From assembly GCA_038330175.1 (NCBI GenBank), contig JBBQNS010000004.1, positions 67 through 64,066 of the forward strand: a stretch of 64,000 nucleotides of DNA, in the 5' to 3' direction. This document shows positions 1-64,000 of this stretch, in pieces. The position numbers and the translations under genes are program-made. The stretch comes from Kiritimatiellia bacterium. Lineage in GTDB: Bacteria > Verrucomicrobiota > Kiritimatiellia > CAIKKV01 > CAITUY01. How positions within the stretch are numbered: the stretch's first letter is position 1; each line of letters begins with the position of its first letter. Under the pieces are notes generated by a model. That model had not been told where the DNA came from. It made no database searches and saw nothing but the letters and a program-made list of their open reading frames with translations.

Positions 1-38
1 AGCAGTGGCTATCGCAAGCATCGTCCGCCCATCGCTCC

Positions 39-410
39 CTACAACTGCTTTGGCTGTTTTGACTTTGAGAGCATCTTCTGCCCATCGTCCTGAGGCAGAA
101 GTACCAGAGTACTCCTGCTGACCCAGAATCCCATCTTCAGCCCGTGTTTAATGTAGTAGGTTTCGCCTTTTTCGCACTTGATCGACAGAGCGCCCTGAAT
201 GGGGGCCGATGGCCATTGAACGCGAATGGATGCATCTCCAGGTGATCTTTCCCAGCAAAGGAATCCATTAGGGCCTGTACTACCGATTTTCTCTGTACCA
301 TCCCAGACGGTTGCCGGCATGGCACCCCCAATGATCCCAGTATGACGCAGAACATAGATCCTCGCCTTGTCCGGGTCCGGGGCAGTGTTGGCCTGACTCG
401 GCAATGGCAC
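39..410 (-). CDS. hypothetical protein, possibly DUF2846-like; N-terminus uncertain
   Basis: 123-aa ORF with no recognisable catalytic motif. No clear signal peptide in the called frame. Confidence 0.3.
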   Translation of the reverse strand: MPLPSQANTAPDPDKARIYVLRHTGIIGGAMPATVWDGTEKIGSTGPNGFLCWERSPGDASIRVQWPSAPIQGALSIKCEKGETYYIKHGLKMGFWVSRSTLVLLPQDDGQKMLSKSKQPKQL

Positions 411-558
411 AATTTATTTTGTTGTCGCACAGCCTGTAACGAGAACTACCAGTACACTTAGAGACAACAACCATTTCACTGTTTCATACGATCTTTCTTT
501 TAGGGGTTATACAACACACTGATAAACAATCATTTTTATGGTTTGAGCACGTGGGGTT

Positions 559-1566
559 TTAGGACTGAGTCTTAATGACAAGGGCTTCAAGCGTCTTTAA
601 GGCGGCACCACTATCGAGGGTCTTTTCGGCTAACAAGAAACCCTCCTTGAAGTCCATGGCCTTGCCGCCCGCAATCAACCCAGCCGCAGCATTCAGGCAG
701 ACGATATCGCGCCGTGGTCCGCGCTCGCCTTCCAGAATGGCTCTCGTGATCATGGCGTTCTGTTTAGGGTCTCCCCCCGCCAATGTTGAAATGTCGGCAT
801 AGTCTTCCATGACCGACAGCGGATCAAAATTGTAGGTGCGAATCGTACCATCCCGTAGCTCACTAATTCGGGTCGTACCTGTTACGGTAATCTCGTCCAT
901 CCCATCCTGTCCATGAACTACAAATACTCGCTGACTTCCCAGCTGCCTCAACACTTCGGCAAACATCTCAGTTAATTCCGGGGAAAATACGCCCAACACC
1001 TGACAGCGGGCTCCGGCAGGATTTGCCAGCGGTCCCAACAGATTGAATATCGTTTTAAATCCCAACTCCCTGCGTGGACCCATGGCGTGCTTCATGGCGG
1101 GATGCAACTTTGTAGCAAACAAGAAGCCAATCCCCACCTCACGAATACATTCCTCAATCACGTCCGGCGACACCTCAAGATTAACACCCAATTCAGCTAA
1201 CACGTCCGCCGAACCACACTTACTGGTGACCGAGCGGTTGCCATGTTTAGCAACAGGGACACCGGCCCCCGCCACAACAAAGGCGGCGGTAGTCGAAATA
1301 TTAAAGGTGCCCAAGCTGTCGCCACCCGTGCCGCAGGTGTCCACCACCTGCTTGCCACACGGATCTATGAACACCGCATGGCGACGCATGGAAGAGCACG
1401 CGCCCGTTAGCTCATCGATGGTTTCGCCCTTGATCCGTAAGGCGGCCAGAAAGGCACCCATCTGGGCCGGCGTTGCGTCTCCATCCATAATCCGGTCAAA
1501 GGCCGCCGTGGCTTCGGGCGTACTCAGACTCTGGCCCGCGATCAGTTTCTGCAGGTACTCTTTCAT
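559..1566 (-). CDS. trpD: anthranilate phosphoribosyltransferase
   Basis: 335 aa with TrpD hallmarks (GTGGD motif region ...DTCGTGGDSLGTFNISTTAAFVVAGAGVPVAKHGNRSV...). Lies directly downstream of trpG and trpE on the same strand. Confidence 0.9.
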   Translation of the reverse strand: MKEYLQKLIAGQSLSTPEATAAFDRIMDGDATPAQMGAFLAALRIKGETIDELTGACSSMRRHAVFIDPCGKQVVDTCGTGGDSLGTFNISTTAAFVVAGAGVPVAKHGNRSVTSKCGSADVLAELGVNLEVSPDVIEECIREVGIGFLFATKLHPAMKHAMGPRRELGFKTIFNLLGPLANPAGARCQVLGVFSPELTEMFAEVLRQLGSQRVFVVHGQDGMDEITVTGTTRISELRDGTIRTYNFDPLSVMEDYADISTLAGGDPKQNAMITRAILEGERGPRRDIVCLNAAAGLIAGGKAMDFKEGFLLAEKTLDSGAALKTLEALVIKTQS

Positions 1567-2150
1567 AGGGCGAACTTCTTTTCCGCCACAATATCGAGGA
1601 AGTTGCGCATCAACCGTTTTCCCGTGGGAGTTAACACAGACTCAGGATGGAACTGGACGCCATAGGTCGGGTGTGTGAGATGGTGTATCCCCATGATTTC
1701 ATCATCTTCACTAAAGGCATTCGCGATCAGTTCCGAGGGAAGCGTCTCCTTTAAAATGGCCAACGAATGATATCGCCCCGCCTGAAAAGGATTGCCCATC
1801 CCTTTGAAAATACCCTGTCCATCGTGCCGAACCTGCGACACCTTGCCATGCATAATGCGCTTGGCATTCGAAACGGTGGCACCAAAGGCGACGCCCAATG
1901 ATTGATGTCCTAAACAGACACCCAAAACTGGAATCCGACCGGTCATCCGCTTAATCAATTCAACCGAGATTCCAGCCTCTTTAGGCGTACAAGGGCCGGG
2001 CGAAACAACCACCGCTTCGGGTTTCAGCGCTTCAACCGCTTCCACCGTAATGGCGTCATTCCGGAAGACCTTAATGTCCGTGCCAATCGCGGACATCATC
2101 TGCACCAGGTTGTAGGTGAACGAATCGTAATTATCGATTAGGACAATCAT
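1563..2150 (-). CDS. trpG: anthranilate synthase component II (glutamine amidotransferase)
   Basis: Class-I GATase with N-terminus MIVLIDNYDSFTYNLVQ and catalytic Cys context GVCLGHQ. I trimmed the start to the internal Met at 2150 so that it overlaps the trpE stop by 4 nt (ATGA coupling); the ORF track's upstream extension is antisense to trpE. Confidence 0.85.
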   Translation of the reverse strand: MIVLIDNYDSFTYNLVQMMSAIGTDIKVFRNDAITVEAVEALKPEAVVVSPGPCTPKEAGISVELIKRMTGRIPVLGVCLGHQSLGVAFGATVSNAKRIMHGKVSQVRHDGQGIFKGMGNPFQAGRYHSLAILKETLPSELIANAFSEDDEIMGIHHLTHPTYGVQFHPESVLTPTGKRLMRNFLDIVAEKKFAL

Positions 2151-3601
2151 ACCCCATCTCCATCCAACTCGAGTGCCCGAGCGGCCAGTTGCACGGCCTT
2201 CTGCATGCCGCGAGCCTTTTGACATGTTTCCTGGAATTCCTTCACCGGGTCGGAGTCGTAAACAATTCCGGCACCCGCCTGGATCGCCACGGTACCATTC
2301 GCCACTTCCAGAGTGCGAATCGTGATCGCCAAATCCATATTGCCATCATAGCCAACATATCCAACAGCTCCCCCATACACGCCGCGGGGTTCGGGCTCCA
2401 ATTCATGGATAATCTCCATGGCACGAATCTTGGGCGCACCCGAAAGAGTTCCGGCCGGGAACGTCGCTCGAATGACATCGTAGGCATCAAATTCTTTCCG
2501 CAATACGCCTTGCACATGGGACACCAAGTGCATTACGTGACTATAGCGTTCAATAACCATATAGTCAGTCACCTGCACGCTCCCCATCTCCGAGAGCCGC
2601 CCAATATCGTTGCGGCCCAGGTCTACCAACATCACATGCTCAGCACGCTCCTTCTCATCCGAAAGCAATTCATCCGCCAGCGTCCGGTCCTCCACGTCAT
2701 CCTTCCCGCGCGGTCGTGTTCCGGCAATGGGGCGTAATTCGACTTTGTTACCGGTCAGACGGACCATGACTTCAGGCGATGACCCTACGAGGATCTGCCC
2801 CCCCATTTTCAAAATGAAAGTATAGGGAGACGGATTCAGCAGCCGCAAGGCGCGATAGAGGTCTAGCGGCGGGATATCGGCTTTGGCACTGAACCGCTGG
2901 CTCAAAACAACCTGAATAATATCACCTGAATAAATATATCTCTTGGCCTTTTCGACCATTGCGCAAAATTGCTCCTGAGTTTGATTCGATTCAAACGTCA
3001 CCTCGCCCAAACTGCGGTGGCTCACTGGCCGATCCATGGTTTGATTCAGGGTATGTTCGACCCCTTCAATCTCCGCCACCGCGCGCCGATAGGCCGCCTC
3101 CGGTGAGGGTGATTCAGAGGGGCGGGTGCACACCACAATCTTGATGGTATGGCGGATATTGTCGAAAACAATCATACGATCGGCTTGCACGAACCGACTG
3201 CGCAGCCGCATTCCCGGCCGGCCGGCTTTAGGTTCAGGCATGCGCTCAAATTCGCCCGTCGCCTCATAGCCAATAAACCCTACAGCCCCGCCGATAAAAC
3301 GCGGAAGCCCGGGTACTACAGCAACCCGAACGCCTTTAAAAATACCACGGAGTTCCTCAAGCCCTTTTCCCGGTTTGCGGTGATCTACTTCCAGGAACGG
3401 ACGCGGGTCGATACCGACAAAAGAGTAGCGCCCCCATTTTTCGCCCCCCTCCATGCTTTCCAAAAGAAAGGCATTCTCCCGGTTCATGAAACGCTGCAAA
3501 ACAGAGACCGGCGTCTCGGTGTCAGCCAGAATCTCCTTGTACACTGGCACGATGTCATAGGCCCGTGCCAGTCCGGCATAATCTTTTTCGTTTGGAAACA
3601 T
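2147..3601 (-). CDS. trpE: anthranilate synthase component I
   Basis: 484 aa. Chorismate-binding enzyme motifs are present (..GAVGYVGYDGNMD.., LVDLGRNDIGR). Confidence 0.9.
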   Translation of the reverse strand: MFPNEKDYAGLARAYDIVPVYKEILADTETPVSVLQRFMNRENAFLLESMEGGEKWGRYSFVGIDPRPFLEVDHRKPGKGLEELRGIFKGVRVAVVPGLPRFIGGAVGFIGYEATGEFERMPEPKAGRPGMRLRSRFVQADRMIVFDNIRHTIKIVVCTRPSESPSPEAAYRRAVAEIEGVEHTLNQTMDRPVSHRSLGEVTFESNQTQEQFCAMVEKAKRYIYSGDIIQVVLSQRFSAKADIPPLDLYRALRLLNPSPYTFILKMGGQILVGSSPEVMVRLTGNKVELRPIAGTRPRGKDDVEDRTLADELLSDEKERAEHVMLVDLGRNDIGRLSEMGSVQVTDYMVIERYSHVMHLVSHVQGVLRKEFDAYDVIRATFPAGTLSGAPKIRAMEIIHELEPEPRGVYGGAVGYVGYDGNMDLAITIRTLEVANGTVAIQAGAGIVYDSDPVKEFQETCQKARGMQKAVQLAARALELDGDGV

Positions 3602-3650
3602 AATGTTTCTATGTATAGAAACAGCGGTTTAAAAAGTCAATAGGGATTTC

Positions 3651-4070
3651 TCAGGGTTCTTTTGACGTAAGGACGCGGCCGGGGAAATTCTGTGACAAAG
3701 CGGCCACAAGGCTGGCATGAAACTGTTGATAGTATTCGCGTCGTTCAAACCCACGACTGAGCGGCAATAAATGGACGGCAATGTTTCCGTTAGCCCTTTT
3801 GGCATAAAAGGCAACCGTCAGGCTTGAGGTCGGTTGATAATACCGAATGATGTCCTCATCGCTGGGTTTGGTCTTTGGCATCTGATACGCCGCCGCGACC
3901 TTGTCTAGTACGGCACGGAGGCGATCCTCGTCCGCTTCAGTCACTTTCTCCTGCCCGGCTAGCGGCTGAACCATATAAAAGGCAATCTGTGGGCGTTCGC
4001 CGCATCCTGCAACCAAAAACAACCCTAAAACCACCATACTCAGAGTAACGAACCTAGTTGATAGTTGCAT
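3651..4070 (-). CDS. lipoprotein of unknown function
   Basis: Internal Met start gives MQLSTRFVTLSMVVLGLFLVAGC, a lipobox signal peptide. A GGGAG Shine-Dalgarno lies upstream of 4070. Confidence 0.5.
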   Translation of the reverse strand: MQLSTRFVTLSMVVLGLFLVAGCGERPQIAFYMVQPLAGQEKVTEADEDRLRAVLDKVAAAYQMPKTKPSDEDIIRYYQPTSSLTVAFYAKRANGNIAVHLLPLSRGFERREYYQQFHASLVAALSQNFPGRVLTSKEP

Positions 4071-4252
4071 TTTCAATCTCCCGTGTTTATCCGAACCCGT
4101 CCACCGCACCATGCGGCGAGACGACCAATACTGCTTTCGTTAAGCTAACAACCCTACGGGAAGAAAGAAACGTGATTTTAAAAGAGGACAATATTTGTCG
4201 TGCGGAGAAAAGAAATTAGCATTAAACTTCTAACAAATTGGGAGACGATAAC

Positions 4253-6328
4253 ATGACGCAACAAACAAGCCATAAGCCACGAAAAGCCAACCGGCTGGCG
4301 GGAGAAAAGTCGCCCTACCTCCTACAGCATCAATATAACCCAGTGGACTGGTTTCCTTGGGGTGACGAGGCCTTTGCCAAGGCGCAGTTCGAGAAAAAGC
4401 CGATTTTCCTGAGTATCGGCTACTCAACGTGCCATTGGTGCCACGTCATGGAACGTGAGTCCTTTGAGAACGAAGAGACCGCTCACTATCTCAACGAACA
4501 CTTCGTGAGCATCAAAATCGATCGTGAAGAACGGCCGGATCTTGACCGAATCTATATGACGTTTGTGCAAGCGACCACCGGCCAAGGCGGCTGGCCTATG
4601 AGCCTTTTCTTGACGCCCGACTTGAAACCCTTTTTTGGGGGCACCTATTTTCCACCCACGAGCCGCTCCGGCCTCCCCGCATTTACAGATTTGTTAAAGC
4701 AAATTCAACAGGTGTGGACGACGCGTCGAGACGACTTACAACGTTCAGCAGAGACCATCGTCCAACAGCTTCAAGAAGCCGCCCAGCAACAGGCAACTGA
4801 CGAAAGCCCCCTCTCGCAGGCGCTCCTTGGTGTAGCCGCCAACGGGCTAAAACGCGCTTACGATTCGCAAAACGGCGGATTCGGTCAGGCTCCTAAATTC
4901 CCGCATCCAAGCCAATTACTCTTTCTCCTGGGCTATGGTGCGGAACAGGGTGATGAAGAGGCCCTACAAATAGTTCTGAACACCTGTGACAAAATGGCGA
5001 ATGGAGGGATATTCGATCAGCTTGGCGGCGGGTTTTCCCGGTACGCAACAGATGAAAAGTGGCTGGTTCCCCACTTCGAGAAAATGCTTTATGACAATGC
5101 CCTTCTCACCCACGTCTATCTGGAGGCCTTTCAAGCAAGTGGTAATTCGCGATACGCCGAAATCGTCCGAGCAACCTTAAACTACCTTCTCCGAGATATG
5201 ACCGCCCCCGCAGGAGGCTTCTATTCAGCTGAAGATGCTGATAGTGAAGGCAAGGAGGGAAAGTTTTACTGTTGGACCCTTGCGGAAATGAGTGATCTCC
5301 TTTCCCCGGCAGAACTCAAGGTGGCCGTACGCTATTTTGGAGTGACCTCTGAAGGCAACTTCATAGACCATAGCGATCCCGATCCCCTGCCAGGACAGAA
5401 TGTACTCAGCGTTGTTTCCCCCTTCTTAACGGAGGCGGACGGGAAGCTCTTGGCCTCGGCAAAGGAGAAAATGTTCGACGCGCGAACGCACCGAACGCGA
5501 CCACACCGTGACGACAAAATCCTGTCCTCATGGAACGGCTTGATGCTGGGTGCACTAGCGCAAGCCTACGGGGTGTTAGGCGACAAAATCTATCTGGATG
5601 CGGCCCAAAACAATCTGGCTTTTTTGCGTCATCATCTTTGGGATTCGTCGAGCCAGACACTCTATCATCGCTGGCGGGAAGGAGCCCGGGATTCCGTCCA
5701 GTTGCTTAGTGCCTATGCTTTTTTGCTTTCCGGAGTGATTAACCTATATGAAGTCACGCTAGAGCCCGATACCCTCAACTTTGCGGTAGAACTAGCCGAT
5801 GCCATGCTGGATAAGTTTTTCGATCCAGAAAACGGTGGGTTCTGGCAAAGCGGAAAAGAAAGCCGCAATCTCATACTGCGAACCAAAGACGATTACGATG
5901 GAGCGGAACCCTCCGGAAACTCCGTAGCCACAATCGGGCTGCTCAAGTTGGCAGAAATTACCGGACGCGATGATTTGATGAAGGCTGCTGAGAAAACCCT
6001 GCGCCTCTACGCTAAGCGCCTGCAGGAGCAGCCCGAGGCACTGCCACATCTGCTTATTGCTGCAATGAGGGCGCTGGGAAAGCGCCACAGGATCGTGATC
6101 GCGGGAGATGTCAAGTCGGGCGTGGGTCTCGAACTCCTTCGTGCCGCACATGCGGTATACCACCCCTCCCAGGTCATGCTCGGAACTGCAGGGCCAGTCG
6201 ACTCCTTTGCGCGCAGCCTTTCCGCAAGGGATGGGAACCCTGCTACCTACGTCTGCGAGGGAACTACCTGCCGTCTCCCTGTAACTTCGGCAGCAGCACT
6301 CCGTAGCAGCTTGATGGCAGGCGCATGA
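4253..6328 (+). CDS. thioredoxin-domain protein, YyaL/DUF255 family (N-acylglucosamine 2-epimerase-like C-terminal (alpha/alpha)6 domain)
   Basis: N-terminal thioredoxin-like region (..[20 protein letters not shown]..) followed by a long alpha/alpha-barrel region. An ATG at 4253 has a GGAGA SD; the ORF-track start at 4238 is a TTG. Confidence 0.8.
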
Positions 6329-6363
6329 CAAATTTCTTCGATCACTTTACTAACGACGTTTAC

Positions 6364-6639
6364 CCTCCTCCTCGCTGCGCGTGAGGACACGCGCAGCTAC
6401 ACCAATGCAATACGCACCTTTCGTTTGGCCCCTTGTAGCGGCGCATGTCCCCATGCGCCGAATTCTCTAGCAGCGTGTCGAACTTGCACAGCCTTCGGAC
6501 TCAAAAGTCACCACCGGCGGAGACCGCCGGCTCCAAAAATTTAAAGCGCGGGCTATGCTAGGTGAATTAAGCAATGGGCAACATGTGACGCTTGATTGCT
6601 GGCGCAATTTTATTCTGGAGCCGGCGGTCTCCGCCGGTA
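6364..6639 (+). repeat. structured ~280-nt repeat, copy 1 of 2 (direct repeat with 10419-10697)
   Basis: About 90% identical to copy 2. It contains the hairpin gctgcgcgtg-agga-cacgcgcagc, the hairpin cggcgcatg-tcccc-atgcgccg, and two self-palindromic arms accggcggagaccgccggctcca / tggagccggcggtctccgccggt about 80 nt apart. Confidence 0.85.
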
Positions 6640-6799
6640 GTCCTCCCCAGGGCTTGGACAGCCTCAGCCTCAACTGATTGACGGTCACCATCGACTCTGC
6701 CGCCCCAGTCCGCTCGTCGTGATGCGGTACCAACCACCCTCGATATTATGCCTGATCGATCTAACCATGCCAGTTTCACTCGACCCACTGAGGCTCCGA

Positions 6800-8086
6800 T
6801 CAGGGAGCGCAAAAGCGGTAGAAACGGACCGGAGCGTTTGTCCACTGTGTGTCGCTGAAATAGGATAAACCGGCGGTCAGAGTGTTGGTGCTCAACGGGA
6901 ACCAAGCTGGTGTTGCGAGATTGGAACAAGCCTGAACAACGATATTCACGTTGGTGGGACCGCTGATGGTGAAGCCGAAGCCATTTTGACCCGCACCGAA
7001 GAAACCATCGTTCTCCGCATGCGGGTTCCATAGGATGGTCTGACGATCACAGAACGTCACGTTCCACCCCATGGTTTCCGACATGTAATAGACTGTCGCA
7101 TTTTCAGAACTCGAAAAGACCGAAAGACCTGGATTCGGGGCATCCCCTTTGAAATAGACTTCCTTCATGTTGCCACATGCTTCGAATGCAAAGTCCCCAA
7201 TGCTGGAGACGCTGTTGCCCATCGTGACGCTGGTCAGTTCGTAACAACATCGAAACGTATTCACCCCTATACGTTTGACGGAATCAGGAATCGTGATGCG
7301 AGTTAGGCCGGTGCATGCGGAAAAAGCTTCGTCACTAATATTGGTGACGCTCGAAGGGATGACGATACTGGCGAGGCTAGAACACATAGAGAACGCGAAG
7401 TCCCCAATATTAACAACGCTATCGGGAATAGTGACGTTGTTTAGACTGGCGCATCCTTCAAAGAGATAGTTTCCAAGATTTGTGATGCCGAAGGATATTG
7501 TGACGCTGGTCAGGTTGGGGCAACGAGAAAACACGGCGATCCCAATGGACTTAACGTTCGAAGGAATCATCATGGTGGACATGCCGCAGTAAGAGAAAGC
7601 ACCATCCCCAATACTAACGACACTCTCGGGAATTGTGATAGCAGGCAGATTGATGCAGCAGAAAAACGTATTTTCACCAATGCTGGTCAAGTTGTTGGGA
7701 AGCATCACGTTGGTCAGGCTGATACACTGATAAAATGCAGAACCCCCAATGGTGGAAACGTTCGAGGAAATCGTAACATCTGTCAGATTGGCACAATCAA
7801 AGAAAGCACCACTTCCAATATTGGTGACACCGGCTGGAGTTGTGTAGCTGCCCGCTTTGCCTCCAGAACATTGGATTAATGTTGTTTGGTTTTGATTGAA
7901 CAGAACCCCATCCACGCTGCTATATGTAGAGTTCAGAGCATCCACTGTTATCGCATTGAGGGTGCTACACGAACGGAACGCGCCGCCCCCGATACTGCTG
8001 ACGGTTTCGGGGATCGTGACATTGATCAGGCTGGCGCATCCAAGAAACGCGCCACTCCCGATGCTGGTTATGCCGTTAATGACGAT
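6800..8086 (-). pseudogene. BspA-family leucine-rich-repeat surface protein, 5'-truncated (no signal peptide)
   Basis: Repeated ~23-aa LRR units (..ITSIGDGAFSYC..LTSVTI..) typical of BspA-like LRR proteins. The N-terminal ~85 codons of the called ORF are antisense to the methyltransferase fragment and do not look like a leader. Confidence 0.55.
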
Positions 8087-8095
8087 TTCGTCGAC

Positions 8096-8866
8096 CGCGA
8101 AGACGCCTGGCGCCATTCCAAGTCGTGCGACTTCATGTTCCGCCTCCTCCAATTGGCCAAACGCCTCCTCGCCCCCGATGGCGCCATCTTTGTCTCGATT
8201 GATGATAACGAGGGATTTACTCTCGGTATGCTCATGAACCGGGTGTTCGGGGAGGCTGCTCATGTGGCGACCTGCGTCTGGCAGAAACGCTACTCGCGCG
8301 AAAACCGCGGGGCCATTGGCGATGCGCACGAATATCTATTGGTCTATTCGCCGCAACCAGACGCATTCCAGGAGAGACGGGGCAGAATCCCCCTTACAGA
8401 TAAGCAGCGAGCGGTTTACAAGAATCCCAACGATGACCCGCGTGGACTATGGCAAAGCGTTTCACTAACCGCACAAGGGTTTCGGCCTAACCAAATGTAT
8501 GAGATTGTAGCGCCAAATGGCAGAAAACACCGACCTCCTGAAGGAACTTGTTGGAAGGTTATCGAAAGCGAGTATCACAAGCTCGTTTCTGCGAATCGAA
8601 TATATTTTGCCAAGAATGGTGACGGCGTTCCCAGACGTATGCATTTTCTATCCGATGCAGAGGGTCTCGTTCCGTGGACGTGGTGGCCACATGAAGAGGT
8701 GGGACATACTGACGAGGCACGGAAAGAAATACGTGAATGGCTGGAGACCCAGACCGCCTTTGAGACCCCTAAACCGGTGCGGCTACTAGAACGAGTGTTG
8801 CAGATTGGTGCGCCAGATAAGGATGACCTTGTCCTCCTGGACCGCCCTGCAGTTGATCCATCGTGA
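8096..8866 (+). pseudogene. type III R-M Mod-like (beta-class N6-adenine DNA methyltransferase) fragment lacking DPPY and FxGxG motifs
   Basis: It matches the Mod region immediately after motif IV (..LLAPDGAIFVSIDDNEGF..FGEAAHVATCVWQKRY..) and the region just before motif I (..ETPKPVRLLERVLQIGAPDKDDLVLLD). It terminates before any F-x-G-x-G. Confidence 0.6.
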
Positions 8867-9450
8867 GCAGGTGGCTCCTTATGACGCAAGTGGCGCGGTT
8901 CCTTGATACGCTTTTGGCACGGCATCCCGAGATGCTGCGTGCGGCGCAACGTGCCGCTCTGGCGACGACGCAGGAGGTCAGCCTTGCGAGTGCCTTGCCC
9001 GCCGAGCTTATTTCAGACACCGGCCTCACCTCCTCCGCAAGGAATATCTACGGCGTCTATCCGGATGGGTTGAATAGTTGGGAACGCGCCTTCGCGAACT
9101 GGCTCGATGGCGATGACCTCGGGATCGTGCAGTGGTGGCATCGGAATTTGCCGCGGTTACCGTGGTCAGTGAACGTGCCACGACCTGATGGGCGGGGCTT
9201 TTATCCCGATTCCATCGTCGGCATTAACGGCCGCAAGACCGAAGAGCACGCCTTGCTGGCCGATCCCAAGTGGGGGTTCGACCGTCAGGACGAAGCACAA
9301 AAGGCAGGTGCCCGCCATCCTGCTTACGGGAACGTCCTGGTTATGTTCCGTGACCGGGAGATTCGCTGGCAGGTGGTTCGCTATGATGCGGCACAGGATC
9401 GCGCTTACGCTGACCGCGAGTTTTTCCTGAGCGACGCGGCAGGGGTCTAG
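8863..9450 (+). pseudogene. restriction endonuclease (Res-like) C-terminal PD-(D/E)xK nuclease-domain fragment
   Basis: Motif series S.E..FA.WLD.., ..V.WWHRN.., GFYPDSIV, ..DPK. resembles the C-terminal nuclease domain of type III/I restriction subunits. There is no helicase region upstream. Confidence 0.45.
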
Positions 9451-9563
9451 CGGGCATTGCTCCACGTATTTTTCGTTGCCAGTCAAAGAGCGTTCATCAA
9501 TAACGATTGCTTGCGCGGGTCCATTTTGCTTCACTGTATACAAATCAGGAGATCGTATACAAC

Positions 9564-9860
9564 ATGAAAACATTGACCATATCCCTTCGCCTTAGCTCCG
9601 ATGAAGTCGCGCTATTGGATCAGGCGGCTAAACACGACGGCCTGGACCGGTCTTCCCTGCTAAAACGCTTCCTTAGGCGCGGTCATGCTGATTATCGATA
9701 TGAAACGGCATGTACAGCCTATCGACGGGGCGAAGTCACCCTGTCCCGTGCGGCCGAAATCGCGGGCATGAGCGTCTACGACCTGTTGATCCGGTTCCCG
9801 GAGTCGGGGCTCCAACTCAATCTCACAGCCGACGATCTCCGCCGGGAATTGGCCTCATGA
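9564..9860 (+). CDS. antitoxin, UPF0175-family (RHH-like N-terminus)
   Basis: MKTLTISLRLSSDEVALLDQAAK.. plus a C-terminal UPF0175-like segment (TLSRAAEIAGMSVYDLL). There is an AGGAG SD at 9547. Its stop overlaps the start of the downstream PIN-like gene (ATGA). Confidence 0.7.
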   Translation: MKTLTISLRLSSDEVALLDQAAKHDGLDRSSLLKRFLRRGHADYRYETACTAYRRGEVTLSRAAEIAGMSVYDLLIRFPESGLQLNLTADDLRRELAS

Positions 9861-10351
9861 ATGTCGTTGTATCGGATGCCTGCCCGATCATCTTTCTGGC
9901 TAAACTGGATCGACTGGCCTTGATCCAAGCCGTATTCCCCGGAACGATACTGTTGCCGGCAAGCGTTCAGCGCGAACTCACACAGAAGACCATTCCCTCC
10001 GCTGAACAACGCCGTATCCGGGACTGGCTCATGCACTGCCGCGTGGAGACGGTTCGGAGTTCCCTGTTTCCTGCCTTGGCACTGAGCCTGGCGGACCGGC
10101 ATGTCCTGACCTTGGCAGCGAAACACCCGAACGCGATCATTCTGACGGACGACAGCCTCATGTGGCGTATCGCCTTAGCGGAAGGGTTGCCCGTCGCAGG
10201 TACACTCGGCCTCATGATCCGTGCCGTGCGCGCCAAGCTTGTCACCCAGCCAGACGCCCTCCACGCCATTGACGAACTGGTCACGCAACATCAGCTCCGG
10301 GTTTCCGTCGACCTCTACCAGGAAGCCCTTCGCCAGATCCGACAAGGATGA
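9857..10351 (+). CDS. PIN-like toxin, DUF3368 family
   Basis: Internal Met MNVVVSDACPIIFLAKLDRL... is coupled to the upstream antitoxin. UPF0175/DUF3368 is a recognised antitoxin/toxin pairing. Confidence 0.65.
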   Translation: MNVVVSDACPIIFLAKLDRLALIQAVFPGTILLPASVQRELTQKTIPSAEQRRIRDWLMHCRVETVRSSLFPALALSLADRHVLTLAAKHPNAIILTDDSLMWRIALAEGLPVAGTLGLMIRAVRAKLVTQPDALHAIDELVTQHQLRVSVDLYQEALRQIRQG

Positions 10352-10418
10352 ACGGCTCGAAGAAGCACATCGTAACGTATTACGCATGTTTGCCCTGTTG
10401 CGCAAAAGACTGAGGATC

Positions 10419-10697
10419 CCCTCCTCCTCCCTGCGCGTGAGGACACGCGCAGCTACACCAATGCAACACGCACCTCTCGTTCGGCCCCTTGTAGCGGCGC
10501 ATGTCCCCATGCGCCGAACCCTCTAGCAGCGTGTCGGACTTGCACAGCCTTCGGACTCAACAGTCACCACCGGCGGAGACTGCCGACTCCAATGATTGAA
10601 AGCGCAGGCTATCCTCAGTGAATTAAGCAATGGGCAACACGTGACACTTGATTGCTGACGCAAATTTTCTTCTGGAGCCGGCGGTCTCCGCCGGTAA
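10419..10697 (+). repeat. structured ~280-nt repeat, copy 2 of 2
   Basis: Direct repeat of 6364-6639 with the same internal hairpins and inverted arms. Confidence 0.85.
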
Positions 10698-10773
10698 CAC
10701 CTTTTTCAAGCGATTCGTTGCGCATAACGCATTTGCAGTTATGCGCAGAGAATAATAGGCCGCGCATTTAGGG

Positions 10774-12066
10774 CTAATAAAGCTCTTGAGCTTTAGCCAC
10801 CGTGGCTTTGATGCTTCCACGCTTATTGGCGACGAAGGTAGCGGCCCGACTCCCCAATGCATTTCGCATGGGTTCATCTGCAAGTAACTGGTCCAGCTTC
10901 TCATGAAGTTCTGCCTCCGACCCAACCTGAAGCAAGGCATCGGACTCCTTAAATTCGCGAACAATATCGGCGAAGTTCTCCATATTGGGGCCGACCACTA
11001 CGGGACGTCCACACACCGCAGGTTCAATAATGTTCTGCCCACCATGCTGTGTCAGGCTTTTTCCAATAAAAATGACCGTAACCGCCGTGTATAGATGCTT
11101 CAATTCGCCCGTGGTATCAACCAACAGCACACCGGGTGTGTCGCCCGCTGACAAAGAGCCGCCTTTACTCCGCTGAACGAACATAAGGTTGCGCCGTTCA
11201 ATTAAAGCGACCACCTCATCCCGACGCTCAGCGTGGCGCGGGACCAATATCAATTTTAGATTAGGGAACTTTGTCTTTGACTGAAGATAATAATCGAGCA
11301 AGACGTCTTCTTCACCCGGCCAGGTAGACCCGCCCAACAAGATCAAATCACCGGGCACCATGTGTGCAGCTGCAAGAATCGCTGTGGCGGCTTCCAGACT
11401 GCCAGGATCCTTGAGCGCCACATCATACTTAGCGCTTCCGGTCTCCTGAACGCAGCCTGACCTCGCTCCAAGCGTCAGATAGCGGGCTTGATCCTGCGGC
11501 CCTTGAACACACAGATGATCCACCATCCGTAGCAATGGCGTGAATAACCAGCGATAGCGATAATAGCCCTTGAAAGATCGATCCGACATACGCCCATTAA
11601 TTAACAGTACCGGAATGGCTCGGTCCTTGCTGAGTCGGATCAAATTTGGCCAGAACTCACATTCCGTCAAGACCAGCATCCGGGGCTTCAATAATCCCAA
11701 AACCCGCTTGATAACCCAGGGAAAATCGACGGGGAAATAGATCAGCACGTCATCCTTATTTAAAGCCTTGGCCGCAAGGGTATGCGCCGTGGACGTGTTA
11801 ACACTCAGCACGAAAGCCATATCAGGCTGGAGTTGGCGCCATTCCTCCATGAAGCGAAGCGCTACATAGGTTTCACCTACACTTACCGCATGAACCCAAA
11901 CGCGGGAGCGTTCATTGATATGCGCCTTCAGAGCATCATCATAGTTCCCTAACCGCTGCATGAAGCCTTTGGCATAGCCGCCCCGTCGGCACATCCGCAG
12001 CAAGAAATAAGGCAACATCGCCAAGAACAAAATTGGAAATAATAAATTATAAATCAGCCAAATCAT
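10774..12066 (-). CDS. waaA: 3-deoxy-D-manno-octulosonic acid (Kdo) transferase
   Basis: 430 aa with an N-terminal membrane anchor and WVHAVSVGE motif, and GT30/KdtA-like overall. Confidence 0.85.
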   Translation of the reverse strand: MIWLIYNLLFPILFLAMLPYFLLRMCRRGGYAKGFMQRLGNYDDALKAHINERSRVWVHAVSVGETYVALRFMEEWRQLQPDMAFVLSVNTSTAHTLAAKALNKDDVLIYFPVDFPWVIKRVLGLLKPRMLVLTECEFWPNLIRLSKDRAIPVLLINGRMSDRSFKGYYRYRWLFTPLLRMVDHLCVQGPQDQARYLTLGARSGCVQETGSAKYDVALKDPGSLEAATAILAAAHMVPGDLILLGGSTWPGEEDVLLDYYLQSKTKFPNLKLILVPRHAERRDEVVALIERRNLMFVQRSKGGSLSAGDTPGVLLVDTTGELKHLYTAVTVIFIGKSLTQHGGQNIIEPAVCGRPVVVGPNMENFADIVREFKESDALLQVGSEAELHEKLDQLLADEPMRNALGSRAATFVANKRGSIKATVAKAQELY

Positions 12067-12081
12067 AATATCACACGCTCC

Positions 12082-13047
12082 CTACGCTCTCGGGTGGGCA
12101 TCATCGTATACTTTCTTCAATTTTTCCACAGTTACATGTGTATAGATCTGGGTAGTGGACAAGCTGGCATGGCCCAGCAACTCCTGCACACTCCGTAAAT
12201 CGGCGCCTGCATCCAACATGTGGGTGGCAAAAGAATGCCGCAACGAATGCGGCGAAATGTCCGGGTTAAGATTGGCACCCAACAGGTATTTCTTCAGCAA
12301 CCGCTCAACCGACCGGCTCGTCAATTTGCCACCATGGACATTCAAAAATAGCGGACGGTCATTCGGACGCCGGCGCTCTATCTCTGGCCAGAGTTCATTC
12401 CGCAGCACAAGGGAGACTCGCAGGGCTTTGGCCGCTGGGCGTCCCAATGCGCACAGACGCTCTTTTTTACCTTTACCGCGCACCTGCACCACCCCGCTCA
12501 GGGAGTCCACCTGGGGCTCCAAAAGTCCGACGATCTCGGTAATACGGCCTCCGGTACTATATAGCACCTCGAGAATAGCTTGATCACGCAACGCGCAGTA
12601 TTCCACCAGCTTACGTTCACGCAACTGTTTCGGCTTTTTCGCATCTGCCCATAACTTCAGGGGCATTTCCAGCAAGCGGTTAATTTCATCGCGTGACAGG
12701 AAATTAGGCAGTTTCTTGGCGCGTTTTGGAGCCTTCAATCCCGAGAATGGATTCAGTGTTACCATCGCCTCACGCTCCATAAATTTATAAAACGCGCGCA
12801 GGCTGGACAATTTCCGAGACGTGGTCGTGGCCTCACTCCCGCGCTTCTGGAAATCAACTAAAAAGGCACGTGCCTTAAATCGATCAACGGTCTCCCATTC
12901 ATAGGGAGGCAAGGCATCTCCAGTCCAGGTGAAGCGGATAAACTGGGCGATATCCATCAGATAGTTAGCTATGGTGTGCCGTGACGCATTTCGTTCATGC
13001 TCCAGATGGGCGGCATACTGGGATACGCAAGGGTCATCCGTCATCAT
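12082..13047 (-). CDS. xerC: tyrosine recombinase XerC/XerD family
   Basis: C-terminal catalytic region ..HSLRHSFATHMLDAGADLRSVQELLGHASLSTTQIYTHV.. with the nucleophilic Tyr. An N-terminal SAM-like domain is present. The start is uncertain; the ORF extends to 13143. Confidence 0.85.
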   Translation of the reverse strand: MMTDDPCVSQYAAHLEHERNASRHTIANYLMDIAQFIRFTWTGDALPPYEWETVDRFKARAFLVDFQKRGSEATTTSRKLSSLRAFYKFMEREAMVTLNPFSGLKAPKRAKKLPNFLSRDEINRLLEMPLKLWADAKKPKQLRERKLVEYCALRDQAILEVLYSTGGRITEIVGLLEPQVDSLSGVVQVRGKGKKERLCALGRPAAKALRVSLVLRNELWPEIERRRPNDRPLFLNVHGGKLTSRSVERLLKKYLLGANLNPDISPHSLRHSFATHMLDAGADLRSVQELLGHASLSTTQIYTHVTVEKLKKVYDDAHPRA

Positions 13048-13654
13048 GGCCCCACCCTGCCCGGCTCCACCGAGGGCCGGCACATTGGAAGCCGAGGGGA
13101 GATGCGCAGGTTTGCGCTTCAGATAGGGCTCGTCAAGGTTCATAAGGTTGATTTCGTCATCAGAGAAAAATAGTCGGGGTATACAAGCAAATCAATTTTT
13201 TTCTCAGTCATCTCGCCAGGGCAAACGCCTCGAAGCGCTATCCGGGTAGTTCGCGCGCTATGAGCGCGACATTCTCTCCGCATGCAGGATGCCAATGGCG
13301 GGCTCGTAACGCCCAACACCATTAACTCTTCAAAGGCTATTGAAATAAAAATGATGCACCACCCGCTTTGCTTGAGGCACGGAGACACAGAGAACTCACA
13401 CATCGGTAGCGGCAAGTCCAAATGTGGCGTGTATTTCGTCCACGGGGGTACCCATTTAATATTTCACAGGTCTTCTCTGTGTCTCTGTGTCTCCGTGCCT
13501 CTAGCGCTAGCGAGTGGTATATCTTTTTCTGAAATAGACTTCGAAATGTTAGTGGCATTGGGCTCGTAGCGCCCGCCCTCCCCGCATAAATTAGATGCGT
13601 ATACTTTAGTCATCTCGCTTGACCTAAGGCTCTTTTTCCTTCACCCTTCCCAAC

Positions 13655-14770
13655 ATGAAAATTTTACAGCCTCGCCAACGGCCCTTATTGTTGCTTGCAC
13701 TTGCCTTTTTGATTCCCCTGCCCTTCTGTTTGGGTGCCTATCTGGTTAATATCGAAGTAGCCCTGCGGATATTTTACCCGACTCTTCATGTGCTAGACCG
13801 AATTTTGCCAGTCGGCCTCTATCACCTCTGGGCCGCCTTATCTGCCGACCTCAGTACCGTTAGCACGTTGATTCCATTAATGATTCTGGCGATACCGCTC
13901 GGACAGATATTCCGCATCTTGCGACGGCAGGAGTCTGACCCCACGTTTGCCCAGCGTTTAGGGCCTGACCCCTATCCCTCACATTTCGGTTTTTTCCAGG
14001 TCATGCTGGGACTTACCGGTACACTTTACGGCATGTTCATCGGTTTGGATGTGAGCGGCGTCAGTGAATTAGCCGGCCATGCCCCCTCCGCTGATTCCAT
14101 TCGTCAATCGCTGGACCGGCTACTCGGCGGAACAGCCACAGCCTTGTTGAGCTCACTGGTGGGCTTGATCGGTGCCTTTGTCACCGCCCGCCCCATTCCC
14201 TGGATTTTCGGACGAGTCACTGGCGTCAAAGCTGATGAAACCCGCCAAACGCTCACCGCCACCATCGAACGCTTAACTGAAGATCTGCGTGGTTTAAGCC
14301 AGGCAAGCCGCACGTTTACTGATTATCTGAATCCGGATACCGCCAACACCATCCTCCAGCGCATGGACCGACAGGAGGCCGCTACACGCGAAGCTTGCTC
14401 TAAACTGGAAACGATTGGCCAACTTCTGGATACCCTGAACCAAAAACAGGCCGTGCAAGACCGCCAGCTCATCGCCCTCGAAAAACTGACCGACGTGGCG
14501 ACCGCTTCGCGGGATAATCAAGAGAAGACCAATGTGGCGCTTGCCGCCATCGCCCAAAGTCAAGCCATCGCCACAGAACGCCTCACTCGTCTTGACTCGG
14601 TAAATGAGCTTATACTCCGCCTTGTCGAAGGCCAGGAAACAAGACATCAGGATGAACTGAAGGCGCTATCGGGAATGACCGCCGTTGCCAATGCACAACG
14701 GGAACAGGTCCAGCGGGATCATGACGCCCTTCGTAGCGCGCTAGCCGCCTACCTTAACCCGAGCCGGTAA
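13655..14770 (+). CDS. MotA/TolQ/ExbB-family proton-channel protein with C-terminal coiled-coil extension
   Basis: Four TM segments. TM3 reads MLGLTGTLYGMFIGL (compare the G-L-x-G-T-V-x-G-I/M signature of ExbB/TolQ/MotA). TM4 reads ALLSSLVGLIGAFVTARPIPWIF (compare ALIATAIGLFAAIPAV). Then come ~170 aa of heptad-rich, Q/E/L/A/R-rich sequence. Confidence 0.7.
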   Translation: MKILQPRQRPLLLLALAFLIPLPFCLGAYLVNIEVALRIFYPTLHVLDRILPVGLYHLWAALSADLSTVSTLIPLMILAIPLGQIFRILRRQESDPTFAQRLGPDPYPSHFGFFQVMLGLTGTLYGMFIGLDVSGVSELAGHAPSADSIRQSLDRLLGGTATALLSSLVGLIGAFVTARPIPWIFGRVTGVKADETRQTLTATIERLTEDLRGLSQASRTFTDYLNPDTANTILQRMDRQEAATREACSKLETIGQLLDTLNQKQAVQDRQLIALEKLTDVATASRDNQEKTNVALAAIAQSQAIATERLTRLDSVNELILRLVEGQETRHQDELKALSGMTAVANAQREQVQRDHDALRSALAAYLNPSR

Positions 14771-14775
14771 TCCCT

Positions 14776-15549
14776 ATGAGCTCACAACACGACGAACATA
14801 AGGACTATGAGCAGTTGGATGAAGCCATCGGCCACTCCACGCACAAGCTCTTTAACATGAGTCCTAACGATGTCCTGGTGCAGATTGCTCTTCCCGTCGT
14901 ACTGATTCTTGCCATTGCCACCCGCCTAATCACCATCGGCCAGGGTATGTCTAATCAAAGCCAGAATCCCGCGATCCTCGATTTATGGAAACAACATCTC
15001 ATCTTGCGAGTCGACCGCACGCTTGACCACTGGGAGAAGGAGTCTGGGTTAGCCCAATTCTCGGATTTCAACCGGGTTTACTGGTCCAATCATTGGCCGG
15101 ATGACGATCGGTTCCGCCAACTCTGCAAAAAAGCGGCCGAGTTGGCCGATATGGAGAAGCTTAAGGAAACGCTCTATCGGGAAGCCCTCAATGGAGCCCT
15201 TTCCGTTCAACCAGGTGATGCAAACCCTGGGCAATTTGTGAGCCTCTATGATCCCCGCTATGCGGCTCCCGGGGTCATTTCAAATTCCGTTCCCCCGGAG
15301 TTCCAGATAGATGATACCCGCCGTCAATTTGCGTTTCAGTATATTGAAGAACGTTGCAAGCGATGGAATCGGGAAATTGAAGATTTACAATGGAAACTGG
15401 TCGACCACCTTGCAGCGGAACTTCCCGCCGGGGATCCGCTCACGGATGCACGACTCGAAACCCAAATGAAAAAAATCGCATCAGCTCTCGAAGCACGTGG
15501 CTATCCTTTATTACCCGGCCTCACCCACGAATACCGAAAGGCACCCTGA
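14776..15549 (+). CDS. single-pass membrane protein with MotB/TolR/ExbD-like N-terminus (Asp at TM start) and unrecognised C-terminal domain
   Basis: ..MSPNDVLVQIALPVVLILAIATRL.. places an Asp immediately before a single TM, as in ExbD/TolR/MotB. The ~200-aa C-terminal domain has no obvious OmpA-like or ExbD-like motifs. It starts 6 nt after the upstream stop. Confidence 0.55.
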   Translation: MSSQHDEHKDYEQLDEAIGHSTHKLFNMSPNDVLVQIALPVVLILAIATRLITIGQGMSNQSQNPAILDLWKQHLILRVDRTLDHWEKESGLAQFSDFNRVYWSNHWPDDDRFRQLCKKAAELADMEKLKETLYREALNGALSVQPGDANPGQFVSLYDPRYAAPGVISNSVPPEFQIDDTRRQFAFQYIEERCKRWNREIEDLQWKLVDHLAAELPAGDPLTDARLETQMKKIASALEARGYPLLPGLTHEYRKAP

Positions 15550-15552
15550 CCC

Positions 15553-17961
15553 ATGAAATACACACCCTTTGCAGTATTCGGTCTTGGAATGCTTGCCGTT
15601 TTTGGAACGTTGACCGCCAATTACGGTGAAACCACCAATGCCTTACCCAGCCAGGCCGATTCAGCCAAAGACCGCGCGAAATGGCGACTAGCCACGATTT
15701 CGGCCGCCCGTGAAATCCTGGATGAACTGAACCATCCTCAGCCCCTTGGGTCTGATGATCGGGCGGTTCTAGTCGATAAGTTAAATAACGCCATGCAAAA
15801 GGATTTGCAGGCACACGCCTCACGCTCCGCTAGCCAGAATTTGTGCGCCGAAATTGCGATCAAAATGCGACGGGAAAATCTCGAGCGCAGATTTAAGGAG
15901 GTGACAGCCCATGCGAATGAGCAGTCGCTACTCTCTGTCACTTGGGCAGACGTTGAATCCCATCTGGGCGGCGGCTGGAGCAATACCGTCGAGCAAGCCA
16001 TGCAGTCTTTCGCCAATACCGAACTGGCTCCTTTATTCAAGGATTCCCGCGCTCGGGCAGTTGGCCTGCTACGACAGGAATTGGAACAACAATTCCGATT
16101 CCCCACGGAGAACGAAGTCAACGGAATGCTGGGAGAACTCGTTGCCCGGCATTCAAATTCGCCAGCCTTAACGGCAAACGATGAAGCCGTGCTTCAACAA
16201 CAGATTATGGATTTGGCCAATCCCGAGCATAAGGTCTATTTTGAAGAGCTCGCGCAAGTCCTAAGGGAACCCACGCTCCGAATATCCGGAGAAACCCGAA
16301 AGCAATATGAGCGACAACTAAGTTTGCTGGATACAGCGGCAAGTCAGAGGGTCCCTAATGACCGTCGTCAGGCCTCAACCATCGGGACGGCACTCGTCAA
16401 AGCCATCGAAAATGATCTTGAGATTGAACGCGCAAAGCCACCTATCACAGATGTCGGTGGAAAGATTATCCCCGTTTACCCGCTTCTGGCACCTGTCCTC
16501 AGTTTCGTTCCCGTCATTGCAACGAAACTGGAATCCGAACGCCTGATCACTTTTCTTGCCCAGTGCCCCGTCTTGGCCCTTCAGTCCGATTCTCTTGCCA
16601 AGGTCATCCGCGCAGCGCCAGAAAAACATCACACGTTAGCATTGAGTGAAAACGAATTCATGACTTCACTACAGCCCGACCTTCTGGCAAAAGCAACCAC
16701 CGCTTATGCCGCTGAAGCAAACCCCGTAGGCGAAACCCATTATTTCGAAACGTTGCTGACAACAAATCCAGCCCTCACAACTGCTTTTAAAGCACGGGTA
16801 TCCATCGAACTCCACGCCCAATTGCCAGAGGCGCGACGCGCTGTCAGCGAAGAACAGTTCAACAAAGCCTTTTCTTCGCTGGAACGTCAGGTCGTACTGT
16901 CTTCTGAGGCACTTGCCCTCTTGCAGGATTCCGGAGGTGCGGCCCTGACATCACTATCGGAGGCTGCAAAACTATTCGGAATCTCGGTTCGCAATAATAA
17001 TTCCCTTTTGGAAGAAACGGTCAATCGAGTTCTGACCCTTTCCAATCAGAAGGCGCGGGAAGGCTATGACGTACTCACTTCACAATTGACCCTCGTCCGT
17101 AAACTCGAACAGGATCGCCTTGCCAAGCTTCGTGACGACGTTGCAGCCCGCCGTCCCTACAAAGCCATACGTGCAGAGTGGCAAGCTGCTCTTGAGGCCG
17201 CATGGAGCGCCGATTCCCGCTCCCAGTCAACTCCCTATAAAGAAATCTTGGATCTGACACTGGCGAGTTTGAATAAGGCGGTTCGACAGCTCTATGACTC
17301 GGTTCAGGAAAGTCCCACTACCGCAACGGCAGCCACACCGTCCGAGGCGAGGCCGACCACTGAAACCGAACAGGGAAAGGTCAAGGAATTGCTCCAAGTC
17401 CCAGCCAAACCGGAAGACCAGAACCCTGAGCCACAAAAAGAGGTTAAACCCCCTGCCCCCAAGACAAGCGACAAGGGTGCAGGTAGCGAGGGGGCGGCAG
17501 ACGTCGTGCTTAGCCGTACCCGCGTGGATCGCCGGAATGAACCTGACGGGATCCTGCTCCTTACCGGAGCGGCCACCGGTCCCGCCACGGCGCGTTTACT
17601 CAATCAGGCGGGTATGGCTATTTTCAGCATCTCATTCGATCCCGGGAAGCCCCAGGAGGCGGCTACGGTTATTTTTGAGGCCATGAAACCGCAGCTGAAG
17701 ACCATCTGGGCCAACACGGTTCTCGAGTGGCAAAAGGAACATAGCGGATTGGGCATCTTGAAACGGCGTACCCCGCCCAAGCTCAAACTTTTCATTGTCA
17801 TCGAAAGCGAAGATGTCCGCCATCGCATGAGCCTGCTGCTACGGCAGCACATCGACGAGCTCCTCACCGAATGGGATAAGGCGGCTGAAAAAGGCACCCC
17901 AGCAGTTGAATTAGACTGGAAAGTTGGCCTGACCTTTGAGCAGATCACTCAAGGCCCTTGA
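15553..17961 (+). CDS. large membrane-anchored helical protein with Pro/Glu/Lys-rich linker (TolA/TonB-like architecture), function unknown
   Basis: N-terminal hydrophobic anchor FAVFGLGMLAVFGTL, about 550 aa of A/E/L/Q/R-rich sequence, a PEDQNPEPQKEVKPPAPK linker, and a ~170-aa C-terminal domain. It starts 4 nt after the upstream stop. Confidence 0.5.
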   Translation: MKYTPFAVFGLGMLAVFGTLTANYGETTNALPSQADSAKDRAKWRLATISAAREILDELNHPQPLGSDDRAVLVDKLNNAMQKDLQAHASRSASQNLCAEIAIKMRRENLERRFKEVTAHANEQSLLSVTWADVESHLGGGWSNTVEQAMQSFANTELAPLFKDSRARAVGLLRQELEQQFRFPTENEVNGMLGELVARHSNSPALTANDEAVLQQQIMDLANPEHKVYFEELAQVLREPTLRISGETRKQYERQLSLLDTAASQRVPNDRRQASTIGTALVKAIENDLEIERAKPPITDVGGKIIPVYPLLAPVLSFVPVIATKLESERLITFLAQCPVLALQSDSLAKVIRAAPEKHHTLALSENEFMTSLQPDLLAKATTAYAAEANPVGETHYFETLLTTNPALTTAFKARVSIELHAQLPEARRAVSEEQFNKAFSSLERQVVLSSEALALLQDSGGAALTSLSEAAKLFGISVRNNNSLLEETVNRVLTLSNQKAREGYDVLTSQLTLVRKLEQDRLAKLRDDVAARRPYKAIRAEWQAALEAAWSADSRSQSTPYKEILDLTLASLNKAVRQLYDSVQESPTTATAATPSEARPTTETEQGKVKELLQVPAKPEDQNPEPQKEVKPPAPKTSDKGAGSEGAADVVLSRTRVDRRNEPDGILLLTGAATGPATARLLNQAGMAIFSISFDPGKPQEAATVIFEAMKPQLKTIWANTVLEWQKEHSGLGILKRRTPPKLKLFIVIESEDVRHRMSLLLRQHIDELLTEWDKAAEKGTPAVELDWKVGLTFEQITQGP

Positions 17962-17982
17962 CCAGAAGACTCGCATAATTCG

Positions 17983-18113
17983 CCCTGCCCACGCGGCTCA
18001 GCCTCTTCGACAAGCTCAGGGCAGGCAAGCTTCGCCCTCCAGAAGAACATGATAGACAGAGATGAGATGTTTCTTTTGGAGGGCGATGCTTGCCGGGCCG
18101 CGTGAATAAAAGG
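17983..18113 (+). repeat. long-hairpin palindromic element, copy A of 3
   Basis: ccctgccc-acgcggctcag..gcttcgccctccagaaga-[loop]-tcttttggagggcga..gccgcg-tgaataaaagg. Shared with 21373-21486 and 50568-50686 (inverted). Confidence 0.8.
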
Positions 18114-18166
18114 TGTTGACTGCATTTCAGCTTTACTGATTTCCAGTATATGTTTATCCTGCTCTT

Positions 18167-18400
18167 ATGAATGCTATTTTGGAACTTAATTCACGAGGGA
18201 CGCTAACGCTTCCAAAGGCCATGCGACGCCTTCTGGGGCTGGATCATGGGGGACGGATCATTGCGGAGACTTCGGAACAGGGAATATTGTTGCGCCCTGG
18301 CGTGGCTTTCCCTATCGAAATCTACTCCGATGCCCGGGTATCCGAGTTTGACTCCGCCGAGGAGGAACTTGGGAAACATCTGAAGCGTCGTTCAAAATGA
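18167..18400 (+). CDS. vapB: antitoxin, AbrB/MazE/SpoVT-fold (VapB-like)
   Basis: 77 aa, ..GTLTLPKAMRRLLGLDHGGRII.. swapped-hairpin-type antitoxin. It overlaps the downstream PIN gene by 4 nt. Confidence 0.7.
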   Translation: MNAILELNSRGTLTLPKAMRRLLGLDHGGRIIAETSEQGILLRPGVAFPIEIYSDARVSEFDSAEEELGKHLKRRSK

Positions 18401-18813
18401 GGGTGTTCGCTGACGCCAATGTCCTATTCTCCGCGGCCGATCCCAAAAGCGCCACACGAATACTATTGGAGGCTCTCTTCCAACATGCTGCCGTTGTGAT
18501 CAATGAGCATGTTTGGGAGGAAGTTAGGCGAAATGTTGACTTGAAACGTCCAAGCCTGATTTCCAGTCTCGAGAAGCTCAAACCTCGCTTTCACATGAGC
18601 GCAAAGATGACAGTCTTGAAAGACGTTGCACTTCCCGATAAGGATCAACCTGTTTTGGGAGGAGCCGTAGCAGACCAATGTTCACATCTTTGGACTGGCG
18701 ATAAGCGTCATTTTGGGCATTTGTATGGGAAAACTATAGGCGGCACTCTTGTTGTTTCCGCAACGATGCTGGCCGATGAACTGCAGCGCAAAGACTGGAT
18801 CATATTTAGATAA
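18397..18813 (+). CDS. vapC: PIN-domain toxin (VapC-like)
   Basis: MRVFADANVLFSA... with an N-terminal acidic residue pattern and ..TGDKRHF.. C-terminal motif, paired with the upstream antitoxin. Confidence 0.7.
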   Translation: MRVFADANVLFSAADPKSATRILLEALFQHAAVVINEHVWEEVRRNVDLKRPSLISSLEKLKPRFHMSAKMTVLKDVALPDKDQPVLGGAVADQCSHLWTGDKRHFGHLYGKTIGGTLVVSATMLADELQRKDWIIFR

Positions 18814-18834
18814 ACCGCGCCAATTACCAGACCT

Positions 18835-19704
18835 TTAACGGCAAGGCGGCAACACTGCCGGAATAAATCCGTTTTCTTTTAACCAGAAAACTAGATCGTT
18901 CGCCCAGGGATGTGGGCGTTCAAAAGGCCATTTGGCGACCAAGCCAATGCCATGACAGCCCTTGGTGTAGATGTGTAAATCAAAGGGAATGTTGTTACGC
19001 CGTAAAGCAGCAGCAAACTGCAGGCTGTTTTCGACCTTCACCGCATTGTCCTCCCAGGTATGCCATATAAAACAAGGGGGCGTTTGGGACGTCACATTCA
19101 GCTCCGCCGAAAGATGCTGAATCAGCTCAGGAGTCGGATTGTCACCCAATAAATTCGAGCGTGACCCTAAATGGGTAACATCATCATCCTGCATGGAAAG
19201 AACCGCATAGCAAAGCACCCCGAAATCGGGTCGTGAACTCACGCGCTCAATCGGGTCAGAATTATGAGCCTGACCGGCATCAAAATGTGTGATCAACGAG
19301 GAAGCCAAATGTCCGCCAGCGGAGGACCCCATGATGCCGATCCGGTCCGGCCGGACGCCCCAACGAACGGCCCCGCACCGAACCACTCGCAAGGCGCGCG
19401 CCGCGTCCTGTATCATCACCGGGTGGCGGTAGTTAGAGGAACCTAGTCGATATTTCAAGACAAAGGCCGCCAGTCCTTGTTGATTCAGAAACAAGGCATA
19501 ATCCCGACCCTCGTGTTCCGCCAGTCCCCAATAACCGCCCCCAGGACAAATTACCATAGCGGCCCCAGAGGACTTCCCCTCCTCCGGCAGATAGATTTCA
19601 AGGGAAGGCCTGTCTGCATCGCCCTGCCCCAAGGCGCCAGGTGCGCCGGCCGGCCATAATTCGATTCTTTCGCAAGGTACTCCTGAGGATAAAGATGTTG
19701 TCAT
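18835..19704 (-). CDS. alpha/beta-hydrolase fold esterase (acetyl-esterase/lipase-like)
   Basis: HGGG-type oxyanion motif (VICPGGGYW) and nucleophile elbow GSSAGG. Confidence 0.7.
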   Translation of the reverse strand: MTTSLSSGVPCERIELWPAGAPGALGQGDADRPSLEIYLPEEGKSSGAAMVICPGGGYWGLAEHEGRDYALFLNQQGLAAFVLKYRLGSSNYRHPVMIQDAARALRVVRCGAVRWGVRPDRIGIMGSSAGGHLASSLITHFDAGQAHNSDPIERVSSRPDFGVLCYAVLSMQDDDVTHLGSRSNLLGDNPTPELIQHLSAELNVTSQTPPCFIWHTWEDNAVKVENSLQFAAALRRNNIPFDLHIYTKGCHGIGLVAKWPFERPHPWANDLVFWLKENGFIPAVLPPCR

Positions 19705-19718
19705 TAGCTAAACTCCGA

Positions 19719-20798
19719 TTACCGCTGAACGCGGGCATTGCCCTTCCAAATACTCCACACCTGATCTTCGTCCGCTGGCTGACCATAATCAGTCAACAGT
19801 GTGGTCGCCAGAGCGCCTGTCGCCCAGCCAAATTGGACCCATTTTTTCGGTTCCCAGCCTTTTAAGATGGCATAAAGCATGCCACCCACAAACCCGTCGC
19901 CACCGCCAATGCGGTCTAACACGGTGATTTCGCGCGGTTCCACCACGTACCACTCATTGCCTGCGGCCATCAGCGCACCCCATAAATGGTGATTCGCATC
20001 TTCGACTTCCCGAAGCGTCGTGCCATACGTCTGGGCATTCGGGTACGCCTTCTTAACACGCTCAATCATGCCTTTGAAGCCGTCAATTTTCGCTTTGATA
20101 TCCTTACCGCCGGCCTCAGGACCTTGAACCCCCAGACAGAGCTGGAAGTCCTCTTCATTACCCACAAGAATATCGGCCACACTTGCGATTTCAGCAAAAA
20201 TGGCTGAAAGTTCCTTTTCACGTCCCTTCCAAAACGATGCGCGGTAATTCAAATCGAATGAAATCTTTGTGCCATATTTTTTTGCGGCGCGCGCCAACTC
20301 CAGACAGAACACACTTGTTTCCGGCGAAAGTGCACCAATCAGGCCTGAGAGATGGACAATCTGAACCCCCTCCTTACCAAAAATACGATCCAAGTCGAAA
20401 TCCTTCACATTCAAGGTGCGGCCAACCTCACCCGCACGGTCGTTCCACACCCGGGGCCCACGCGAGCCAAAACCACTATCCGCGATGTTGATCTGATGGC
20501 GATATCCCCAAGGTCCACCTTGAGCAACCTCAACCCCTTCAAAATCCATATTGCGACTGCGCAAATTATCCTTAATGAGTTGTGCGATAGGACTCCCCTG
20601 CACGAAGGTGGTTAACACTTTAACCGGTAAGCCGAGATACGAAACGACGCTGGCAACATTCGTTTCGGCACTCGTGGCCTGCATTGAAAAATTGCCCCCG
20701 GTATGCACCGGCTGCCCATTCATCGGCGTAATCCGAATCCCCATACTCGTAGGAACCAAAAGTGAATACTTACAGTTTTTCTTAAACTCAATTTTCAT
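19719..20798 (-). CDS. PfkB-family sugar kinase (2-dehydro-3-deoxygluconokinase-like)
   Basis: Ribokinase/pfkB fold motifs (..GGDGFVGG.. near the C-terminus). The start is trimmed to MKIEFKK, which has an AAGGAAAA SD. Confidence 0.7.
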   Translation of the reverse strand: MKIEFKKNCKYSLLVPTSMGIRITPMNGQPVHTGGNFSMQATSAETNVASVVSYLGLPVKVLTTFVQGSPIAQLIKDNLRSRNMDFEGVEVAQGGPWGYRHQINIADSGFGSRGPRVWNDRAGEVGRTLNVKDFDLDRIFGKEGVQIVHLSGLIGALSPETSVFCLELARAAKKYGTKISFDLNYRASFWKGREKELSAIFAEIASVADILVGNEEDFQLCLGVQGPEAGGKDIKAKIDGFKGMIERVKKAYPNAQTYGTTLREVEDANHHLWGALMAAGNEWYVVEPREITVLDRIGGGDGFVGGMLYAILKGWEPKKWVQFGWATGALATTLLTDYGQPADEDQVWSIWKGNARVQR

Positions 20799-20976
20799 GC
20801 TATTTTCCTTCAGATGAATCGCGAATATCTCACAGCCTCTAACTATCGGCAAATGCAATGTGTAATTTTATTGAGTGCTCCTATATCAGGGTGATATCTT
20901 TGCCGCTTCGTCACTCCCAGGGCGGGAGTGAGCAATCGAGTGAATTTTGATTTATATTTTATGCAGGAATATCAAC

Positions 20977-21297
20977 ATGAGTAATGAGACGTTCGACAAT
21001 GTTTCCGTAACGGCCAAGGCCAACATCTATTTTGACGGCAAAGTGGTAAGCCATACCTTCATGCTACCTGACGGCGAAAAAAAGACCTTGGGCCTAATCT
21101 ATCCCGGGATCTTCACATTTAATACCGACGCACCCGAAGAAATGAAGATCATCGCGGGCACCTGCAAGGCACGACAAGAGGGCCAAAAAGACTGGATCCC
21201 CTACCCCGCAGGGACTCTGTTTAATGTCCCGGGAAAGTCCAAATTCGATATTTCTGTGGAGTCAGGCATCGCCGAATATATTTGTTCATTCAAATGA
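20977..21297 (+). CDS. ppnP: pyrimidine/purine nucleoside phosphorylase PpnP (DUF1255/YaiE family)
   Basis: ..YFDGKVVSHTF..GEKKTLGLIYPGIFTFNTDAPEEMKIIAGTC..GTLFNVPGKSKFDISV.. aligns with E. coli YaiE. Confidence 0.8.
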   Translation: MSNETFDNVSVTAKANIYFDGKVVSHTFMLPDGEKKTLGLIYPGIFTFNTDAPEEMKIIAGTCKARQEGQKDWIPYPAGTLFNVPGKSKFDISVESGIAEYICSFK

Positions 21298-21372
21298 GGC
21301 GCGTTTAGGCGCCCAGTGCTCGGTATGGATCCAAGTCCTCGCCTAAGGACGTTCCGACCACGGTGAACTCAC

Positions 21373-21486
21373 ATGATTCACCCTGCCCACGCGGCTCAGC
21401 AAGCTTCGCCCTCCAGAAGATATGATCTATAAGGGCAAGATTATTCTTCTGGAGGGCGAAGCTTGCTGAGCCGCGTGAATAAAAGG
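21373..21486 (+). repeat. long-hairpin palindromic element, copy B of 3
   Basis: Near-perfect ~30-bp stem cacgcggctcagcaagcttcgccctccagaaga / tcttctggagggcgaagcttgctgagccgcgtg with a ~25-nt loop. Confidence 0.85.
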
Positions 21487-21496
21487 CGCTGTAGTT

Positions 21497-21561
21497 CCTT
21501 TGTGTGCTTCGTGAGCTTCTGTTAAATTTCTTCTTCTTGGTTCCGGTTATGCCGGGTTAGG
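21497..21561 (+). repeat. conserved intergenic motif family 3, copy i of 4 (cctttgtgtgcttcgtgagcttctgttaaatttcttc..ttggttccggttatgccgggttagg)
   Basis: Shared core gcttcgtgagcttctgttcaaatttcttc with 45330-45385, 53610-53655 and 59088-59130. Confidence 0.75.
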
Positions 21562-21643
21562 CGAGAATTTGAGACCTCTTTTCTTGAACATACTCTAAAC
21601 CGTGCTATTGTGTGCGTCAGTTTGACACTGCGACATAAAGACC

Positions 21644-22837
21644 ATGAAAGCCGGATTTCTAGAAAAATTAATTTCGCGCCTTGACCGCTTGGATCCTGAA
21701 AGCGTTCAGACTCATTTCCTGCGATTAGCGAAGGAAAAGGGACTGTTGGAAACAATTTTCCAGTCTATTCAGGAAGGGGTCGTGGTGCTGGATGGTAAGG
21801 GCATCATTACCTATACCAATCGTGCAGCGGGCGAATTGATCGGGTTTAATCCAGCCATGGCGATCAACAAACCCATGAGTCGATTTTTACGCGAAATCGA
21901 TTGGAATCGCATTTTAAATCTGGATACCGGTGAATGGACCAAGCTCAGTAGTCATCAAATCGAAGTCCGCTACCCCGAGCCCCGCGTCCTGAATTTCTAT
22001 GTCGTTCCCCTATCCGCCGTTGAAAACACCGAAAAAGGAGCGGTCATTATCTTGCGTGATGTGACTCGCGACCGAGCTCAGGAAGCGTCATTAGTTGAGT
22101 CGGAACGGATAAATGCCGTGCGCCTGCTTGCCGCCGGGGTTGCACATGAAATTGGGAACCCTCTGAACGCCTTGAATATCCATCTTCAACTGCTAGATCG
22201 TGAACTTAAAAAAGCGAACCATAATACTCGGCCCGACTTGGCTGAACTCGTAGATATCGCGCGGACTGAAGTCACGCGCTTAGACCTCATTATCACTCAG
22301 TTTCTGAAAGCCATTCGGCCGGCCAAGCCCAATCTAGTGAAAAACCAGGTGGGCTTGATCATCAAAGAGACCTTAGCCCTTCTGAAGCAGGAAATTGACA
22401 ACTGCGAAACCCATGTTGAATTGGAATGTTCCTCTAATCTGCCCACTATCCGCGTGGATAAAGATCAAATCAAACAGGCCTTCTTCAATATCATCAAGAA
22501 CGCACTTCAAGCGATGCCGGATGGCGGGCTCTTGCGCATAACTGCCGCTGCCTCAGATCGGTTCCTGGCCATTGCCTTCAGGGACAATGGGTCAGGGATT
22601 TCACCAGAGGATATCGGCCATATTTTTGAGCCCTATTACACAACCAAATCCAAAGGATCCGGCATCGGCTTGATGATCGTTCAGCGCATCATCCAAGATC
22701 ATGGTGGCCGTATGGATGTCCATAGCGAGCCCGGCCTCGGCACCACATTCACTCTATTTCTCCCTCTGGACGAACGGCGCGTCCACTTGCTCAAAGCGCA
22801 CGGTCGATCCAAATCATCCTCCGAGGACTCTCCATGA
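21644..22837 (+). CDS. PAS-domain sensor histidine kinase (NtrB/AtoS-like)
   Basis: PAS region, H-box ..AAGVAHEIGNPLNAL.. and HATPase N/G boxes (..FRDNGSGI.., GSGIGLMIVQRI). Confidence 0.85.
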   Translation: MKAGFLEKLISRLDRLDPESVQTHFLRLAKEKGLLETIFQSIQEGVVVLDGKGIITYTNRAAGELIGFNPAMAINKPMSRFLREIDWNRILNLDTGEWTKLSSHQIEVRYPEPRVLNFYVVPLSAVENTEKGAVIILRDVTRDRAQEASLVESERINAVRLLAAGVAHEIGNPLNALNIHLQLLDRELKKANHNTRPDLAELVDIARTEVTRLDLIITQFLKAIRPAKPNLVKNQVGLIIKETLALLKQEIDNCETHVELECSSNLPTIRVDKDQIKQAFFNIIKNALQAMPDGGLLRITAAASDRFLAIAFRDNGSGISPEDIGHIFEPYYTTKSKGSGIGLMIVQRIIQDHGGRMDVHSEPGLGTTFTLFLPLDERRVHLLKAHGRSKSSSEDSP

Positions 22838-24228
22838 GTTCACGCCGCACCATTTTGATTGTCGAAGACGATAAGAACACCCGTGAAGGGCTGAGACGAG
22901 CGCTGCACGGGCTTTATGAAGTGGTCATGACCGACAGTGCCGAAAAAGCCCTTCCGATTCTGGATGAGCGCAACATCGACATCGTCTTGAGCGATATTCG
23001 CATGTCCGGCATGGATGGTATGTCGCTTCTCCAGCGAATTTCGACCCGTAGTAATCCGCCCATCGTCATCATGCTTACCGCCTACGGCAGCGTGGAGACC
23101 GCCGTTGAAGCGATTAAGCGTGGGGCGTATGATTTCTTGACCAAGCCTGTGAACCTTGACCATCTCGATCTGCTCATCAAACGCGCCCTTCATACACATG
23201 AAATGGAAAGCGAAAACCTGAATCTACGCGCCCAGCTTGATAGCCGCTTCGGCCTTGAAAATATTGTGGGGCAGTCTGCAAATATCCAAGAGGTGTTTGA
23301 CATCATCAAGCAAGCGGCTCCGTCCCAAGCCACGATTCTTATTCATGGCGAAAGCGGAACCGGCAAGGAGCTAGTCGCGCACGCCATCCATCAATTAAGT
23401 ACCCGGTCCAAAGGCCCCTTTGTCCCGGTTCATTGCGCCGCATTAAGCCCTACCCTGCTGGAAAGCGAGTTATTCGGGCATGAAAAAGGCGCTTTTACCG
23501 GCGCGGCGGAACGAAGTCGTGGCCGCTTTGAGATGGCTGATGGGGGCACCTTGTTCCTCGACGAAATTTCAGAAATTCCAACCTCGGTTCAAGTCAAATT
23601 GCTACGCGTCCTTGAAGAGCGCCAATTTGAGCGGGTCGGAGGTCACCAGACACTGGATGTTGATATCCGCCTGATAGCGGCCACCAATGCAGACCTCGTA
23701 GCCATGGTCAAAGCAGGAACCTTCAGGAACGACTTGTTTTTTAGGTTGGATGTCATTTCCGTGATGCTGCCCCCCCTGCGAAATCGGGCGGATGATATCC
23801 CCCTGCTTTTCAGCCATTTCTTAAAGGAATTCAATGCCCGGAATAACAAGCAAATCCAGGACATCACCCTAGAGGCCATGGAAATCCTCGCATCCTATCC
23901 CTGGCCTGGGAATGTGCGCGAATTCCGCAATGTCATTGAACGCATGGTCGTCCTGTCTCGAACCCCACGCTTAACCGTACGGGATCTTCCCGTCGTCATC
24001 AAAAATTCTGTCCAAAACGAACATCCTCATTTGACAACCGTGGGCGGCAAAGGCGATTCAGCTCAGCCTGAACCGGCGTCCATGGCTGAAAGTGAGCGCA
24101 TGATGATCTATACGGCGCTCAAGAAAAACGAAGGAAATCGCACGCTTGCGGCAGCGCAATTGGGCATCAGTCGACGTACTCTCCAGCGCAAACTCAAGGA
24201 GTACCGGTCTTTGCCCCAGAGTTCCTGA
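22834..24228 (+). CDS. sigma-54-dependent response regulator (NtrC family)
   Basis: Receiver domain, AAA+ sigma-54 activation domain ([14 protein letters not shown]) and C-terminal Fis-type HTH. It overlaps the kinase stop. Confidence 0.9.
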
Positions 24229-25360
24229 TTTCAGAATTCATCTTACGGGGACTTGACCGCTTTTCAGTTGCGGAATGTTTCTTCATCCGTGTGATGATCA
24301 TCGACGTCCTCAGGGCATTCTCGAAGTCAAGATCAACAGGGGCGCCCAACTCCACCGCCCGCTGATAATGCTCCTGCGCATTCGGGACATCCGGGGGATT
24401 GATAGTGATTAGTATTTGCGCCAAATTGTAATGAGCTTCGGCAGAGTTCGGCGCGATGGCTAATGATTTGTCCATGGCATCGCGTGCTTTGCCAATTTCG
24501 CCCAGGCCCATATAGGCCGTACCCAACGTCAAGAGCGCATCCGCATTTTTAGCACGCCAGACATCGAATGGAGACATTAACTTAACGGCATCATTAAACC
24601 GACTATCGCGGCAATCAGCCACTGCGAGAAGTATGACCAAATCGGTTTCCGACGGCATCAGCTCGACCGCCTCGGTCAGCAATTCAATGGCCGGGATCAA
24701 ATCGTTCACCTTCATCATGCGGTTAGCCTCGGACTTCACCGCAGACACCACCGCTCGATAAAGAACATTGGACTCATTGCCGAGACTTCCTCCGGCTTTG
24801 CGTAACTTGGACTCCAACTTGACCATCTTGCGCTGCAGGGCTTGATGGTCTTTAGTGGACTCATTCAACGCTTCTTTAAGGCGAGTCACTTCATCTGCCA
24901 TTTGCTTTGCCGGCGTATCATCCCCGGCCATTTTTATAAGCGCTAGTTCCGCCTTCATATCACGAAGTTCACTCAATAAACCTTGAAGGCGCGCGACATG
25001 ATTCGTTGTTCCAGCGTCCTTATTCGCACCAACTTCTGCATCGGGCACCTGCGGCTTTTCCAGCAACACCAGCGCGTTCTGGCACTCTGCGACACGATAG
25101 TCGATCATGGTGGTCTGCCAACCGGGATACTCCGCTTTGAGTTTCGCATACGCCCCAAGTGCTTCCCGATAGGCTTTCTCCGCATCGACATTATGATGTT
25201 CCGCACGCGCCATTTCTGCGTCAACAACTGACATATAGGCCTTTTTGAGCCATTCCCCGGCCTGAGGCATCACATTGGTTACAGACTCTGCTCCCGCACA
25301 GTGAAGCCCCCAACCCAGCATCAGACCCAGAACCAAAAGTAGTTTAACTATCTGTTTCAT
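24194..25360 (-). CDS. TPR-repeat secreted/lipoprotein
   Basis: Signal peptide MKQIVKLLLVLGLMLGWGLHCAGA, coiled-coil and TPR-like repeats. Confidence 0.6.
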   Translation of the reverse strand: MKQIVKLLLVLGLMLGWGLHCAGAESVTNVMPQAGEWLKKAYMSVVDAEMARAEHHNVDAEKAYREALGAYAKLKAEYPGWQTTMIDYRVAECQNALVLLEKPQVPDAEVGANKDAGTTNHVARLQGLLSELRDMKAELALIKMAGDDTPAKQMADEVTRLKEALNESTKDHQALQRKMVKLESKLRKAGGSLGNESNVLYRAVVSAVKSEANRMMKVNDLIPAIELLTEAVELMPSETDLVILLAVADCRDSRFNDAVKLMSPFDVWRAKNADALLTLGTAYMGLGEIGKARDAMDKSLAIAPNSAEAHYNLAQILITINPPDVPNAQEHYQRAVELGAPVDLDFENALRTSMIITRMKKHSATEKRSSPRKMNSEIRNSGAKTGTP

Positions 25361-25456
25361 ATTTTTATTTCGTCCTTCACCATATACCTCTGAGCCGCTG
25401 AATCAGTGAGCCCCTAATTTATAAGGTCAATAGTCTTTCATACAACAACTAAAATC

Positions 25457-25607
25457 AGCAGTTCTCATTATGGACCAGTTCGATCAATCATTCTCGGAGC
25501 GGAACGTGTAAACGTTCCGGAAATGCCCGGAATCGTCAACCACCTTCGTCAAGCTTCGGCGTGTCATGCCGATTCCGCTCCAAAAAAAATCATAATGATA
25601 ATTCACT
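25457..25607 (+). repeat. structured intergenic element family 4, copy 1 (carries a 32-nt insertion relative to copy 2)
   Basis: Shares about 110 nt with 31607-31728, including the perfect palindrome CGGAACGT-gtaa-ACGTTCCG (25500-25519) and nested inverted repeats gagcggaa/ttccgctc and ctcattatg/cataatga. Confidence 0.8.
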
Positions 25608-25720
25608 TGCCAATCTACCATCTCGTAGGCTTCGACAGCAGAGCGGACGACACGGAGGTCGTCCCTCCATATTGCAAGACCGTCTGCTCTGGAGGTTTTG
25701 CAAGGGCCTCTAGATCCATC

Positions 25721-26404
25721 TCAGGCCCGTGCGGGCGGAATCAAGCGGTCAAAATGAGCTGGCAGCTCGGCTTCAAAAGACATTCGTTTTCCGCTAAAAG
25801 GATGATCAATGGACAGGGACCGGGCGTGCAAGGCTAACATCCGGTGGGGATCTTTTATATTTCCGTATTTTCGGTCCCCCACAACGGGATGTCCCTGATC
25901 CGCCAAATGAACTCGAATTTGATTTTTACGCCCCGTCAGCAGGGTAATATCCAACAGACTGAATAGCCGGACTTCCTGGTTTACCCGGTAAGAGGTATGC
26001 GACAACAAGCCCTTCGTCGGATTGGGCGTTGAATAAACACGAAAGGCAGAATTCTCTGCCAAATAAGAAGTGATCGTCCCCTCTTTTTTAGCCAATATCC
26101 CATGAACTACGGCCAGATAGTGCTTTTCAGTTTTATCCCAATTCCCCTGAAGCTTCCGCTTGGCTTCTTCGTTTTTGGCAAATACCAGCACTCCGGAAGT
26201 ATCACGATCTAAGCGGTGCACAATAAAAATCCGCTCCCGCGATTTCGCGCACCCTTTGCGAACATAATCGGTCAATAGATGATACGCCGTACGGGTTTGC
26301 TCATCGTCTGTTGCAATCGTCAAAAGCCCTGCGGCTTTGTCGACTACCAAGATGTCGCGATCCTCATAAAGAATCGTTAGGCCTTGAGGTTGATGTCGTT
26401 TCAT
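25721..26404 (-). CDS. RluA-family 23S rRNA/tRNA pseudouridine synthase
   Basis: ..ILVVDKAAGLLT..HRLDRDTSGVLVFAKN.. catalytic Asp motif. Confidence 0.85.
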   Translation of the reverse strand: MKRHQPQGLTILYEDRDILVVDKAAGLLTIATDDEQTRTAYHLLTDYVRKGCAKSRERIFIVHRLDRDTSGVLVFAKNEEAKRKLQGNWDKTEKHYLAVVHGILAKKEGTITSYLAENSAFRVYSTPNPTKGLLSHTSYRVNQEVRLFSLLDITLLTGRKNQIRVHLADQGHPVVGDRKYGNIKDPHRMLALHARSLSIDHPFSGKRMSFEAELPAHFDRLIPPARA

Positions 26405-28857
26405 CGGACTCCCCTTGAATAATTTCCCTCATACCCACCTACTCGATGGCCTTGTCGCAAGGCACGCCAGACCTCACATACTTTGGCCGGTTCGTAGTGG
26501 CGATTGATAAAGTCAGCCCGCACATACCGGACGCCTGCTTTTTGCAATCCGGTCAGCCGCCCTGCCAGTGAAAAAGGGACCTGGTTTATAGCCAGCGTAC
26601 GGCACCCATGCTGAATCATCCGGATCGTTTCGCCACTACCGGAATCCCACTCGCGTTCGGAAGTCCGGCAATTCGGGCTTGCAGGACACCGTTGGGCTTG
26701 TGCCGCCAAAGCACAATTCTCGGAGATAAATAACGGAGTATCTTGATAGACAATCACGGTCGCCTGCTCGCTGAATTGCTTTACCAGCGAAAGCATGTTT
26801 TCACTTCCATCTTCCGGAGAACACGTGAAACGACTGCATCCCATTGCCAATACCTGTTGAGCTGCCGATCGATTGGTAACATAGACCGGCCAATCGGCCG
26901 TAAGGGAGCTATCATCCGTTCCAACACCTACCGGAGCGCATGGCTTATTTAGAAGCGGCCAGGACGAGAGTGAGGCACACTCCCATCGCGCCCACCCGTC
27001 AGCCTGCAAAGCCTTGATTTTCTCCTGAAGCTCTGAACGCTCCCAATCACGCATCAATGCCGGAAGCGCCAAGCGTATTTTACCCGGCCCCACCTGCTCA
27101 CGCCACTTCATCAACCCATCCCGTAATTCAGGCCATGCATCGCGTTGGATTTCCACTACAAGTTCGCATAGGTTCTGTAGATCTTCGGCTTCTAAGGCAG
27201 AAAGATGACTCAACCGATCTGTTTTGATTGACCATAAAAGACCTGATTTTTTTCCTGAAACCGAAGCGATAACCGGCCTTTCAGCGACCTGCACCGCCTG
27301 CAGGGAGCGCTGGCGATGTGCCGCCACCGATTTGGATAGCTGAGACATCACTTCACGGCGTAGTCGATTGAAAACAGAAACAGGAATGAACCGGCTATCC
27401 GGATTGTTAAAAACAAATCCTGCCAATTCAAATTCAGTTTCACCTAATTTTTCGAATGAGGTTTGAGCCGCCTTCAACCCGGCTTCTGCATCACGGCTGG
27501 GATCAAATGGCCCCGGGATGATGGCTTTGACGGAAAGTTCTTCGCAGTCAACCAGACAAGCCATAGCTTCAAGTTCATTCGCAGAAGCGTTGATCACCAC
27601 GTTTACAGCCATCCTGACGCGATATATCCCGGGCTTCGGGCGTGCAAAGCGGTACTGTTGTTTGACGGTCTGGGAGGACGAGCAATACAGGGGTGCCCCT
27701 GGCTGAATCAGCGGATGTTCAGGGGGTAAGCTTACTTCGACCATGCGCTGGGCAGGAACCTCAAAAACATCCTCTTGCGGTTTCCCCTGGGTATTCACCA
27801 ACCTCAGATGGTCGACCGGAAACCCGAAGGGACGTCCCCGTCCGGGAACATCGGTCTGGATCCCATCATGTCGTTCAAGACGCCGTTGCGTCTTGAATTG
27901 GACCCACTCATTAATTCCCCGCCGGACGACACCGGCGACGATCCCGATGGGGGCGCCACGGTGACCAACCACCTCGCTATCCGTCACCTCACGGTTGTGG
28001 GGTGAATTCAAATAGAGATCTGTCCAGGGGCGACTGAAAATGGTTTTAATCTCCTCCTCTGAGGCGCGTTTTTCCAGGACAGAAAGCCGCCCCTCGAGAA
28101 GTTTACGGTAGTACTGAGTTACCGCCGCAACATAGAGCGCACTTTTCTTTCGCCCCTCAATTTTGAAGCTGAAAACCCCCGCCTCACGCAGCTTGATGAC
28201 ATCCCCGGTCAAGGCGAGATCTTTCATCGAGAAAGGATAGGCTTTCGTCTGCCCAAATGTATCACGGCATGGATAGGAACAGCGGCCCCGGTTCCCGCTC
28301 CTCCCGCGCAACATGGATGAATAGAGGCAAAGTCCGCTGTAGGAGTAACACAGTGCCCCATGAATAAAAACTTCTACGTCGAGCCCTCCCTCGCGAACAA
28401 TGTCAGCCATCTCTTTTAGCGTCAATTCGCGCGCCAGGGTAACCCGTTTGAAGCCAAGTTCGCGAGCTGCCTTGGCCCCCGCGATATTGTGAATCGCCAG
28501 CTGTGTGCTGGCGTGCATTTCCAAACAGGGAAAATATTTATTGATTAGCCGGGCAATTCCGAGGTCTTGAACGATAACAGCATCCACTCCGATGGCATTA
28601 AGGAACGCTAGCGTTTCGATAGCCTCATCCAATTCACTATCTTGAATCAGAGTATTGAAGGCCACAAAAACGGAGCGTCGTGGGGTGGAGGAATGTGCAA
28701 ACCCTAAAATTTCACTAAGATTTTCGGGCAAGAAATTGACCGCCTCGGCACGGGCAGAAAACCGTTGCAGGCCCAGATAAACCGCATCGGCGCCATGATA
28801 AAAAGCGGCATAAGCGGCATCCAGATCACCGGCAGGTGCAAGTAGCTCGGTTCGCAT
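26401..28857 (-). CDS. peptidase U32 family protein, long form
   Basis: N-terminal U32 collagenase-like domain (..LELLAPAGD.., ..EVFIHGALCYSYSGLCLYSSMLRGRSGNRGRCSYPCR..) plus a long C-terminal extension. Confidence 0.8.
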   Translation of the reverse strand: MRTELLAPAGDLDAAYAAFYHGADAVYLGLQRFSARAEAVNFLPENLSEILGFAHSSTPRRSVFVAFNTLIQDSELDEAIETLAFLNAIGVDAVIVQDLGIARLINKYFPCLEMHASTQLAIHNIAGAKAARELGFKRVTLARELTLKEMADIVREGGLDVEVFIHGALCYSYSGLCLYSSMLRGRSGNRGRCSYPCRDTFGQTKAYPFSMKDLALTGDVIKLREAGVFSFKIEGRKKSALYVAAVTQYYRKLLEGRLSVLEKRASEEEIKTIFSRPWTDLYLNSPHNREVTDSEVVGHRGAPIGIVAGVVRRGINEWVQFKTQRRLERHDGIQTDVPGRGRPFGFPVDHLRLVNTQGKPQEDVFEVPAQRMVEVSLPPEHPLIQPGAPLYCSSSQTVKQQYRFARPKPGIYRVRMAVNVVINASANELEAMACLVDCEELSVKAIIPGPFDPSRDAEAGLKAAQTSFEKLGETEFELAGFVFNNPDSRFIPVSVFNRLRREVMSQLSKSVAAHRQRSLQAVQVAERPVIASVSGKKSGLLWSIKTDRLSHLSALEAEDLQNLCELVVEIQRDAWPELRDGLMKWREQVGPGKIRLALPALMRDWERSELQEKIKALQADGWARWECASLSSWPLLNKPCAPVGVGTDDSSLTADWPVYVTNRSAAQQVLAMGCSRFTCSPEDGSENMLSLVKQFSEQATVIVYQDTPLFISENCALAAQAQRCPASPNCRTSEREWDSGSGETIRMIQHGCRTLAINQVPFSLAGRLTGLQKAGVRYVRADFINRHYEPAKVCEVWRALRQGHRVGGYEGNYSRGVR

Positions 28858-28873
28858 CAGACGGCCACTCCAC

Positions 28874-29845
28874 TCACCACCAACCCCGGCGTTTCAGATA
28901 AAAAAACAGGCCCCCTGTTGAGAACAAAGTTATGAACCAGACCCAGACCCACCCATATTGGCTTTCCGAACTCGGCCAATGCTTAATGTTCATGCCGTAA
29001 TAGCTGGTCAAGACGAGGGTGGGCATACAAAGGGTGGCCATCACGGTCAATACCTTGATCACATGATTCACCTGCATCTGCTGGAGGTTGAGATGCACCT
29101 GTAAAACGCCCGTGAGCGAATCCCGTGCATTTTCAGCTAATGAGCTGATCCTGACCAATTGATCCAACAAATCGCGATAGTAAGGCAACATGTGGCTGCG
29201 CACAATTTTAAGTTCACCATACGCCAACCGGGCAATTGTTTCGCGTTGTGGCCAGGCGATCTGGCGCAGGCGCTGAACCTCACCCTTCAGCTTCATGACA
29301 TCGTTCAACACATCTTTGGACTGGTTCACCATGATGCTTTTTTCAAGATCAGAGATTTCGACCGAGATCTCCTCGAGTGCGGGGGCATACTCCTCAAGTA
29401 AAAAATCGAGGATCGTGTAAGTCAAGCGATCCGGGGCGCGAGCCACCGTCGGTGCATTTTTTAACACACGTTCCACAGCGGCATTCACACATCTCAGCGG
29501 TTGGCGATGGTAGGTCACTAAAAAGTTTTTACCGATGAACATATCGAGTTCATTAGCCAGAAGTTCACCACCGAAATAAGTCACGGCATGAATGACTAAA
29601 AAGAGATAGCCTTCATATTCCTCAACTTTTGCGCGATCGCTAGGTGTAAAACAGTCCTCAATGGCCAAAGGATGGAATTGGAAAACCCCTTCAAGAACGG
29701 ATTTGGCATCCTCATCTGAGCACTCCCCGACGTCTACCCAGAATTGAACGCCATCATCTTTAAGCACAACCTTGAGTAAATCCAAATCAAGATCCTGACT
29801 GATCAGGCGTCCCTGCGTTTGGTTGAAAACAAATGAACGAATCAT
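28874..29845 (-). CDS. corA: magnesium/cobalt transporter CorA
   Basis: Two C-terminal TMs with the GMN motif (YGMNIKHWP). Confidence 0.85.
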   Translation of the reverse strand: MIRSFVFNQTQGRLISQDLDLDLLKVVLKDDGVQFWVDVGECSDEDAKSVLEGVFQFHPLAIEDCFTPSDRAKVEEYEGYLFLVIHAVTYFGGELLANELDMFIGKNFLVTYHRQPLRCVNAAVERVLKNAPTVARAPDRLTYTILDFLLEEYAPALEEISVEISDLEKSIMVNQSKDVLNDVMKLKGEVQRLRQIAWPQRETIARLAYGELKIVRSHMLPYYRDLLDQLVRISSLAENARDSLTGVLQVHLNLQQMQVNHVIKVLTVMATLCMPTLVLTSYYGMNIKHWPSSESQYGWVWVWFITLFSTGGLFFYLKRRGWW

Positions 29846-30456
29846 AATTCTATTTTCGCTTTCACTTTTCGTCCACGTTTATCAAAAAACTCAAGTTGGG
29901 GGTCTTTGACGATATTATAGACCTTAAGAATACGTAGGATCTGTAATAGGTCGGATTTTTCATAATTCCGGTTACCCCGCACTGACGAGACCAGCTCCTG
30001 TAGCATCGTACGGAAAGGCAGGACGCCATCAACCCCTCGCTCTCTCAAGCCTTCCAATGTTTTCGTCTGCAGCTCCACGGATACCGGTAATTCGGGAATA
30101 CAGAGAATGACGGCTAGCGGCTCACCGCCTAAACGGGCCGCCCCAGCCAAACGCGCCGAGCGCTCAGCATATCTCAGGATTTCAGGAGCTTGCTCATAAG
30201 AGCCAGAATAAAAACGCTCAGAATGCCCACCGCGCACACCCACTAAAGCTCGACGAATGCCTTTTAAATGCGACCCAGACCAAACCATCTCCGTGGGGAC
30301 CACATGCTCAAGGATTTGTGGATGAGTGACTAACAAGTCCAACTCTTCCTCAATCCGCTTATTCCGTTTGGCCGACACGTATTTACAAGGCTGATTAACG
30401 AAATACCCTAAGTGTTCAAAATAGTCCCTGACAATTTGTTCATTTACAGCAGACAT
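29842..30456 (-). CDS. hypothetical protein
   Basis: The internal Met MSAVNEQIVRDYFEHLGYF.. has an AAGGAGG SD and begins just after the aroB stop. The longer ORF-track start would overlap aroB by ~190 nt. Confidence 0.4.
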   Translation of the reverse strand: MSAVNEQIVRDYFEHLGYFVNQPCKYVSAKRNKRIEEELDLLVTHPQILEHVVPTEMVWSGSHLKGIRRALVGVRGGHSERFYSGSYEQAPEILRYAERSARLAGAARLGGEPLAVILCIPELPVSVELQTKTLEGLRERGVDGVLPFRTMLQELVSSVRGNRNYEKSDLLQILRILKVYNIVKDPQLEFFDKRGRKVKAKIEL

Positions 30457-31528
30457 TCCAAACCTCCTTGAGGACGGAATCATCCACCTCACAACCGACC
30501 ACTGCCGCCCCCAGTTTCTGGGACAATACAAAACGCGGGCGCTTTTTAAGGGTCTTCTTGTCAGACAACATCGCTTCGCGAAGATGGGACCATGAGGTTT
30601 GCGCATTCGCCTCCGGCTGGACCGGTAAACCAAGCGCCTGGAGCAAATTCGAGACTCTCACGGCATCAGTGTGGGCAAACCCCGAAACCTTAACGGAAAG
30701 ATGGGCGGCATAATGCATCCCCATGGCCACGGCCTCGCCATGTAACCAACGTCCATACCCACCCGCCTTTTCCAAGGCATGCCCCAGAGTGTGGCCAAAA
30801 TTGAGAATAGCGCGCGGCCCGATTTCCCGCTCATCCATGGCAACCACTTCAGCTTTAATTTCGCAACAGCGCGCTATTACGGATTCCAGCAACCCTGGAT
30901 CACGTCTAAGCAACTCGTTGGTGTTTTTTTCTAACAAATGGAAAAAAGCCGCATCCCAAATCACTCCATATTTGACCACCTCGGCTAGTCCTGAGACATA
31001 TTCGCGTTGGGGGAGCGTTTTAAGCAGATCCAAGTCCGCGTCCACTTCGATGGGCTGATAAAAGGCGCCTACCAGATTCTTGCCTTGCTCTAAGTTAACT
31101 CCGGTTTTGCCGCCAACGGAACTATCCACCAGGGCCAGCAACGAGGTTGGGATCTGAACAAATCGAACACCCCGAAGGTAAGTAGCCGCGACAAATCCAG
31201 CTAAATCACCTACCACTCCACCCCCAAGCGCGACAACGAGGCAATTCCTATCCAAACCTGCAGAAGCCGCCTTGGCGTACAAAAACTCAACCCATTTCAT
31301 GGATTTTGTTTCCTCACCAGCAGGGACTACTGCACTGATACAGGAGATTCCCCTCGCCTCCATCTGCTTGCGAACCGCTTCCCCATGGATTGCATCCACA
31401 TTGGAATCTGAAATGACGAGTGCTTGGATGTTCGACTTATCATCAATGGCCGAAACAAAAGTCATTCCCTTCCCGATATGAATGGGGTACGAACGTTCCG
31501 CAAGTTTTACCTGAATTATTTTTGCCAT
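30440..31528 (-). CDS. aroB: 3-dehydroquinate synthase
   Basis: DHQS motifs (..GGGVVGDLAGFVAATYLRGVRFVQIPTSLLA.., ..LNFGHTLGHALE..). The start is trimmed to MAKIIQVKL. Confidence 0.88.
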   Translation of the reverse strand: MAKIIQVKLAERSYPIHIGKGMTFVSAIDDKSNIQALVISDSNVDAIHGEAVRKQMEARGISCISAVVPAGEETKSMKWVEFLYAKAASAGLDRNCLVVALGGGVVGDLAGFVAATYLRGVRFVQIPTSLLALVDSSVGGKTGVNLEQGKNLVGAFYQPIEVDADLDLLKTLPQREYVSGLAEVVKYGVIWDAAFFHLLEKNTNELLRRDPGLLESVIARCCEIKAEVVAMDEREIGPRAILNFGHTLGHALEKAGGYGRWLHGEAVAMGMHYAAHLSVKVSGFAHTDAVRVSNLLQALGLPVQPEANAQTSWSHLREAMLSDKKTLKKRPRFVLSQKLGAAVVGCEVDDSVLKEVWNVCCK

Positions 31529-31606
31529 ATCAGTCCTTCCACCCTCCGCGAACAGCGGGGTCATGGGGCTTAATCTACCTTACTCCAAGAACAGAGTCAA
31601 CGCGGG

Positions 31607-31728
31607 CAGCAGTTCTCATTATGGCCCTGTTCGATCAATCTTTCTAAGAGCGGAACGTGTAAACGTTCCGGAAATGCCCGGAATCGTCACCGATTCCGCT
31701 CCAAAAAAGTCATAATGACAATTACTGC
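31607..31728 (+). repeat. structured intergenic element family 4, copy 2; flanked by 9-bp direct repeat caacgcggg (MITE-like)
   Basis: Contains the same palindrome CGGAACGTgtaaACGTTCCG (31651-31670). Imperfect terminal inverted repeats cagcagttctcattatg / cataatgacaattactgc. caacgcggg lies on both sides (31598-31606 and 31729-31737). Confidence 0.7.
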
Positions 31729-31763
31729 AACGCGGGAGGAAGCATGTGGACGCAACGCATAGG

Positions 31764-33215
31764 TTATCCATGATCGATTACGGGCAATTCCACATGAAAC
31801 TTTGTTCCTTGCCCGACTTCACTCTGAAACCATAACGCTCCGCCATGATCTTTAATGATACCATGACTTATGGACAAACCTAGCCCAGTTCCTTTGTCAC
31901 GTGACTTAGTGGTAAAAAACGGATCTATAATCCGCTCCCTGAGAGCTACCGGAATGCCGGCTCCATGATCTTCGACCGTCAAACGCAACCAGGAATGCGG
32001 AGCCTCCCCTTCAATCATGGGTATTCGGGCTGCATCACTTCCCGTCGTTTTAGCCACAATAATAATTTTTTTATCTGCATCATATCCGGCATACTTTTCA
32101 TTGAGAGCATCTCGGGCATTAGTGAGCAGATTCATAATCACTTGCTGGATCTGCTGAATGCGACATTTGATTACAGGAAGGTCTTCAGGGACTTCAACTT
32201 CCAAAATAATCTGGTCGTGCCGCAAAACCGTTCTTACCAGTGAAAGAGTACCCTCAACAATCTCGCATAAACGAGCCGGTTCATATTTCTGTTTTTCAAC
32301 CCGTGCGAATGAAAGAAGATTTTTTACGATCGTGGCAATACGCTGGGATGCCTTGCCTATTCCTGTGGCAAATTCGGCAATCGGAGTTTCTGGTCCGACC
32401 GACTCGCTAATCATCTGAGCGTAGCCCATGATGCCCATGATCGGATTGTTGATTTCGTGCGCCACACCACTTGCAATCGTTCCAATGGCTTCCAATTTCT
32501 GGGACTGAATCAGTTGCGCCTGTAGCAAGTCCCTCGACTCCTCAGCACGTTTGTGTTCGGTAATGTCACGTATCACCTCAATTGCACCACAACGCTGACC
32601 ATCACGGTTAAACAACGGCGAAGCCACACCCCAGAGATAAGCGCCTTTGCCGCCATTTAGGAAAGGCACAAAGGATTCGGCAATAACCGTCTCGCCTTTT
32701 CTTTGGACATAACTAAAAGTGGCTTCCACCACCGTCGACGGAGTATCGAGCAAATCAATCAAGGTTGCCCGCCTTTCACCGTGGAACGGTTCGGCATAGG
32801 CGAAATCACCCTGCCCAAGCATGGCCTCCTTCTTAACAGCGGTCATGACTTCGCAAGCGTGATTCCAGGCAATAACCCGTTTATTCTGATCAATTACAAA
32901 AGTGGCATCGGGGAGAAATTCAATCACATCCACAAGCCGTTGTTCCGCCGCCTTCATAGCGGCTTCGCCCCGCTCACGAGCCCACACCTCAATGCGCAAA
33001 AGAGCTGTCAGCAAGAGGGCGGTAACCACTACGAAGGCAAGGCCTTTGTAAATAGACCAATGCATAATGGCAATGGGATCAGTGAACAACACAGCCAAAA
33101 AACGGTCTGACAAGATGATCCATAGCCCGGCAAAAAGGACATAGGGTAGAACTACCCGAAAGATCATTTGCCTCATTAGTCGGTTCATAGGCTCTTTCCC
33201 ATGATGTTTACTCAC
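31764..33215 (-). CDS. membrane-anchored PAS sensor histidine kinase (orphan)
   Basis: N-terminal TMs, PAS, H-box ..GVAHEINNPIMGI.. and HATPase (..DHGAGI.., GTGLGLSI). Confidence 0.85.
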   Translation of the reverse strand: MSKHHGKEPMNRLMRQMIFRVVLPYVLFAGLWIILSDRFLAVLFTDPIAIMHWSIYKGLAFVVVTALLLTALLRIEVWARERGEAAMKAAEQRLVDVIEFLPDATFVIDQNKRVIAWNHACEVMTAVKKEAMLGQGDFAYAEPFHGERRATLIDLLDTPSTVVEATFSYVQRKGETVIAESFVPFLNGGKGAYLWGVASPLFNRDGQRCGAIEVIRDITEHKRAEESRDLLQAQLIQSQKLEAIGTIASGVAHEINNPIMGIMGYAQMISESVGPETPIAEFATGIGKASQRIATIVKNLLSFARVEKQKYEPARLCEIVEGTLSLVRTVLRHDQIILEVEVPEDLPVIKCRIQQIQQVIMNLLTNARDALNEKYAGYDADKKIIIVAKTTGSDAARIPMIEGEAPHSWLRLTVEDHGAGIPVALRERIIDPFFTTKSRDKGTGLGLSISHGIIKDHGGALWFQSEVGQGTKFHVELPVIDHG

Positions 33216-33669
33216 ACCTCTCGTTCACCACTCATCATCATAGCGATGAAAGCGGGATGAGTCCAGCGCTCCATCGCGAAATCACAAGTCCGGTCGTCGC
33301 TGACAAACTCAATAGCAAACGAAGCGTTTCAGGTGGAAGATCTTCCACAATGACTACCTGATGGATCCGCTCGCGCTCTATAATTATTTACGTGGCTGAT
33401 TCTGCGTTGATTATGAAACCTAAATGCTCGGCATCCTGGTCGTCCGCATAGGTGGCATCCGGAGCTTCCTGCGACCGCCGGATCCTAGGCCTATGGCTTT
33501 CCTCGAAGCGATGGGTCTCGATGCTAACGTTTTTCTTGATCCCCAGTGTCAATGCACTCCAATAATTCCCCAATCTTTGATCAAAAAGGGGTGATGTGGG
33601 CCTCAAGGAATGAAATCAGCAAAATAAACGCATATTTCAACCACACTTCCACGTCCGGAAAGATGAATG

Positions 33670-34908
33670 TCACGAGCCCACCCCCTCCCCTTTGACGAGA
33701 CCCAAGGCTTCAATCCTTTCGCAAATCCGCCGGATGTTGTTCTCCCGATTAAAATAACGCTCCGCATAAAGATGCCCTGCACGTCCCCGTCGCTCCCTCT
33801 CCGCAGAATCCCCACATTCACGAAAGGCTTTAACAAGTCCCTCCCGATCCGATTCATCAACCACCCAGCCACCACCGGACTCGCAAATCCATTTTGCCGT
33901 TTCACTATTGGCAGGCCCCACATAGAGCACCGGCTTTCCCACTGCAAAGGCCGCTTGAAATTTGCTGGGCACAATCAGGCCGGCCCAACCGGAGCGGATG
34001 CTGACCAGCTGGACATCAGCACTGCAGAGATGTTCGCGTAACCGCTCGGGCGATGCCGGGGACAACAGTTCCACGGGCAATTCCGGATGTGCCTGTATAA
34101 ACCGCTCCACTTCAACCTGCCGAATCCCCCAGCCTGCAAACACCAGTCGCAGTGAATGGTCTGATCCCAATTTTTGCATCATTTCAAGGAAGACGCCGAT
34201 TTCATGTCCATACCCCATGTTACCTGTATACATCAGAATAGTTTGGTCACGGGGCCATCTGCGTTCTTCGCGTAAGAGATTGACTTGCCCGTCCGGCCAA
34301 GGTAATAACGCATCCAATGACCATAACGGGATCGTTTCAATTTTGGAATCCGCTACGCAAGCTTCCTCCTGTTTCACCCATTGGGTCATGGCTGAACCCA
34401 AGGTGATGATCAAGTCAGACCGCCTCCACTCCCAACGCGTCATCCAAGCCAGGACTCGATGCTGAAGCGATCCCTCGCGTACCAGATTATGCGCCACCAG
34501 AACCTGTGGATAGAGATCCATAATCCAATGAACACGCCGGCATCTTCGTCCTACAGCAAGTGAAGCAACCCAGCCAATCCATGGCGGCGTCGTCAAGGTT
34601 ACAACGACGTCGGGTTTAGGGCGCATCGCAAACAGGGCCCACCAAGCCTGACACATAAATTTCGCATAACCGATGGCCTTCCCTACCAGGGACACCGCTT
34701 CTTGGCCCGAAGCGCCCACCCGAATCTCCTGCACCTGCCCATGAGTAGATATTCTTTCCGGCGCGGCCTTCGAGGAGTACGACAGGCGGGAACTAACTAC
34801 GGAAACCTGATGCCCACGTGCAGCCAAACCCTCGGCCAAATCACGCAGATAACGCCCTGTTGGCGCCAAATCCGGCGGATAAAATTGATTGACTAGGGTT
34901 ATATGCAT
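33670..34908 (-). CDS. glycosyltransferase family 4 (GT1-group)
   Basis: GT-B fold with a C-terminal E-x7-E-like region. The start is trimmed to MHITLVNQFYPPD, overlapping the upstream GT2 stop. Confidence 0.75.
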   Translation of the reverse strand: MHITLVNQFYPPDLAPTGRYLRDLAEGLAARGHQVSVVSSRLSYSSKAAPERISTHGQVQEIRVGASGQEAVSLVGKAIGYAKFMCQAWWALFAMRPKPDVVVTLTTPPWIGWVASLAVGRRCRRVHWIMDLYPQVLVAHNLVREGSLQHRVLAWMTRWEWRRSDLIITLGSAMTQWVKQEEACVADSKIETIPLWSLDALLPWPDGQVNLLREERRWPRDQTILMYTGNMGYGHEIGVFLEMMQKLGSDHSLRLVFAGWGIRQVEVERFIQAHPELPVELLSPASPERLREHLCSADVQLVSIRSGWAGLIVPSKFQAAFAVGKPVLYVGPANSETAKWICESGGGWVVDESDREGLVKAFRECGDSAERERRGRAGHLYAERYFNRENNIRRICERIEALGLVKGEGVGS

Positions 34909-34912
34909 GACT

Positions 34913-35572
34913 TTAAAGTTTGGCTTCATTGACTTTGAGCGTGATCATGGTTTCATACATGGCCTGTAGTTTTGCATAAGTAAGACCGGCACGCCCATCC
35001 AAGAAGCCCGCTCGAACTACATAGACATAAATGAATCTCAATAGTGAACGGGCCGGCAGTCGATAGGACAAACCGCGTAATGCCGTCCGCCGTCGAACGG
35101 GATCCAGACTGCAACAACCAGCCCAATCAAGGCTCGGAAGGGCTTGCAAGATCCGTTCTGCTTCACGCGTTGAATAGCGGTTATGCCGTTCAAACCAATC
35201 GGCCCACCCCTTGGAGAAATTATAATGCAGGAATGGCTCTTTCAGATATTCAAACCGGCCATCCGCTCGTGATACGCATTCTCCATGGCCAGCGGGTGCA
35301 TACTCTACCCGGTCGCGATGAACAAGCCGCTGAAGAATCCAGGAGTGTTTTAAACCGGCCTCCGCCATGGCCCAATTCCGCTGGTCAGCGAACGACTGCA
35401 TTTCGTGAGACACCACTCGGGCTCCGTTCGTCTCCGACACCGCAACCGTGCTGTCCACGCTACGATCATTAACCACGACCACCTCATCAGCGAAGGCAAG
35501 CGCAGGCAGACAACGCCGGAGATTACTTTCTTCATCACACGCCAAAACTACCACTGAGAGAGAAATTTTCAT
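34913..35572 (-). CDS. glycosyltransferase family 2
   Basis: ..LSVVVLACDEESNLRRCL..VVVVNDRSVDST.. GT-A fold with DxD region. Confidence 0.75.
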   Translation of the reverse strand: MKISLSVVVLACDEESNLRRCLPALAFADEVVVVNDRSVDSTVAVSETNGARVVSHEMQSFADQRNWAMAEAGLKHSWILQRLVHRDRVEYAPAGHGECVSRADGRFEYLKEPFLHYNFSKGWADWFERHNRYSTREAERILQALPSLDWAGCCSLDPVRRRTALRGLSYRLPARSLLRFIYVYVVRAGFLDGRAGLTYAKLQAMYETMITLKVNEAKL

Positions 35573-36126
35573 GACGGCTTACCCATCACCCGATTTTTTA
35601 TAAAAAAAACAGGATTTCCCGCTACAATCTCCCACGCGCCAACATCCTTGATCACCACTGCCCGAGCTCCGACAACGGTGCCCTTCCCAACCTGAACGCC
35701 GGGCACTATAAAGGCATCGGCACAAATCCAGGCGTCATCTCCAATCGAAATGGGCGCCCGGACCAATGGCAAACCCGGGTCACAGTAGTCATGGGTACCG
35801 GCACACAAGTGGGCATATTGTGAAATTGTCACGCGCTCGCCCAGCGTCACCTTCCCTAGATCATAAATCCGGGCATACTCACCAATAGAGGACCAATCGC
35901 CCACGGTGAGGTTCCAAGGCTGTTCGATTCGGGCCGTTGGGTACACATTCACCTTTCGTCCGATCCGGGCCCCGTGAAGCCGGAGAAGAAACCGACGCCA
36001 GCCGAACATGGGGCGGAAACTGAACCGAAACAGGATAGCCCCACCACCCCACACTACACGGCGAAACATTTCGCTGCTGGAATATGAAGATACGTGACGA
36101 TTTTTCTCAATATCAGCGTGGATCAT
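35569..36126 (-). CDS. hexapeptide-repeat acetyltransferase (WcaF/WbbJ-like)
   Basis: Left-handed beta-helix repeats ..IGDDAWICADAFIVPGVQVGKGTVVGARAVV.. Confidence 0.75.
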   Translation of the reverse strand: MIHADIEKNRHVSSYSSSEMFRRVVWGGGAILFRFSFRPMFGWRRFLLRLHGARIGRKVNVYPTARIEQPWNLTVGDWSSIGEYARIYDLGKVTLGERVTISQYAHLCAGTHDYCDPGLPLVRAPISIGDDAWICADAFIVPGVQVGKGTVVGARAVVIKDVGAWEIVAGNPVFFIKNRVMGKPS

Positions 36127-36557
36127 GGCTTGACCTTCATTCCCGCTTTCACAGCAAGCGACTTTTGACGAACATCGAAGGTATAGAAATATTTGACGCC
36201 GAGAGCGGCGGCCGCCGCCACGTGCAGAATGTCCGTTGCGAGGGTACCGAGTTTCTCGGTGTGTGCCGCACTGAGCGCTTCCGCCTCAGCGTAGACTTCT
36301 GCCCAGGCAACAGGAGTTTCCACGAGGGCCCCAGCCCTGATGTCATCTTCGATGGCGGCAATAACGCCGTGACATTCTGCAGGGGTGATATCTTTTCGGT
36401 ACAGTGCAAGCCGGACGGCATTTCGCGATTCATGACGAAGCAAGGGCGTGAAAGCGAGAGGAGACTTGAACGTGGAGGCCATTTGTTGTGCTACCCTGCT
36501 GTTCGCATCCTGGCCGTAAAGGGACACAAGAAAACTGGTATCGGCGTAACCTACCAT
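36123..36557 (-). CDS. vapC: PIN-domain toxin (VapC)
   Basis: MVGYADTSFLVSLY.. with acidic residues in PIN positions. It overlaps the upstream antitoxin gene. Confidence 0.7.
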   Translation of the reverse strand: MVGYADTSFLVSLYGQDANSRVAQQMASTFKSPLAFTPLLRHESRNAVRLALYRKDITPAECHGVIAAIEDDIRAGALVETPVAWAEVYAEAEALSAAHTEKLGTLATDILHVAAAAALGVKYFYTFDVRQKSLAVKAGMKVKP

Positions 36558-36799
36558 CGCCGTTCCTCCCGTTCTTTCAAAACTTGCCCTGCAAGATGCG
36601 TGCGCTTTTCACCGAAGGTAGTTTTCGCGCGTGCCGCGAAGTCCGGCATCTTAAAGGTGGCCGGGGCTTGCGCCCGAGCCGGGCAAATCCGCGCGACCGG
36701 CCGAGTCCGATTCAACACGGTCACTTCTTCACCATCGGCAACCCACGCCAGCACGGTACTGAAATCGTGATGAACTTGTCTGATCGTTGCTGTCTTCAT
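36551..36799 (-). CDS. Phd/YefM-type antitoxin
   Basis: MKTATIRQVHHDFSTVLAWVADGEEVTVLNRTRPVARI.. is characteristic Phd/YefM. Confidence 0.7.
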   Translation of the reverse strand: MKTATIRQVHHDFSTVLAWVADGEEVTVLNRTRPVARICPARAQAPATFKMPDFAARAKTTFGEKRTHLAGQVLKEREERRW

Positions 36800-37142
36800 G
36801 TGTCACAGTATGTGATACATCATCCATCAAAGTCAAGTGTCAGCGGGTCCGGGGCGCATCTGCGATCAATGACTTATTCTTTTGGGCAAGTTCTGCCTTT
36901 TCGGCCTCTACAGATTGGACAACATCCTGCATCTTGACGGTCGGAAGTGTGTATTTGCCTCTCGGGAAACATCCGGTGACCGATGCTACATGCCCCCGCA
37001 AAATGCCATATGTGATTGACGAGCCAGCCGATCAAGTAATCCTCTGTCCACGGCACGATCCTGAACGGATGCCATTTCGGAGCACGAAATTGTGCGGTCC
37101 GATATCCCTCAATCAAATCGATCCCAGCGGCTGAATCGTCCA

Positions 37143-37913
37143 TCAGATAATTGCGTTCGATGCGGTATCCCGTTTTTCAAGCACCAGCCCGATCACATCC
37201 GCCGGCCGTCCCTTTGTGTATCCATTCCCGATCCTCTTCCGGGGCCATTGGAGATCCAATCGCCCAACCGGAAACAAACCGGAGTCCCATACCAGTGAAA
37301 ACGGATCTGCTTCACAATAGGTCACAAATATCTCAACATCCATGGTGACGATCAGGCGTCCCCCTGGCTTGAGGACACGCGCCATCTCCTGAATCCCCTT
37401 CCTCGCCGTCGCCTCTTCAACGTGCTCAATATCGCTGAGGCAAAACACACGGTCAAACGAACTATCCTCAGTGGCAAGATGATCCATCCCACTCTTCTGG
37501 ACTTTCAGCCCTGTGCGCCTGAGGAACTCTTCATCCACACCAAACGCCTTATGACGCGTCCCGCAGTCAAACACATCAGGATCAAATCCCGTTACATCGC
37601 AATGAGCCTCCCGCTCCAGATAAATCGTAAAAGGCGTTCGCCCGCAACCGAGGTCCGCGCACGTCATCCCCGCTTCCAGACCCGCAGATAAAATAGCATA
37701 AGGAAACTCCCAGTACCGAGATCCATAAACCTGGGGTTGCGCATAAAGTTTGGCGGACCAAGGGTAGCACTGCTCATTGACATCCTGATGATCCGACAGA
37801 TCAAATTCTCTATTCAGTGCCGACATGATGTCGTTAATTTTTTGAAATCGAGGCGAAAACACTTCACCGGTGGTTGCAAAACGTGAGCCAACATCAAAAG
37901 TGTCATCCTGCAT
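37143..37913 (-). CDS. class I SAM-dependent methyltransferase
   Basis: Motif I ..CADLGCGRTPFTIYL.. and post-I acidic residue. The start is trimmed to MQDDTF, overlapping the wzt stop. Confidence 0.7.
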   Translation of the reverse strand: MQDDTFDVGSRFATTGEVFSPRFQKINDIMSALNREFDLSDHQDVNEQCYPWSAKLYAQPQVYGSRYWEFPYAILSAGLEAGMTCADLGCGRTPFTIYLEREAHCDVTGFDPDVFDCGTRHKAFGVDEEFLRRTGLKVQKSGMDHLATEDSSFDRVFCLSDIEHVEEATARKGIQEMARVLKPGGRLIVTMDVEIFVTYCEADPFSLVWDSGLFPVGRLDLQWPRKRIGNGYTKGRPADVIGLVLEKRDTASNAII

Positions 37914-37914
37914 T

Positions 37915-39228
37915 TTACCCACTCTTTTCCTTCTCCGACAATCCACTCCAGGTTGCCGGAACTGCAACCATTCCCCGCTGGCGCCGGTCAAGAGGTTCAG
38001 CCCGGTCATGCGCAACCGAAAGCACTGAAAATGAAAAGACGTCAGGAATCCAGTCGAGCCCCATCAGGGAGGCATGGCGTGAGGCGCCGACATGGATCTC
38101 AAACCGGCCTGGCAGAAAAGTTTTGCCAGGGATACTGCAGGTGATAAAGCGCTGCTGGCCATCTCCGACCGCAGAAAAGGGAGGGGTCAGAACCGTGCTG
38201 ACGCAACTTCCTCCGGAGTAGATTTCAATTCCCACCTGAACCTCTTGAATGGTCTCCCGGCTTCGAATCCCCATCGTGATCCCGACCAGCTCTCCATAAT
38301 TCAAGGTGCTGGTCTGCCGCCCGTCTTCCCCGCACAACTCAATCGTCTCAATCTGGAAGGGGGAAATCACCCGGTGATTTTCCGGGGCAAGCTCAACGCG
38401 CCCTTCCGAAGTTTGCCCGCTTTGCAGGTATTCAGACACCATATCCCCGGATGTCCCCTCCTTGAAAACGCCACCATCCTTCATCCAGATGACCCTTGAA
38501 CAAAGACTCACAACGGAGCCCATGTTATGGCTGACGAAAAGCACCGTGCGCCCGCCTTTGGCGACATCGCCCATTTTTCCGAGACACTTCTTCTGAAAAG
38601 CGGCATCCCCCACCGCCAAAACCTCATCCACTAGCAGTATCTCCGGCTCAAGATGCGCGGCGATGGCAAACGCGAGGCGCACATACATACCCGACGAATA
38701 CCGCTTCACGGGAGTGTCGATAAACTTGTCCACTTCAGCGAAGGCTACAATCGCATCGAATCGCGATCTGATTTCAGCCCGCGTCATCCCCATGATCGCA
38801 CCGTTCAAAAAGATATTTTCACGCCCGGTCAATTCGGGATGGAACCCCGTTCCCACTTCCAGAAGACTGGCCACGCGACCCCTCATCTTCACCTCGCCCA
38901 CCGTCGGCGCCGTCACGCGGGTCAGAATCTTCAGGAGGGTACTTTTGCCGGCTCCGTTCCGCCCGATAATGCCAAGGATTTCCCCGCGCTTAACTTCGAG
39001 GGAAACATTCTGGAGCGCCCATACATAAGCAGAGTTCTCAAGCGGCGTCGATCCAGTCGCCCTCACGGCTTCAAGCTGTTGCAATTGATCCAATCGCAAT
39101 GAGGGGTCCGGTCGCCCGCGCAACCGTGCCCAGCACCGGGATAGATCTTCGTGCAAACTCGTCCGCCCGACCAGTCCGAGCCGATAACGCTTGCCGAGAT
39201 TTTCGACCTTTATGACGACATTATTCAT
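37915..39228 (-). CDS. wzt: polysaccharide ABC-transporter ATP-binding protein (Wzt/TagH-like) with C-terminal extra domain
   Basis: Walker A GRNGAGKST, signature and Walker B ..ILLVDEVLAVGD.., with a ~180-aa C-terminal domain. The start is trimmed to MNNVVIKVENLGKRY. Confidence 0.85.
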   Translation of the reverse strand: MNNVVIKVENLGKRYRLGLVGRTSLHEDLSRCWARLRGRPDPSLRLDQLQQLEAVRATGSTPLENSAYVWALQNVSLEVKRGEILGIIGRNGAGKSTLLKILTRVTAPTVGEVKMRGRVASLLEVGTGFHPELTGRENIFLNGAIMGMTRAEIRSRFDAIVAFAEVDKFIDTPVKRYSSGMYVRLAFAIAAHLEPEILLVDEVLAVGDAAFQKKCLGKMGDVAKGGRTVLFVSHNMGSVVSLCSRVIWMKDGGVFKEGTSGDMVSEYLQSGQTSEGRVELAPENHRVISPFQIETIELCGEDGRQTSTLNYGELVGITMGIRSRETIQEVQVGIEIYSGGSCVSTVLTPPFSAVGDGQQRFITCSIPGKTFLPGRFEIHVGASRHASLMGLDWIPDVFSFSVLSVAHDRAEPLDRRQRGMVAVPATWSGLSEKEKSG

Positions 39229-39230
39229 GA

Positions 39231-39318
39231 GAGAAAGCTGAAAGCAGAAAGCTGAAAATTGAAATAAGACAGATAGGAGAAAGCAGAAAACAGAAAGCTG
39301 AAAGCTGGAAGCAGACAC
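39231..39318. repeat. low-complexity GAAAGCTGAAAG-type repeat block (left flank of four-helix-bundle cassette)
   Basis: Iterated agctgaaag/cagaaag units. This is the reverse-complement counterpart of the block at 39797-39885. Confidence 0.75.
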
Positions 39319-39372
39319 AAGCCCCTTGGTATGGCCTTAAAATTTATGCAAAAGTCATTCATCATTCCTCTT

Positions 39373-39777
39373 TTACTCTCCCTGAAATTTCTGCTTTCTG
39401 CTTTCAACTTTCAGCTTTCCTCTTGTTTTCTTCACCATGGTGGTGCAAATTGCGATGAGCTCATCAGATTTACGATAAAGATCTGCAAGCAAAATATCGG
39501 AAATTCCGCAATCATCTCGCAACAACTCAAGCCAAAGCTGAGATTCATCCGCTTCCTGCATACCCCCTTCGAGTTCCGAACAGAATTCGGCATCTGATCG
39601 GGCGCGCGATGCCTCCCTGATATGAGCCGCGACTGACGTGCCTGATCTCAACAACTGTGTACCGAGAACCCGCACTTCCTCACGTCCTTTCGGCAACCCA
39701 ACAAACAAACGGATTATCTTAGACGCAAACCCCTTGGCCCGCCCTCGAAATTCCTGCGAAAGTCGCCCCTCATTCAT
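39373..39777 (-). CDS. four-helix-bundle protein (TIGR02436 / 23S rRNA intervening-sequence protein family)
   Basis: ..LGTQLLRSGTSVAAHIREASRARSDAEFCSELEGGMQEADESQLWLELL.. matches the family consensus (..LTSQIRRAA.SI..NIAEG..R.S..EF..FL.IA.GS..E..). Confidence 0.75.
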   Translation of the reverse strand: MNEGRLSQEFRGRAKGFASKIIRLFVGLPKGREEVRVLGTQLLRSGTSVAAHIREASRARSDAEFCSELEGGMQEADESQLWLELLRDDCGISDILLADLYRKSDELIAICTTMVKKTRGKLKVESRKQKFQGE

Positions 39778-39796
39778 CCCCTTTTTCCCTCTCCCA

Positions 39797-39885
39797 AAAG
39801 TTTCAGTTTTTCAGTTCTCAGTTTTTTCAGCTTTCACTCAGCTTTCAGTTTTCTGTTTTCAGCTTTTAATTTTCAGCTTTTCCTC
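39797..39885. repeat. low-complexity CTTTCAGCTTT-type repeat block (right flank of four-helix-bundle cassette)
   Basis: Iterated tttcagctttt/cagtttt units. It ends exactly at the wzm stop codon. Confidence 0.75.
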
Positions 39886-40768
39886 ACACGGTATCCATGA
39901 AATTGCGCTCGACCCGGGTAAACAGGACCACTCCAAGCACCAACACCACCAGGGCAAATCCCGCGCTGTACAAAAGATGAACTGGCGCAAAGGTGCCCGT
40001 CCCCATGAATGCATATCGGAATGACTCAATAACGGAGGTCAGCGGATTGGCCAGCATCAACAGTCGATAGTTCCCATGCAAAGATGAGAGTGGAAAAATC
40101 GCAGGAGTCGTGTACATCAATAATTGCACGCCAAAGGTCAGCAGGAAGCGTAGGTCACGGTATTTGGTCGTTAGGGCAGAGAAAATGATACCTAATCCCA
40201 GCGCCAGACCCGCCATGATGAGCATCATGATCGGCAAAAGCCAAAGTACAGAAGTTGGATGAATGGAAGCGCCTGACAAGAAATACCACACCCAGAAGCA
40301 GGCGAAAAAAGCTAACCGCAGCCCAAATTGAATCAGCTCCGAAATCACAATAGAGACGGGCACAGAAAGCCTGGGGAAATACACCTTTCCGAAAATATGA
40401 GCATTAGACACAAAGGTGCTGGATGTGGAATTCAATACCCCGGCAAAATATCCCCATACAATCTGACCCGACATATAGAATAACAACTTAGGTAGGCCGT
40501 CCGTTGAGAGCCCAGCCATCGTGCCAAAGACCAACGTGAAAACCAACGTTGCCAAAAGGGGCTGAAGCACAAACCAAAGCGGCCCCAAGATCGTCTGTTT
40601 GTATTGAGCTACAAAATCACGTCGAATAAACAAGAGAATCAGATCGCGGTATCGCCATAAATCGCGGAGATGTAAATCAAACCAAGCGGCTTGAGGACGC
40701 AGAACCACATCCCATTTCTCAGGATCATCTGGGATTGGCACGTCTTGAATCTCCGAAGCCGGGCGCAT
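39884..40768 (-). CDS. wzm: ABC-2 type polysaccharide export permease (Wzm/TagG-like)
   Basis: Six TM segments and ABC-2 family organisation. It is adjacent to wzt. Confidence 0.8.
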   Translation of the reverse strand: MRPASEIQDVPIPDDPEKWDVVLRPQAAWFDLHLRDLWRYRDLILLFIRRDFVAQYKQTILGPLWFVLQPLLATLVFTLVFGTMAGLSTDGLPKLLFYMSGQIVWGYFAGVLNSTSSTFVSNAHIFGKVYFPRLSVPVSIVISELIQFGLRLAFFACFWVWYFLSGASIHPTSVLWLLPIMMLIMAGLALGLGIIFSALTTKYRDLRFLLTFGVQLLMYTTPAIFPLSSLHGNYRLLMLANPLTSVIESFRYAFMGTGTFAPVHLLYSAGFALVVLVLGVVLFTRVERNFMDTV

Positions 40769-41217
40769 CAGAAATCACCTCGTGGATAATCAGGCTTATT
40801 TCTCCGCCACCAAGCCCCTTGTCTCCAGAACCTCCATCCTCCTCCAATTCCCATGAAAGAGGCTACTAACATACAAATCACGGGCGCACGGAGCCGAAAG
40901 TCAACAAGTGAATGAAGCGCTACCCCCAGCAAAGCAAGAGACAAACAATAACGTCCCCAACGCCCTAAATCGAAATAGGAACGCCCTCGAACAGCGGGCA
41001 GAAACCACATCATTACCAATGTGCTCCCAAGTAATACGGTGCCCACCAAACCAAATTCCGCAAGAATCTGAAAATACTCATTATGGGCGTGACGGAAAAA
41101 ACCCGGGATATCCGATGGCTGATAGTAGGGAAACACTTCCGAAAAAGTTCCGGCGCCTGAACCAGCCACCCAGCGATCTGAAATCAGACGAATAACTCCG
41201 CTCAAGGGATGTGACAT
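40768..41217 (-). pseudogene. O-antigen ligase (Wzy_C/WaaL-like) C-terminal domain only
   Basis: It contains the Wzy_C signature HAHNEYFQILAEFGLVG. At 149 aa it is much shorter than the ~400 aa of full ligases. Confidence 0.45.
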
Positions 41218-41525
41218 CCTGCATTAAACCTGAAAATAAATACCGCAATTATTCCCCCCTTACTTATTATTCATAACTATATATCATTCCGATATTTGCA
41301 ACAAGGCTAAAAGGGTATGTTTTCTATACATTTTTCAGGGCAGTCATGTCGATGTCGATGTCGAGGAACGAGATGCAAAAGTTCCAGCCACAGATGATGC
41401 AGGGGCGTATAATGTTCTGGTCGGCATACAGCGCATCAAAATGTCACTGATCGAGTGTAATACACGCTTTGTGGACAAGCCTTAGCAGCGAGAGTATTTT
41501 CATACGCAACAACAGGAAAAAAAGC

Positions 41526-42017
41526 ATGCCCCTTACCAACAATGATACATTTAAAAGGCTTCGTTATAATCTAAACCTGAACGATAACAAGCTTGTCGAG
41601 ATTTTCAGGCTGGGCAACTTACCTCTTGATCGCGAGGTGATCCAAAATATGATGAAAAAAGACGGCGAGGAAGGATACATCGCGTGTTCCGATGCGGTGC
41701 TCTCCTCTTTCCGTGACGGTCTAATCATCAAGCGCAGGGGGAAGCGTGAGAATGCGCCACCGGCTGTATATAATTCCGAGTTTTGTCTGAGCAATAATGA
41801 CATCCTTAAAAAGCTGCGTATCGCCCTTGAATTAAAGGAAGATGATGTACTGGCTCTCATGAAAAAGGCAAAAATAGATATTACGCGCTCCGGGCTCAGC
41901 GCTCTGTTTCGTCAGAGAGACCACAAAAACTACAAACCTTGCGGAGATCAGTTCCTGAGAAACTTCATAGCGGGGCTGAAAGATCTGTATAATAATGAAG
42001 TCCCCCTCGTACATTGA
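41526..42017 (+). CDS. DUF1456 (YehS-like) protein
   Basis: Two tandem DUF1456-type repeats (..NDTFKRLRYNLNLNDNKLVEIF.. and ..NNDILKKLRIALELKEDDVLALMKKA..). Confidence 0.65.
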   Translation: MPLTNNDTFKRLRYNLNLNDNKLVEIFRLGNLPLDREVIQNMMKKDGEEGYIACSDAVLSSFRDGLIIKRRGKRENAPPAVYNSEFCLSNNDILKKLRIALELKEDDVLALMKKAKIDITRSGLSALFRQRDHKNYKPCGDQFLRNFIAGLKDLYNNEVPLVH

Positions 42018-42606
42018 TGTCGATGTGAGCGCGATTTCCGGGCTCACACATAACTGCTTCGGATGCCCAAGCACTGACGCCTGCTGTTGCGCCCGATATG
42101 AAGTGTGCGTCAGCAGGAGGGAAATGGAAACCATTACAGGTTTACTCCCGCATGTCGTGAAATTCTGTCCCGGATTGAACGGGAAGAAGGGTTTTGACAA
42201 TGTATTCGATGAGGTTGAGCGTGGCTTGTTTGCCATTGATACGCATGAAAATGGACTTTGTGTGTTTGCTTACAAATACAAGTCGGCCATTCGTTGTTCT
42301 TTGCACAGCGTGGCCGAACAATTAGGCAAATCCGCTCACCTGCTTAAGCCCTATGCCTGTACCCTCTGGCCTCTGGTACTGCGTGAGCCTCCGCATGCGG
42401 CTCTATCTATCTGTGACGATGCCCTGCAACTCCCCTGCAATAAAGCGTGTAAGGAGAAAGGAACCATTTCGCCCGAGATACTTGACTCGATCACGAAGAT
42501 ATTCGGTGTAAAGGCAAGTGATCAGATCAGCAGGGCCGCCCGGAACAAACTACCCACCACCAGAGTACGGTTAAGCGGTCCCGTTGGGCGACCTTCATTG
42601 ACGTAA
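41995..42606 (+). CDS. Cys-rich DUF3109-like protein
   Basis: Multiple CxxC/CC clusters (..HNCFGCPSTDACCCARYEVC.. ..LPCNKACKEK..). The assignment is tentative. Confidence 0.4.
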   Translation: MKSPSYIDVDVSAISGLTHNCFGCPSTDACCCARYEVCVSRREMETITGLLPHVVKFCPGLNGKKGFDNVFDEVERGLFAIDTHENGLCVFAYKYKSAIRCSLHSVAEQLGKSAHLLKPYACTLWPLVLREPPHAALSICDDALQLPCNKACKEKGTISPEILDSITKIFGVKASDQISRAARNKLPTTRVRLSGPVGRPSLT

Positions 42607-42756
42607 AAGAAATTCACCAGCCGCGCTCTTCCCGCTGCGCCTGTGAGGACACAGGTGCCTACACTTGCTTCGCTCTCTCGTTGTCGCACTCTGCTCACTA
42701 CACGTGCTCGCTCTCTCTTGTGTAGTAGCGGCTGTCCCCAGCCGCGCTCTTTCCGC

Positions 42757-43689
42757 TTAGATCAGTCGGGTCCCCTGGGAGTCGACGGTAGTGACCCAGC
42801 TTTTGGAGGCAATTCCCAGGGAATTGAAAGTCAACACCATTTGTTTTTCAATAGCCCGCGCCTTTTGGAGGTTGTCAGTAATGGCAAACACCGTGGGGCC
42901 AGATCCCGAAATGGTAACCCCATCGGCGCCTGCTTTGAGTGCATTTTTCTTTACCAGATCAAAGCCCGGGATCAATTTGGATCGGACGGGTTCAACAATG
43001 ACGTCGTTCAGGCATCTTGAAAACAGGGAATAATCATTTTTGGCAAAAGCGGCCGTGATCAGCGCCGTATTCGCCATATTCGCAATAAAAGACTCCATGG
43101 GAACTTGGCTGGGCAACATCTTGCGCGCTTCACGGGTCAGGACAACAACGTTCGGAGTTACCAGTACGATTTTCAAACTTCGGATGGAGCCAATTCGGGT
43201 AACGTCCAAGGGAACGCAACATCGGGTTAGGGTCGCCCCGCCCATCAGCGCGGGTGCCGTATTGTCCGCAAAAAACCCACCTGAGACAACGGCTTCAGCC
43301 TCTGTAGCTGCCAATATGAGTTGTTCCAGGCTAAGTTGAGCCCCATAAAGGATATTCGCGGCAAAAGCGCCTGCTGCAGCAGAGGCCGCGCTTGAGCCTA
43401 GTCCGGAGCCGATGGGTAATCCCTTGTATAGGGTAATCTCAATTCCGCCCTTGATATTGAGATATTTAAAAACATTTGCCGCGGCCAGGGCGGCGGTATT
43501 TTTCTTGGGGTCTGCAGAAAGCGGAACCGGCGAATGAACCGCCGCAATACGGATTTTGCCGCCCGACAAACGACGCGCCTCGACAACATCCCCGAGATTT
43601 TTAACCGCAAGCCCCAAAACATCGAAGCCAGGCCCGATATTTCCGATCGTTGCAGGAGAAAACACTTTGATCTGTTTCATGGCGCTCAT
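42757..43689 (-). CDS. thrB: homoserine kinase
   Basis: GHMP kinase motif ..LPIGSGLGSSAASAAAGAFA.. The start is ambiguous (43689 or 43680). Confidence 0.85.
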   Translation of the reverse strand: MSAMKQIKVFSPATIGNIGPGFDVLGLAVKNLGDVVEARRLSGGKIRIAAVHSPVPLSADPKKNTAALAAANVFKYLNIKGGIEITLYKGLPIGSGLGSSAASAAAGAFAANILYGAQLSLEQLILAATEAEAVVSGGFFADNTAPALMGGATLTRCCVPLDVTRIGSIRSLKIVLVTPNVVVLTREARKMLPSQVPMESFIANMANTALITAAFAKNDYSLFSRCLNDVIVEPVRSKLIPGFDLVKKNALKAGADGVTISGSGPTVFAITDNLQKARAIEKQMVLTFNSLGIASKSWVTTVDSQGTRLI

Positions 43690-43857
43690 CTTCACAAGGA
43701 GCGCATCACGCCGCAATCAAAAATTTTAGCCTTGTTTGCTGTTGTCTTGAATCATTGGATTCCAGTATATTAGCGGCTCATTTGTCTCAATGAGGAATAT
43801 ATTATTAGCCTGAAAAATAAAGAAATTCTTGATTATCATGTTGGTGGCAAAATCGGC

Positions 43858-44307
43858 ATGCGTGTAACTAAAAAGCTCACCGGCCCGGATGATCTCTCCC
43901 TCGCCTATACCCCCGGAGTAGCTTTACCCGTCAAGGAAATCGCCCACGATCGTGAGGCGCTCTACTGTTGCACGGCAAAAGAAAACCTGGTTGCCGTGGT
44001 GTCCGACGGCACCGCTATTCTTGGACTGGGCGACCTGGGCGCAGAAGCCAGTATCCCGGTAATGGAAGGGAAAGCCGTTCTTTTCAAAGATTTTGGTGAT
44101 GTTGATGGATGGCCCGTTCCGGTCAATCACTGCCGTATGGATGGAAAAAACACTGGTAAAACGGATCCACAACGGGTGATAGATACCGTCATGGCGATTG
44201 CGCCCATGTATGGTGGAATTAATCTGGAAGATATTACTGAATGGGGACAGGCTGCTTACCTTCTTCATGTTCACACCACGCCCGCTCACTCATGCCAGGC
44301 AACGTAG
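43858..44307 (+). pseudogene. NAD(P)-dependent malic enzyme, N-terminal ~135 aa only (3' part replaced by inserted cassette)
   Basis: ..LSLAYTPGVA..ENLVAVVSDGTAILGLGDLGAEASIPVMEGKAVLFKDFGDVD..GGINLEDI matches the MaeB N-terminal domain. Homology stops exactly at the left 23-bp direct repeat (44306). Confidence 0.7.
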
Positions 44308-44341
44308 TGCCTGGCCTACTGTTGAGGGTTGTGGATCCCAG

Positions 44342-44776
44342 CTAGAAGGGGTTCCATACACGCGCAAATCCGCAATCACGAAAATCTGATCCGTTACGGG
44401 TGGCAAACTCAGAAACACCGTGATGTTTCAGAATCATGGCAAGTCGCATGTCAAATAGGCGACGGTAGGCAAATGCCTGCCCTGCAGCATGCTGCCACAC
44501 CTGATCCATGATTCCATGGCCAGGCACGAGGTCGACGATTCGCCAGACGGGATTGGAGCGCAGTCCCCGGATGGTCACCACCGCCTTTTCGGACGAAAGA
44601 GGCGTCTGGCAAACGACCGGATTCCTTAACAGGCAATACAATTCCATGAGCACCTGCTCGCAAAGACAGAAGTCTGCTCGAGTACCGCAGGATTCCAGAA
44701 AACCCCGCGCCCGATCATGGAAAGGCGAATCTTTATTAAATGCCGGGAAGAGAATATTCGTGTCGCACGATATCAT
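44342..44776 (-). CDS. vapC: PIN-domain toxin (VapC-like)
   Basis: MISCDTNILFPAFN.. PIN N-terminal motif. It overlaps the upstream antitoxin gene by 4 nt. Confidence 0.65.
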   Translation of the reverse strand: MISCDTNILFPAFNKDSPFHDRARGFLESCGTRADFCLCEQVLMELYCLLRNPVVCQTPLSSEKAVVTIRGLRSNPVWRIVDLVPGHGIMDQVWQHAAGQAFAYRRLFDMRLAMILKHHGVSEFATRNGSDFRDCGFARVWNPF

Positions 44777-45063
44777 TTCCGGGGCGCCTTAACTTTGTAG
44801 TTCAAACCTGATTCAGCCACTTTGGCATGTTCCATGTGCAGTTGCTCCCGCCAATCAGCGATGACGAAAGGATCCGTGCCTCCCAGACTGTGGGCGGCAG
44901 GCAAATTCCAATCGGAGCGGGACAAGTCTGTTGGGGCGGAAACCGAAACCATGTATTCAAGTCCTCGCCGAACCAGCTCTGTTAACGAAATCTCCATGCG
45001 CGATGCCAGTTGCTTGGCGGAATCGTACAGGGTATCAGGAATCTGAACTTGAGTTCTTATCAT
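44773..45063 (-). CDS. antitoxin (VapB-like, RHH/CopG-type)
   Basis: MIRTQVQIPDTLYDSAKQLASRMEISLTELVRRGLEYM.. ribbon-helix-helix-type antitoxin. Confidence 0.6.
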   Translation of the reverse strand: MIRTQVQIPDTLYDSAKQLASRMEISLTELVRRGLEYMVSVSAPTDLSRSDWNLPAAHSLGGTDPFVIADWREQLHMEHAKVAESGLNYKVKAPRK

Positions 45064-45433
45064 GATTAAAAAATAACATCACATGGATATGATGTAAACT
45101 TAAAAAACGGAATGCTGAAGAGGCACTTGTAAAACCTAGAATCCAGGGAAGCGTAAAGTGCCAAGTTATTTTCCGGCGAGATCAGGAAGTCTGAGGCTGC
45201 GGAGGACAAGAGTGCCTGGCTTACTGTTGAGGGCTCCTCAGTACGGTGGGCACCTACTCACTTACTCACGGCTGCCAGCGGAAGAAGTTGTTCTTGCCGA
45301 TTGCGCCTGCGGCGTACTCGCCGCTGGCGCCTTTGCGTGCTTCTGTTCAAAATCTTCCTCTTGGCTCCGGCTATGCTGGGTTAGGATCATGGGCATGATT
45401 GGTGAGCACCTGCTTCCAGGCCTCCACGAGAAA

Positions 45434-45706
45434 CTACTGCGGGATGCCAGCACCCTGGAGGTTGGTGCCCCGCCCCAATACACAATCGTGGTAGCCGAAC
45501 CCGGCAAAAATCTGGGGCATTTGGGAGGGGTGCTCAAACATATCGCAGATAAAACCAACAGGCATAGGTTCAACGCCCCACTCATTCGAAATACGGCGGC
45601 CCAACAATAGATTGCGAATCAGCGCTTCATCCCCCACACAGAACAGGTCCGGCATGGTGTACCACTGCCCGACCAAAATGCGTCCCGACCGTATCAGTGC
45701 CCCCAA
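45434..45706 (-). pseudogene. glycoside hydrolase family 38 (alpha-mannosidase) N-terminal fragment
   Basis: ..LLLGRRISNEWGVEPMPVGFICDMFEHPSQMPQIFAGFGYHDCVLGRG.. parallels the GH38 consensus ..G..P..GW.PD.FGHS.Q.PQIL...G....F.RG. Confidence 0.5.
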
Positions 45707-45838
45707 GTGGGGTCTAGCTAAAAAATTCAGATCGGATGGCGAAATCCCGCTCTGGACTCAAGAAATACACGGGCAGTGTCACAAACTGATTTCTCAACTC
45801 CGGCCAGAAGGACCGTTTCAGAGCCACGGGGACACAAT

Positions 45839-46640
45839 TCAGGCGTAACTTTGTCGGCGGATTCCCCCCTCCGGCAGGGCGTAATGCGGAAAACAGGCTC
45901 TAAAAGTAGTCCCCTTTCCCAACTCGCTGCTGACGGTTATAAATCCGTTATTCTGCTTTAAAATGCCATTAACAGTAGAAAGCCCCATTCCATAACCTTC
46001 GCCTACATCCTTGGTTGTGAAAAAAGGCTCGAAAATATGATCGATTGTGGCCTGATCCATTCCACACCCGGTGTCGCTCATCGAAAGCATGACATACTGG
46101 CCGGGAATTGCTTCGGCATTGCCACTTATCAAACCATCTGCATTGAGGCTGTGAGGAATAACGTTAATGCGCTCAATCGGAACGCCCTCTTTTTTCAACA
46201 TCGCAAGCAGTTCCTCCGTCTGAGGTTCAAGCATCAAGCGTTTTCCAACCAAATCGTGAAGCGTGCGAATGCCCGGGGCAGCATAAATAGCATAGGGGGA
46301 TTGCTGAAATATCACAGCTAAAACGACGACGGGATTCCCTGCTGCCCGCGCCAAAAGCAATCCACTCGTACCTACCCCGAATTCCGCTTTGCCTGTAACC
46401 ACCTCGCTCACCGGATCGGTATCTGGAGCGGCTTCTTTGATTGTAACATCCAAACCGGCTTCCCGAATAGTAGCCCTGCTCTTTTGTCGCATAATAACCG
46501 GCAAACTGATAAGCATGCGTCCATTTAAGTTGCAAGGTAACAGGTTCAAGCGCCGTAACAGGCAAAGCGAAAAGAAAGGAAGCAATCAGCAGCATGGTGC
46601 CGACCAACCAGATACGGCGTGAAAAATATTCCATTTCTGG
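45839..46640 (-). pseudogene. sensor histidine kinase with NMT1/SsuA-like periplasmic binding domain, frameshifted and lacking HisKA
   Basis: The N-terminus MEYFSRRIWLVGTMLLIASFLFALPVTALEPVTLQLKWTHAYQFAGYYATKEQGYY (ORF 46227-46652) continues in another frame (45839-46585). It runs through the SBP-like segment straight into the HATPase G-boxes (..SDTGCGM..GYGMGLSTV..) with no H-box. Confidence 0.55.
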
Positions 46641-46730
46641 TATCTCCTTCAATGATTTCTAACCGTGATAGTTACACGAAACGGTTAATCTGTCGAGGAT
46701 AGCCTGCAATCTGGGAAGCTATTCGAAGCG

Positions 46731-49262
46731 TTAGGGCCGGACACCTGCCCCCCCGTGAAACCGGAAATCGGGTGGAACGGCCCGAGCACAAACCATAGCG
46801 GCCCGAAGCGGACGCAGGGACCGAACGTGAATGCGCCTGATCTCGCCCGGGAGCAGGTCAAAATAATCATCTGCAGGCATGGCGCCAGCAGGCAACTCCA
46901 GATGCACAGCGTGGGCATAGGTTGCGGATCGCACCTCAACCGTATCGCCACGAATCACACGTACCATTAGTTGTGCCGGACTAATCTGTAACTGCCGGTA
47001 ATCCATCGCCCGCAGACTTGCCGGCAAGATATCGCTCTTCCCCACCGGCTTGGCCACCCACAGGCCCGCAGCGGCGTCATGACGACCGCGCCGGAATCGA
47101 GCCACCTCGGTCCGGGCCGCCGCCCTGGCAGTAACCCGGCGACAGTTCAGATCAGCACTCTTGCCATCAAAGCTAATGTAGCCGCACTCGAGCTCAAGTT
47201 TGACATCATCCCGCGTGTCATTGGCGGCTATGACACGGATATCATTCCCTTCGGCACGCAGGATCAGCCGCACCGGCGCCAGGGCGCGACGCACGAAGTA
47301 GAATGACGGCTTCCGCCGGAGGAGATAGTCAATGATCGTCCAGCCAATCTCGCCCCAGCAATCGTTGTACATCCAGAAGAGTCCGCCGTGACAGTTGGCA
47401 CGGGCCCGGAAGGATTCCAAGGAATACCCGTACATCAGGCCCTGGCAAAGCCCTGAATAGAGGAAATACTCGTCCACCGTCAACCCCTCCAGATCCTTGT
47501 AATGCTTGCGAATACCGGCGTCCACCGTATCTTTCTCGAAGGTGTTGTTATGGTGCTGCCATACCCGGCCATGGCGATCAAAGTCGGCCCCATCCAGATA
47601 CGTTTCAACCGTCTTGCGCACCGGCGCACCGATATAGCCGTACTCTGAAACAAAGAGCGACTGGCATTTGTCGTATTCCTCCGGCGTGATACGCTTCGGC
47701 ATGTCGGGATTCATCATGCAGTCGCCCCAGTGGTGCCGGTCACCCACCCCCTCCTCGTTCGGGGTGGTTTCGCCACCATAGGGCGAACCGTTCCAGTAGG
47801 GAATTTCCGGGCAATTGCGCCTCACCACATCGGGCAGCAGTTCATTGAAAATCCAGGCGCCGCCACGGGTTCGCTCCTGCCACCAATCCTTGAAGCCCCA
47901 GTTGATTTCATTGCTGCCGCTCCACAGCGCCAGGCAGGGATGCTGCCGCAAACGCCGGGTCTGGTAATCGGCCTCCCGCTCCGCCTCCAACCGGAACCAC
48001 TCCAGATGATCGGGATACGGCGCGCAGGCGTACATGAAGTCCTGCCAGATCAGGATGCCATATCGGTCGCAGGCGTCGTAAAAGGCCTCCGACTCATATA
48101 AGCCTCCACCCCAGACCCTTAACATGTTGAAGTTGGCTTCACGCGCCTCACGCACCAGGGTCTCGTATTTGGCCGAAGGGGTTCGGGCATAGATCGAATC
48201 CGCAGGGATCCAATTGGCGCCCTTGCAGAACACTTTGACGCCATTGACGCGGACCGCGAATGTCCCCTTGCTGGTATCCAGTTCGACAAATCGGATTCCG
48301 GTGTTGAAAGCCGGAAAGACCGCAGTTTCGTCCCCTACGCAAACGGTCGCCTCGACGCGATGCAAATGGTGTTCGCCATAGCCATTGGGCCACCAGAGTT
48401 GTGGACGCTCCAATCGGATCATCAAGTCGATGTGGTTGCTCCCCGAGCGTAGGAGTCCGGTCCATTCGGCAACATGCCGGTGGCCGTTCGGCTCGGTGAC
48501 CGCGAGGGTCACCGTACCGTCCAGGGTCTTCCAGTAATGCAATTGATCCACCGTAACCGCCGCTTTCAGCAGGATTTCATTAGCAACGTGGCGGACGGGC
48601 TGGAGGTGAACCTGGCGGATACAGGCCGTCTTAAGCAGCCTCAATTTCACATCCCCGGCGATGGCCGTGGTGGCCAGACGCGGACCCCAGTCCCAGCCAA
48701 ATGAATATTGCGGCTTGCGGACCATGACACGCCTTTGATCGCCACGCTCCGGGCGTCCGTTTCCCGCCTCAGTACCAGCCCGCACCCCGTCCGGCGCATC
48801 CAAGTCCGATTCACAGACAGTTTCGGTTCCGGTGGTCAAGCGTACCAGCAGGCTATTCTTTCCCGCCTGCAGGAACGGTTTAACGTCGAGGATGAAAGGG
48901 CGGAACGTATTGCGGTGCGAGCCGAGCGGCAGGCCATTAAGAAAGATCTCAGCATTGGAATCAAGGCCGTTGAGTTCAAGCTCCACACGATCGGCCTCTT
49001 TCCAACCCGCAGGCGCCTTGAAGGTCCGGCGGTACCACCAGGAACGATCCTCAGTCCACCGGCAATCGAAGCTGTTCAATCCGAGCAGCGGCTCCTTGAT
49101 CCGTCCGGCGGCAATGAGCGCCTGATGGATATCGCCTGGCACCGGCGCGCTCAACCAGCCCTCCGGCGCATGGTTCAACACCAACGCCTTCGAGCCGGTC
49201 TCGCACCCCAGAACGTCGTCTCGCAGTTCCCATTTCCCGTTCAGTGATACTTCATGAAACAT
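46731..49262 (-). CDS. glycoside hydrolase family 2, beta-mannosidase-like
   Basis: 843 aa. N-terminal ..LNGKWEL.. sugar-binding domain start and GH2 catalytic TIM-barrel region (..NEINW.., ..WQDFMYAC..). Confidence 0.8.
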   Translation of the reverse strand: MFHEVSLNGKWELRDDVLGCETGSKALVLNHAPEGWLSAPVPGDIHQALIAAGRIKEPLLGLNSFDCRWTEDRSWWYRRTFKAPAGWKEADRVELELNGLDSNAEIFLNGLPLGSHRNTFRPFILDVKPFLQAGKNSLLVRLTTGTETVCESDLDAPDGVRAGTEAGNGRPERGDQRRVMVRKPQYSFGWDWGPRLATTAIAGDVKLRLLKTACIRQVHLQPVRHVANEILLKAAVTVDQLHYWKTLDGTVTLAVTEPNGHRHVAEWTGLLRSGSNHIDLMIRLERPQLWWPNGYGEHHLHRVEATVCVGDETAVFPAFNTGIRFVELDTSKGTFAVRVNGVKVFCKGANWIPADSIYARTPSAKYETLVREAREANFNMLRVWGGGLYESEAFYDACDRYGILIWQDFMYACAPYPDHLEWFRLEAEREADYQTRRLRQHPCLALWSGSNEINWGFKDWWQERTRGGAWIFNELLPDVVRRNCPEIPYWNGSPYGGETTPNEEGVGDRHHWGDCMMNPDMPKRITPEEYDKCQSLFVSEYGYIGAPVRKTVETYLDGADFDRHGRVWQHHNNTFEKDTVDAGIRKHYKDLEGLTVDEYFLYSGLCQGLMYGYSLESFRARANCHGGLFWMYNDCWGEIGWTIIDYLLRRKPSFYFVRRALAPVRLILRAEGNDIRVIAANDTRDDVKLELECGYISFDGKSADLNCRRVTARAAARTEVARFRRGRHDAAAGLWVAKPVGKSDILPASLRAMDYRQLQISPAQLMVRVIRGDTVEVRSATYAHAVHLELPAGAMPADDYFDLLPGEIRRIHVRSLRPLRAAMVCARAVPPDFRFHGGAGVRP

Positions 49263-49343
49263 ACATCAACTCCTTGCGGCACCTGCAAACCACATGGACG
49301 TCTTCGCCACATCCACTTGCGACATTCCCACAAGCGTGGGCGG

Positions 49344-50396
49344 CTATTCGAAGCGAATGATCTGGCCCGTCTTGTGGGACAGCATGCAAGCTTCCATCAA
49401 CTTCATGACCCGCATGACTTCATCATTCTTGATAGCCGGCTCGCTCTTGCCCTCGATGACCGCCATGACATTACGATAAAAATCGCGTACGTCAGACTTG
49501 ACGCGTGGCAAGGGTTCCTCGGTGGCCGTAGTATCAAACCGGGGCGCCATCGTTTTCGTCAAACCGGCGCCCGCCACAATGGGCTTGGCATCCATGTCCT
49601 CGAACGTCCGGAGTTTCATGATTTTGCCATTCAGTCCCCAGTCCTCAATGATCGCCGTTCCCGTGGTTCCACTGACATACCATAGAGGCAAGCTCAGGAA
49701 ATTGCAGGTCCCGACCTCAACCATGACCGTCTTACCGTGCTCAAAGGTCAAAAAGACATGGAAGCCTTCATCGACTTCTTCGCCAGTGGGAAAGTTAAGT
49801 TTGCAGAATACCTGGGTGATACGACCTTTAATCATGACGCTGATACGGTCGAGCAGGTGAACGCCCCAATCCAGCATCATCCCGCCCCCCTGATCACCCA
49901 GCCGGCGCCAATCTCCCGGGATGCCTCGTGAACCCTGGACTCTGGTTTCGATATGGAACACCTCACCAATCAGGTTCTCGTCATAGATTTTTTTAACAAT
50001 GAGATAATCCTCGTCCCAACGCCGGTTCTGATGCACCTGAAACACCATACCGGTTTCGGAAGCTACGTCCAGGATAGCTTTTAATTCTGTGCTGTTTAAA
50101 CAAACAGGCTTTTCGCAAATCACGTGCTTACCCGCCCGCATGGCTTGGATCGCGATGTCTTTATGAAGATGGTTGGGCGTGGCAATCAAAACGATCTTAA
50201 TCGCCGGGTCAGCCAGAAGTGCCTCCTGGCTGGGATAGGCCTTCAAGCCTTTTTGAGTGGCCGCCAACTGGCGATCCGCCTTGATGTCGTAAACACCAAG
50301 CAACTTGAGCTTAGAAACGCCGACCATCATTTCCGAATGTTGGTTTCCCATGCCGCCAAATCCAATGATGGCGACTCCGAATGTATGACTGCTCAT
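49344..50396 (-). CDS. Gfo/Idh/MocA-family NAD(P)-dependent oxidoreductase
   Basis: N-terminal Rossmann ..VAIIGFGGMGNQH.. and EKP motif (..ICEKPVCL..). Confidence 0.85.
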   Translation of the reverse strand: MSSHTFGVAIIGFGGMGNQHSEMMVGVSKLKLLGVYDIKADRQLAATQKGLKAYPSQEALLADPAIKIVLIATPNHLHKDIAIQAMRAGKHVICEKPVCLNSTELKAILDVASETGMVFQVHQNRRWDEDYLIVKKIYDENLIGEVFHIETRVQGSRGIPGDWRRLGDQGGGMMLDWGVHLLDRISVMIKGRITQVFCKLNFPTGEEVDEGFHVFLTFEHGKTVMVEVGTCNFLSLPLWYVSGTTGTAIIEDWGLNGKIMKLRTFEDMDAKPIVAGAGLTKTMAPRFDTTATEEPLPRVKSDVRDFYRNVMAVIEGKSEPAIKNDEVMRVMKLMEACMLSHKTGQIIRFE

Positions 50397-50567
50397 AAAA
50401 CTCCTCTAATTAACTTATATTGTTTCTGGCACTCGTAAGTTGAGAGTGCCTCTTTCGGACTGAAATTGTGGCGATGTTGCCACAGGGTGGGCAACAAGAG
50501 CAAGGATGAAGGCAGCACCCAAATTCTCGTGCCTAAGGGCTTGGTCTCTCCTGGAAACTTCATCATA

Positions 50568-50686
50568 CACCCTTTATTAGCGCGGCTCAGCAAGCTTCGC
50601 CCTCCAGCAGAAAAATCCTGCCTTTGTAGATCATATTCTTCTGGAGGGCGAAGCTTGCCTGAGCCGCGCGGGCAGGGTGAATCAGG
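50568..50686 (-). repeat. long-hairpin palindromic element, copy C of 3 (inverted orientation)
   Basis: caccctttattag-cgcggctcagcaagcttcgccctccag..ctggagggcgaagcttgcctgagccgcg-cgggcagggtgaatcagg. It is the reverse complement of the A/B consensus, including the terminal tgaataaaagg and ccctgccc blocks. Confidence 0.85.
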
Positions 50687-50919
50687 CGGCCCATCATCAG
50701 ACATTCTTGCGCAGTGGCAGTGAGAGATCATCAATGGATAATAGGGTGTGTTGCATAAGGAATTTCATTAAGGCTTAGTCCGATCGTGATCCACGAGGCG
50801 CGATCAGCCAGCTGCTCGACCTGGTTCATAAGCGCTAGACGGCAGGAGCGTCGGCGCCGGATCGCCCGCCTGTTGCGGTAACATCGCATAGGCAATGCCG
50901 GACAGCGTCTGTGCACAAA

Positions 50920-53223
50920 TCACAAACACTCACCCTGGATCTGAACCGTGAACGTCCGAGTCGCTCCTGCCATCACCTTGAAAATCGGCCACCGCAGAGC
51001 GGCCGCTTGGCCCAGGATGGCTCCGGCCGCAGTGGACGGCTCCGCAAAAACTCGGACTTCGGCGTCAAAGGCGGTGGGATTGTGGCATTCCAAGGTTACG
51101 GTCTTTTTATCACTCTCAACCAACCGGACCTCCACATGATCAAGGACGCATAGCAGACCGCTATCCGGTTGCACATAAATACCGGGTAGCTCCGCAGTAG
51201 TCAGCATCAGCGAGACCTCGGGCCAACAGGAACCGAAAAGACTGCCGCCGATGTTACCGACACCTTCCCAGTCGCTAAAATTGACACGTTCGCACATGTA
51301 GCCGGGCTTCATCTGTGGCGGATCGCCCACAGGCCGATCAAGGCGCGAGAGATACTGTGGCAGATTGTGAGCCGTTTCCTGAATCTGGTCGAGATACAGG
51401 CGGTTACCGGTGTAGCGGAATAGTTTAAATAGGGAATCACCGGACAACGTACAGAACCCCGGTGCACTATGCTTGTTCTGAACATTCGCCCACACTGAGC
51501 CAGCCGCACGCATATCCAGGCGGCCGAACCAGGAGGCGGCTGGAAAGACGTGGTCGTAGGACGCACACCAGGTCAGGCACTGCGAAGCCATCGCTTCGGC
51601 ACGCTCCAGCCAGAGCCGCCGGCCCGTGACTTCATAGAGAACCACAAACGATTCCAACATGGCAAAAGCGGATTCGCTGTCGGCACCTTTGAGGATTTCT
51701 CCGGGTCCGCCAGTAGTGATGCCCGCCTGCACATCACGCGCGTCAAGTTGCTTCGCTAACGCCTCAGCAACCTCGATATATTCAGGTTGGGCAAAGAACT
51801 GCCCGGCCAAAGCCAGTGCGCCGGATCCCATGGCTGAGGCGGTGGAGCCGCCCACCACCATCGCGCCAGTGACGCAATCCAGGTATTGGCCGAGCTGTCC
51901 GTGACGCCGGAATGTTTGCACAAACAGGTCTGCGAGCTGTCGTGCGCCCGCCGCCCATTCCGCTGGCAACCGCCACCCGGCATCCTGCCTCTGCAGGACA
52001 AGAAACGTCTTGATCAGGAAATAAAGGGCATCCGCCTGCCTACGCACCATGGTCCAGTTCTCGGTACCAGGTACGCCGAAGCCATCAGAGTAAGCCACGC
52101 CCAAGTGCTGGATGGGATGGAAAAGGCCATTCGGATACCGGGCGTGGGCAAACATCCACTCAAGGTTAAGCAAGGCGCGCTGGTGCGAAACCGGTGTGCC
52201 GGCGACAAGGAAGGGCGGAATCACCATCCCTCCACCAACCCAGCCCACCTGCCAATCCTGAAACGGGCTCCGGGCGGCTTCTTCATGGGTACCCACCCGA
52301 TAATAGCCACTTTCACACCAATTCTCGTGCTGGTACTTCTCCTCGACAATTCGCCAAGCCGCTGAAAACGGCAGCTCATGCTTGAGCGCCACCGGGCCGG
52401 TGAGATCTTTTCGCACCACGGCGAAACGATCGTAGAGATCCTGCACCGAGCGGGCGGGAAAGCGAAAAAGCCGGAAACGAATCGTGACCGGAACGCCAAC
52501 TATCCAGTTTGCCCCACGATCCCACGACGGCGTCGTCGTATTGGTCATGGTGTAAAGGGTACCCCGTCGAACACCCGGCGCCTCGATGCGTAAAGTTGCC
52601 TGAGAACGATTGAGACTCTCCTCTACGGTCAAACCATGATTCCCAAAGGCGCTGCCCTGCTCGGTAAGCAGGATGGCCGCCATGCCGGTACAGGGATCGT
52701 AAAAGCTGATACAGGGTGTGGTCACATCGCCAGTCAACAACTGCAAACAGGATGGCGCCCCACTTTCAAGGCTCAAGCGCGGCACGTCAGTCACCAGGAT
52801 CGGGGCTTCCGGACCGATATCCGCCGGTTCATGAACCATCGGAGGGTATTGGTAAGGCCGACAGGGATAACGGTTTCCATTGTAGGCGGCGGCGGGGAGC
52901 ATGACGAACGTTTGCTGTGACCAAGGCGTCACAGACCATTCTAGCGCCACGGCCACTTCGCGGGCTGCTCCTTCCGTCACACAGAAGGTAAGCTGTCCGT
53001 CGAAAGCGTCCTCAATGTCCGGAACAGGTGTCAGCGCGGCCGAAATTACCCAGGATGCCTCCGCGAACCTCGCCTTGCTTGTGGTTAGGCCAATGTCTCT
53101 GATCACATGGCATTCATGGGAACGTTCTTGGCAGCCGTCAAACTGCGTCAGGCGAGCGCAGAGTTGAAATGGGGGCAGTATAGGGGCGAGGGTGGATTGG
53201 GTTATGGTCTTCTCTGTCTTCAT
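50920..53223 (-). CDS. large hypothetical protein, possibly an (alpha/alpha)6-barrel glycoside hydrolase
   Basis: 767 aa with no motif I can name. The neighbourhood is glycan-degrading. The call is by context only. Confidence 0.3.
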   Translation of the reverse strand: MKTEKTITQSTLAPILPPFQLCARLTQFDGCQERSHECHVIRDIGLTTSKARFAEASWVISAALTPVPDIEDAFDGQLTFCVTEGAAREVAVALEWSVTPWSQQTFVMLPAAAYNGNRYPCRPYQYPPMVHEPADIGPEAPILVTDVPRLSLESGAPSCLQLLTGDVTTPCISFYDPCTGMAAILLTEQGSAFGNHGLTVEESLNRSQATLRIEAPGVRRGTLYTMTNTTTPSWDRGANWIVGVPVTIRFRLFRFPARSVQDLYDRFAVVRKDLTGPVALKHELPFSAAWRIVEEKYQHENWCESGYYRVGTHEEAARSPFQDWQVGWVGGGMVIPPFLVAGTPVSHQRALLNLEWMFAHARYPNGLFHPIQHLGVAYSDGFGVPGTENWTMVRRQADALYFLIKTFLVLQRQDAGWRLPAEWAAGARQLADLFVQTFRRHGQLGQYLDCVTGAMVVGGSTASAMGSGALALAGQFFAQPEYIEVAEALAKQLDARDVQAGITTGGPGEILKGADSESAFAMLESFVVLYEVTGRRLWLERAEAMASQCLTWCASYDHVFPAASWFGRLDMRAAGSVWANVQNKHSAPGFCTLSGDSLFKLFRYTGNRLYLDQIQETAHNLPQYLSRLDRPVGDPPQMKPGYMCERVNFSDWEGVGNIGGSLFGSCWPEVSLMLTTAELPGIYVQPDSGLLCVLDHVEVRLVESDKKTVTLECHNPTAFDAEVRVFAEPSTAAGAILGQAAALRWPIFKVMAGATRTFTVQIQGECL

Positions 53224-53585
53224 TTAAATTCCCTGAACCTTAATGAAAGCTGCGAAACAAGTTTACGAAAAAAAGCAACCATCCGCCGAGCTCCAAACGA
53301 CCAGGCGGTGCGGGGTGTATGCACATCATCGGGTCGAACCCGGATTGTTGCAAGACGGATTTGCCCGCCGGCAGAGGCAATGCCATGCGCAAAGAAAAGT
53401 CCGGCACACCATAGGGAGGCATGCGAAAGATGCCGAGGTAACAGCAGCCAGGCCACGGGGAGTAACAGATTAACGACCAATGCCGGCATCAGCATCGGGC
53501 GACTGCCCACACGGTTCGCCAGCCAGCCCCACCCCACACTTGACAGCGCGCCGCCCGCCAGCATCACGGCATCCAGACGGACCAC
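53220..53585 (-). pseudogene. MFS transporter C-terminal fragment (about 3 TMs)
   Basis: 121 aa of hydrophobic helices resembling the last helices of an MFS permease. There is no N-terminal half. Its stop overlaps the next gene's start. Confidence 0.3.
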
Positions 53586-53748
53586 GGTTCCTGAGGATGC
53601 TAGTGTTTTCTCTTTGCGTTCTTCACGAGCTTCTGTTCAAATTCTTTCTTCTTCGAATCATGACCAAGATGCGATTGATTCAAGTCGTAAGGCACTAGGA
53701 AACTCTTATGAAACTACCCACCCGTAATCTATTCACTGGTGCAGGTTC

Positions 53749-54891
53749 TTGCCCACGCAAAAGCCATTGGCCTTCCCGCCATCAGTTACGATGATCTTCC
53801 CTGAATTAAAGGACTCTACTGTGACAACATCCATTACCGACATTGATCCGAACTTCCGTGCTTTAACCCTGAATGGCGTCAATCTGGTCTTCCAGCCCGC
53901 CGATATCGCGCCATTTACGTTAACCGGCCTACCTTGGTATGCGCAGGAACGCACCTATTGCCGCCTCCCCCAGGTCTCCCTGCCACTCGCCAATGATGGC
54001 GTGAAACATCTGGCCTGGCATACAGCAGGTGCGACCGTCCGCTTCCGCACGGATTCATCGGCCATCGGCATACAGACCAAACTCCGCTTCGGTAACGATA
54101 TGTCTCACATGCCACGCAGCGGTAGCGGCGGTTTCGATCTCTACGAAGGCAGCGGCTCAGCGAAAGTCTTCCGTTCCAACTTGCGGCACGAAAGCGGCGC
54201 AACCGAAATTAGCGGACTCTTCCGGAGCAATATGCCCAAGGAAATGCGTGAATGGACCCTATACCTGCCACTCTACAATGGCGTGGAATCTCTTTCCATT
54301 GGCCTCGACCCCACAAGCCGGATGGAGCCACCTACCCCGTTTCAAACCAGCAAGCCGGTATGCTTCCATGGCTCATCGATTACCCAAGGGGGCTGCGCCT
54401 CTCGGCCCGGCAACGCCTACTCCGCTATCGTTACACGCCGTCTTAATGTCGACATGATCAACTGGGGCTTCAGCGGGAGTTGCCGCGGTGAATCCCTCAT
54501 GGCGCAACTGATTGCCTCCCTCGATCTCAGCGTTCTGGTTCTGGACTATGACCATAATGCCCCCACAGCCGAACACCTCGCGGTAACCCATGAACCTTTT
54601 TTTCAGCTTATCCGCGCCGCACGCCCCACCTTACCGGTCGTCTTTGTCAGTAAGCCAGACTTCTACGGCACGCCGGACTGCTTCCAACGTAGAGATATCA
54701 TCCGCAGCACCTATGCACACGCCGTGGCACAAGGCGATCATTTCGTATCATTCGTAGATGGCGAAAGCCTCTTCGGGGAAACTGAACGCGATCTCTGTAC
54801 CATCGACGGCTGCCACCCCAACGACATCGGGTTCCTGCGCATGGCCGACGCAATCACTCCTGCTGTAAAAACGGCCCTTCATATCCAATAA
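53749..54891 (+). CDS. SGNH/GDSL-type hydrolase (carbohydrate esterase/sialate O-acetylesterase-like)
   Basis: Block I ..VCFHGSSITQG.. and a C-terminal D-x-x-H block (..TIDGCHPND..). There is an N-terminal beta-sandwich-like extension. Confidence 0.6.
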   Translation: MPTQKPLAFPPSVTMIFPELKDSTVTTSITDIDPNFRALTLNGVNLVFQPADIAPFTLTGLPWYAQERTYCRLPQVSLPLANDGVKHLAWHTAGATVRFRTDSSAIGIQTKLRFGNDMSHMPRSGSGGFDLYEGSGSAKVFRSNLRHESGATEISGLFRSNMPKEMREWTLYLPLYNGVESLSIGLDPTSRMEPPTPFQTSKPVCFHGSSITQGGCASRPGNAYSAIVTRRLNVDMINWGFSGSCRGESLMAQLIASLDLSVLVLDYDHNAPTAEHLAVTHEPFFQLIRAARPTLPVVFVSKPDFYGTPDCFQRRDIIRSTYAHAVAQGDHFVSFVDGESLFGETERDLCTIDGCHPNDIGFLRMADAITPAVKTALHIQ

Positions 54892-55029
54892 TAACGCGCT
54901 GTGGGGCTCATGTAGGAGGAGTGCTTGCGCCCGATTCTTGGGCCATCCATCGCGCCCAAGGGCGCTTCCCAGATGAATCGCGGGCTCCAACATCAGCGCC
55001 GACAGGCCCCCGATTCCAAAACTATGGGT

Positions 55030-56637
55030 TTAAAGCCTGACGGCTTCAAATAAACTCCACCGCCCCTGCTTGATGCACAATGATTGGGGTTGCATCGGTT
55101 GGAATTTCATGTCTGAAGGCAAGTCCTTGCGCTCACGTTCGATTTGTCGCGAGGACAGCATATAGACGACCTGTCGGCCTTGGGCCAATGAATCCCGAAC
55201 ACGCTGCTGTTTCAATTCCAAAAGCCCCTCCGCTGTGCTTGCTTGGTAAAAAGCTTCAATGGCCTGTTGCCGTTTAATTTGAAACTTAGGATTGTAATTC
55301 AAATTCGTCCCCATACCAGTGGCATCATAATGAGTATGGAAGGCCGCCACATTATAAACACGGAATTCCTTACGGCCATCCAGCGCACCTTTCCCTCCCT
55401 CATCGGTAAAGATAACCGCATTGGGCTGAAGTACCGCTTCAACAGGAGTGCGCCAAACGTTTTCACGTGCCAAGGGTTTGCGTAGGGTTGCGACCAGATC
55501 TAATTGCTCCCGATTCAATTGCATTGCCAGCAAAAATGGCAGTACCAACAGAAAAATAAAAACGCCCTGTTTTCCCCAGCGTCCACTCGAACGGTCGACC
55601 CACCCGACCATAGAACCGTAGAACACGGGGAAGGTTACCAGCAAGAACCGTAACAGCCAATGAGACCTGAATGCGTCCCAATAATAACACCCGTAGAACA
55701 AAAGAAAAGGCGCCACCCACAACACACGCAGGAGTCGATCAGCACCCGAGCCAAACAAAAACAAACCTAAACCTCCTAAAACAAAAGGAACTCCAACAAA
55801 ACAGTAAAATGCTTCGATATATTTAGGAAACCGCTGACTTAAGAAAGACCATTCCAAAGCGCGATTTTCTCCTGAAAGGGAATACCCGGAAGTTAAGGGG
55901 TTACCGAATGCGGCCCATTGATAGACGCCTAGCAGGACGAACATCAGCAGATAGCCACTAGCCACCAGGCCCAGCTCCTTCCAGACTTTCCGCCCTGTGT
56001 TACCCCCACGCCACCCAAGCCAAGCATGACGGCACCAAACAAATGTCAGCGGTAACCCCAGCAAAACGTTGGCAGGGCGTACCATTACGGCAAAGCCCAA
56101 TAACACTCCAGCCACCACCCCCCACCCCACATGGCCCCGCTTGAGCCAACGCCATAAACAGGCCATGCCCCACACCACCACACAAAGATCCGCCGAATGG
56201 GATAATTGGTAGTTGGAAAAAAACGTTACAAAACTATCCAAACCCAACACCGCCGTGGCAATTAAAGCGGCACCGTGGGACATCCATTCACGAAACAAGG
56301 CGAAGGCGCCCAGTAGCATCAGGGCACCCAAGAGGGGGCTGACCCAAACCATGCCATCATCCCCCGCCGCCCAATAAAACGGCACCATCAAAAGCGGATA
56401 ACCGGGCGGGAACTTAGGAACCAGCTTTCCATCTGCAGTTTCTACCCAGGCGTGATCTTGATGCAGGAATGGATCCTTATCTTCAACCGCCAAAGGCCCC
56501 CCTGTCGCCAGGCGCTTGGCCAGAAACTGATAGGCTCGCACATCCGGCTCGCTACAAAGGTCACGATGAATGCGAATCTGTACCGCCAAAAATAATCCGA
56601 CAATGACCAGCAATAGCCCCCAACTGACGAACTTCAT
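55030..56637 (-). CDS. polytopic membrane glycosyltransferase of the PMT/ArnT (GT39/GT83-like) type
   Basis: More than 10 predicted TMs with aromatic-rich loops. The assignment is by architecture only. Confidence 0.45.
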   Translation of the reverse strand: MKFVSWGLLLVIVGLFLAVQIRIHRDLCSEPDVRAYQFLAKRLATGGPLAVEDKDPFLHQDHAWVETADGKLVPKFPPGYPLLMVPFYWAAGDDGMVWVSPLLGALMLLGAFALFREWMSHGAALIATAVLGLDSFVTFFSNYQLSHSADLCVVVWGMACLWRWLKRGHVGWGVVAGVLLGFAVMVRPANVLLGLPLTFVWCRHAWLGWRGGNTGRKVWKELGLVASGYLLMFVLLGVYQWAAFGNPLTSGYSLSGENRALEWSFLSQRFPKYIEAFYCFVGVPFVLGGLGLFLFGSGADRLLRVLWVAPFLLFYGCYYWDAFRSHWLLRFLLVTFPVFYGSMVGWVDRSSGRWGKQGVFIFLLVLPFLLAMQLNREQLDLVATLRKPLARENVWRTPVEAVLQPNAVIFTDEGGKGALDGRKEFRVYNVAAFHTHYDATGMGTNLNYNPKFQIKRQQAIEAFYQASTAEGLLELKQQRVRDSLAQGRQVVYMLSSRQIERERKDLPSDMKFQPMQPQSLCIKQGRWSLFEAVRL

Positions 56638-56873
56638 TGTTCTACTGTATTCCTGCATTTTTCACTCCAGTTCACTTGTTGGCGAGCGTTATATCACGTG
56701 TTTCGCAGGTTTTGAAACGGTTTTGATTCGTCAGGCGGATATAGGTAATGGGTCACTCATGGTGGTAAATCTTCTCTTGAATTTCATCCTGGCAGATTTA
56801 CCCCTACGTGAGTGACTGACCCCTTACGGATATAGAAGTTGAGTGATTCCGTGCAAAGTGATACTTTATCACC

Positions 56874-57428
56874 ATGATTTCGCAGGAAAACATTTTAGCC
56901 AAAAGACTAGGCACGACTGTGCACGTATCCCCTCTTCGCATGAAACTCGAACGGCTACGCATACAATTTCCATCCCCCTCGGCAACCTGCCTTGAGGACT
57001 GGCTTGTCGACGTCGCGAACGAACGTGGTGCACGCATTGTTTTTCGGGAAGATAGGGCGGCAGATGTTCTGACTAACGTGCCGCACACCCACCTGACTGA
57101 TGAAGAGTTAATTGTCGGGATCTGCGAGTTGCAGAACTTGGATCGACCACAGATGCTCCGTCTTGCGGCACAGCTGATCTCGCGACAAACGGTTAACCTG
57201 CGACACCTTTGCCATATTGCTGAGCAGGAACGTACAGACATCATCCTTGCTGAACTGGCCCGCCAAGCTTTGAGGGTGGATGAAAAGCATGTAACGTGGA
57301 AAGCCATAGCTAAGCGTTTTTCGCACACGCGGCCGGTACGTGATACGATCCTGCATTGGACTCGGATTTCTGAGCCGGTAATGAAGAATGGCCGCTGTGA
57401 TGCACAAAGATGGGTGCTCGTTGCATGA
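56874..57428 (+). CDS. hypothetical protein (first gene of a two-gene module)
   Basis: 184 aa with no recognisable motif. It overlaps the next ORF by 19 nt. Confidence 0.35.
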   Translation: MISQENILAKRLGTTVHVSPLRMKLERLRIQFPSPSATCLEDWLVDVANERGARIVFREDRAADVLTNVPHTHLTDEELIVGICELQNLDRPQMLRLAAQLISRQTVNLRHLCHIAEQERTDIILAELARQALRVDEKHVTWKAIAKRFSHTRPVRDTILHWTRISEPVMKNGRCDAQRWVLVA

Positions 57429-57733
57429 CCAATGCCCAACGGATTCTCGCGCTTCTGGATGCGAAGCTCACTTCTCCGGTTGAACTGACTCTCTACGGGC
57501 GGGCAGCGCTGCATCTTGGGTTTCCTGATGCACCTATCGATCTGCTCCTGCGCAAGCTTATGCGTGACGATCCCATCGACCGCGCAGACGCACAATTCAT
57601 CGTGAGGGTTTCGAATCTGGGGATTTCTGACATTATCGAGGCAATATCAAGGGCACGTGTGCCCGACTCACCAGAGATCCAGGAACAGCTCGAGCGGGCA
57701 TCCAGCAAGCTACTCAAAACGCTCACAGCCTAA
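57410..57733 (+). CDS. hypothetical protein with degenerate minimal-nucleotidyltransferase-like motif
   Basis: ..VELTLYGRAALHLGFPDAPIDLLL.. loosely resembles the G-S-x9-13-D-x-D NTase core (compare LFGSRARGDARPDSDIDLLV). The resemblance is weak. Confidence 0.3.
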   Translation: MGARCMTNAQRILALLDAKLTSPVELTLYGRAALHLGFPDAPIDLLLRKLMRDDPIDRADAQFIVRVSNLGISDIIEAISRARVPDSPEIQEQLERASSKLLKTLTA

Positions 57734-57921
57734 ATGCGGGAGATGCGACAGCGTAAGCCGTGGTGCTACCAGAAGACCTCATGGCTCGGCTTTAGGCGGC
57801 ACGCCCCAAGGGGCGCCTGTCCGCGATTCACTCCATTTGTCCCAGATGAATAGATTCGCTATTGAGTTGGACACCACCAAAACGATTTGGTTTTCGCCGC
57901 TGCGCAAATGCGGGGCGATGT

Positions 57922-58194
57922 TCAGCCGATATGCTCTTCCACCAACTGCCCATTCACAAAAACCATATATTCACCCGTGACCGGTATCGGATACTTGATA
58001 GCGCACGCCCCAGGCGGCAGTTCTGCACGCAGCAAAACATTATCCGACTTCATCTGCGCTTCTTTCCGCAAGGCCGCCACCGTCGGCCACTCACTGTCAT
58101 CAAATCCCGCTTGTTCCCAGCCGACCACCTTGCTCCAGCCCCGCTCTCGAATTTTCCAAACCGGCAACTCATTCCAGGCCTCATCCAGCGCCAA
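57922..58194 (-). pseudogene. glycoside hydrolase N-terminal sugar-binding domain fragment (GH2-like DDSEW motif)
   Basis: ..GFDDSEWPTVAAL.. resembles the GH2 N-terminal DDS.W..I.VP motif. It is 90 aa only. Confidence 0.3.
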
Positions 58195-58298
58195 CGCGGT
58201 TCATAGTTTAGAGAGTAACAATGATCGCAAAAAAACCATGCGCAACAGTTCTTGTATGAATTCCGACATCGTGGTAACTTCCGCACCTGTTTTTCTTT

Positions 58299-58375
58299 CG
58301 GGGTGTAGCGCAGCCTGGTAGCGCGTCAGCCTTGGGCGCTGAAAGTCGTGGGTTCAAATCCCGCCGCCCCGACCA
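58299..58375 (+). tRNA. tRNA-Pro (anticodon UGG)
   Basis: CGGGGTG-TA-GCGC-AGCCTGGTA-GCGC-G-TCAGC-CTTGGGC-GCTGA-AAGTC-GTGGG-TTCAAAT-CCCGC-CGCCCCG-A-CCA. Cloverleaf with a 7-bp acceptor stem, anticodon loop cuUGGgc and encoded CCA. Confidence 0.9.
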
Positions 58376-58491
58376 TTTTCTGGCTCAGTTCGGTTTGTTG
58401 TGAATAAAAAACCAGTTACTTCCGTCTATACGGGTATAAGCACTCGTGGTATAAAGATAGCAACAAAAAGCTCAATTAAAGGAAGCTCAAC

Positions 58492-58953
58492 ATGAAGAAA
58501 ACACTGATTCTGAAAACTGCAGGAGTAGCCATGGCCGGTCTTTTTATGATGGGCTGCTCGACACCTCAATATCAGGAAAACCAGAGCACTTTCAATCAGG
58601 CTGCCATTGGCGCGGCTTTGGGAGCGCTCGCCGGCGGCATCATCGGCAATAACAGTCACGGCGCATTTGGAAACCGTGAGGGCATGGTCGCTGGAGCCGC
58701 TCTTGGAGGACTACTGGGCGGGACGATGGGCCATCAAACCGATAAGTCTAATGCGCAGATGGGCAACATGAACGCTCAAATCGGTGCTGCCAATGAAGCG
58801 GCCAATACAACCATCATCAATGTGAAAAACTCCAATGGGTCTTATACCCCAGTCACCCTGCGCCGGGTGGGCAATCAATACGCGGGTCCACGAGGCGAGT
58901 ATTACCCCGCACTGCCCACTGAAGATCAGCTGAAAATCGCCTACGGCTTCTAA
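58492..58953 (+). CDS. glycine-zipper outer-membrane lipoprotein (17-kDa antigen/YMGG-like)
   Basis: Lipobox ..LFMMGCSTP.. and glycine zipper ..AAIGAALGALAGGIIGN..VAGAALGGLLGGTMG.. Confidence 0.65.
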   Translation: MKKTLILKTAGVAMAGLFMMGCSTPQYQENQSTFNQAAIGAALGALAGGIIGNNSHGAFGNREGMVAGAALGGLLGGTMGHQTDKSNAQMGNMNAQIGAANEAANTTIINVKNSNGSYTPVTLRRVGNQYAGPRGEYYPALPTEDQLKIAYGF

Positions 58954-59168
58954 TCCTATTTTCACGACTGGACACTGAAAAATATTTTGAACAGAAGCTC
59001 ACCAAGAACGCGAAGTTAAGGATTCATCCCACTGCGGGCATGCCCGCCGGAGTCCGGCATAGGCGGGAGGTGGTAGCAAATCCATTCTCCTTTGTGGGCT
59101 TCGTGAGCTTCTGTTCAAATTTCTTTCCCCGCGAAACGGGTGCTGGCCCCCTAAGTGCCCGATTAGTC

Positions 59169-59582
59169 CTATTTGGCTAGGAGAATTACGATCAGTTTTC
59201 CCTGACCGGATGAAAGCCCGCCAATGATCAATGGGGTTCCATCGCGAAGCTCTACACTAGTTTGCATGATTTTTTTACCCCCGCGCTCCAAAACCACATT
59301 CAGGCTCTCTTGCGTGCCTTCACAACGCGCTACAATTCCCGAGCTTAATGAGGCCACGCCCTTCGCGGGGAGTGGCATGGAACGGCTCGCCAGCAGTTGG
59401 AATGTTTTATAGGGCAGATTGTTTTGAAGCAGGTTCGCAACATCTCCTAGCCCAACACCCATCCCCTGCCCCGCATGGCTCGCCTCAACCAGTCTGACGC
59501 TTAGCGTCGAGCCAGCGATCCCATTCCCTGCGGTGAATATAAGCACCAGAAGCAGGATTATTTTAAAGGGTGCTCTCATCAT
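59169..59582 (-). CDS. secreted hypothetical protein
   Basis: Signal peptide MMRAPFKIILLLVLIFTAGNGIAG. It is co-oriented with the ECF sigma/anti-sigma pair. Confidence 0.45.
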   Translation of the reverse strand: MMRAPFKIILLLVLIFTAGNGIAGSTLSVRLVEASHAGQGMGVGLGDVANLLQNNLPYKTFQLLASRSMPLPAKGVASLSSGIVARCEGTQESLNVVLERGGKKIMQTSVELRDGTPLIIGGLSSGQGKLIVILLAK

Positions 59583-59960
59583 TTACCCCTTGCTCCCGTC
59601 GTCAGCTTCCAAATCGGTCACCCAGACCACTGTTCCAGAATTATCTTCATCGGTCATAATAATCACACCACTATGGGGTGCAAGTATCTGCAATGACTTG
59701 ACTTGGGTAACCAGGGTGGATTGAGCAGGCCAGAAGAAATAACCCAGCATCAGGAGCGCTGCCGCCGTTACTCCAATATAACGCCAGCCTGAAATAAAGA
59801 TTCGCGAAATAGACGGGGCTTCTACAGGAGTTTGGCGCATCAGGGACGCGCGTGCTTTGAAGTCCTGCATGAACGATTCAGAATCGTTATGAGGAGGAGG
59901 AGACTTCCGGCTTCGCAATCCTTCTTCTATTTGTTTCCATGAACTTTTGTTCACAACCAT
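59583..59960 (-). CDS. putative membrane-bound anti-sigma factor
   Basis: Single TM (..IGVTAAALLMLGYFFW..). It sits immediately downstream of, and overlaps, the ECF sigma gene. Confidence 0.4.
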   Translation of the reverse strand: MVVNKSSWKQIEEGLRSRKSPPPHNDSESFMQDFKARASLMRQTPVEAPSISRIFISGWRYIGVTAAALLMLGYFFWPAQSTLVTQVKSLQILAPHSGVIIMTDEDNSGTVVWVTDLEADDGSKG

Positions 59961-60538
59961 CCTCCTGCTGTCTTAATTCCCATTACCGCAAGGGCTTTAA
60001 TCAGTTTGCGCCGGCCGTTAAACAACCGTGACATAACGGTTCCCATCGAAACCCCCGTAGCCGCCGCAATCTCGGAATAACTCAAGCCATCCGAAAACCT
60101 CAACAATAAAACCGCTCGATGTTCAGGGGAGACTGTTGCCAAGGCGGCATCAATTGCCCCCTGTAACTCACTTCCCGCCATCAGTTCCGCCGGGTTCTTT
60201 TGATGAGTATCCTCGAACTGCCCATCATTTCCACTCCCGTCATCCTCGGCATCTGGCGGCTGAACGACATGGCGACGTTTCCTTAACCAATCTACGGCGC
60301 AATTATGAGCGATTCGGCATAACCACGTTCGCACCGAAGCCCTACCGGTAAAGCCGGTTACTGACTTCCAAGCCCGCAAATAGGTATCCATCACCACATC
60401 TTCAGCTTCATCAGGCCCCACCAAGCGCCATGCCACCGAATGAATCGTTGCGCGCGAATCCTCAAACAAGGCCAAAAAAGCATCCATATCACCCTGCCTG
60501 GCACGTTCAAGAAGCAGGGCTGATACAGAGGCCTCCAT
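59951..60538 (-). CDS. RNA polymerase ECF-type sigma-70 factor
   Basis: Region 2 (..DVVMDTYLRAWKS..) and region 4 (..LSYSEIAAATGVSMGTVMSRLFNGRRKL..). Confidence 0.85.
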   Translation of the reverse strand: MEASVSALLLERARQGDMDAFLALFEDSRATIHSVAWRLVGPDEAEDVVMDTYLRAWKSVTGFTGRASVRTWLCRIAHNCAVDWLRKRRHVVQPPDAEDDGSGNDGQFEDTHQKNPAELMAGSELQGAIDAALATVSPEHRAVLLLRFSDGLSYSEIAAATGVSMGTVMSRLFNGRRKLIKALAVMGIKTAGGWL

Positions 60539-60577
60539 ATGTTTAGACGGATGAGATGCGGAATTTATTCAGATCGG

Positions 60578-61114
60578 TTAGTAATTTATCGGCGCAATCT
60601 CGAAAAAGGCCTGAGGGTGATCACAAATCGGGCATTTAGCCAAGGCATTGGTTCCTTCGTAGGCAAAGCCGCACTCCCGGCAACGCCACTTGACCTTCAC
60701 GTCCTTCTTGAACACTTTCCCCTCCTCGACATTTTTCAAAAGGGCTTTGTAGCGCTCTTCGTGTTCTTTTTCGATTTTAGTAATCCCCTCAAAAAGCCGG
60801 GCAATCTCGTCAAATCCCTCTGCACGGGCTTCTTTGGCCATCCGCGGATACATTTCCGTCCACTCCTCGTGCTCTCCACCGGCCGCAGCCTTCAAATTGG
60901 CAAGGGTATCTCCGATCCCGCTCAATGCCTTAAAATGGAGTTTGGCATGGGTTTTTTCCTGCTCAGCGGTTTCAAGGAATAAGGCCGCAATCTGCTCGTA
61001 GCCTTCTTTTTTAGCAACCGAGGCAAAATAAGAATATTTATTACGAGCCTGAGATTCACCCGCAAACGCATCTTGTAAATTCTTTTCAGTCTTTGATCCT
61101 TTGAGTTCAGCCAT
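60578..61114 (-). CDS. rbr: rubrerythrin
   Basis: Ferritin-like diiron domain (E..E..H pairs) plus C-terminal rubredoxin-like CxxC...CxxC (..WRCRECGFAYEG..CPICDHP..). Confidence 0.88.
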   Translation of the reverse strand: MAELKGSKTEKNLQDAFAGESQARNKYSYFASVAKKEGYEQIAALFLETAEQEKTHAKLHFKALSGIGDTLANLKAAAGGEHEEWTEMYPRMAKEARAEGFDEIARLFEGITKIEKEHEERYKALLKNVEEGKVFKKDVKVKWRCRECGFAYEGTNALAKCPICDHPQAFFEIAPINY

Positions 61115-61162
61115 AACATCTCCTTCTTATTGTTAATATTTTTTCCAACACCTTCGAGGCTC

Positions 61163-61183
61163 TTGCAAAACCTCGTTTTGCAA
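61163..61183. promoter_or_regulatory. perfect 9-3-9 palindrome TTGCAAAAC-ctc-GTTTTGCAA upstream of rbr (candidate peroxide/redox-regulator operator)
   Basis: It sits 50-70 bp upstream of the rbr start. A second half-site cttgcaaaacc lies at 61288-61299. Confidence 0.45.
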
Positions 61184-61308
61184 AAGCAGAATCCAGAAGT
61201 CAGAAGTCAGAATGAGAAACACCGTAAGTCTTTCATCATCTGTGTATTGCATTATTCTGGCTCCTAAATACTGAATTCTGAATTCCCTCTTGCAAAACCA
61301 TCGAAATG

Positions 61309-61902
61309 CTACCCTGCTAGGGCTTTACGCACAACATCTTCAACTGTCGCGGCCTTCATATCAGGCTGATTAATTACACGCAACACTAACTCCTGCGCCT
61401 CCATACGTTTGTAACCGAGCGAAATGAGCGCCAGAATCGCGTCGCGCAAGGTGATGTCTGATTCAGAATTAATGATGCCTGAAGCCGCCAGGATCTCTCC
61501 GGCCCCGAATTTGTCGCGCAATTCGATCACCATCCGCTCAGCTGTTTTTTTGCCGATACCGGAAATAGAACTAAGCCGTTTAACGTCTCCATCCTTGATG
61601 GCCACCTTAATCTCACGCACCGTCATCCCGCTGAGTGCAGATAAGGCAATTTTCGGACCGATTCCAGACACGCCCAGCAACAAGGTAAACACGCGTCGCT
61701 CATCAGCGGTCATGAACCCGAACAACCGGTGTTCGTCTTCCCGGATGTGATCATGAGTCAACATACGAACCTTTTCACCTGGCACGGGCAAACGATCATA
61801 ACTGCTCAAGGAAATCACGACCTCATACCCGACCCCACCCACGTTCAGAATCACGTGGGTCGGCTCTTTCTCCTCAAGAATTCCTTCAAGAAATGTGATC
61901 AT
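61309..61902 (-). CDS. ruvA: Holliday junction branch-migration protein RuvA
   Basis: N-terminal OB domain MITFLEGIL.., HhH motifs (..LLGVSGIGPKIAL.., ..ISGIGKKTAERM..) and a C-terminal domain III. Confidence 0.9.
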   Translation of the reverse strand: MITFLEGILEEKEPTHVILNVGGVGYEVVISLSSYDRLPVPGEKVRMLTHDHIREDEHRLFGFMTADERRVFTLLLGVSGIGPKIALSALSGMTVREIKVAIKDGDVKRLSSISGIGKKTAERMVIELRDKFGAGEILAASGIINSESDITLRDAILALISLGYKRMEAQELVLRVINQPDMKAATVEDVVRKALAG

Positions 61903-61928
61903 AAGTCTCTCACTTTTTTCACCAGATT

Positions 61929-62426
61929 CTAGATGGGCTTCGGGGCCAGTTCAGCAATCGGACTGCGGCTATAAAAATGGCACAGGGCAATCGCTAACGC
62001 ATCGCCGGCATCTTCCTGCGGTTCCTCTGTTAGCCCTAGGACAACCATGACCATTTTACGTACCTGTATTTTTTCGGCGGAGCCGATCCCGGTCACAGAC
62101 TGCTTAACCCGGCGTGGCGCATACTCATACACGGGAATCCCGGAGGTTGCGCATACTGCAATCACTACGCCCCGCGCCTCGCCCAAAATCATAGCCGTTT
62201 TAGCGTTCTTAGCAAAAAAGATATCCTCAATCGCTGCCAATTCAGGCTTGGTCCGCTCGATCATCTCGCGAATACCCCCATCAATCCGTCGGAGGCATTC
62301 GGATAAAGGAATACGGTCGGAGTTGTGGATCCGACCGTATTCTATAGCGACCATTTTGCCGGCCAGGGATTCCACCACCCCCACGCCTGTTGAGCGTAAC
62401 GAGGTATCTATCCCGAGAACGCGCAT
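61929..62426 (-). CDS. ruvC: crossover junction endodeoxyribonuclease RuvC
   Basis: MRVLGIDTSLRSTG.. with the catalytic Asp at position 7 and RNase-H-like fold motifs. Confidence 0.88.
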   Translation of the reverse strand: MRVLGIDTSLRSTGVGVVESLAGKMVAIEYGRIHNSDRIPLSECLRRIDGGIREMIERTKPELAAIEDIFFAKNAKTAMILGEARGVVIAVCATSGIPVYEYAPRRVKQSVTGIGSAEKIQVRKMVMVVLGLTEEPQEDAGDALAIALCHFYSRSPIAELAPKPI

Positions 62427-63181
62427 TATTCCTCTGTAATCAAGGCCAGTACGCTGTCATCCAGATCCATGGAGGTGTAAACATCCTGCACATCATCATT
62501 ATCTTCCAGCGTATCAACAAATTTCATAACCGCTTTGGCAACCGTTTTGTCAGTGACCGACACATAAATTTCGGGCACCAACCGGATCGCGGAATCATCA
62601 GTTTTAATGCCCGTTTTTTCGATGGCATCCAAAACGGCCTGGAAGGCATTGGGATCGGTGAGGATCTCGTACTGCTCGCCATCGAGGCTCATATCATCCG
62701 CGCCTGCATTGAGGACTAAGTCCATCAATTTATCTTCTTCAATAGACTTCGCGTCGACAAAGATCTGGCCACGGCGTTTGAAACCACGGGACACTGAGCC
62801 CGGCGCCGCTAAACTAGAACCGTTTTTGGAGAAAATATGGCGCAGTTCCGCCGCCGCTCGGTTTTTATTGTCGGTCAAAACCTTAACAACCACCCCAACG
62901 CCACCTGCGGCAAATCCTTCATAGGTGATGTCTTCCATTATTTCTGCGGCCAACTCACCGGTGCCTTTTTTGATGGCACGGTCGATGTTTTCATTAGGCA
63001 TACTGGACGCCTTACACCGGATGATCAGATTGCGAAGGGCCGTATTGGTATCGGAACTGCCGCCACCCGCTTTGGCCACAACCATCAACTCCTTCGCCAT
63101 TTTGCTGAAAATCTTACCACGCTTGGCATCCGCCGCGCCCTTCTTGTGCTGAATTGTCTTCCATTTACTATGACCGCTCAT
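62426..63181 (-). CDS. YebC/PmpR-family DNA-binding transcriptional regulator
   Basis: MSGHSKWKTIQHKKGAADAKRGKIF.. is diagnostic of YebC/TACO1. Confidence 0.9.
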   Translation of the reverse strand: MSGHSKWKTIQHKKGAADAKRGKIFSKMAKELMVVAKAGGGSSDTNTALRNLIIRCKASSMPNENIDRAIKKGTGELAAEIMEDITYEGFAAGGVGVVVKVLTDNKNRAAAELRHIFSKNGSSLAAPGSVSRGFKRRGQIFVDAKSIEEDKLMDLVLNAGADDMSLDGEQYEILTDPNAFQAVLDAIEKTGIKTDDSAIRLVPEIYVSVTDKTVAKAVMKFVDTLEDNDDVQDVYTSMDLDDSVLALITEE

Positions 63182-63219
63182 CTCGTGCCTCTCTTTCCTG
63201 ATACTTATTTTGAACCCGA

Positions 63220-64000
63220 TTAACTCGGGCTCATTTTGAATCCTAACAAACTGTCTTGTGAAGGGGCTTCATATTCCTGAATCCATCCTTCAGTAAACCC
63301 TAACCGCTCCATCGCATCAACCACCAAACTATACTCAGCTTGCGTGGGCCTTCGATTCCAGGGCGCCGCATTCAGCGCCTTGTAAGCCGGCGTATATTGA
63401 GCCATGACGCTCACGGGGATCTCTGTTCCTATCGCCCCGGCTAGCCACTCTAGATTTGCCACCGCTTCATCGGCGCGTTCCGGCAAAACCAGTAAGCGGC
63501 AAATTGTCCCTTGTCTAGCTAGGCCTTCTCCATCCATTTTAAAAGGCCCGGTCTGGCGCCACATTTCCAGTAGCGCGGCACGTGAAGTCTCAACATAGCC
63601 GGCACAATCAGAACCCTTTCTTGCCGTTTCGTCTTGGGCATATCTCAGATCAGACAGATATACACTGACCCACCCATCCATGGCTTTTAGCTGTTCAACC
63701 CTCTCAAAACCGCTTGTGTTATACACGATTGGCCGTGAGAGTCCATCCGCAACCACAAGGCGCCATGCCTCATAGATCCACGGCAACCACGGCGTAGGGC
63801 TCACTAGATTCCAATTATGGCATCCATCCTGCGCCAAGGCCCTGAACATTTCAGCCAGTTCATCGATCGTGATGACCCGTCCTTGCCCCTCTTGACTCCA
63901 GGGAAAATTCTGGCAATACACACAACTTAACGTACATCTACTGAAGAACACGGTACCAGAGCCCTTTTCCCCAGAAATAGGAGGTTCCTCTCCAGCATGC
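63220..64000 (-). CDS. radical SAM enzyme, AmmeMemoRadiSam-system/PFL-activase-like (5' end outside window)
   Basis: ..SGTVFFSRCTLSCVYCQNFPWSQ.. C-x3-C-x2-C cluster. The reading frame stays open to the window edge upstream of the GTG given by the ORF track. Confidence 0.7.
   Translation of the reverse strand, partial: HAGEEPPISGEKGSGTVFFSRCTLSCVYCQNFPWSQEGQGRVITIDELAEMFRALAQDGCHNWNLVSPTPWLPWIYEAWRLVVADGLSRPIVYNTSGFERVEQLKAMDGWVSVYLSDLRYAQDETARKGSDCAGYVETSRAALLEMWRQTGPFKMDGEGLARQGTICRLLVLPERADEAVANLEWLAGAIGTEIPVSVMAQYTPAYKALNAAPWNRRPTQAEYSLVVDAMERLGFTEGWIQEYEAPSQDSLLGFKMSPS

Follow-up and report, generated by a model that had tools for sequence, protein, structure and literature searches.

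Two direct repeats of about 280 nt lie around a 3.7-kb cassette of decaying defence genes in the window (the whole stretch of 64,000 nucleotides that was analysed), and the question they raise is what kind of sequence the repeat is and how its two copies came to stand on either side of the cassette. The first-pass annotation had offered two answers: an uncharacterised structured ncRNA gene duplicated by the integration of an island, in the manner of attL and attR, or a non-autonomous mobile element whose copies captured or scrambled the DNA between them.

The repeat pair and the cassette

The estimate of about 90% identity first made for 6364-6639 and 10419-10697 was borne out by BLAST, which aligned the copies over 278 positions at 92.1% identity (E = 5e-111), with 21 substitutions and one indel between them and with homology breaking off sharply on either side (Table 1). 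The ends of the 278-nt unit read AGTCACCACCGG ... CCGGTAGT / CCGGTAAC. Copy 1 begins 34 nt past the stop of a yyaL-like gene, and the stop of the LRR ORF, which is convergent, follows 160 nt after it; copy 2 starts 67 nt beyond the DUF3368 toxin stop, and the stop of the convergent kdtA follows 77 nt after it.

Most constituents first listed for the cassette were confirmed, namely the LRR fragment, the Mod fragment and the intact UPF0175/DUF3368 pair. The LRR homology begins where the Mod fragment begins, and the toxin-antitoxin pair (9507..10351) matches the PADLOC candidate system PDC-S70 end to end. The ORF at 8863-9450, which had been called a Res fragment, had no match in profile libraries; its DEAD/DEAH helicase matches are encoded beside a DNA methyltransferase, on plasmids, which makes the Res assignment plausible. 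The G+C content of the cassette is patchy (46-61%). Copy 2 is located exactly at a synteny breakpoint: in relatives with 80-81% identical KdtA, kdtA is followed by an NmrA-like gene and the nuo operon, either directly or with one extra gene (pfkB) before the NmrA-like gene, and no repeat is present.

Table 1. Position of the repeat units, their hairpins and the cassette genes in the window.
Feature	Position	Strand	Remarks
Repeat unit copy 1	6363..6639	.	277 nt, four tagged REP-like hairpins
Repeat unit copy 2	10419..10696	.	278 nt, 92% identical to copy 1
Hairpin A1	6375..6400	-	GTAG-CTGCGCGTG-TCCT-CACGCGCAG, 9-bp stem; identical copy 10431-10456
Hairpin A2	6435..6460	+	GTAG-CGGCGCATG-TCCC-CATGCGCCG; identical copy 10491-10516
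Hairpin B1	6514..6534	-	GGAG-CCGGCGG-TCT-CCGCCGG; copy-2 version 10570-10590
Hairpin B2	6617..6637	+	GGAG-CCGGCGG-TCT-CCGCCGG; identical copy 10674-10694
BspA-type LRR protein gene	6800..8055	-	5'-truncated at ~8055
Type III Mod DNA methyltransferase, internal fragment	8060..8836	+	profile positions ~99-350 of 542
Res-like ORF	8863..9450	+	homologous to C-terminal ~165 aa of DEAD/DEAH helicase proteins
UPF0175 antitoxin	9507-9860	+	intact
DUF3368/PIN-like toxin	9857-10351	+	intact
Diverged A-type tail-to-tail dimer	42637..42745	.	two hairpins, A1/A2 tag and loop, stems differ

Four tagged hairpins in each unit

The perfect hairpins and the pair of self-palindromic arms noticed at first sight are real. 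The former are GCTGCGCGTG-AGGA-CACGCGCAGC at 6374-6397 and CGGCGCATG-TCCC-CATGCGCCG at 6439-6460; the arms, at 6510-6538 and 6613-6641, are 93% complementary and 74 nt apart rather than about 80. Read with the unpaired tag at one foot, they resolve into two A hairpins (TGTAG tag, 9-bp stem, loop TCCY) and two B hairpins (TGGAG tag, 7-bp stem, loop TCT) per unit. Their orientation, - + - + in each unit, makes two tail-to-tail dimers with the tags inside, separated by 34 nt between A1 and A2 and by 82 nt between B1 and B2, and the neighbouring A2 and B1 form a hybrid head-to-head pair. All hairpins are identical between the copies except B1, which carries 2 substitutions in copy 2, and the predicted fold of the A1-A2 pair is a single long stem. 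Folding of the unit exceeds that of its shuffles by far on either strand (z = -6.5 and -6.6), a symmetry to be expected of DNA palindromes and not of a strand-specific RNA.

Of the 22 differences that separate the copies, 2 fall in the 94 nt of hairpin cores and 20 in the remaining 183 nt, a contrast for which Fisher's test gives p = 0.009 with boundaries drawn post hoc and p = 0.11 with wider ones. Outside the cores, the 74-nt B spacer had no metagenome match when probed with a 22-mer, no further copy of the whole 278-nt composite or its spacer was found in metagenomes, plasmids or viral contigs, and a six-frame query of the unit against 5.8 billion proteins found no match.

Related hairpins in the window and in other genomes

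A hairpin motif related to that of the unit had been pointed out at 42640-42700; it proved genuine and extends to the two-hairpin element of about 42637-42745, which sits between two convergent housekeeping genes, 41995-42606 (+) and thrB at 42757-43716 (-). Its minus-strand hairpin is TGTAG-GCACCTGTG-TCCT-CACAGGCGC and its plus-strand hairpin TGTAG-TA-GCGGCTG-TCCC-CAGCCGC. Together with A1 and A2, these hairpins have stems of 7-9 bp, all perfect except the minus-strand one at 42663, which pairs at 8 of 9 positions and was detected solely by a tag-plus-loop screen. When the 64 kb were scanned for tagged perfect hairpins, 14 turned up where shuffles gave 1.8; nine of the 14 are of A or B type and lie at three intergenic loci, all flanked by convergent genes, and the hairpin at 42663 makes a tenth. 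The same window also holds a second, unrelated small dispersed repeat.

A 25-nt degenerate pattern drawn from A1 and A2 matched 22 loci in about 20 Verrucomicrobiota and Lentisphaerae MAGs, in a scan of genome contigs that did not include the source genome. Nearly all 22 have an inverted partner ending in CTACA 10-30 nt off, with the tags outside (head to head), and no locus has two pattern matches, so that the A1-A2 pair is absent from all of them. In their 143 kb these loci contain 54 GTAG-tagged hairpins, of which 51 have a T before the tag, and up to seven tagged hairpins (GTAG, GGAG or GTGG) per 8 kb. Metagenomes yielded 49 contigs with the 21-mer of the B arm, which is often repeated within a contig and accompanied by inverted partners that end in CTCCA. 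Identical sequences of 25-27 nt, the unpaired TGTAG tag included, recur in distant MAGs and also within ORFs as in-frame inserts: the 27-mer of A1, from the T before GTAG through to the last base of the 9-bp stem, has an exact counterpart in MAG locus L014, and the intragenic copy in L025 encodes the peptide PAREDTRRYT.

Sequences selected by tag and loop alone showed 80% stem pairing versus 67% in shuffles, and a covariation score of 0.30 versus 0.09 (none of 500 shuffles reached 0.30). Double changes occur in five of the nine stem pairs, and the signal collapses in slid registers; the stems are thus kept by compensatory change under a fixed tag and loop.

Nature of the unit

Each 278-nt unit is, in our judgement, probably a BIME-like cluster, made up of four REPs that belong to the GTAG-tagged superfamily. 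That family is known, and the hairpins described here would be further members of it and not the first REPs of the phylum, as REPs were reported in the Verrucomicrobia for Opitutus terrae (Di Nocera, De Gregorio & Rocco 2013, PMC3733652). GTAG-tagged REPs are short stem-loops of 20-40 nt that occur in high copy number within a genome, mostly outside genes and downstream of ORFs, where the neighbouring genes are convergent or unidirectional. Like the REPs of that report and the BIMEs of enterobacteria, the present hairpins are G+C-rich stem-loops of 21-26 nt in which one foot bears an unpaired GTAG-type tag, the stem has 7-9 bp and the loop 3-4 nt; they form inverted dimers (tail-to-tail in the window, head-to-head in other MAGs) with spacers of 20-100 nt, lie downstream of ORFs between convergent genes, fall into sub-families with compensatory stem changes and have intragenic in-frame copies, and their clusters alternate in orientation, as do BIMEs. 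In contrast, the GGAG tag of the B hairpins is absent from the variants listed in PMC3733652. The peptides listed there for O. terrae GTAG-17 to -19 differ from those of the intragenic copies found here, and by this comparison of encoded peptides the present hairpins probably belong to other families.

By analogy, the hairpins would be non-autonomous elements whose single-stranded DNA is recognised by a RAYT (TnpA-REP, HUH/Y1) encoded elsewhere in the genome, and once transcribed they might stabilise the 3' ends of the converging genes or insulate them. RAYTs are usually single-copy genes. A tblastn search with an approximate E. coli RAYT query found no match in the window and about 450 kb of fetched loci, nor did a scan for the HUH...Y motif, run on the window and on every fetched locus translated in all six frames. 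The unit also resembles the REPINs of REPIN-RAYT systems, in which two inverted REPs and their spacer form a larger hairpin and many related lineages carry one and the same REP sequence (Bertels & Rainey 2011, PMC3116915; Nunvar et al. 2010, PMC2817692), but here two different dimers are joined in 278 nt and the spacers are conserved between the copies. The REPINs described are mostly from Gammaproteobacteria.

Several other readings of the unit were considered. Of the two first proposed, a non-autonomous mobile element comes closer, as far as the single hairpins go; the unit itself is a four-hairpin cluster without ends of its own, and nothing in the evidence shows it capturing or scrambling the DNA between its copies. 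The whole unit might nevertheless be a composite non-autonomous element moved by an HUH/Y1 transposase, of REPIN or IS200/IS605-derived PATE type, whose copies either were inserted independently in neighbouring intergenic regions or mobilised or captured the cassette as a pair. The homology edges are indeed sharp at both sides, the spacers are conserved together with the hairpins, the ends are IS200/IS605-like (hairpins set in by 11 nt on the left and by 2 nt on the right, no TIR and no target duplication), and the second dispersed repeat indicates that the genome does propagate small elements. We consider this unlikely, however: the only two known copies are 4 kb apart, metagenomes, 5.8 billion proteins, plasmids and viral contigs gave no other, the A1-A2 pair occurs in 0 of 22 loci, the left flanks (TTTA versus GATC) share no common target site, and the terminal hairpins come from different families in opposite orientations. 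A generic REP cluster, for its part, leaves unexplained the long conserved spacers, which have no counterpart elsewhere. If the composite of two REP dimers and their spacers were a functional module, its direct pair serving as ends for an HUH/RAYT-type enzyme that carries or captures the 3.7-kb cassette, it would provide the first example of a REP/RAYT system moving a gene cassette, but we hold that to be very improbable. A MITE was rejected as well, as the ends (CCCTCCTCCTC... and ...CCGCCGGTA) do not form inverted repeats and no target duplication is seen in the flanks; the 29-nt inverted arms are the B hairpins and occupy the right-hand half of the unit (6510-6641), where only B2 abuts a unit end. 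The association with insertions expected in the first-pass annotation fails in part, the locus at 42.6 kb and the 22 genome loci being intergenic or intragenic without an adjacent insertion.

The hairpins could instead be protein-binding or terminator sites evolved in place, for example bidirectional terminators, convergent in their likeness to REPs and doubled here by plain segmental duplication. The position of every locus between convergent genes, the covariation of the stems, which suits any structural role, and the failure to find a RAYT all speak for it; on the other hand, no U-tract follows the hairpins, a terminator scan gave 8 hits versus 4.3 +/- 2.2 expected and thus no enrichment, and the identical 25-27-nt TGTAG-tagged sequences in distant MAGs, even in frame within ORFs, argue for propagating REPs and not for locally evolved terminators, which makes this reading highly unlikely. 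A structured ncRNA gene finds no support: both strands fold equally well, the structured parts are widespread short palindromes, and Rfam found only a tRNA-Pro in the window and scored at best 16 bits on the unit versus a gathering score of 50. Hardly any credence is left for attL and attR sites of an island that integrated site-specifically into such a gene and duplicated its 3' part: the direct orientation around defence-type and toxin-antitoxin genes and the patchy G+C content would fit, but the cassette (6640-10418) encodes no integrase or excisionase, the tyrosine recombinase close by is of XerC/XerD type by its scores and adjoins kdtA in relatives too, no tRNA or tmRNA target lies at the repeats, 278 nt at 8% divergence are unlike att repeats, and the structured parts occur at many unrelated loci. 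Integron attC sites are similar in being imperfect palindromes of about 130 nt, about 90% alike, around a cassette with a toxin-antitoxin pair; here, however, there are no RYYYAAC/GTTRRRY cores and no IntI (the recombinase scores 122 bits for TIGR02249, cutoff 265, versus 312 for XerC), and the five genes or gene fragments lie in both orientations. A fragment of a protein-coding gene was dismissed too, with stops in all six frames, an indel separating the copies, overlapping ORFs devoid of Pfam matches and no protein homology.

What had looked like a large structured RNA gene or an attachment site is thus better read as a cluster of REP palindromes, not to be pursued as an ncRNA. The REPs of this phylum have barely been described, in a single paper on O. 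terrae, and the sharing of identical 25-27-nt TGTAG REPs across distant Verrucomicrobiota and Lentisphaerae MAGs bears on the idea of a very long persistence of REPIN-RAYT systems.

Origin of the two copies

With the unit read as a REP cluster, the two copies would be paralogues of a single cluster, separated when foreign or rearranged DNA joined at this pre-existing site, the cluster providing the homology; possible routes are a single crossover of Campbell type and a duplication that took flanking DNA along with the cluster. The copies would afterwards have diverged by about 8% while the type III R-M and LRR genes were truncated, the addictive toxin-antitoxin pair alone staying intact. No empty site was recovered; arrangement and proximity are the basis of this recombination or duplication scenario, to which we give an even chance, and the 8% divergence could alternatively reflect two members of a dispersed composite family.

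Tandem duplications with a REP at the join point were reportedly described by Shyamala et al. in 1990. REPs are also known as insertion targets of IS (cited in PMC3733652). The present locus is comparable to such REP-mediated rearrangements in having a REP cluster at a synteny breakpoint and two copies around a foreign-looking block, but this block is unduplicated and contains no IS, and the event itself is inferred. A REP cluster at a breakpoint around a decaying defence island would constitute an added case for REPs as hot spots of recombination and insertion.

Architecture of the Repeated Unit

The 278-nt unit found in two copies is probably a cluster of repetitive extragenic palindromes of the REP/BIME type, a known kind of element, encountered here in a poorly studied phylum. 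The first-pass annotation had pointed to two direct repeats containing hairpins and a pair of self-palindromic arms, and we recovered all of them: the copies are 92.1% identical over 278 aligned positions (BLAST E = 5e-111), differ by 21 substitutions and one indel, and lose their homology abruptly at both sides. Every structured part of the unit consists of a tetranucleotide tag and an immediately adjoining perfect hairpin, on either strand, and the tag is preceded by a T in all four hairpins. Because their orientation alternates (- + - +), A1/A2 and B1/B2 constitute tags-inward dimers, and A2/B1, whose tags point outward, is a hybrid pair. Scanning the window for tagged hairpins gave 14 such objects, against 1.8 in shuffled sequences. 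Two further occurrences of TGAGGACA, at 37370 and 16494, were set aside as chance matches since both lie in coding sequence and form no hairpin; scans for composition, promoters and terminators yielded nothing informative.

Positions of the repeats, their hairpins and the neighboring features in the window
Feature	Position	Strand	Description
yyaL-like gene	4238-6328	plus	thioredoxin domain
Unit, copy 1	6363-6639		direct repeat
A1	6375-6400	minus	GTAG-CTGCGCGTG-TCCT-CACGCGCAG
A2	6435-6460	plus	GTAG-CGGCGCATG-TCCC-CATGCGCCG
B1	6514-6534	minus	GGAG-CCGGCGG-TCT-CCGCCGG
B2	6617-6637	plus	GGAG-CCGGCGG-TCT-CCGCCGG
LRR ORF	6800-8329	minus	BspA-type LRR gene, homology from ~8055
Mod	from ~8060	plus	type III methyltransferase, internal fragment
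ORF	8863-9450
DUF3368 toxin gene	9857-10351	plus
Unit, copy 2	10419-10696		direct repeat
Palindrome	10719-10747		TGCGCATAAC-9 nt-GTTATGCGCA, perfect, 10 bp
kdtA	10774-12066	minus
Small repeat	25456-25600 / 31607-31720		in two intergenic regions
DUF1456 gene	41469-42017
Gene before third dimer	41995-42606	plus
23-nt repeat	42614-42636 / 42735-42757		TCMCCAGCCGCGCTCTTYCCGCT, direct
thrB	42757-43716	minus

Compared with its dinucleotide shuffles the unit folds far better, and the two strands score alike (z = -6.5 and -6.6), which fits DNA palindromes and not a strand-specific RNA. The two copies differ at 2 positions in the 94 nt of the hairpin cores versus 20 in the 183 nt of the spacers (p = 0.009 with boundaries drawn post hoc, p = 0.11 with wider ones). 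Between them there is a single compensatory pair, plus some wobble changes, in the B spacer, too little to count as RNA covariation.

The related motif at 42.6 kb, also signaled by the first-pass annotation, proved to be a third A-type dimer, sharing the TGTAG tag and the TCCY loop of A1 and A2 on different stems, and is likewise located between convergent genes. It is flanked by a 23-nt direct repeat, 91% identical and spaced by 121 nt, whose second copy overlaps the 3' half of the dimer's hairpin; this could be a trace of the dimer's origin by local duplication.

Related Hairpins in Other Genomes

A 25-nt degenerate pattern derived from A1 and A2 (TGTAGCKGCGCRTGTCCYCAYGCGC) was searched in a collection of species-representative genomes; the source genome gave no match, so it does not belong to that collection. 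All 22 matching stretches belong to Verrucomicrobiota (Chthoniobacterales, Udaeobacter, Spartobacteria) or to a Lentisphaerae MAG, and nearly all have an inverted partner hairpin 10-30 nt away, typically GCGGCTG-RGGA-CAGCCGC followed by CTACA. The 8-kb loci around these matches hold more tagged hairpins with other stems, 54 of them GTAG-tagged in 143 kb, and the T precedes the tag in 51 of the 54.

These loci allowed a non-circular test of the structure, in which sequences from the window and 22 loci were picked by tag and loop at fixed spacing alone. This screen returned 40 matches (about 3 expected), and pairs were counted on the 14 distinct types among them. Paired cells amounted to 80% (67% in shuffles) and the covariation score to 0.30 (0.09 in shuffles, with the observed score reached in none of 500); five of the nine stem pairs changed on both sides, and pairing fell to 20-46% when the registers were slid.

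The 21-mer of the B arm was present in 49 metagenome contigs, mainly from sludge and digesters, often several times per contig and accompanied by inverted partners that end in CTCCA; a few of the matches fall in high-G+C coding sequence and are apparently fortuitous. In the sludge and digester contigs (L041, L043, L055, L058, L062 and others), the TGGAG hairpin often lies amid arrays of short tandem repeats (GTGGGTCGT, GGTGGAAG, CGGTGATCGGTGA), which suggests a single uncultured lineage whose intergenic DNA is very rich in repeats.

Identity of the Unit

The GTAG REPs described by Di Nocera et al. in 2013 have stems of 6-13 bp and loops of 2-4 nt, carry an unpaired tag, GTAG or a variant of it, and form head-to-head (tags outside), tail-to-tail (tags inside) or hybrid dimers with spacers of 20-100 nt (PMC3733652). 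Their clusters take in 'segments of flanking DNA', they favor convergent and unidirectional intergenic regions, in-frame intragenic copies are also known, and they are abundant in the verrucomicrobium Opitutus terrae (PMC3733652). The unit shares most of the defining features that could be compared. The GGAG tag of its B hairpins lies outside the published variants (PMC3733652). In-frame dimers comparable to the intragenic REPs of O. terrae were seen in three outside loci. Those of L025 (1663-1730 and 2044-2108) lie within an ORF of 1040 aa resembling a 2-oxoacid dehydrogenase E1/E2 fusion, and their flanking sequence resembles that in L014 and L030; such intragenic dimers encode linker peptides, for instance GVEAAVPSRKEPVPAREDTRRYT. 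The peptides are unlike those given for the O. terrae families, which probably indicates other families of the same superfamily. A RAYT, the REP-associated transposase, was found neither in the window nor among the roughly 450 kb of loci retrieved, which carries little weight since the gene is usually single-copy.

Other identities were considered. The first-pass annotation had proposed either a structured ncRNA gene duplicated by integration, with the copies as attL/attR-like ends, or a non-autonomous mobile element; the second half stands, as a REP/BIME-type cluster, and the first does not. An RNA gene is not supported, given the strand-symmetric folding, the single compensatory pair between copies and the Rfam scans, which returned tRNA-Pro and noise and no family for the repeat; these covered the whole window at gathering thresholds, and copy 1 and the 42.6-kb element at permissive E-values. 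Attachment sites are disfavored by the lack of an integrase and of a tRNA or tmRNA target and by the 8% divergence of the copies. A protein fragment was rejected, as all six frames contain stops, an indel separates the copies and no Pfam family matches; a six-frame query against 5.8 billion proteins gave no match, the sensitivity of this search hinging on spurious ORFs annotated as genes. An integron attC site (no core sites, no IntI) and a MITE (unit ends that are not inverted repeats, no target duplication) were likewise discarded. The original observation was correct.

Genomic Setting and Origin of the Pair

Copy 1 begins 34 nt past the stop of the yyaL-like gene and faces the 3' end of the LRR ORF, and copy 2 begins 67 nt past the stop of the toxin gene, with the 3' end of kdtA opposite, so that each is placed between convergent genes. 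The intervening cassette is a patchwork of gene pieces, for which the first-pass annotation had listed LRR, Mod and Res fragments and an intact UPF0175/DUF3368 pair. The LRR and Mod genes are truncated head to head at about 8055-8060, so a single junction cuts both; it was probably made by one deletion or illegitimate join, and the long overlapping ORFs called there are artefacts of it. The toxin-antitoxin pair is intact and matches PADLOC PDC-S70 end to end. The Res assignment is plausible: the ORF at 8863-9450 has no match in profile libraries and aligns with DEAD/DEAH helicase proteins over their C-terminal ~165 aa, and the gene of the one homologue checked comes after a DNA methyltransferase gene. 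There is no integrase in the cassette; past kdtA lies a tyrosine recombinase, which scores as XerC/XerD and neighbors kdtA in relatives too.

As for how the copies came to bracket the cassette, a local event at a REP cluster is suggested by their direct orientation 4 kb apart, by the lack of any match to the composite or its spacer in the searches made, and by the position of copy 2 exactly at a synteny breakpoint with relatives. A 22-mer of the B spacer had no match in metagenomes, and no further composite copy turned up in plasmids, in viral contigs or, with the six-frame query, among the 5.8 billion proteins. In relatives with 80-81% identical KdtA, the long contigs show an NmrA-like gene and nuo after kdtA, either at once or with the extra gene pfkB in between, and no repeat; YyaL is 71-73% identical, and the next gene is DUF1456 or another, with no REP cluster after yyaL. 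With protein identities of only 71-81% and a rearranged gene order, the closest relatives do not allow an empty site to be defined. When exact protein matches were sought to reach nearer strains, YyaL (NCBI) and the toxin had no record, and KdtA led to a single 2.7-kb Logan contig (L001) from the same organism. The origin we favor, at about an even chance, is local recombination at an existing REP cluster. The cluster already present would serve as homology, the joining would proceed by single-crossover insertion or by duplication of the cluster along with neighboring sequence, and the copies would then diverge while the cassette genes decay. The main rival takes the whole 278-nt unit to be a composite mobile element. 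In its favor, both ends are sharp and have a hairpin close by on the inner side, like those of IS200/IS605 elements; it is unlikely, with just two copies known and their left flanks different.

The L001 contig ends at window position 10718, adjoining not the repeat but a palindrome that lies between kdtA and copy 2 and may be the kdtA terminator hairpin; the break is not counted as a sign that the repeat is multiple. In the relative represented by L080 (8219-8707; YyaL 71% identical), a DUF1456 gene immediately follows yyaL, whereas the two are 35 kb apart in the window; an A-type REP element lies downstream of both, 34 nt past yyaL and one gene past DUF1456, which suggests a rearrangement or a 35-kb insertion with REPs near both ends.

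The window also contains an unrelated small dispersed repeat of about 115-150 nt overall, with 83 nt at 94% identity. Its ends are short inverted sequences (CATTATG / CATAATG), a GGAG-tagged hairpin (GGAGCGGAACGTGTAAACGTTCCG) lies inside it, and GGAGCGGAATCG pairs over a long range with CGATTCCGCTCC. The 25.4-kb copy holds an insertion of ~31 nt, and the repeat looks like a MITE or a REPIN.

Follow-up and report, generated by a model that had tools for sequence, protein, structure and literature searches.

Three tightly packed genes in the genome of a Kiritimatiellia bacterium resemble a membrane motor, in which an A subunit of the MotA/ExbB type is paired with a B subunit carrying an Asp in its single transmembrane (TM) helix. 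A preliminary description of the locus offered two readings, a new Zorya-like antiphage defence variant or a divergent Tol/Ton-type energiser, and the question is to which known system, if any, the trio belongs. It fits neither well: each of the two readings fails on features that define the system concerned. We consider it probable that the genes encode an inner-membrane, ion-driven 5:2 motor of the ZorAB type whose periplasmic side has been rebuilt. The periplasmic half of such a motor and its large secreted partner resemble nothing described.

Organization and conservation of the cassette

The window (the whole stretch of 64 000 nt that was analysed) carries the genes as listed in table 1. 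The ORF listing reproduces exactly the coordinates and lengths first reported for the three forward-strand genes; the gaps between them, first given as 6 and 4 nt, measure 5 and 3 nt. The neighbours are also as described: a Xer-type tyrosine recombinase (12082–13143, reverse strand) on one side and a MazE/PIN pair (18167–18813) on the other. The structured region noted upstream of the trio corresponds to an intergenic palindrome (13297–13578, z = −9.5).

Table 1. Features of the three-gene cassette and the adjacent repeat element (positions in the window).
Feature	Position	Strand	Description	Basis
Gene 1	13655–14770	+	371 aa, A subunit (ZorA type) of a putative ion-driven 5:2 motor	ORF, family alignment, profile matches
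Gene 1 membrane core	13655–14209	+	residues 1–185, four TM helices	AF2 model, invariant columns
Gene 1 coiled-coil tail	14210–14767	+	residues 186–371	AF2 helices, conservation
Gene 2	14776–15549	+	257 aa, B-subunit-like protein	ORF, 96 homologues, alignment
Gene 2 single TM helix	14863–14940	+	residues 30–55 (SPNDVLVQIALPVVLILAIATRL)	invariant columns, AF2 helix 30–59
Gene 2 periplasmic domain	14977–15546	+	residues 68–257, predicted all-alpha	motifs WKQQLILR and GYPLLP conserved
Gene 3	15553–17961	+	802 aa, predicted secreted periplasmic partner protein	ORF; 3' of gene 2 except in L035/L036
Gene 3 Sec signal peptide	15553–15633	+	about residues 1–27	family n-h-c N-termini, AxA-like sites
Gene 3 conserved core	15634–17307	+	residues 28–585	sole part kept in all homologues
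Gene 3 linker	17308–17502	+	residues 586–650, Pro/Glu/Ala/Thr/Lys-rich	composition
Gene 3 C-terminal domain	17503–17958	+	residues 651–802, VRHRMS motif and invariant Trp	alignment
Palindromic element	18011–18110	.	starts 50 nt past the gene 3 stop	repeat-family member

Genes 1–3 co-occur and are translationally coupled. The same order is found in every related locus that is long enough, with the exception of L035 and L036, which have genes 1 and 2 only; it is kept from 86% down to about 25–35% identity, the distant loci L052 and L053 included, and sequence identity declines in parallel for all three proteins across loci. Throughout the family B follows A, and stops and starts overlap or nearly touch. 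As first proposed, the trio is undescribed: no account of it was found in Pfam, NCBIfam, PADLOC, PHROGs, the PDB or the searched literature.

Gene 1 and its relationship to ZorA

Gene 1 had been taken for a MotA/ExbB-like channel with an unusually short TM2–TM3 loop and a coiled-coil C-terminus of about 170 aa, and these features are borne out. In the AF2 model the TM helices span about residues 8–40, 68–91, 111–133 and 146–178. The periplasmic loop contains the invariant residues D65, S67 and T71, and the cytoplasmic loop, about 22 residues long in both the alignment and the model, an invariant PYP. The tail, of about 185 aa, is modelled as two long helices (200–224 and 227–367); its base, which shows a heptad pattern (L200/L207/L214 and T203/D210/A217), is conserved, as is an RxALRxALAAY motif at its tip. 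Tail length in the family ranges from 63 to 243 aa (median 192). The positive-inside pattern and the analogy with ZorA place the tail, in all probability, in the cytoplasm.

The signature helices of gene 1 contain MLGLTGTLYG and GGTATALLSSLVGLIGAF. The motifs originally quoted, MLGLTGTLYGMFIGL (residues 117–131) and ALLSSLVGLIGAFVTARPIPWIF (residues 163–185) in gene 1 and NDVLVQIALPVVLILAIA (residues 31–48) in gene 2, are all present and form the best-conserved parts of the respective families (more than 100 homologues of gene 1 and 96 of gene 2); such family-wide conservation excludes chance. Residues G119, G122–G126 and G159–S167 are invariant in the gene 1 family.

The full-length gene 1 profile matches Escherichia coli ZorA (8qyd) in the PDB with E = 5.4e-7, and full-length gene 1 matches ZorA2 in PADLOC with E = 9.7e-8, the significance of the full-length matches being due in part to coiled-coil composition (domain 2 of the 8qyd search). 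Without the tail, the TM profile still retrieves four ZorA chains from the PDB (E = 0.015–0.07), the sole matches below E = 0.9; chains of ExbB, TolQ and MotA are absent at E ≤ 10. In PADLOC, all 16 tail-less family members searched match the ZorA1/2/3 models (best E = 2e-6), and ZorA accounts for 17 of the 18 PADLOC families matched by such members. In the 8qyd profile alignment, two invariant gene 1 residues, T123 and T160, correspond to Thr147 and Ser184 of ZorA, which touch Asp26 of ZorB (PMC11946911). As judged from these profiles, the membrane core of gene 1 is homologous to ZorA, but remotely. The profile link to ZorA/MotA agrees with the initial placement in the MotA/ExbB superfamily, and the nearest kin among solved structures and defence models is ZorA.

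Alternatively, the trio could consist of lineage-specific membrane and periplasmic proteins, with a convergent likeness to ZorA caused by Gly/Thr-rich TM helices and coiled-coil composition. All matches are indeed weak and below curated cut-offs: the NCBIfam ZorA models give about 15 bits with gene 1 (cut-offs 500–700), and Pfam MotA_ExbB is missed in every case (E = 0.16 at best, apart from the L053 homologue discussed below). Structure searches likewise yield no significant match (in Foldseek against the PDB, the best 17 hits of gene 1 are all ExbB or TolQ and the first ZorA has rank 19), and gene 2 lacks detectable homology to any B subunit. Convergence is nevertheless very improbable, as the tail-less matches point to ZorA alone, in three independent subtypes and in every one of the diverse members, and neither the partner Asp nor either of the two hydroxyl residues critical for function varies in the family. 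A weak match to Pfam MotA_ExbB (E = 0.0094), obtained independently with the distant L053 homologue, falls on the same helices, and gene order and coupling are those of all known 5:2 systems.

Among these systems, Zorya (types I–III; E. coli ZorA–ZorB 8qyd, 8qyh, 8qyk and 8qyy) is the closest in several respects. The signature helices align with TM2 and TM3 of ZorA, including the residues that touch the B-subunit Asp; gene 1 and ZorA both end in a cytoplasmic coiled-coil tail whose base is conserved; and the A gene lies 5' of the B gene. However, gene 1 has four TM helices instead of three, its short loop leaves essentially no membrane-proximal cytoplasmic domain (Gly48–Leu127 in ZorA), and the tail of ZorA is much longer (about 500 aa). 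The four-TM topology is that of MotA and PomA, but the large cytoplasmic TM2–TM3 loop that generates torque in these proteins is missing. GldL–GldM and PorL–PorM are also 5:2 motors with a C-terminal cytoplasmic extension of the A subunit and a long non-OmpA periplasmic output; the sole sequence relation to these motors is a match of gene 1 to PorL at the coiled-coil level (E = 0.023).

The periplasmic side: genes 2 and 3

Gene 2 is the best-conserved member of the trio. As in ZorB, a short N-terminal stretch in the cytoplasm precedes the only TM helix, which carries an invariant Asp. N31 and D32 are invariant in the 96 homologues and lie at the cytoplasmic end of the helix, as does the Asp of MotB and PomB, and distant subfamilies keep an acidic residue (D or E) at the place of Asp32. 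This is the B-subunit layout that had been recognized at the outset. The periplasmic domain is confidently predicted by AF2 to adopt a novel all-helical fold. Neither an OmpA-like domain, as in ZorB, MotB and PomB, nor an ExbD/TolR-like one is present according to sequence searches and the predicted structure, as previously supposed: the domain has no match to OmpA, MotB, ExbD or TolR, and gene 2 sequence searches gave none to MotB, ExbD, TolR or ZorB. Since the sequence matches no known B subunit, gene 2 is assigned to this class from its architecture and the Asp only.

Gene 3 matches nothing in Pfam, the PDB, PADLOC or PHROGs. It had been described as a TolA/TonB-like protein with an N-terminal anchor, about 550 aa of low-complexity sequence, a linker and a C-terminal domain, a description that needs revision in several places. 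The anchor is better read as a predicted cleavable Sec signal peptide: all homologues have one, with classic n-h-c regions and AxA-type sites (e.g. AASA/QNG and ISA/QSD), ahead of a mature N-terminus with the conserved sequence PKxRAKxxLAxRAAA. The central part is rich in Ala, Leu, Glu and Arg and probably helical; instead of being of low complexity, it has conserved positions scattered over its full length. The L047 and L053 homologues match this core only. The linker (15% Pro, 14% Glu, 11% Lys) is poorly conserved, and the C-terminal module is dispensable or swapped in some members: L047 lacks it, and in L053 a TM anchor takes its place. Neither full-length gene 3 nor its C-terminal domain alone shows TonB_C/TolA similarity in the PDB or Pfam.

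These data bear on the Tol/Ton reading, in which genes 1 and 2 would be equivalent to ExbBD/TolQR, and gene 3 to TolA/TonB as the trans-periplasmic link passing force to the outer membrane. The layout is suggestive: the two motor genes, A and B, are followed by one for a long protein able to span the periplasm, in which a spacer rich in Pro, Glu and Lys leads to a small C-terminal domain. Gene 1 is weakly similar to ExbB and TolQ at the fold level, these being its best Foldseek matches. The neighbours include envelope genes, namely LptF/G, ArnT-like PMT_2, DedA/VTT, LpoB, PLD and, in the window, the product of 10774–12066, which we take to be KdtA. TonB-dependent receptors are found near the cassette in four loci (4 of the 119 flanking ORFs), three of them titled Opitutales/Opitutia and one Verrucomicrobia bacterium. 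TolA and TonB, however, bind TolQ and ExbB through an N-terminal TM helix, in place of which gene 3 has a signal peptide. Further points against this reading are the variable C-terminal module devoid of TonB_C/TolA similarity, the modelled all-helical domain of gene 2, the preference of the gene 1 TM profile for ZorA and the long cytoplasmic tail, a feature foreign to Tol and Ton systems; nor does tolB or pal adjoin any of the examined loci. We therefore regard a Tol/Ton-type energiser as improbable.

Distribution, genomic context and possible function

Clustered at 50% identity, the gene 2 family accounts for only 58 clusters in a set of 1.84 billion representatives, and a pattern scan found 39 positive genomes among 185 579 species genomes. 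Wherever the source is named, it belongs to the PVC group of bacteria. The genomic context differs even between relatives with about 72–75% gene 1 identity. The recurrent neighbour families include no flagellar, T9SS or gliding genes, which sets the cassette apart from flagellar stators and from GldL–GldM/PorL–PorM; here, moreover, the periplasmic reach that belongs to GldM and PorM would be supplied by a separate secreted protein, gene 3.

A rare and patchy family with a shifting context, whose nearest A-subunit relative is ZorA with its specific coiled-coil tail, might be a new Zorya subtype, genes 1 and 2 sensing envelope perturbation at phage entry. In one variant of this reading, gene 3 would be a sensor or a blocker in the periplasm; in another, the tail would enlist an effector encoded by the host. 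Some neighbourhoods are compatible with defence: toxin–antitoxin pairs flank the cassette in the window, a cluster with a TIR/caspase protein, TCAD9 and NUDIX is located about 6 kb upstream of the L004 cassette, and a methyltransferase and an AAA_15 ATPase are found about 5–9 kb upstream of the L049 cassette. Nevertheless, only about 6 of the 119 flanking ORFs look like defence genes, and the suggested travel with defence islands is not reflected in any enrichment; matches to DrmC among these ORFs are really PLD-type lipid enzymes. Homologues of ZorC/D/E are absent, as noted earlier, as is ZorF/G; the third gene product is instead predicted to be periplasmic, and the flanks of the examined loci contain no gene for a nuclease or another effector that accompanies the cassette. 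Gene 2 has no peptidoglycan-binding domain of the ZorB type, a domain that is essential in Zorya I and II (PMC11946911, PMC11890865). No copies occur on viral contigs, and PHROGs give no match. Defence systems usually spread widely by horizontal transfer, whereas the restriction to PVC-group sources and the parallel identities of the three proteins fit descent within a lineage better. Antiphage defence is thus unlikely, and we infer that an accessory envelope-linked role in sensing or force transduction is the better candidate.

In the rebuilt ZorAB-type motor that we favour, a pair of gene 2 subunits would sit inside a ring of five gene 1 subunits. The ion path would run via Asp32 of gene 2, facing the invariant hydroxyl-bearing T123 and T160 in gene 1, and ion flow would rotate the gene 1 pentamer with its tail (approx. 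25 nm) about the gene 2 dimer. The all-helical periplasmic domain may hold or regulate gene 2 in place of a peptidoglycan-binding OmpA domain and may dock the secreted 800-aa gene 3 protein, which could reach the wall or the outer membrane through its Pro-rich linker and C-terminal module. The cassette would then couple the state of the envelope to the rotating cytoplasmic tail, or the reverse, in a Zorya-like manner with no dedicated nuclease. It speaks against this model that the cassette encodes no cytoplasmic partner for the tail and that L035 and L036 do without gene 3.

The palindromic repeat element reported next to the trio is confirmed. Its 29-nt inverted arms occupy 18019–18047 and 18071–18099, and it may serve as a transcription stop; two more copies are present in the window, at 21388–21483 and 50573–50668.

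Organization and distribution of the cassette

The three genes of the cassette are closely packed on one strand. By their ORF coordinates the spacers measure 5 nt (genes 1–2) and 3 nt (genes 2–3), which corrects the 6 and 4 nt of the preliminary description; the motifs quoted there were found in the window proteins. Genes 2 and 3 share a reading frame, with a stop codon and a single sense codon between them. This is probably a coincidence. In related loci the gene 2–gene 3 junction is mostly a 4-nt overlap and in a different frame, and stop and start codons overlap in many loci of the cassette.

Features of the window in and around the three-gene cassette
Feature	Position	Strand	Description
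Toxin–antitoxin pair	9507-10351		presumed ribbon-helix-helix antitoxin and PIN-type toxin, read from sequence
Recombinase	12082-13143	-	Xer-type tyrosine recombinase
Imperfect palindrome	13297-13578		~280 nt, intergenic (recombinase–gene 1)
Gene 1	13655-14770	+	ORF, 371 aa
Gene 2	14776-15549	+	ORF, 257 aa
Gene 3	15553-17961	+	ORF, 802 aa
Palindromic repeat, copy 1	18011-18110		~90 nt, 29-nt arms, intergenic
Toxin–antitoxin pair	18167-18813		MazE/AbrB and PIN
Palindromic repeat, copy 2	21388-21483		~90 nt, 29-nt arms, intergenic
Palindromic repeat, copy 3	50573-50668		~90 nt, 29-nt arms, intergenic
Compositional extreme	40001-42000		GC 0.467, AT skew 0.233

All three proteins fall below every Pfam and NCBIfam threshold. 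There are more than 140 homologues of gene 1 and 96 of gene 2, all without annotation, and those with an organism name all come from PVC bacteria (Kiritimatiellia, Lentisphaerota/Victivallales and Opitutales). A scan of 185,579 species, represented by one genome each, yielded 39 loci, an undercount because the search used two exact peptide patterns; the titles are all PVC-group or unclassified. No cassette copy was found in a scan of viral contigs or in PHROGs, and no account of the trio family was found in the papers searched on ZorAB-like and MotAB-like systems.

The gene order is the same in all sufficiently long loci, with the exception of L035 and L036, which carry genes 1 and 2 without gene 3. 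Sequence identities of genes 1, 2 and 3 drop in parallel (for example 75/85/62%, 44/52/30% and 38/40/24%), with gene 2 always highest and gene 3 lowest. When 1.84 billion representative proteins were searched exhaustively with the gene 2 HMM profile, no more than 58 clusters were retrieved; 26 of these score below 1e-30, and no canonical MotB, ExbD or TolR is among the 58. The most distant members are also trios, with proteins of 316, 263 and 786 aa in L052 and of 556, 327 and 848 aa in L053. An apparent fusion of genes 2 and 3 in one locus (L019, a 1065-aa ORF) was rejected as an artefact, a masked run of N/X spanning the junction; a real fusion would have altered the topology argument.

Gene 1 and its relation to ZorA

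The preliminary description had placed gene 1 in the MotA/ExbB superfamily, and profile searches support this by way of ZorA. The family alignment contains two invariant blocks, PYP...F..F.VMLGL.GTLYG and GTATALLSSL.G..GAF. The full-length profile matches E. coli ZorA in the PDB (8qyd, E = 5.4e-7) and the window protein matches the ZorA2 model of PADLOC (E = 9.7e-8). Since the coiled coil supplies part of the full-length score, the searches were repeated with residues 1–195 only. This TM-only profile matches four ZorA chains in the PDB (E = 0.015–0.07), with nothing else below 0.9 and no ExbB, TolQ, MotA, PomA or GldL chain at E ≤ 10. With the same segment, 16 of 16 diverse members match ZorA1, ZorA2 and ZorA3 of PADLOC (best E = 2e-6), and ZorA accounts for 17 of the 18 PADLOC families matched.

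The window protein does not reach the gathering score of Pfam PF01618 (MotA_ExbB), a family matched weakly by five of the 16 members, all at E ≥ 0.16. The homologue in the distant relative L053 matches it over the same helices with E = 0.0094 (16.1 bits; the cut-off is 22.9). The NCBIfam ZorA models give 15.2 and 11 bits on gene 1, against cut-offs of 700 and 500. These comparisons suggest a remote kinship with ZorA, under the curated cut-offs.

In the profile alignment, gene 1 has its invariant T123 and T160 at the positions of ZorA Thr147 and Ser184. The two ZorA residues contact Asp26 of ZorB in the Zorya structure (PMC11946911); the numbering was verified via Pro163 and Glu164 of the same work. 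Gene 1 thus has the hallmark of an A subunit, namely two C-terminal membrane helices with the Gly/Thr-rich signatures that in such subunits line the ion path and contact the Asp of the B subunit.

The AlphaFold model of gene 1 (pLDDT 76.5) has four membrane helices. The loop between TM2 and TM3, already noted as short, comprises ~22 residues in both the model and the alignment, whereas MotAB has a large, torque-generating cytoplasmic loop at this place. The charge distribution suggests that the N-terminus, this loop and the tail are cytoplasmic. The coiled-coil C-terminus, first put at ~170 aa, is ~185 aa long and modelled as long helices (residues 200–224 and 227–367). Across the family the median tail length is 192 aa (range 63–243); conservation extends to a heptad pattern at the base and to the motif RxALRxALAAY at the tip. 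A long cytoplasmic C-terminal coiled-coil tail, the hallmark of ZorA in Zorya systems, is therefore found in gene 1, although the E. coli ZorA tail is longer, at roughly 500 aa (PMC11946911).

Genes 2 and 3

In gene 2, N31 and D32 are invariant and lie at the cytoplasmic end of the sole membrane helix, where the preliminary description had pointed out an Asp; the distant subfamilies retain an acidic residue at this site (SPIELL..., D.WNVFVQ...). The periplasmic part is modelled as all-helical, with pLDDT ~90 and no beta sheet of three or more residues. Sequence and profile searches against Pfam, NCBIfam, PADLOC and the PDB gave nothing meaningful. In particular, gene 2 has no MotB or OmpA match and differs in this from MotB, with its OmpA-like domain, and from ZorB, which has a dimeric OmpA/MotB-like peptidoglycan-binding domain. 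The ExbD/TolR-type periplasmic domain found on the B subunit of Tol and Ton systems is likewise absent. The invariant Asp32 and membrane helix, the helical fold and the lack of sequence matches argue for a protein with the layout of a B subunit and a new periplasmic domain.

For gene 3, the domain logic of TolA/TonB had been proposed, and this found no support. A typical Sec signal peptide stands at the start of every homologue. Its cleavage sites are AxA-like, and the mature N-terminus behind them is conserved (PKxRAKxxLAxRAAA). TolA and TonB are instead anchored by an N-terminal membrane helix that binds the A subunit. Because the cleavable signal peptide is family-wide, gene 3 is predicted to be periplasmic and not membrane-anchored in their manner. 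Conserved positions are dispersed throughout residues 28–585, a region of presumably helical character, which is followed by a Pro/Glu/Lys-rich linker (586–650) and a C-terminal domain of ~150 aa with the motif VRHRMS. Whereas Tol and Ton partners carry a TonB_C or TolA C-terminal domain, no such match was obtained among 23 full-length gene 3 members. The profile of the C-terminal domain has no match in the PDB or Pfam, and the full-length profile gave nothing meaningful in the PDB, neither TonB nor TolA. The C-terminal module is also variable: it is missing in L047 and is replaced in L053 by a membrane anchor and a cytoplasmic tail.

Genomic surroundings and interpretation

The surroundings of the cassette were surveyed with crude ORF calls over two genes on either side at each locus. 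The 119 ORFs so collected, from ~39 distinct loci, include no recurrent family beyond clade synteny, and the genomic contexts differ between loci. Five loci (L009, L049, L050, L012 and L013) share an upstream ArnT-like PMT_2 gene, a DedA/VTT gene and sometimes LptF/G; all of them except L013 also have an EIIA-type regulator downstream. The Opitutales loci have in common an AP-endonuclease-fold gene, an MFS transporter and an antiporter. Only with L046 does the window have flanking genes in common, namely the downstream esterase and Ppnp genes. There is no conserved fourth gene in 13 gene-called or ~39 ORF-scanned loci.

These data bear on both of the assignments first considered, a Zorya variant and a Tol/Ton-type energizer. 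ZorA in Zorya systems is linked to the effectors ZorC and ZorD, ZorE, or ZorF and ZorG. As had been noted for ZorC, ZorD and ZorE, the cassette has no such effectors, and PADLOC models match neither gene 2 nor gene 3. Despite its ZorA-like subunit, the trio fails as a member of Zorya because both the peptidoglycan-binding domain of ZorB and the effectors are lacking. As to defence islands, by raw count at most ~6 of the 119 flanking ORFs are defence-like, and the DrmC matches among the flanking ORFs are PLD-type enzymes. A standard Tol or Ton system would be expected in synteny with tolB–pal or in general linkage with TonB-dependent transporters; no tolB or pal was seen near cassette loci, and TonB-dependent receptors make up four of the 119 ORFs. 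Tol/Ton membership fails for the anchor of the partner, for the periplasmic domains of genes 2 and 3, the latter at the level of sequence profiles, and for synteny.

The best-supported interpretation is that the trio is a ZorAB-type 5:2 ion-driven motor with a rebuilt periplasmic side. Gene 1 would be present as a pentamer whose cytoplasmic tail measures ~25 nm and gene 2 as a dimer that bears the ion-binding Asp, and the new periplasmic domain of gene 2 would, together with the secreted gene 3, replace direct binding to the wall. The 5:2 stoichiometry, the rotation and a contact between genes 2 and 3 are what we infer for such a motor. An accessory role fits a cassette this rare and seemingly mobile, and classical defence is disfavoured by the PVC-only spread, the lack of an effector and the ordinary neighbourhoods.

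To our knowledge, only a handful of 5:2 ion-driven systems have been described (Mot/Pom, Exb/Ton, Tol, GldLM/PorLM, Agl and Zorya), and every one of them revealed a new use of the membrane potential for mechanical work. The cassette retains the ZorA-type rotor and tail, drops the wall binding of ZorB and the nuclease effectors, hallmarks that explain Zorya, and brings in two proteins without known relatives. Should it prove to be a motor, tailed ZorA architectures would not be bound to nuclease-based defence, and its minimal A subunit, which has hardly any cytoplasmic domain, would be a model for the transfer of rotation to a coiled-coil tail. We entertain, as a speculative and rather doubtful extension, that the trio is an unrecognized class of 5:2 machine, so far found only in PVC bacteria, in which the wall anchor of the B subunit has given way to a helical domain working with a dedicated secreted protein, and in which the ZorA-like tail acts on a host process without an encoded effector. 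Such a machine could be a Zorya relative without effectors, acting in the periplasm to stop phage from entering, or a new device for mechanical signalling from envelope to cytoplasm. A copy is present in two cultured strains of Kiritimatiellota (L042 and L044), which makes the question testable.

Two loci have additional genes nearby. The operon of L053 (11543-16984) runs on with four more genes on the same strand, of unassigned function, which may be additional components in that subfamily; an AAA_2 ATPase of 739 aa is encoded upstream on the opposite strand. One of the four encodes a 474-aa protein with a GGTGAGG motif and a weak Tubulin/FtsZ match below the cut-off (E = 0.0067), which was set aside as a functional clue. 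In L036, genes 1 and 2 are followed by a gene (2772-5102) whose 777-aa product contains coiled-coil segments; its C-terminal part we take to be OmpA-like from the sequence. This protein might act as a wall-binding substitute for gene 3; the candidate was dropped, being found in a single locus and having an N-terminus that looks cytoplasmic.

In the window itself, the upstream recombinase was confirmed (Phage_integrase, E = 2e-39). Two toxin–antitoxin pairs flank the cassette region. The downstream one, originally described as VapBC, is indeed a toxin–antitoxin neighbour, with MazE/AbrB as the partner of the PIN protein. It is absent from the syntenic L046, so its insertion between gene 3 and the esterase gene is recent.

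The structured region reported upstream of gene 1 is the long imperfect palindrome, with a folding energy of -130.6 kcal/mol (z = -9.5 relative to shuffled sequences) and no Rfam match. A 15-nt direct repeat, GGGCTCGTARCGCCC, borders it on both sides (13300 and 13560) and has no other copy in the window. L051 also contains, in both orientations, a 37-nt stretch of the palindrome arm. The region may be a MITE-like element or a site associated with the recombinase. The palindromic repeat seen near the cassette proved to have two further copies in the window. The copies are 81–82% identical pairwise and 73–76% identical in reverse-strand self-matches, and they look like a REP/MITE-type family; the first starts 50 nt past the gene 3 stop, and the repeat may double as a terminator. 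The segment where GC content dips and AT skew peaks, both to the extremes of the window, may be foreign or non-coding DNA.

What the first reader, a model, noticed from the sequence alone, without database searches (positions are those of the whole stretch)
17983..18113. Family of ~115-nt perfect long-hairpin elements (three copies: 17983, 21373, 50568)
Seen in sequence: each copy has a ~30-bp near-perfect stem (cacgcggctcagcaagcttcgccctccagaaga / tcttctggagggcgaagcttgctgagccgcgtg). The ~25-nt loop is itself conserved (atgatctataagggcaagatt / atgatctacaaaggcaggatt). Conserved flanks ccctgccc and tgaataaaagg are present, and copy C is inverted. All three sit in 3' intergenic regions: after the 802-aa gene, after ppnP, and after the 767-aa gene. 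A conserved loop argues for more than a generic terminator. Candidates are a REP/MITE-like mobile hairpin, an sRNA, or a protein-recognition hairpin. Copy A has a 24-nt insertion inside the left arm.
Basis: seen in the sequence. Interest (0 to 1): 0.6.

Follow-up and report, generated by a model that had tools for sequence, protein, structure and literature searches.

The report
REPIN-like mobile hairpin doublets
The three long hairpins are copies of a small non-coding repeat made of two inverted REP-like units, and units of the same family flank RAYT transposase genes in related bacteria, so this is a real but ordinary kind of bacterial mobile DNA in a lineage where I found no description of it.

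Summary
There are three copies (A 17976-18117 +, B 21373-21488 +, C 50566-50684 inverted). B has a perfect 33-bp stem, B and C are 91% identical, and A carries a 24-nt insertion.

Each arm is one roughly 27-nt unit, GGC-TC-NNN-loop-N'N'N'-TC-GCC followed by CTCCAGAA. Covariation supports this small imperfect hairpin. It occurs singly, as tag-to-tag and foot-to-foot inverted dimers, and in tandem arrays, much like REP/BIME/REPIN repeats.

In six of six loci inspected that encode a RAYT-type HUH/Y1 transposase (Kiritimatiellae, Pontiellaceae and unnamed MAGs), the gene is flanked by these units or dimers. A related genome with the same gene order lacks copies A and B. A Logan assembly of the same sequence breaks inside A and B.

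The copies have no T-run and no Rfam match. The loop is conserved only within this genome, which points to common descent rather than a loop function.

Best reading: non-autonomous REPIN-type mobile hairpins, probably moved in trans by a RAYT. They carry a GGAG tag instead of the classical GTAG. The cognate RAYT of this genome was not found. I class it as a new member of a known kind, of modest interest.

The parts
17976..18117 (+). Copy A of the hairpin doublet. It lies 14 nt after the stop of the 802-aa gene and 49 nt before the AbrB-family gene. It is the most degenerate copy.
   Evidence: It is 84% identical to B outside the insertion. It is absent after the 802-aa ortholog in L157.
18003..18026 (+). 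24-nt insertion that disrupts the left unit of copy A.
   Evidence: Alignments show a 24-column gap in B and a 23-column gap in C.
18072..18106 (-). Right arm of copy A. It is a REP-like unit read on the minus strand (GGCCCGGCAAGCATCGCCCTCCAAAA).
21373..21488 (+). Copy B of the hairpin doublet, the best preserved copy. It lies 75 nt after the ppnP stop and 155 nt before the sensor-kinase start.
   Evidence: (I3: 33/33 bp). It is absent from the ppnP-kinase spacer of L157.
21391..21420 (+). Left REP-like unit of B: C-GGC-TC-AGC-AA-GCT-TC-GCC-CTCCAGAAGA (hairpin plus tag).
   Evidence: The unit structure is supported by covariation in the family.
21421..21444 (+). 24-nt spacer (loop) of B, between the two tags.
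   Evidence: It is conserved with C (about 19 of 23) but not with dimers of other genomes.
21445..21474 (-). Right REP-like unit of B, the exact reverse complement of the left unit.
   Evidence: Window 21441-21474 (TTATTCTTCTGGAGGGCGAAGCTTGCTGAGCCGC) is 34/34 identical to units in the MAGs ELA573 and S02.Bin004.
50566..50684 (-). Copy C of the hairpin doublet, inverted on the + strand. It has the same orientation as A and B relative to its upstream gene (767 aa, minus strand). It lies 235 nt after that gene's stop and 169 nt before the start of the 350-aa GFO/IDH/MocA gene.
   Evidence: 91% identical to B.
50582..50612 (+). Unit of copy C read on the + strand (GGCTCAGCAAGCTTCGCCCTCCAGCAGAA).
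50636..50667 (-). Unit of copy C read on the minus strand, with one extra base (GGCTCAGGCAAGCTTCGCCCTCCAGAA).

Best explanation
Each element is a REPIN-type doublet. Two copies of a roughly 27-nt REP-like unit sit in inverted orientation with their conserved CTCCAGAA tags facing each other across a roughly 24-nt spacer, so either DNA strand or a transcript can fold into one long hairpin.

The unit is a small imperfect hairpin, GGC-TC-NNN-loop-N'N'N'-TC-GCC, followed by the unpaired tag CTCCA(G/A). Read on the other strand, this is a GGAG tag 5' of the hairpin foot, where classical REPs have GTAG.

Units of this family flank genes for a clade of RAYT-type HUH/Y1 tyrosine transposases in Kiritimatiellae, Pontiellaceae and other MAGs; named homologs also come from Verrucomicrobiota.

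The most likely mechanism, which is inferred and not shown here, is this: a RAYT encoded elsewhere in this genome recognises the folded single-stranded unit plus its tag and copies or moves the doublet as one piece. That would account for the shared spacer and flanks of A, B and C.

The copies sit between co-directional genes, where they are tolerated. They are probably transcribed as part of 3' UTRs or intercistronic RNA. There a 33-bp duplex would act as a barrier to 3' exonucleases or as an RNase III substrate. This is a side effect and is inferred.
For: Shown:
1. Real multi-copy repeat. There are three copies, 82-91% identical over about 115 nt including spacer and flanks. The Logan contig of the same sequence spans exactly window 18025-21401, ending inside A and inside B, which is the behaviour of a repeat that collapses an assembly graph.
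2. Presence/absence. L157 has the same gene order (802-aa gene ... esterase, PfkB, ppnP, kinase). Its kinase is in the same 90% cluster and its regulator is 87% identical. Its ppnP-kinase spacer is 83 nt against 346 nt here. It lacks both B and A. About 68 kb of syntenic relatives hold no unit.
3. Same unit elsewhere. It is 29-34 nt identical in the MAGs 'bacterium ELA573' and 'Verrucomicrobia S02.Bin004', often at contig ends.
4. REP/BIME-like mosaic. Units occur singly, as tag-to-tag dimers (spacing mostly 19-35 nt), as foot-to-foot dimers (spacing 0-23 nt or about 80 nt) and in tandem arrays.
5. Unit hairpin. On 20 arms not constrained by my search pattern, 14 cells change on both sides against 4.3 in shuffles (0 of 500). 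The covariation score is 0.242 against 0.077, and all slid registers score lower. The inner stem is seen as GGC/GCC, GCC/GGC, ACC/GGT, GCG/CGC and AGC/GCT.
6. RAYT link. The 168-aa ORF L147:2120-2626 has the HUH motif (HVHLF) and the catalytic-Tyr region (YVRENPVRAGLV). It matches NCBIfam REP_Tyr_transpos at E = 5e-19. JGI names several of its homologs RayT.
7. Flanking. Six of six homolog loci inspected are flanked by the units or dimers on both sides: L147, L151, L152 from Pontiellaceae B12227, with variant stems but the same CCTCCA tag, L158, L159 and L165. L058 holds a 5'-deleted remnant in the same arrangement.
8. Other evidence in the window. It holds further hairpin+CTCCA(A/G)AA units of other stem sequences, 11 found against 2.6 in shuffles.
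9. One compensatory change keeps the outermost stem pair: A-T in A and B, G-C in C.
Against: - No RAYT gene is present in the window. I could not find the RAYT that belongs to the AAGCTT subtype of the unit. The link to a transposase therefore rests on unit homology, not on this genome.
- The genome-wide copy number is unknown.
- The empty site in L157 is not a clean junction. About 275 nt differ, including at least one other repeat, so exact ends and any target duplication cannot be read.
- In the window subtype the single-unit hairpin is weak. Its loop is only 2 nt, its DNA energy is about -3 kcal/mol and z is about +0.5.
- The classical GTAG tag is absent.
- The NCBIfam score of 68.6 bits is below the curated cut-off of 80.
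- In ELA573 the foot-to-foot dimers lie inside a roughly 310-nt unit bounded by 19-bp terminal inverted repeats. That leaves room for another mobilising enzyme in that genome.
- Mobility itself was not observed.
Confidence: 0.8

Rival explanations
1. A conventional MITE. The roughly 30-nt arm is the terminal inverted repeat of an insertion sequence with a DDE transposase, and the hairpins are internally deleted or rearranged copies moved by cut-and-paste.
For: In ELA573 and S02.Bin004 the arms occur as outward-facing inverted repeats around a conserved internal segment of about 80 nt, which looks like a MITE. In ELA573 these sit in a roughly 310-nt unit with 19-bp terminal inverted repeats, CACTGTCATCCCATAGGCA.
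Against: - The same arm occurs in both relative orientations, as singletons and in tandem arrays.
- No full-length IS bounded by the arms was seen in about 165 loci.
- No target-site duplication is visible at A, B or C.
- The arms flank Y1 (RAYT) genes, not DDE genes, in six of six loci.
Confidence: 0.07
2. A host-selected RNA element. It would be a transcription attenuator, an mRNA 3'-end stabiliser or an RNase III processing site placed after genes, kept for that function and not mobile.
For: All three copies lie downstream of genes in the same orientation relative to transcription. The predicted RNA hairpins are very stable. One compensatory change preserves the stem. REPs in general are reported to lie mostly downstream of coding regions and are thought to be transcribed (PMC3733652).
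Against: - There is no T-run after the stem, and the terminator scan calls none of the three.
- No Rfam family matches; the only hits are sub-threshold matches to miRNA hairpin models.
- The elements are absent from the orthologous sites in L157, whose genes are otherwise conserved.
- The three upstream genes are unrelated; the 802-aa and 767-aa proteins are not paralogs.
- This reading does not explain the flanking of RAYT genes.
- It can still hold as a secondary effect of a mobile element.
Confidence: 0.08
3. A small gene. The loop and right arm would encode a 15-aa peptide (MIYKGKIILLEGEAC in B, MIYKGRIFLLEGEAC in C), or the hairpin would be an independent sRNA.
For: An ATG lies in the loop. 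Three of the five B/C differences within this ORF are synonymous (read directly).
Against: - Copy A gives a different, longer peptide.
- The same kind of dimer in other genomes has unrelated spacers without this ORF.
- There is no promoter-like site next to A or B, and only one weak match outside C.
- Five differences are too few to test for selection.
- The peptide's C-terminal half is simply the translated arm.
Confidence: 0.02

Closest known systems
REP / BIME repeats and REPINs with their RAYT (TnpA_REP) transposases (E. coli, Pseudomonas, Stenotrophomonas)
   Same: - The unit is a short imperfect palindrome with an unpaired conserved tag at one end.
- The repeats are extragenic and lie mostly after genes.
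- They form inverted dimers in both arrangements, and clusters.
- The dimers form long hairpins and are copied as one piece.
- The units flank a single HUH/Y1 transposase gene (a 'REPtron') (PMC3733652).
   Different: - The tag is GGAG (CTCCA on the other strand), not GTAG.
- The stem carries a conserved tandem TC/TC (GA/GA) mismatch.
- The arms of the window subtype are longer (33 bp), and the single-unit hairpin is weak.
- The hosts are Kiritimatiellae, Pontiellaceae and unclassified relatives.
- The cognate RAYT of this genome was not seen.
GTAG- and CGTC-tagged REP superfamilies and TIRtrons/TIRYTs (Di Nocera et al. 2013, PMC3733652)
   Same: The same logic of tagged stem-loops, HH and TT dimers, and occasional in-frame insertion into genes. 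That paper reports REP families in Opitutus terrae, Rhodopirellula baltica and other PVC genomes.
   Different: The tag fits neither consensus nor the listed variants (GYAG, GYRG, GTRG, GTMG, GTGG). The peptides listed there for O. terrae and R. baltica intragenic REPs (VGPALAAG, GTGVPPV, SRIRQEF and others) are not those this unit would encode (RLGGSLAL, SAGASPS, ARQEPRP).
Correia elements (Neisseria) and other bacterial MITEs such as ERIC, RUP and Nezha
   Same: They are repeats of roughly 100-150 nt that fold into long hairpins next to genes. As RNA they are known to alter mRNA stability or to be cut by RNase III (stated from established knowledge and the PMC3733652 background).
   Different: Those elements have terminal inverted repeats of a DDE-type IS and target-site duplications. 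Here no duplication is seen, the repeated module occurs in every orientation, and it is tied to a Y1 transposase.
IS200/IS605 family insertion sequences
   Same: The same transposase superfamily (Pfam Y1_Tnp) and reliance on subterminal DNA hairpins rather than terminal inverted repeats.
   Different: Here the transposase gene appears to be single-copy and surrounded by many short non-coding units, rather than being carried within each mobile copy.

Membership tests
REP/REPIN-RAYT system | The repeat unit is a short (20-40 nt) imperfect palindrome | tested here: met
   There is an 8-pair hairpin, GGC-xx-NNN / N'N'N'-xx-GCC. It shows 14 double-change cells against 4.3 in shuffles (0 of 500) and a covariation score of 0.242 against 0.077. 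The thermodynamics of the single unit are unremarkable.
REP/REPIN-RAYT system | A conserved unpaired GTAG tetranucleotide at the foot of the hairpin | tested here: not met
   The conserved unpaired tag is CTCCA(G/A), which reads (C/A)TGGAG on the other strand: GGAG where GTAG would be. A conserved tag exists, but it is not the classical one.
REP/REPIN-RAYT system | Units occur as inverted dimers with preferred spacing that fold into one hairpin (REPIN), and in clusters | tested here: met
   Within 400 nt I counted 38 tag-to-tag pairs (32 with 19-35 nt spacing), 69 foot-to-foot pairs and 24 direct pairs. The window copies are tag-to-tag with spacers of 23-24 nt. Tandem arrays occur in L151, L071 and L084.
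REP/REPIN-RAYT system | Units flank a RAYT gene (REPtron) | tested here: met
   This holds for the family: six of six RAYT-homolog loci (L147, L151, L152, L158, L159, L165) plus the remnant in L058. It was not tested for this genome or for the AAGCTT subtype. No RAYT lies in the window.
REP/REPIN-RAYT system | The transposase is a RAYT: an HUH motif and a catalytic Tyr, closer to the RAYT model than to the IS200 model | tested here: inconclusive
   NCBIfam REP_Tyr_transpos gives E = 5e-19 at 68.6 bits, below the cut-off of 80. The IS200 model gives only 18 bits. The HVHLF and YVRENPVRAGLV motifs are present. JGI names several homologs RayT.
REP/REPIN-RAYT system | High copy number, extragenic, within one genome | not testable with these tools
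   Only 64 kb of this genome is available. It holds three doublets, all intergenic. An assembly break inside A and B implies further copies or at least repeat collapse. ELA573 gave 17 of the 25 genome-scan loci, many at contig ends.
REP/REPIN-RAYT system | Mobility: presence/absence between related genomes, excision or copying | tested here: inconclusive
   A and B are absent at the syntenic sites of L157. However, the differing segment is about 275 nt and composite, so a clean insertion junction is not shown.
MITE of a DDE-type insertion sequence | Terminal inverted repeats at the element ends, plus a target-site duplication | tested here: not met
   In the window the long repeats face inward, not at the termini. 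Only a 6-bp outer complement (CACCCT/AGGGTG) is present, and only in C. No direct duplication flanks A, B or C.
Intrinsic (Rho-independent) terminator | A G+C-rich hairpin followed directly by a T-run on the transcribed strand | tested here: not met
   The stems are followed by AATAAAAGG. The terminator scan calls none of the three.
Any Rfam RNA family | A match at or above the family's gathering score | tested here: not met
   At gathering threshold only a tRNA matched in the window. In E-value mode only sub-threshold matches to miRNA-precursor hairpin models appeared.

The most novel reading that the evidence does not exclude
The units define a third, so far undescribed, superfamily of tagged REPs. 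It has a GGAG/CTCCA tag and a stem with a conserved tandem TC/GA mismatch, and it co-evolves with its own RAYT clade. It is abundant in Kiritimatiellae, Pontiellaceae and unclassified PVC MAGs, and in many uncultured bacteria seen in metagenomes. Some RAYT genes of the clade carry one unit in frame inside their own coding sequence.
Probability: 0.45. Interest if true: 0.45.

Novelty: new member of a known kind. Interest (0 to 1): 0.35.

Why it matters
- **Annotation.** These repeats break assemblies of PVC-group MAGs. They seed spurious short ORFs; for example, the gene call for P0010 starts inside a unit. They also hid a real 168-aa RAYT gene from the gene caller.
- **Biology.** A REP family with a different tag and its own RAYT clade would extend the REP/RAYT system to a poorly studied group. 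It offers a natural test of how the tag and the hairpin foot specify recognition by Y1 enzymes.
- **This window.** The result says the hairpins need no special regulatory explanation.

Tried and rejected
- **Rfam.** Gathering and E-value modes found no family.
- **Intrinsic terminator.** There is no T-run.
- **Small ORF in the loop.** It is not conserved in A or in dimers of other genomes.
- **Duplication of gene 3' ends.** The 802-aa and 767-aa proteins are unrelated, and the distances from stop codon to element differ.
- **Alternative unit fold GGCTC/GAGCC.** It has no covariation.
- **The Y1 transposase gene in L001.** It lies next to a truncated dimer, but it is flanked by its own different repeats (GGTCTGTCCCTACTGTCC), so it is not the cognate enzyme.
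- **RAYT search.** tblastn with an E. coli RAYT sequence recalled from memory, and with the L147 RAYT, found no RAYT in the window or in the ELA573 and S02.Bin004 loci.
- **Target-site duplication or clean empty site.** Not resolvable.
- **Literature.** Searches by sequence string and by REPIN/RAYT plus PVC taxa found no description of this unit. The REP families of O. terrae and R. baltica in PMC3733652 are different.
- **Host taxonomy.** It could only be narrowed to an unclassified PVC-group MAG.

Full report
**1. The observation**

The three copies are real.
- Copy B (21373-21488) has a perfect 33-bp inverted repeat, 21388-21420 / 21445-21477, around a 24-nt spacer.
- Copy C (50566-50684) is the same element inverted, with one mismatch and one bulge.
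- Copy A (17976-18117) has a 24-nt insertion in the left arm and several mismatches.

Predicted RNA energies are -79.1, -76.7 and -69.9 kcal/mol, with z-scores of -13.3, about -10.5 and -6.6. As DNA, B folds at -49.6 kcal/mol.

The arm sequence occurs far more often than chance allows. Whole-element identity is 91% for B/C, 84% for A/B and 82% for A/C.

All three copies lie between co-directional genes and have the same orientation relative to the upstream gene:
- the 802-aa gene then AbrB/PIN;
- ppnP then the sensor kinase;
- the 767-aa gene then a GFO/IDH/MocA oxidoreductase.

The 802-aa and 767-aa proteins are not paralogs, so the copies are not remnants of a gene duplication.

**2. The arm is a widespread unit**

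An exact 19-mer of the arm found 25 stretches in the species-representative genomes. Most were in the MAGs 'bacterium ELA573' (17 loci, many at contig ends) and 'Verrucomicrobia bacterium S02.Bin004', and two were in a Kiritimatiellae MAG. At least three, from Niveispirillum and two archaeal MAGs, lack the rest of the unit and look like chance matches.

In those genomes the same 29-34 nt (100% identical) occurs in the opposite arrangement. The arms face outward around a conserved internal segment of about 80 nt (L002, L003, L005, L007, L011, L021, L024) or a 13-nt one (L009). It also occurs in the window's arrangement, in L004, L016 and L020.

The commonest form there is CGGCTCGGC(G/A)GGAGCCTCGCCCTCCAG. 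It is present as singletons, inverted pairs of both kinds and tandem arrays. Tag-to-tag pairs are mostly 19-35 nt apart, like the window copies. Foot-to-foot pairs cluster at 0-23 nt and about 80 nt.

**3. Structure of the unit**

I looked at partner arms and RAYT-flanking arms, which my search patterns did not constrain. Their sequence reads GGC-(TC)-NNN-loop-N'N'N'-(TC)-GCC-CTCCA. The inner triplets co-vary: GGC/GCC, GCC/GGC, ACC/GGT, GCG/CGC, and AGC/GCT in the window. In some lineages the TC/TC mismatch is replaced by G-C pairs, as in GGCGGAC...GTCCGCC.

On a gap-free alignment of 20 such arms:
- This 8-pair helix has 14 cells changed on both sides against 4.3 in shuffles (0 of 500).
- Its covariation score is 0.242 against 0.077 (0 of 500).
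- It beats every slid register.
- The alternative helix GGCTC/GAGCC shows no covariation.

The single-unit hairpin is thermodynamically ordinary (z near 0). The evidence for it is therefore comparative, not energetic.

The unit is a small imperfect palindrome with a conserved unpaired tag, which is the anatomy of a REP. On the complementary strand the tag reads GGAG at the position where classical REPs have GTAG.

**4. Link to a transposase**

A weak tblastn hit led to L058. There, a 3' fragment of a Y1-transposase gene lies between units.

Its closest relatives in the protein database are short fragments. One of them lies in L147 (GCA_964386865.1). Reading the DNA there shows an uncalled, intact 168-aa ORF at 2120-2626:
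- It has an HUH motif (HVHLF) and the Tyr region (YVRENPVRAGLV).
- It is flanked 15 nt upstream and 28 nt downstream by tag-to-tag dimers of the unit.
- One further unit lies in frame inside the gene.

The protein matches NCBIfam 'REP-associated tyrosine transposase' at E = 5e-19 (68.6 bits, cut-off 80) and Pfam Y1_Tnp weakly. It has 3,691 homologs at E <= 1e-5. Several are named RayT by JGI, and others come from Kiritimatiellae, Verrucomicrobiota, Pontiellaceae and Lentimonas.

I inspected five further homolog loci, and all are flanked by the units.

| Locus | Source | What flanks the RAYT gene |
|---|---|---|
| L151 | ENA+NCBI record, unnamed | two dimers upstream, five tandem dimers downstream |
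| L152 | Pontiellaceae bacterium B12227 | different stems, the same CCTCCA tag |
| L158 | Kiritimatiellae MAG | near-identical dimers on both sides |
| L159 | Kiritimatiellia bacterium MAG | a foot-to-foot dimer with the exact TCGCCCTCCAG core |
| L165 | NCBI MAG, unnamed | units on both sides |

This is the 'REPtron' arrangement described for REP/RAYT systems (PMC3733652).

**5. Evidence bearing on mobility in this lineage**

The window comes from a 66,681-nt NCBI contig of an unclassified PVC-group MAG.

A Logan assembly of the same sequence yields a contig that spans exactly 18025-21401. It ends inside A and inside B.

L157 is a related metagenome scaffold with the same gene order. Its kinase is in the same 90% cluster and its regulator is 87% identical. 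Its ppnP-kinase spacer is 83 nt against 346 nt here, and it has no element after the 802-aa ortholog. About 68 kb of syntenic sequence from five relatives holds no unit.

The junction is not clean. About 275 nt differ at the B site, including a second, unrelated repeat. I therefore cannot give exact ends or exclude a target duplication.

**6. The conserved loop**

B and C share about 19 of 23 loop positions, and A shares fewer. Dimers of the same unit in other genomes have unrelated spacers. RAYT-flanking dimers within one genome share theirs. The simplest reading is that the doublet is copied as one piece, which is the defining behaviour of a REPIN. Loop conservation is then inheritance.

The 15-aa ORF that starts in the loop is not conserved in A or elsewhere, so I reject it.

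**7. What it probably does**

The following steps are inferred:
- A RAYT encoded elsewhere in the genome recognises the folded single-stranded unit and its tag, and moves or copies doublets.
- The copies persist between co-directional genes.
- When transcribed, a 33-bp duplex would block 3' exonucleases or be cut by RNase III, as reported for other bacterial hairpin repeats.

Nothing here shows such an effect. There is no T-run and no Rfam match.

**8. Comparison with what is known**

The element works like REP/BIME/REPIN repeats and meets most of their defining features: a palindromic unit, inverted dimers, an extragenic position and RAYT flanking.

It fails the classical GTAG tag. It also does not fit the CGTC superfamily or the tag variants listed by Di Nocera et al. 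The REPs that paper lists for O. terrae and R. baltica encode different peptides.

Literature searches by sequence and by taxon found no description. I therefore file it as a new member of a known kind. There is a moderate chance that it represents an undescribed tagged-REP superfamily.

**9. Limits**

- The cognate RAYT of the AAGCTT subtype was not found.
- The genome-wide copy number is unknown.
- Host taxonomy is only approximate.
- The habitats and taxa of the metagenome contigs were not examined.
- Transposition was not observed.

Noticed in passing
window 6363-6641 and 10419-10696: A composite repeat of about 280 nt in two copies (92% identical). It is made of several palindromes: GCTGCGCGTG-AGGA-CACGCGCAGC (6374-6397); a canonical GTAG-tagged REP, GTAG-CGGCGCATG-TCCC-CATGCGCCG (6435-6460 and 10491-10516); and an inverted pair of CCGGCGG-AGA-CCGCCGG-CTCCA(A/G)AA units 74-81 nt apart (6510-6538/6613-6641 and 10569-10591/10673-10695). 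The last pair has the same tag as the finding but a different stem.
   Followed up: partly
window 9790-9817, 12497-12524, 25556-25585, 25645-25672, 31679-31706: Further short hairpins followed by CTCCA(A/T)A. The window holds 11 hairpin+CTCCA sites against 2.6 in shuffles, which suggests several REP-like subfamilies share the tag. Sites 25556 and 31679 lie beside or at the end of an 83-nt two-copy repeat (25456-25538 / 31607-31689).
   Followed up: partly
window 21496-21571, 45318-45390, 53608-53650, 58977-59015 (inverted), 59086-59126; L090:72-129: A second repeat family with an invariant core, GCTTCTGTT-AA. Three copies continue with CTTGGTTCCGGYTATGCCGGGTTAG. One copy lies directly after copy B and is also missing from L157. 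Similar CTTCGTG-rich sequence lies next to units in L016, L012 and L027. Its nature is unknown.
   Followed up: partly
L147:2431-2456, L151:~1838-1865, L058:~2977-3004, L165:~1857-1885: Several RAYT genes of this clade carry one REP-like unit in frame inside their own coding sequence (encoding RLGAASPP or similar). It sits at the same position, between the HUH region and the Tyr region. L152, L158 and L159 lack it.
   Followed up: partly
L147:2120-2626: An intact 168-aa RAYT ORF was not called in the public gene set; only its last 41 codons were called (P0003). In L151 the gene call instead starts inside a repeat unit (MEGEA...). This shows how these repeats disturb gene calling.
   Followed up: yes
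L001:3101-4700 (Verrucomicrobia S02.Bin004): A 349-aa Y1_Tnp protein gene is flanked by its own inverted repeats (GGACAGTAGGGACAGACC-type, several copies). It abuts a foot-to-foot dimer that is truncated exactly at the unit boundary. It looks like a TIR-flanked tyrosine-transposase element inserted at a REP-like unit.
   Followed up: partly
L015, L017, L018, L021, L023, L025 (MAG ELA573): The foot-to-foot dimers are nested in a repeat of about 310 nt bounded by 19-bp terminal inverted repeats, CACTGTCATCCCATAGGCA. This is a MITE-like composite that may be moved by a different enzyme.
   Followed up: no
window 18167-18813 versus L157:287-2283: The AbrB/MazE-like plus PIN toxin-antitoxin pair next to copy A is replaced in the syntenic relative by URO-D and AraC-family genes. 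The region next to copy A is therefore variable.
   Followed up: no
window 21298-21313: A small hairpin, GGCGC-GTTTAG-GCGCC, lies directly after the ppnP stop codon. It is part of the sequence absent from L157.
   Followed up: no
window 39231-39419 and 13370-13505: Two more repeat structures. One is a 14-nt tandem GAAAGCTGAAAGCA-type array with an inverted partner 80-125 nt away. The other is an inverted repeat, GAGGCACGGAGACACAGAGA, with 78-88 nt between the arms.
   Followed up: no

Follow-up and report, generated by a model that had tools for sequence, protein, structure and literature searches.

Two intergenic repeats in an uncultured bacterium are very probably copies of a MITE bearing the ends of a DDE insertion sequence

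Two intergenic spacers of the window, as we call the whole 64-kb stretch of DNA analysed here, are occupied by related, highly structured repeats, and the question they raise is whether such repeats are mobile DNA or a regulatory structure belonging to the neighbouring genes. [quoted passage not shown] The relatedness of the two copies was upheld by alignment: a block of 83 nt (25456-25538 in copy 1 and 31607-31689 in copy 2) is 94% identical, a right arm of about 35 nt is also common to both, and the copies have an identical core of 39 nt that none of 100 shuffles matched. Both lie on the + strand within intergenic spacers. Copy 2, which is complete, starts at 31607 as annotated and ends at 31727 instead of 31728, giving a + strand element of 121 bp that reads CAGCAG...ATTACTG. 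Copy 1 had been assigned to the correct locus (25457-25607), its edges being placed here at 25456 and, approximately on the right, at 25609 (+ strand, about 154 bp); its right end is degenerate. Only these two copies were found within the window by profile search. The element has no coding capacity, the sole open reading frame overlapping copy 1 (25523-25837, + strand, 104 aa) being a mechanical call, and its sizes are below approximately 600 bp, as for a bacterial MITE.

From left to right, the element consists of an 18-nt end (CAGCAGTTCTCATTATGG), a left extension of about 23 nt, a first hairpin unit (hp1), a spacer of 6 nt (AAATGC), a second hairpin unit (hp2), a right extension of about 8 nt and the inverted end. 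The nested inverted repeats described in the first-pass annotation were all recovered, namely the 8-4-8 palindrome CGGAACGT-GTAA-ACGTTCCG (+ strand, 25500-25519 in copy 1 and 31651-31670 in copy 2) and the inverted pairs GAGCGGAA/TTCCGCTC and TTCTCATTATG/CATAATGA. The palindrome belongs to hp1, which in copy 2 spans 31648-31671 on the + strand (GAG-CGGAACGT-GTAA-ACGTTCCG-G). Absent from that description was a second perfect hairpin, CGGAATCG-TCAC-CGATTCCG (31679-31698 in copy 2), carried by hp2 (31678-31701, + strand, C-CGGAATCG-TCAC-CGATTCCG-CTC). The internal insertion claimed for copy 1 is present, although it measures 30 nt (25539-25568, + strand) and not 32, and these extra nucleotides sit exactly within the hp2 loop. 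The reverse complement of hp2 equals hp1 across the outer stem (GAGCGGAA/TTCCGG), the two units differing at two inner stem pairs and, in the window, also at one loop base (GTGA vs GTAA). Because of this match in the outer stem, the interior consists, as read from its nucleotide sequence, of one palindromic unit of 24 nt arranged as an inverted doublet. Two alternative folds are possible for it, a pair of hairpins or a single long fold-back, and the predicted folds of copy 2 are far stabler than those of shuffles on both strands (z = -6.7 and -6.6).

As the annotation had stated and Pfam matches confirmed, both copies lie between genes of the minus strand, copy 1 between those of a pseudouridine synthase and a TPR protein and copy 2 between those of a PAS histidine kinase (HK) and 3-dehydroquinate synthase (aroB). 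An intergenic position between co-directional genes and a stable predicted fold would equally suit a leader RNA acting in cis, a gene for a small RNA or a terminator serving the flanking operons. Syntenic relatives were located from the window aroB protein (aroB identity of 80-85%), and the element is missing from the orthologous intergenic regions of five of them: the HK-aroB spacer measures 97-103 nt in L044-L047 compared to 235 nt in the window, and the rluA-TPR spacer 57-69 nt in relatives compared to 360 nt. At the aroB site, the alignment (A2) leaves a clean gap for the element, the relatives' sequence being continuous across it. No copy of the element was detected by profile search of approximately 90 kb of the relatives' loci.

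Copy 2 is flanked by a direct repeat of the 9-mer CAACGCGGG, the flanks matching at all nine positions (chance probability of about 4e-6). The 9-mer and its left occurrence (31598-31606) had been correctly annotated; the right occurrence, read base by base, lies at 31728-31736 and not at 31729-31737. At the aroB site of relatives the 9-mer is single, as an exact CCCGCGTTG in L042 and as CTCGTGTTG in L044 and L045. The flanks of copy 1 match at only one of nine positions, and no shifted or indel-tolerant version of a duplication was seen there. These results demonstrate that the insertion of copy 2 is lineage-specific and later than the split from the relatives. The comparison of orthologous sites that the annotation had proposed, with its empty sites and its single 9-mer at aroB, thus favours a MITE.

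The same filled/empty-site pattern is therefore an argument against a conserved cis-RNA, as the relatives are without the element in their orthologous spacers though they keep the genes and the promoter. An element retained at the same loci of related genomes and covarying as an RNA structure, the alternative named in the annotation, is not what these loci hold. Apart from one tRNA, Rfam gave no match, either at gathering thresholds over the whole window or at E<=10 over 25300-31900. Intrinsic terminators were sought at both loci and the idea of a terminator was rejected, with 0 terminator-like sites and no T-run after any stem: on the + strand hp2 is followed by an A-run, and on the - strand a T-run precedes hp2. 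In other genomes, moreover, the element occurs in both orientations relative to the genes. A leader RNA, small RNA gene or terminator is accordingly hardly credible.

The insertion of copy 2 bears on the aroB promoter. The aroB gene (30440-31528, - strand, 362 aa) has its real start at 31528 and is preceded by a sigma-70-like promoter, TTGACT-17-TAGATT (31572-31600, - strand), that is conserved in relatives. Copy 2 would have inserted exactly at the upstream edge of the -35 box. The TTG of this box falls within the duplicated 9-mer and was regenerated by the duplication, and therefore the -35 hexamer is intact and the promoter would have survived. A promoter-like site directed towards aroB, TAGAAA-17-CATAAT (31618-31646, - strand), is also found within the MITE as a consensus match only; its outward-facing CATAAT is part of the terminal inverted repeat (TIR). 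Upstream of aroB in one relative (L042, approximately 7800-7900), a palindromic element of about 100 nt that is not this MITE (CTCTC.G.GTGTGGGGCGGATGTCCCCATCCGCC ... GGCGGATGGGGACATCCGCCCCACACCGAGAG) adjoins the same CCCGCGTTGACTC promoter edge. Insertions seem to have landed in this spacer repeatedly.

The ends of the element are those of larger elements. The left TIR of copy 2 (CAGCAGTTCTCATTATGG; 31607-31624, + strand) is identical at 18 of 18 positions to the ends of full-length insertion sequences (IS), and the right TIR (CAGTAATTGTCATTATGA; 31710-31727, - strand) matches the left one at 14 of 18, the agreement over the terminal 19 nt being 15 of 19. A metagenome scan with the 18-mer CAGCAGTTCTCATTATGG retrieved at least 120 loci. 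Among the matches listed, the 18-mer has an inverted partner in 54 cases, 46 of them at a distance of 73-352 bp and 8 at 1436-1780 bp. The 9-bp flanks of 34 of these 54 end pairs match at eight or more positions, with none of 53 shifted controls reaching 7/9. The MITE-size elements with CAGCAGTTCTCATTATGG ends fall, again among the matches listed, into 12 clusters with unrelated interiors. The window pair forms a cluster of its own. Of the metagenome matches listed, all selected by the TIR, 48 are MITE-size elements with paired TIRs, and the window interior is absent from every one of these.

The IS of 1.44-1.54 kb with the same ends contain a single open reading frame each, of 428-448 aa. Seven loci (L065, L072, L075, L079, L092, L125 and L152) hold elements of 1.44-1.78 kb, each with a transposase open reading frame or a tblastn match, and the frames of 428-448 aa were identified in L072, L075, L092 and L152. 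A complete IS of 1443 bp is found in L075, where it has the ends CAGCAGTTCTCATTATGA and CCATAATGAGAACTGCTG and a perfect 9-bp duplication, ACACTGTAT. These results demonstrate that IS and MITEs with CAGCAGTTCTCATTATGG ends make 9-bp duplications. The transposases of L072, L075, L092 and L152 are just 43-60% identical to one another, yet their elements have the same 18-nt end, a conservation that is biased by the picking of one end per IS through an exact CAGCAGTTCTCATTATGG search. No transposase homologue was detected by tblastn with four transposases in the 64-kb window or in the loci L001-L040 that bear the core of the element, and the TIR-like sites found when a partner IS was sought in L001-L040 all belong to MITE copies. 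At another locus (L129, 1139-3001), a 134-bp MITE of the same TIR superfamily is present four times within 1.9 kb, each copy with its own perfect 9-bp duplication; this stretch is a local insertion hot spot.

Regarding the class of the partner transposase, the open reading frames match DDE_Tnp_1 in eight of nine cases and DDE_Tnp_1_assoc in seven of nine, below curated cut-offs: the DDE_Tnp_1 scores are 16-22 bits against a cut-off of 23, and the match to NCBIfam IS4_2 is weak, 20-25 bits against a cut-off of 152. The curated ISAs1 model gave no match among the partner transposases, and a PDB profile search with the transposase alignment returned no solved structure at E<=10. In the alignment (A4), the motifs LDGT, GDDL and RWKIEN are invariant and contain candidate D, D and E residues, and the N-terminal region is ISAs1-like through its match to DDE_Tnp_1_assoc. 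ISAs1 elements have 8-10-bp duplications and CAGGG ends. The partner IS resembles the ISAs1/IS4 type in its single open reading frame, candidate DDE motifs, ISAs1-like N-terminal match, CAG-starting ends and 9-bp duplications, and is unlike it in that its transposase scores below the curated cut-offs and matches no solved transposase. Homologous protein clusters number more than 7,900 in metagenomes, mostly on contigs of 1.5-2 kb and labelled 'hypothetical'. The best matches on annotated plasmids are cyanobacterial proteins named 'ISNCY family transposase' (42-50% identical, with alignments covering 95-99% of the length and E down to 8e-144); ISNCY, the RefSeq name on these homologues, means 'not classified yet'. 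The IS copy of the Nostoc punctiforme plasmid pNPUN02 has the ends CAGCAATTCTCAT(C/T)ATGAG, compared to CAGCAGTTCTCATTATGG here, and a 10-bp duplication, CCCAACTCAG; the Nostoc end CAGCAATTCTCATTATGA agrees with CAGCAGTTCTCATTATGG at 16 of 18 positions.

Several known MITEs offer points of comparison. The possibility of folding the whole element into one long hairpin is common to Correia- and ERIC-type MITEs. Correia elements duplicate TA, unlike the 9 bp duplicated here. Probably the closest named relative is Nezha, likened to the present element by its published description and not by sequence. Nezha is described as a cyanobacterial MITE (Anabaena variabilis, Nostoc sp. and N. punctiforme) of 130-170 bp, with a TIR common with ISNpu3 (PMC3184786). 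ISNpu3 of N. punctiforme is its proposed partner, flanking direct repeats and a stable fold-back are reported and mobility is inferred from filled and empty orthologous sites (Zhou et al. 2008, as summarised in PMC3184786 and PMC6042816), a 10-bp direct repeat being given for one copy (PMC6042816). So described, Nezha and the present element are both short and non-coding and have in common TIRs of an IS, direct repeats, a fold-back and filled/empty-site evidence; in addition, the partner transposase found here is 42-50% identical to the ISNCY-annotated one of N. punctiforme. The description also provides a lead that the ISNCY-annotated IS of N. punctiforme is possibly ISNpu3. Nezha differs in its interior and host group, and the direct repeat of 10 bp in its reported copy and in the Nostoc IS copy contrasts with the 9 bp of the window and of 34 metagenome pairs among those listed. 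The Chunjie MITE of Geobacter uraniireducens (PMC3184786), likened by description only, also has direct repeats of 9 bp and TIRs of about 20 bp, is predicted to fold very stably and is inserted between genes of an operon; it is unlike the present element in being A+T-rich and 178-235 bp long, compared to 121 and about 154 bp here.

The interior was followed beyond the window by scanning species-representative genomes with GAGCGGAACGT-N4-ACGTTCCG, which gave 40 loci. About 25 of them are in one Lentisphaerae MAG (CAIQIC01), three in a Verrucomicrobiia MAG and single ones in a Victivallales and a 'Myxococcales' MAG; the remainder are chance matches in coding sequence. No match to the core was found in the viral contigs scanned, the motif CGGAAY-N8-RTTCCG is absent from approximately 700 kb of other loci, and no relevant paper was retrieved when the literature was searched for the end and core sequences as exact strings. 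The Lentisphaerae copies have the same architecture with a variant end, CAGCAATT(C/T)GCATTTTGG, and 9-bp duplications can be seen by eye in several of them (L007, L016 and L030). Around core copies without standard ends, alternative TIRs were found in L006 (the pair CCAGACC(C/T)CTGCCA) and, as a weak 11-match pair, in L033, and in none of the others. About half of the Lentisphaerae copies contain approximately 21-34 nt in the hp2 loop, like copy 1, so the long loop of copy 1 may be either an insertion or the ancestral state, the change having run in either direction. The module of about 21-34 nt in this loop (around GCTTCGCAGGGCAAGC / GCTTGCCCTGCGAAGC) occurs in both orientations relative to the MITE (L010, L019, L023 and L040 compared to L015 and L031), as would result if it had been inverted between the arms of the hairpin or acquired independently. 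One contig of the same organism as the window (L041 1-71, Logan SRR19962012) breaks off within the element, in the stretch that separates hp2 from hp1, as is typical of an assembly graph at a multi-copy repeat.

These copies bring in another reading, in which the interior is an exapted structured module, either a protein-binding site or an RNA or DNA hairpin kept by selection, and the transposon ends are its vehicle. The double hairpin provides four CGGAAC/GTTCCG half-sites, 14 bp apart, that can be arranged as two 8-bp hairpins or as the long fold-back. Most columns of the hp2 arms are at least 90% conserved among the copies aligned to the profile, compared to 50-70% for the ends of the same copies, and several copies whose TIRs are decayed or missing keep an exact hp1. 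This conservation of hairpin arms above that of TIRs is the reverse of the expectation for an element constrained purely by its transposase. The hp2 stem reads CGGAATCG/CGATTCCG in the window, L017 and L027, compared to CGGAACCG/CGGTTCCG in the Lentisphaerae MAG, and has thus undergone one compensatory change, with L006 as a mismatch intermediate. The strong predicted fold and the position of copy 2 directly at the aroB promoter edge also agree with a selected module. However, the MAG copies were all retrieved by the exact hp1 pattern, which biases hp1 conservation, and the covariation is perhaps a single event. Any fixed spacing of half-sites is disrupted where the hp2 loop has taken up about 21-34 nt or the spacer contains an insertion, and deletion at the hairpins can yield truncated copies without selection. 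The orientation of the copies and their distance to genes are mixed: nearly all are intergenic, and the flanking genes are divergent around nine, co-directional around seven and one, and convergent around five. The relatives of the window, finally, are without the element at both loci. An exapted module carried by transposon ends thus appears quite improbable.

A related proposal, that the doublet GAG-CGGAAC-NN-GTAA-NN-GTTCCG-G is under selection of its own, being either required in cis for transposition or exapted by the host, is a minority reading that we hold unlikely, because the conservation of hp1 is biased by the search pattern and truncation at the hairpins could give the solo units. 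If true, the cis role would be that of a fold-back or a protein-binding enhancer for this IS group, host exaptation would correspond to a DNA or RNA hairpin spread next to promoters, and either would explain how, in lineages of 52-64% GC, the arms persist longer than the transposase-binding ends and are better conserved. The more specific suggestion of the first-pass annotation that the 20-bp palindrome is an operator found no support, the copies being scattered, with neither their orientation nor their distance from genes uniform. It was rejected, as about 21-34 nt can be accommodated in the loop of the sister hairpin and no positional or spacing constraint is apparent; the relatives keep the same gene pairs and the promoter without the element.

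The layout of the interior, an inverted doublet of a short GC-rich palindromic unit of 24 nt with a short spacer, is also that of a REPIN, and solo units occur in the Lentisphaerae MAG, so that spread of a REP/REPIN-type repeat by a RAYT (a Y1 enzyme, IS200/IS605-like) in place of a DDE enzyme deserves consideration. REPINs are without TIRs and without target duplication, and they are RAYT-dependent. The present element, by contrast, has 9-bp duplications and 18-bp TIRs identical to those of a DDE IS, which are not REP features. Furthermore, the unit does not end in a conserved GTAG or CGTC tag, the unit starting with GAGC and GTAG being confined to the spacer in a subset of copies, and most solo units keep flanking homology to the MITE and therefore look like MITE remnants. 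Spread by a RAYT is very improbable on these grounds.

Taken together, the two repeats are very probably copies of a gene-less, non-autonomous DDE transposon, that is a MITE, mobilised in trans by an IS of approximately 1.45-1.55 kb. The lineage-specific insertion of copy 2, its 9-bp duplication and the identity of its left end with an IS end bear out the MITE proposed in the first-pass annotation, with empty sites in five relatives and ends that match IS making 9-bp duplications. In the mechanism that we propose, the 18-bp TIRs would be binding sites of a DDE_Tnp_1-like transposase supplied in trans, which would cut the target with a 9-bp stagger whose repair would produce the 9-bp duplication around copy 2. 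The ISNCY-annotated group of IS would be the one that moved the window copies, and the GC-rich double-hairpin interior would fold back on itself and thereby draw the two ends close to each other; its hairpins would perhaps be stable in read-through RNA as well. Copy 1 appears to be an older or damaged copy and is probably no longer mobile. Copy 2 may still be mobile, its present-day mobility being uncertain because of the four mismatches between its right and left TIRs over 18 nt. Counted against a MITE are the small number of copies in the window, only two, the absence of a transposase of this family from the 64-kb window, the missing duplication and damaged right end of copy 1, the failure to find the window interior in the TIR-paired MITE-size metagenome elements listed, the stronger conservation of the hairpin arms than of the TIRs, and the scores of the partner transposase under the curated Pfam and NCBIfam cut-offs. 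The element is nonetheless a genuine MITE and ordinary bacterial mobile DNA, an interior better conserved than the ends being a mild oddity, and the current understanding of transposition is unchallenged by it. It provides a clean case of recent MITE insertion in an uncultured bacterium, with the filled site, the empty site, an exact duplication and the class of the partner transposase. A by-product of the analysis, of wider use than the two copies, is an abundant and poorly annotated IS/MITE superfamily defined by a single 18-bp end, the CAGCAGTTCTCATTATGG-ended MITEs having at least 12 unrelated interiors in metagenomes of lake, peat, soil and groundwater. Such elements break assemblies and sit on promoters, and their annotation therefore matters for MAG quality and for intergenic regulation.

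Other repeats were observed in the window. Adjoining copy 1, a segment of about 116 nt (25605-25720) is not present in relatives and has inverted repeats of its own (CAGAGCGGACG / CGTCTGCTCTG and TTGCAAGACC / GGTTTTGCAA). It includes a 27-nt hairpin motif, GCGGACGACACGGAGGTCGTCCCTCC, common to L006 of the Lentisphaerae MAG; apart from this motif, no copy of the segment was found elsewhere. Possibly this segment is another small insertion, in which case it could account for copy 1 being without a duplication. A second repeat family of about 125 nt (17969-18118, 21367-21491 and 50575-50690) has near-perfect inverted arms of 31 bp (CGCGGCTCAGCAAGCTTCGCCCTCCAGAAGA and, after a loop of about 25 nt, TCTTCTGGAGGGCGAAGCTTGCTGAGCCGCG) and an outer inverted pair (ATTCACCCTGCCC / GGGCAGGGTGAAT), a sequence organisation that probably denotes another fold-back MITE family; the upstream gene differs in relatives, so that the comparison with them is uninformative. 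A 34-nt motif, TCCTTTGTG.GCTTCGTGAGCTTCTGTT.AAATT, lies at 21496-21529, 53610-53643 and 59088-59121, with a weaker occurrence at 45318. A direct repeat of 249 nt (6363-6611 and 10419-10667) is 92% identical between its two copies, which are 4 kb apart and are each followed by AATTTT.TTCTGGAGCCGGCGGTCTCCGCCGGTA, for which positions 6606, 9814 and 10663 were also recorded. Finally, a purine-rich stretch at 39231-39331 has a periodicity of 14 nt (GAGAAAGCTGAAAGCAGAAAGC...).
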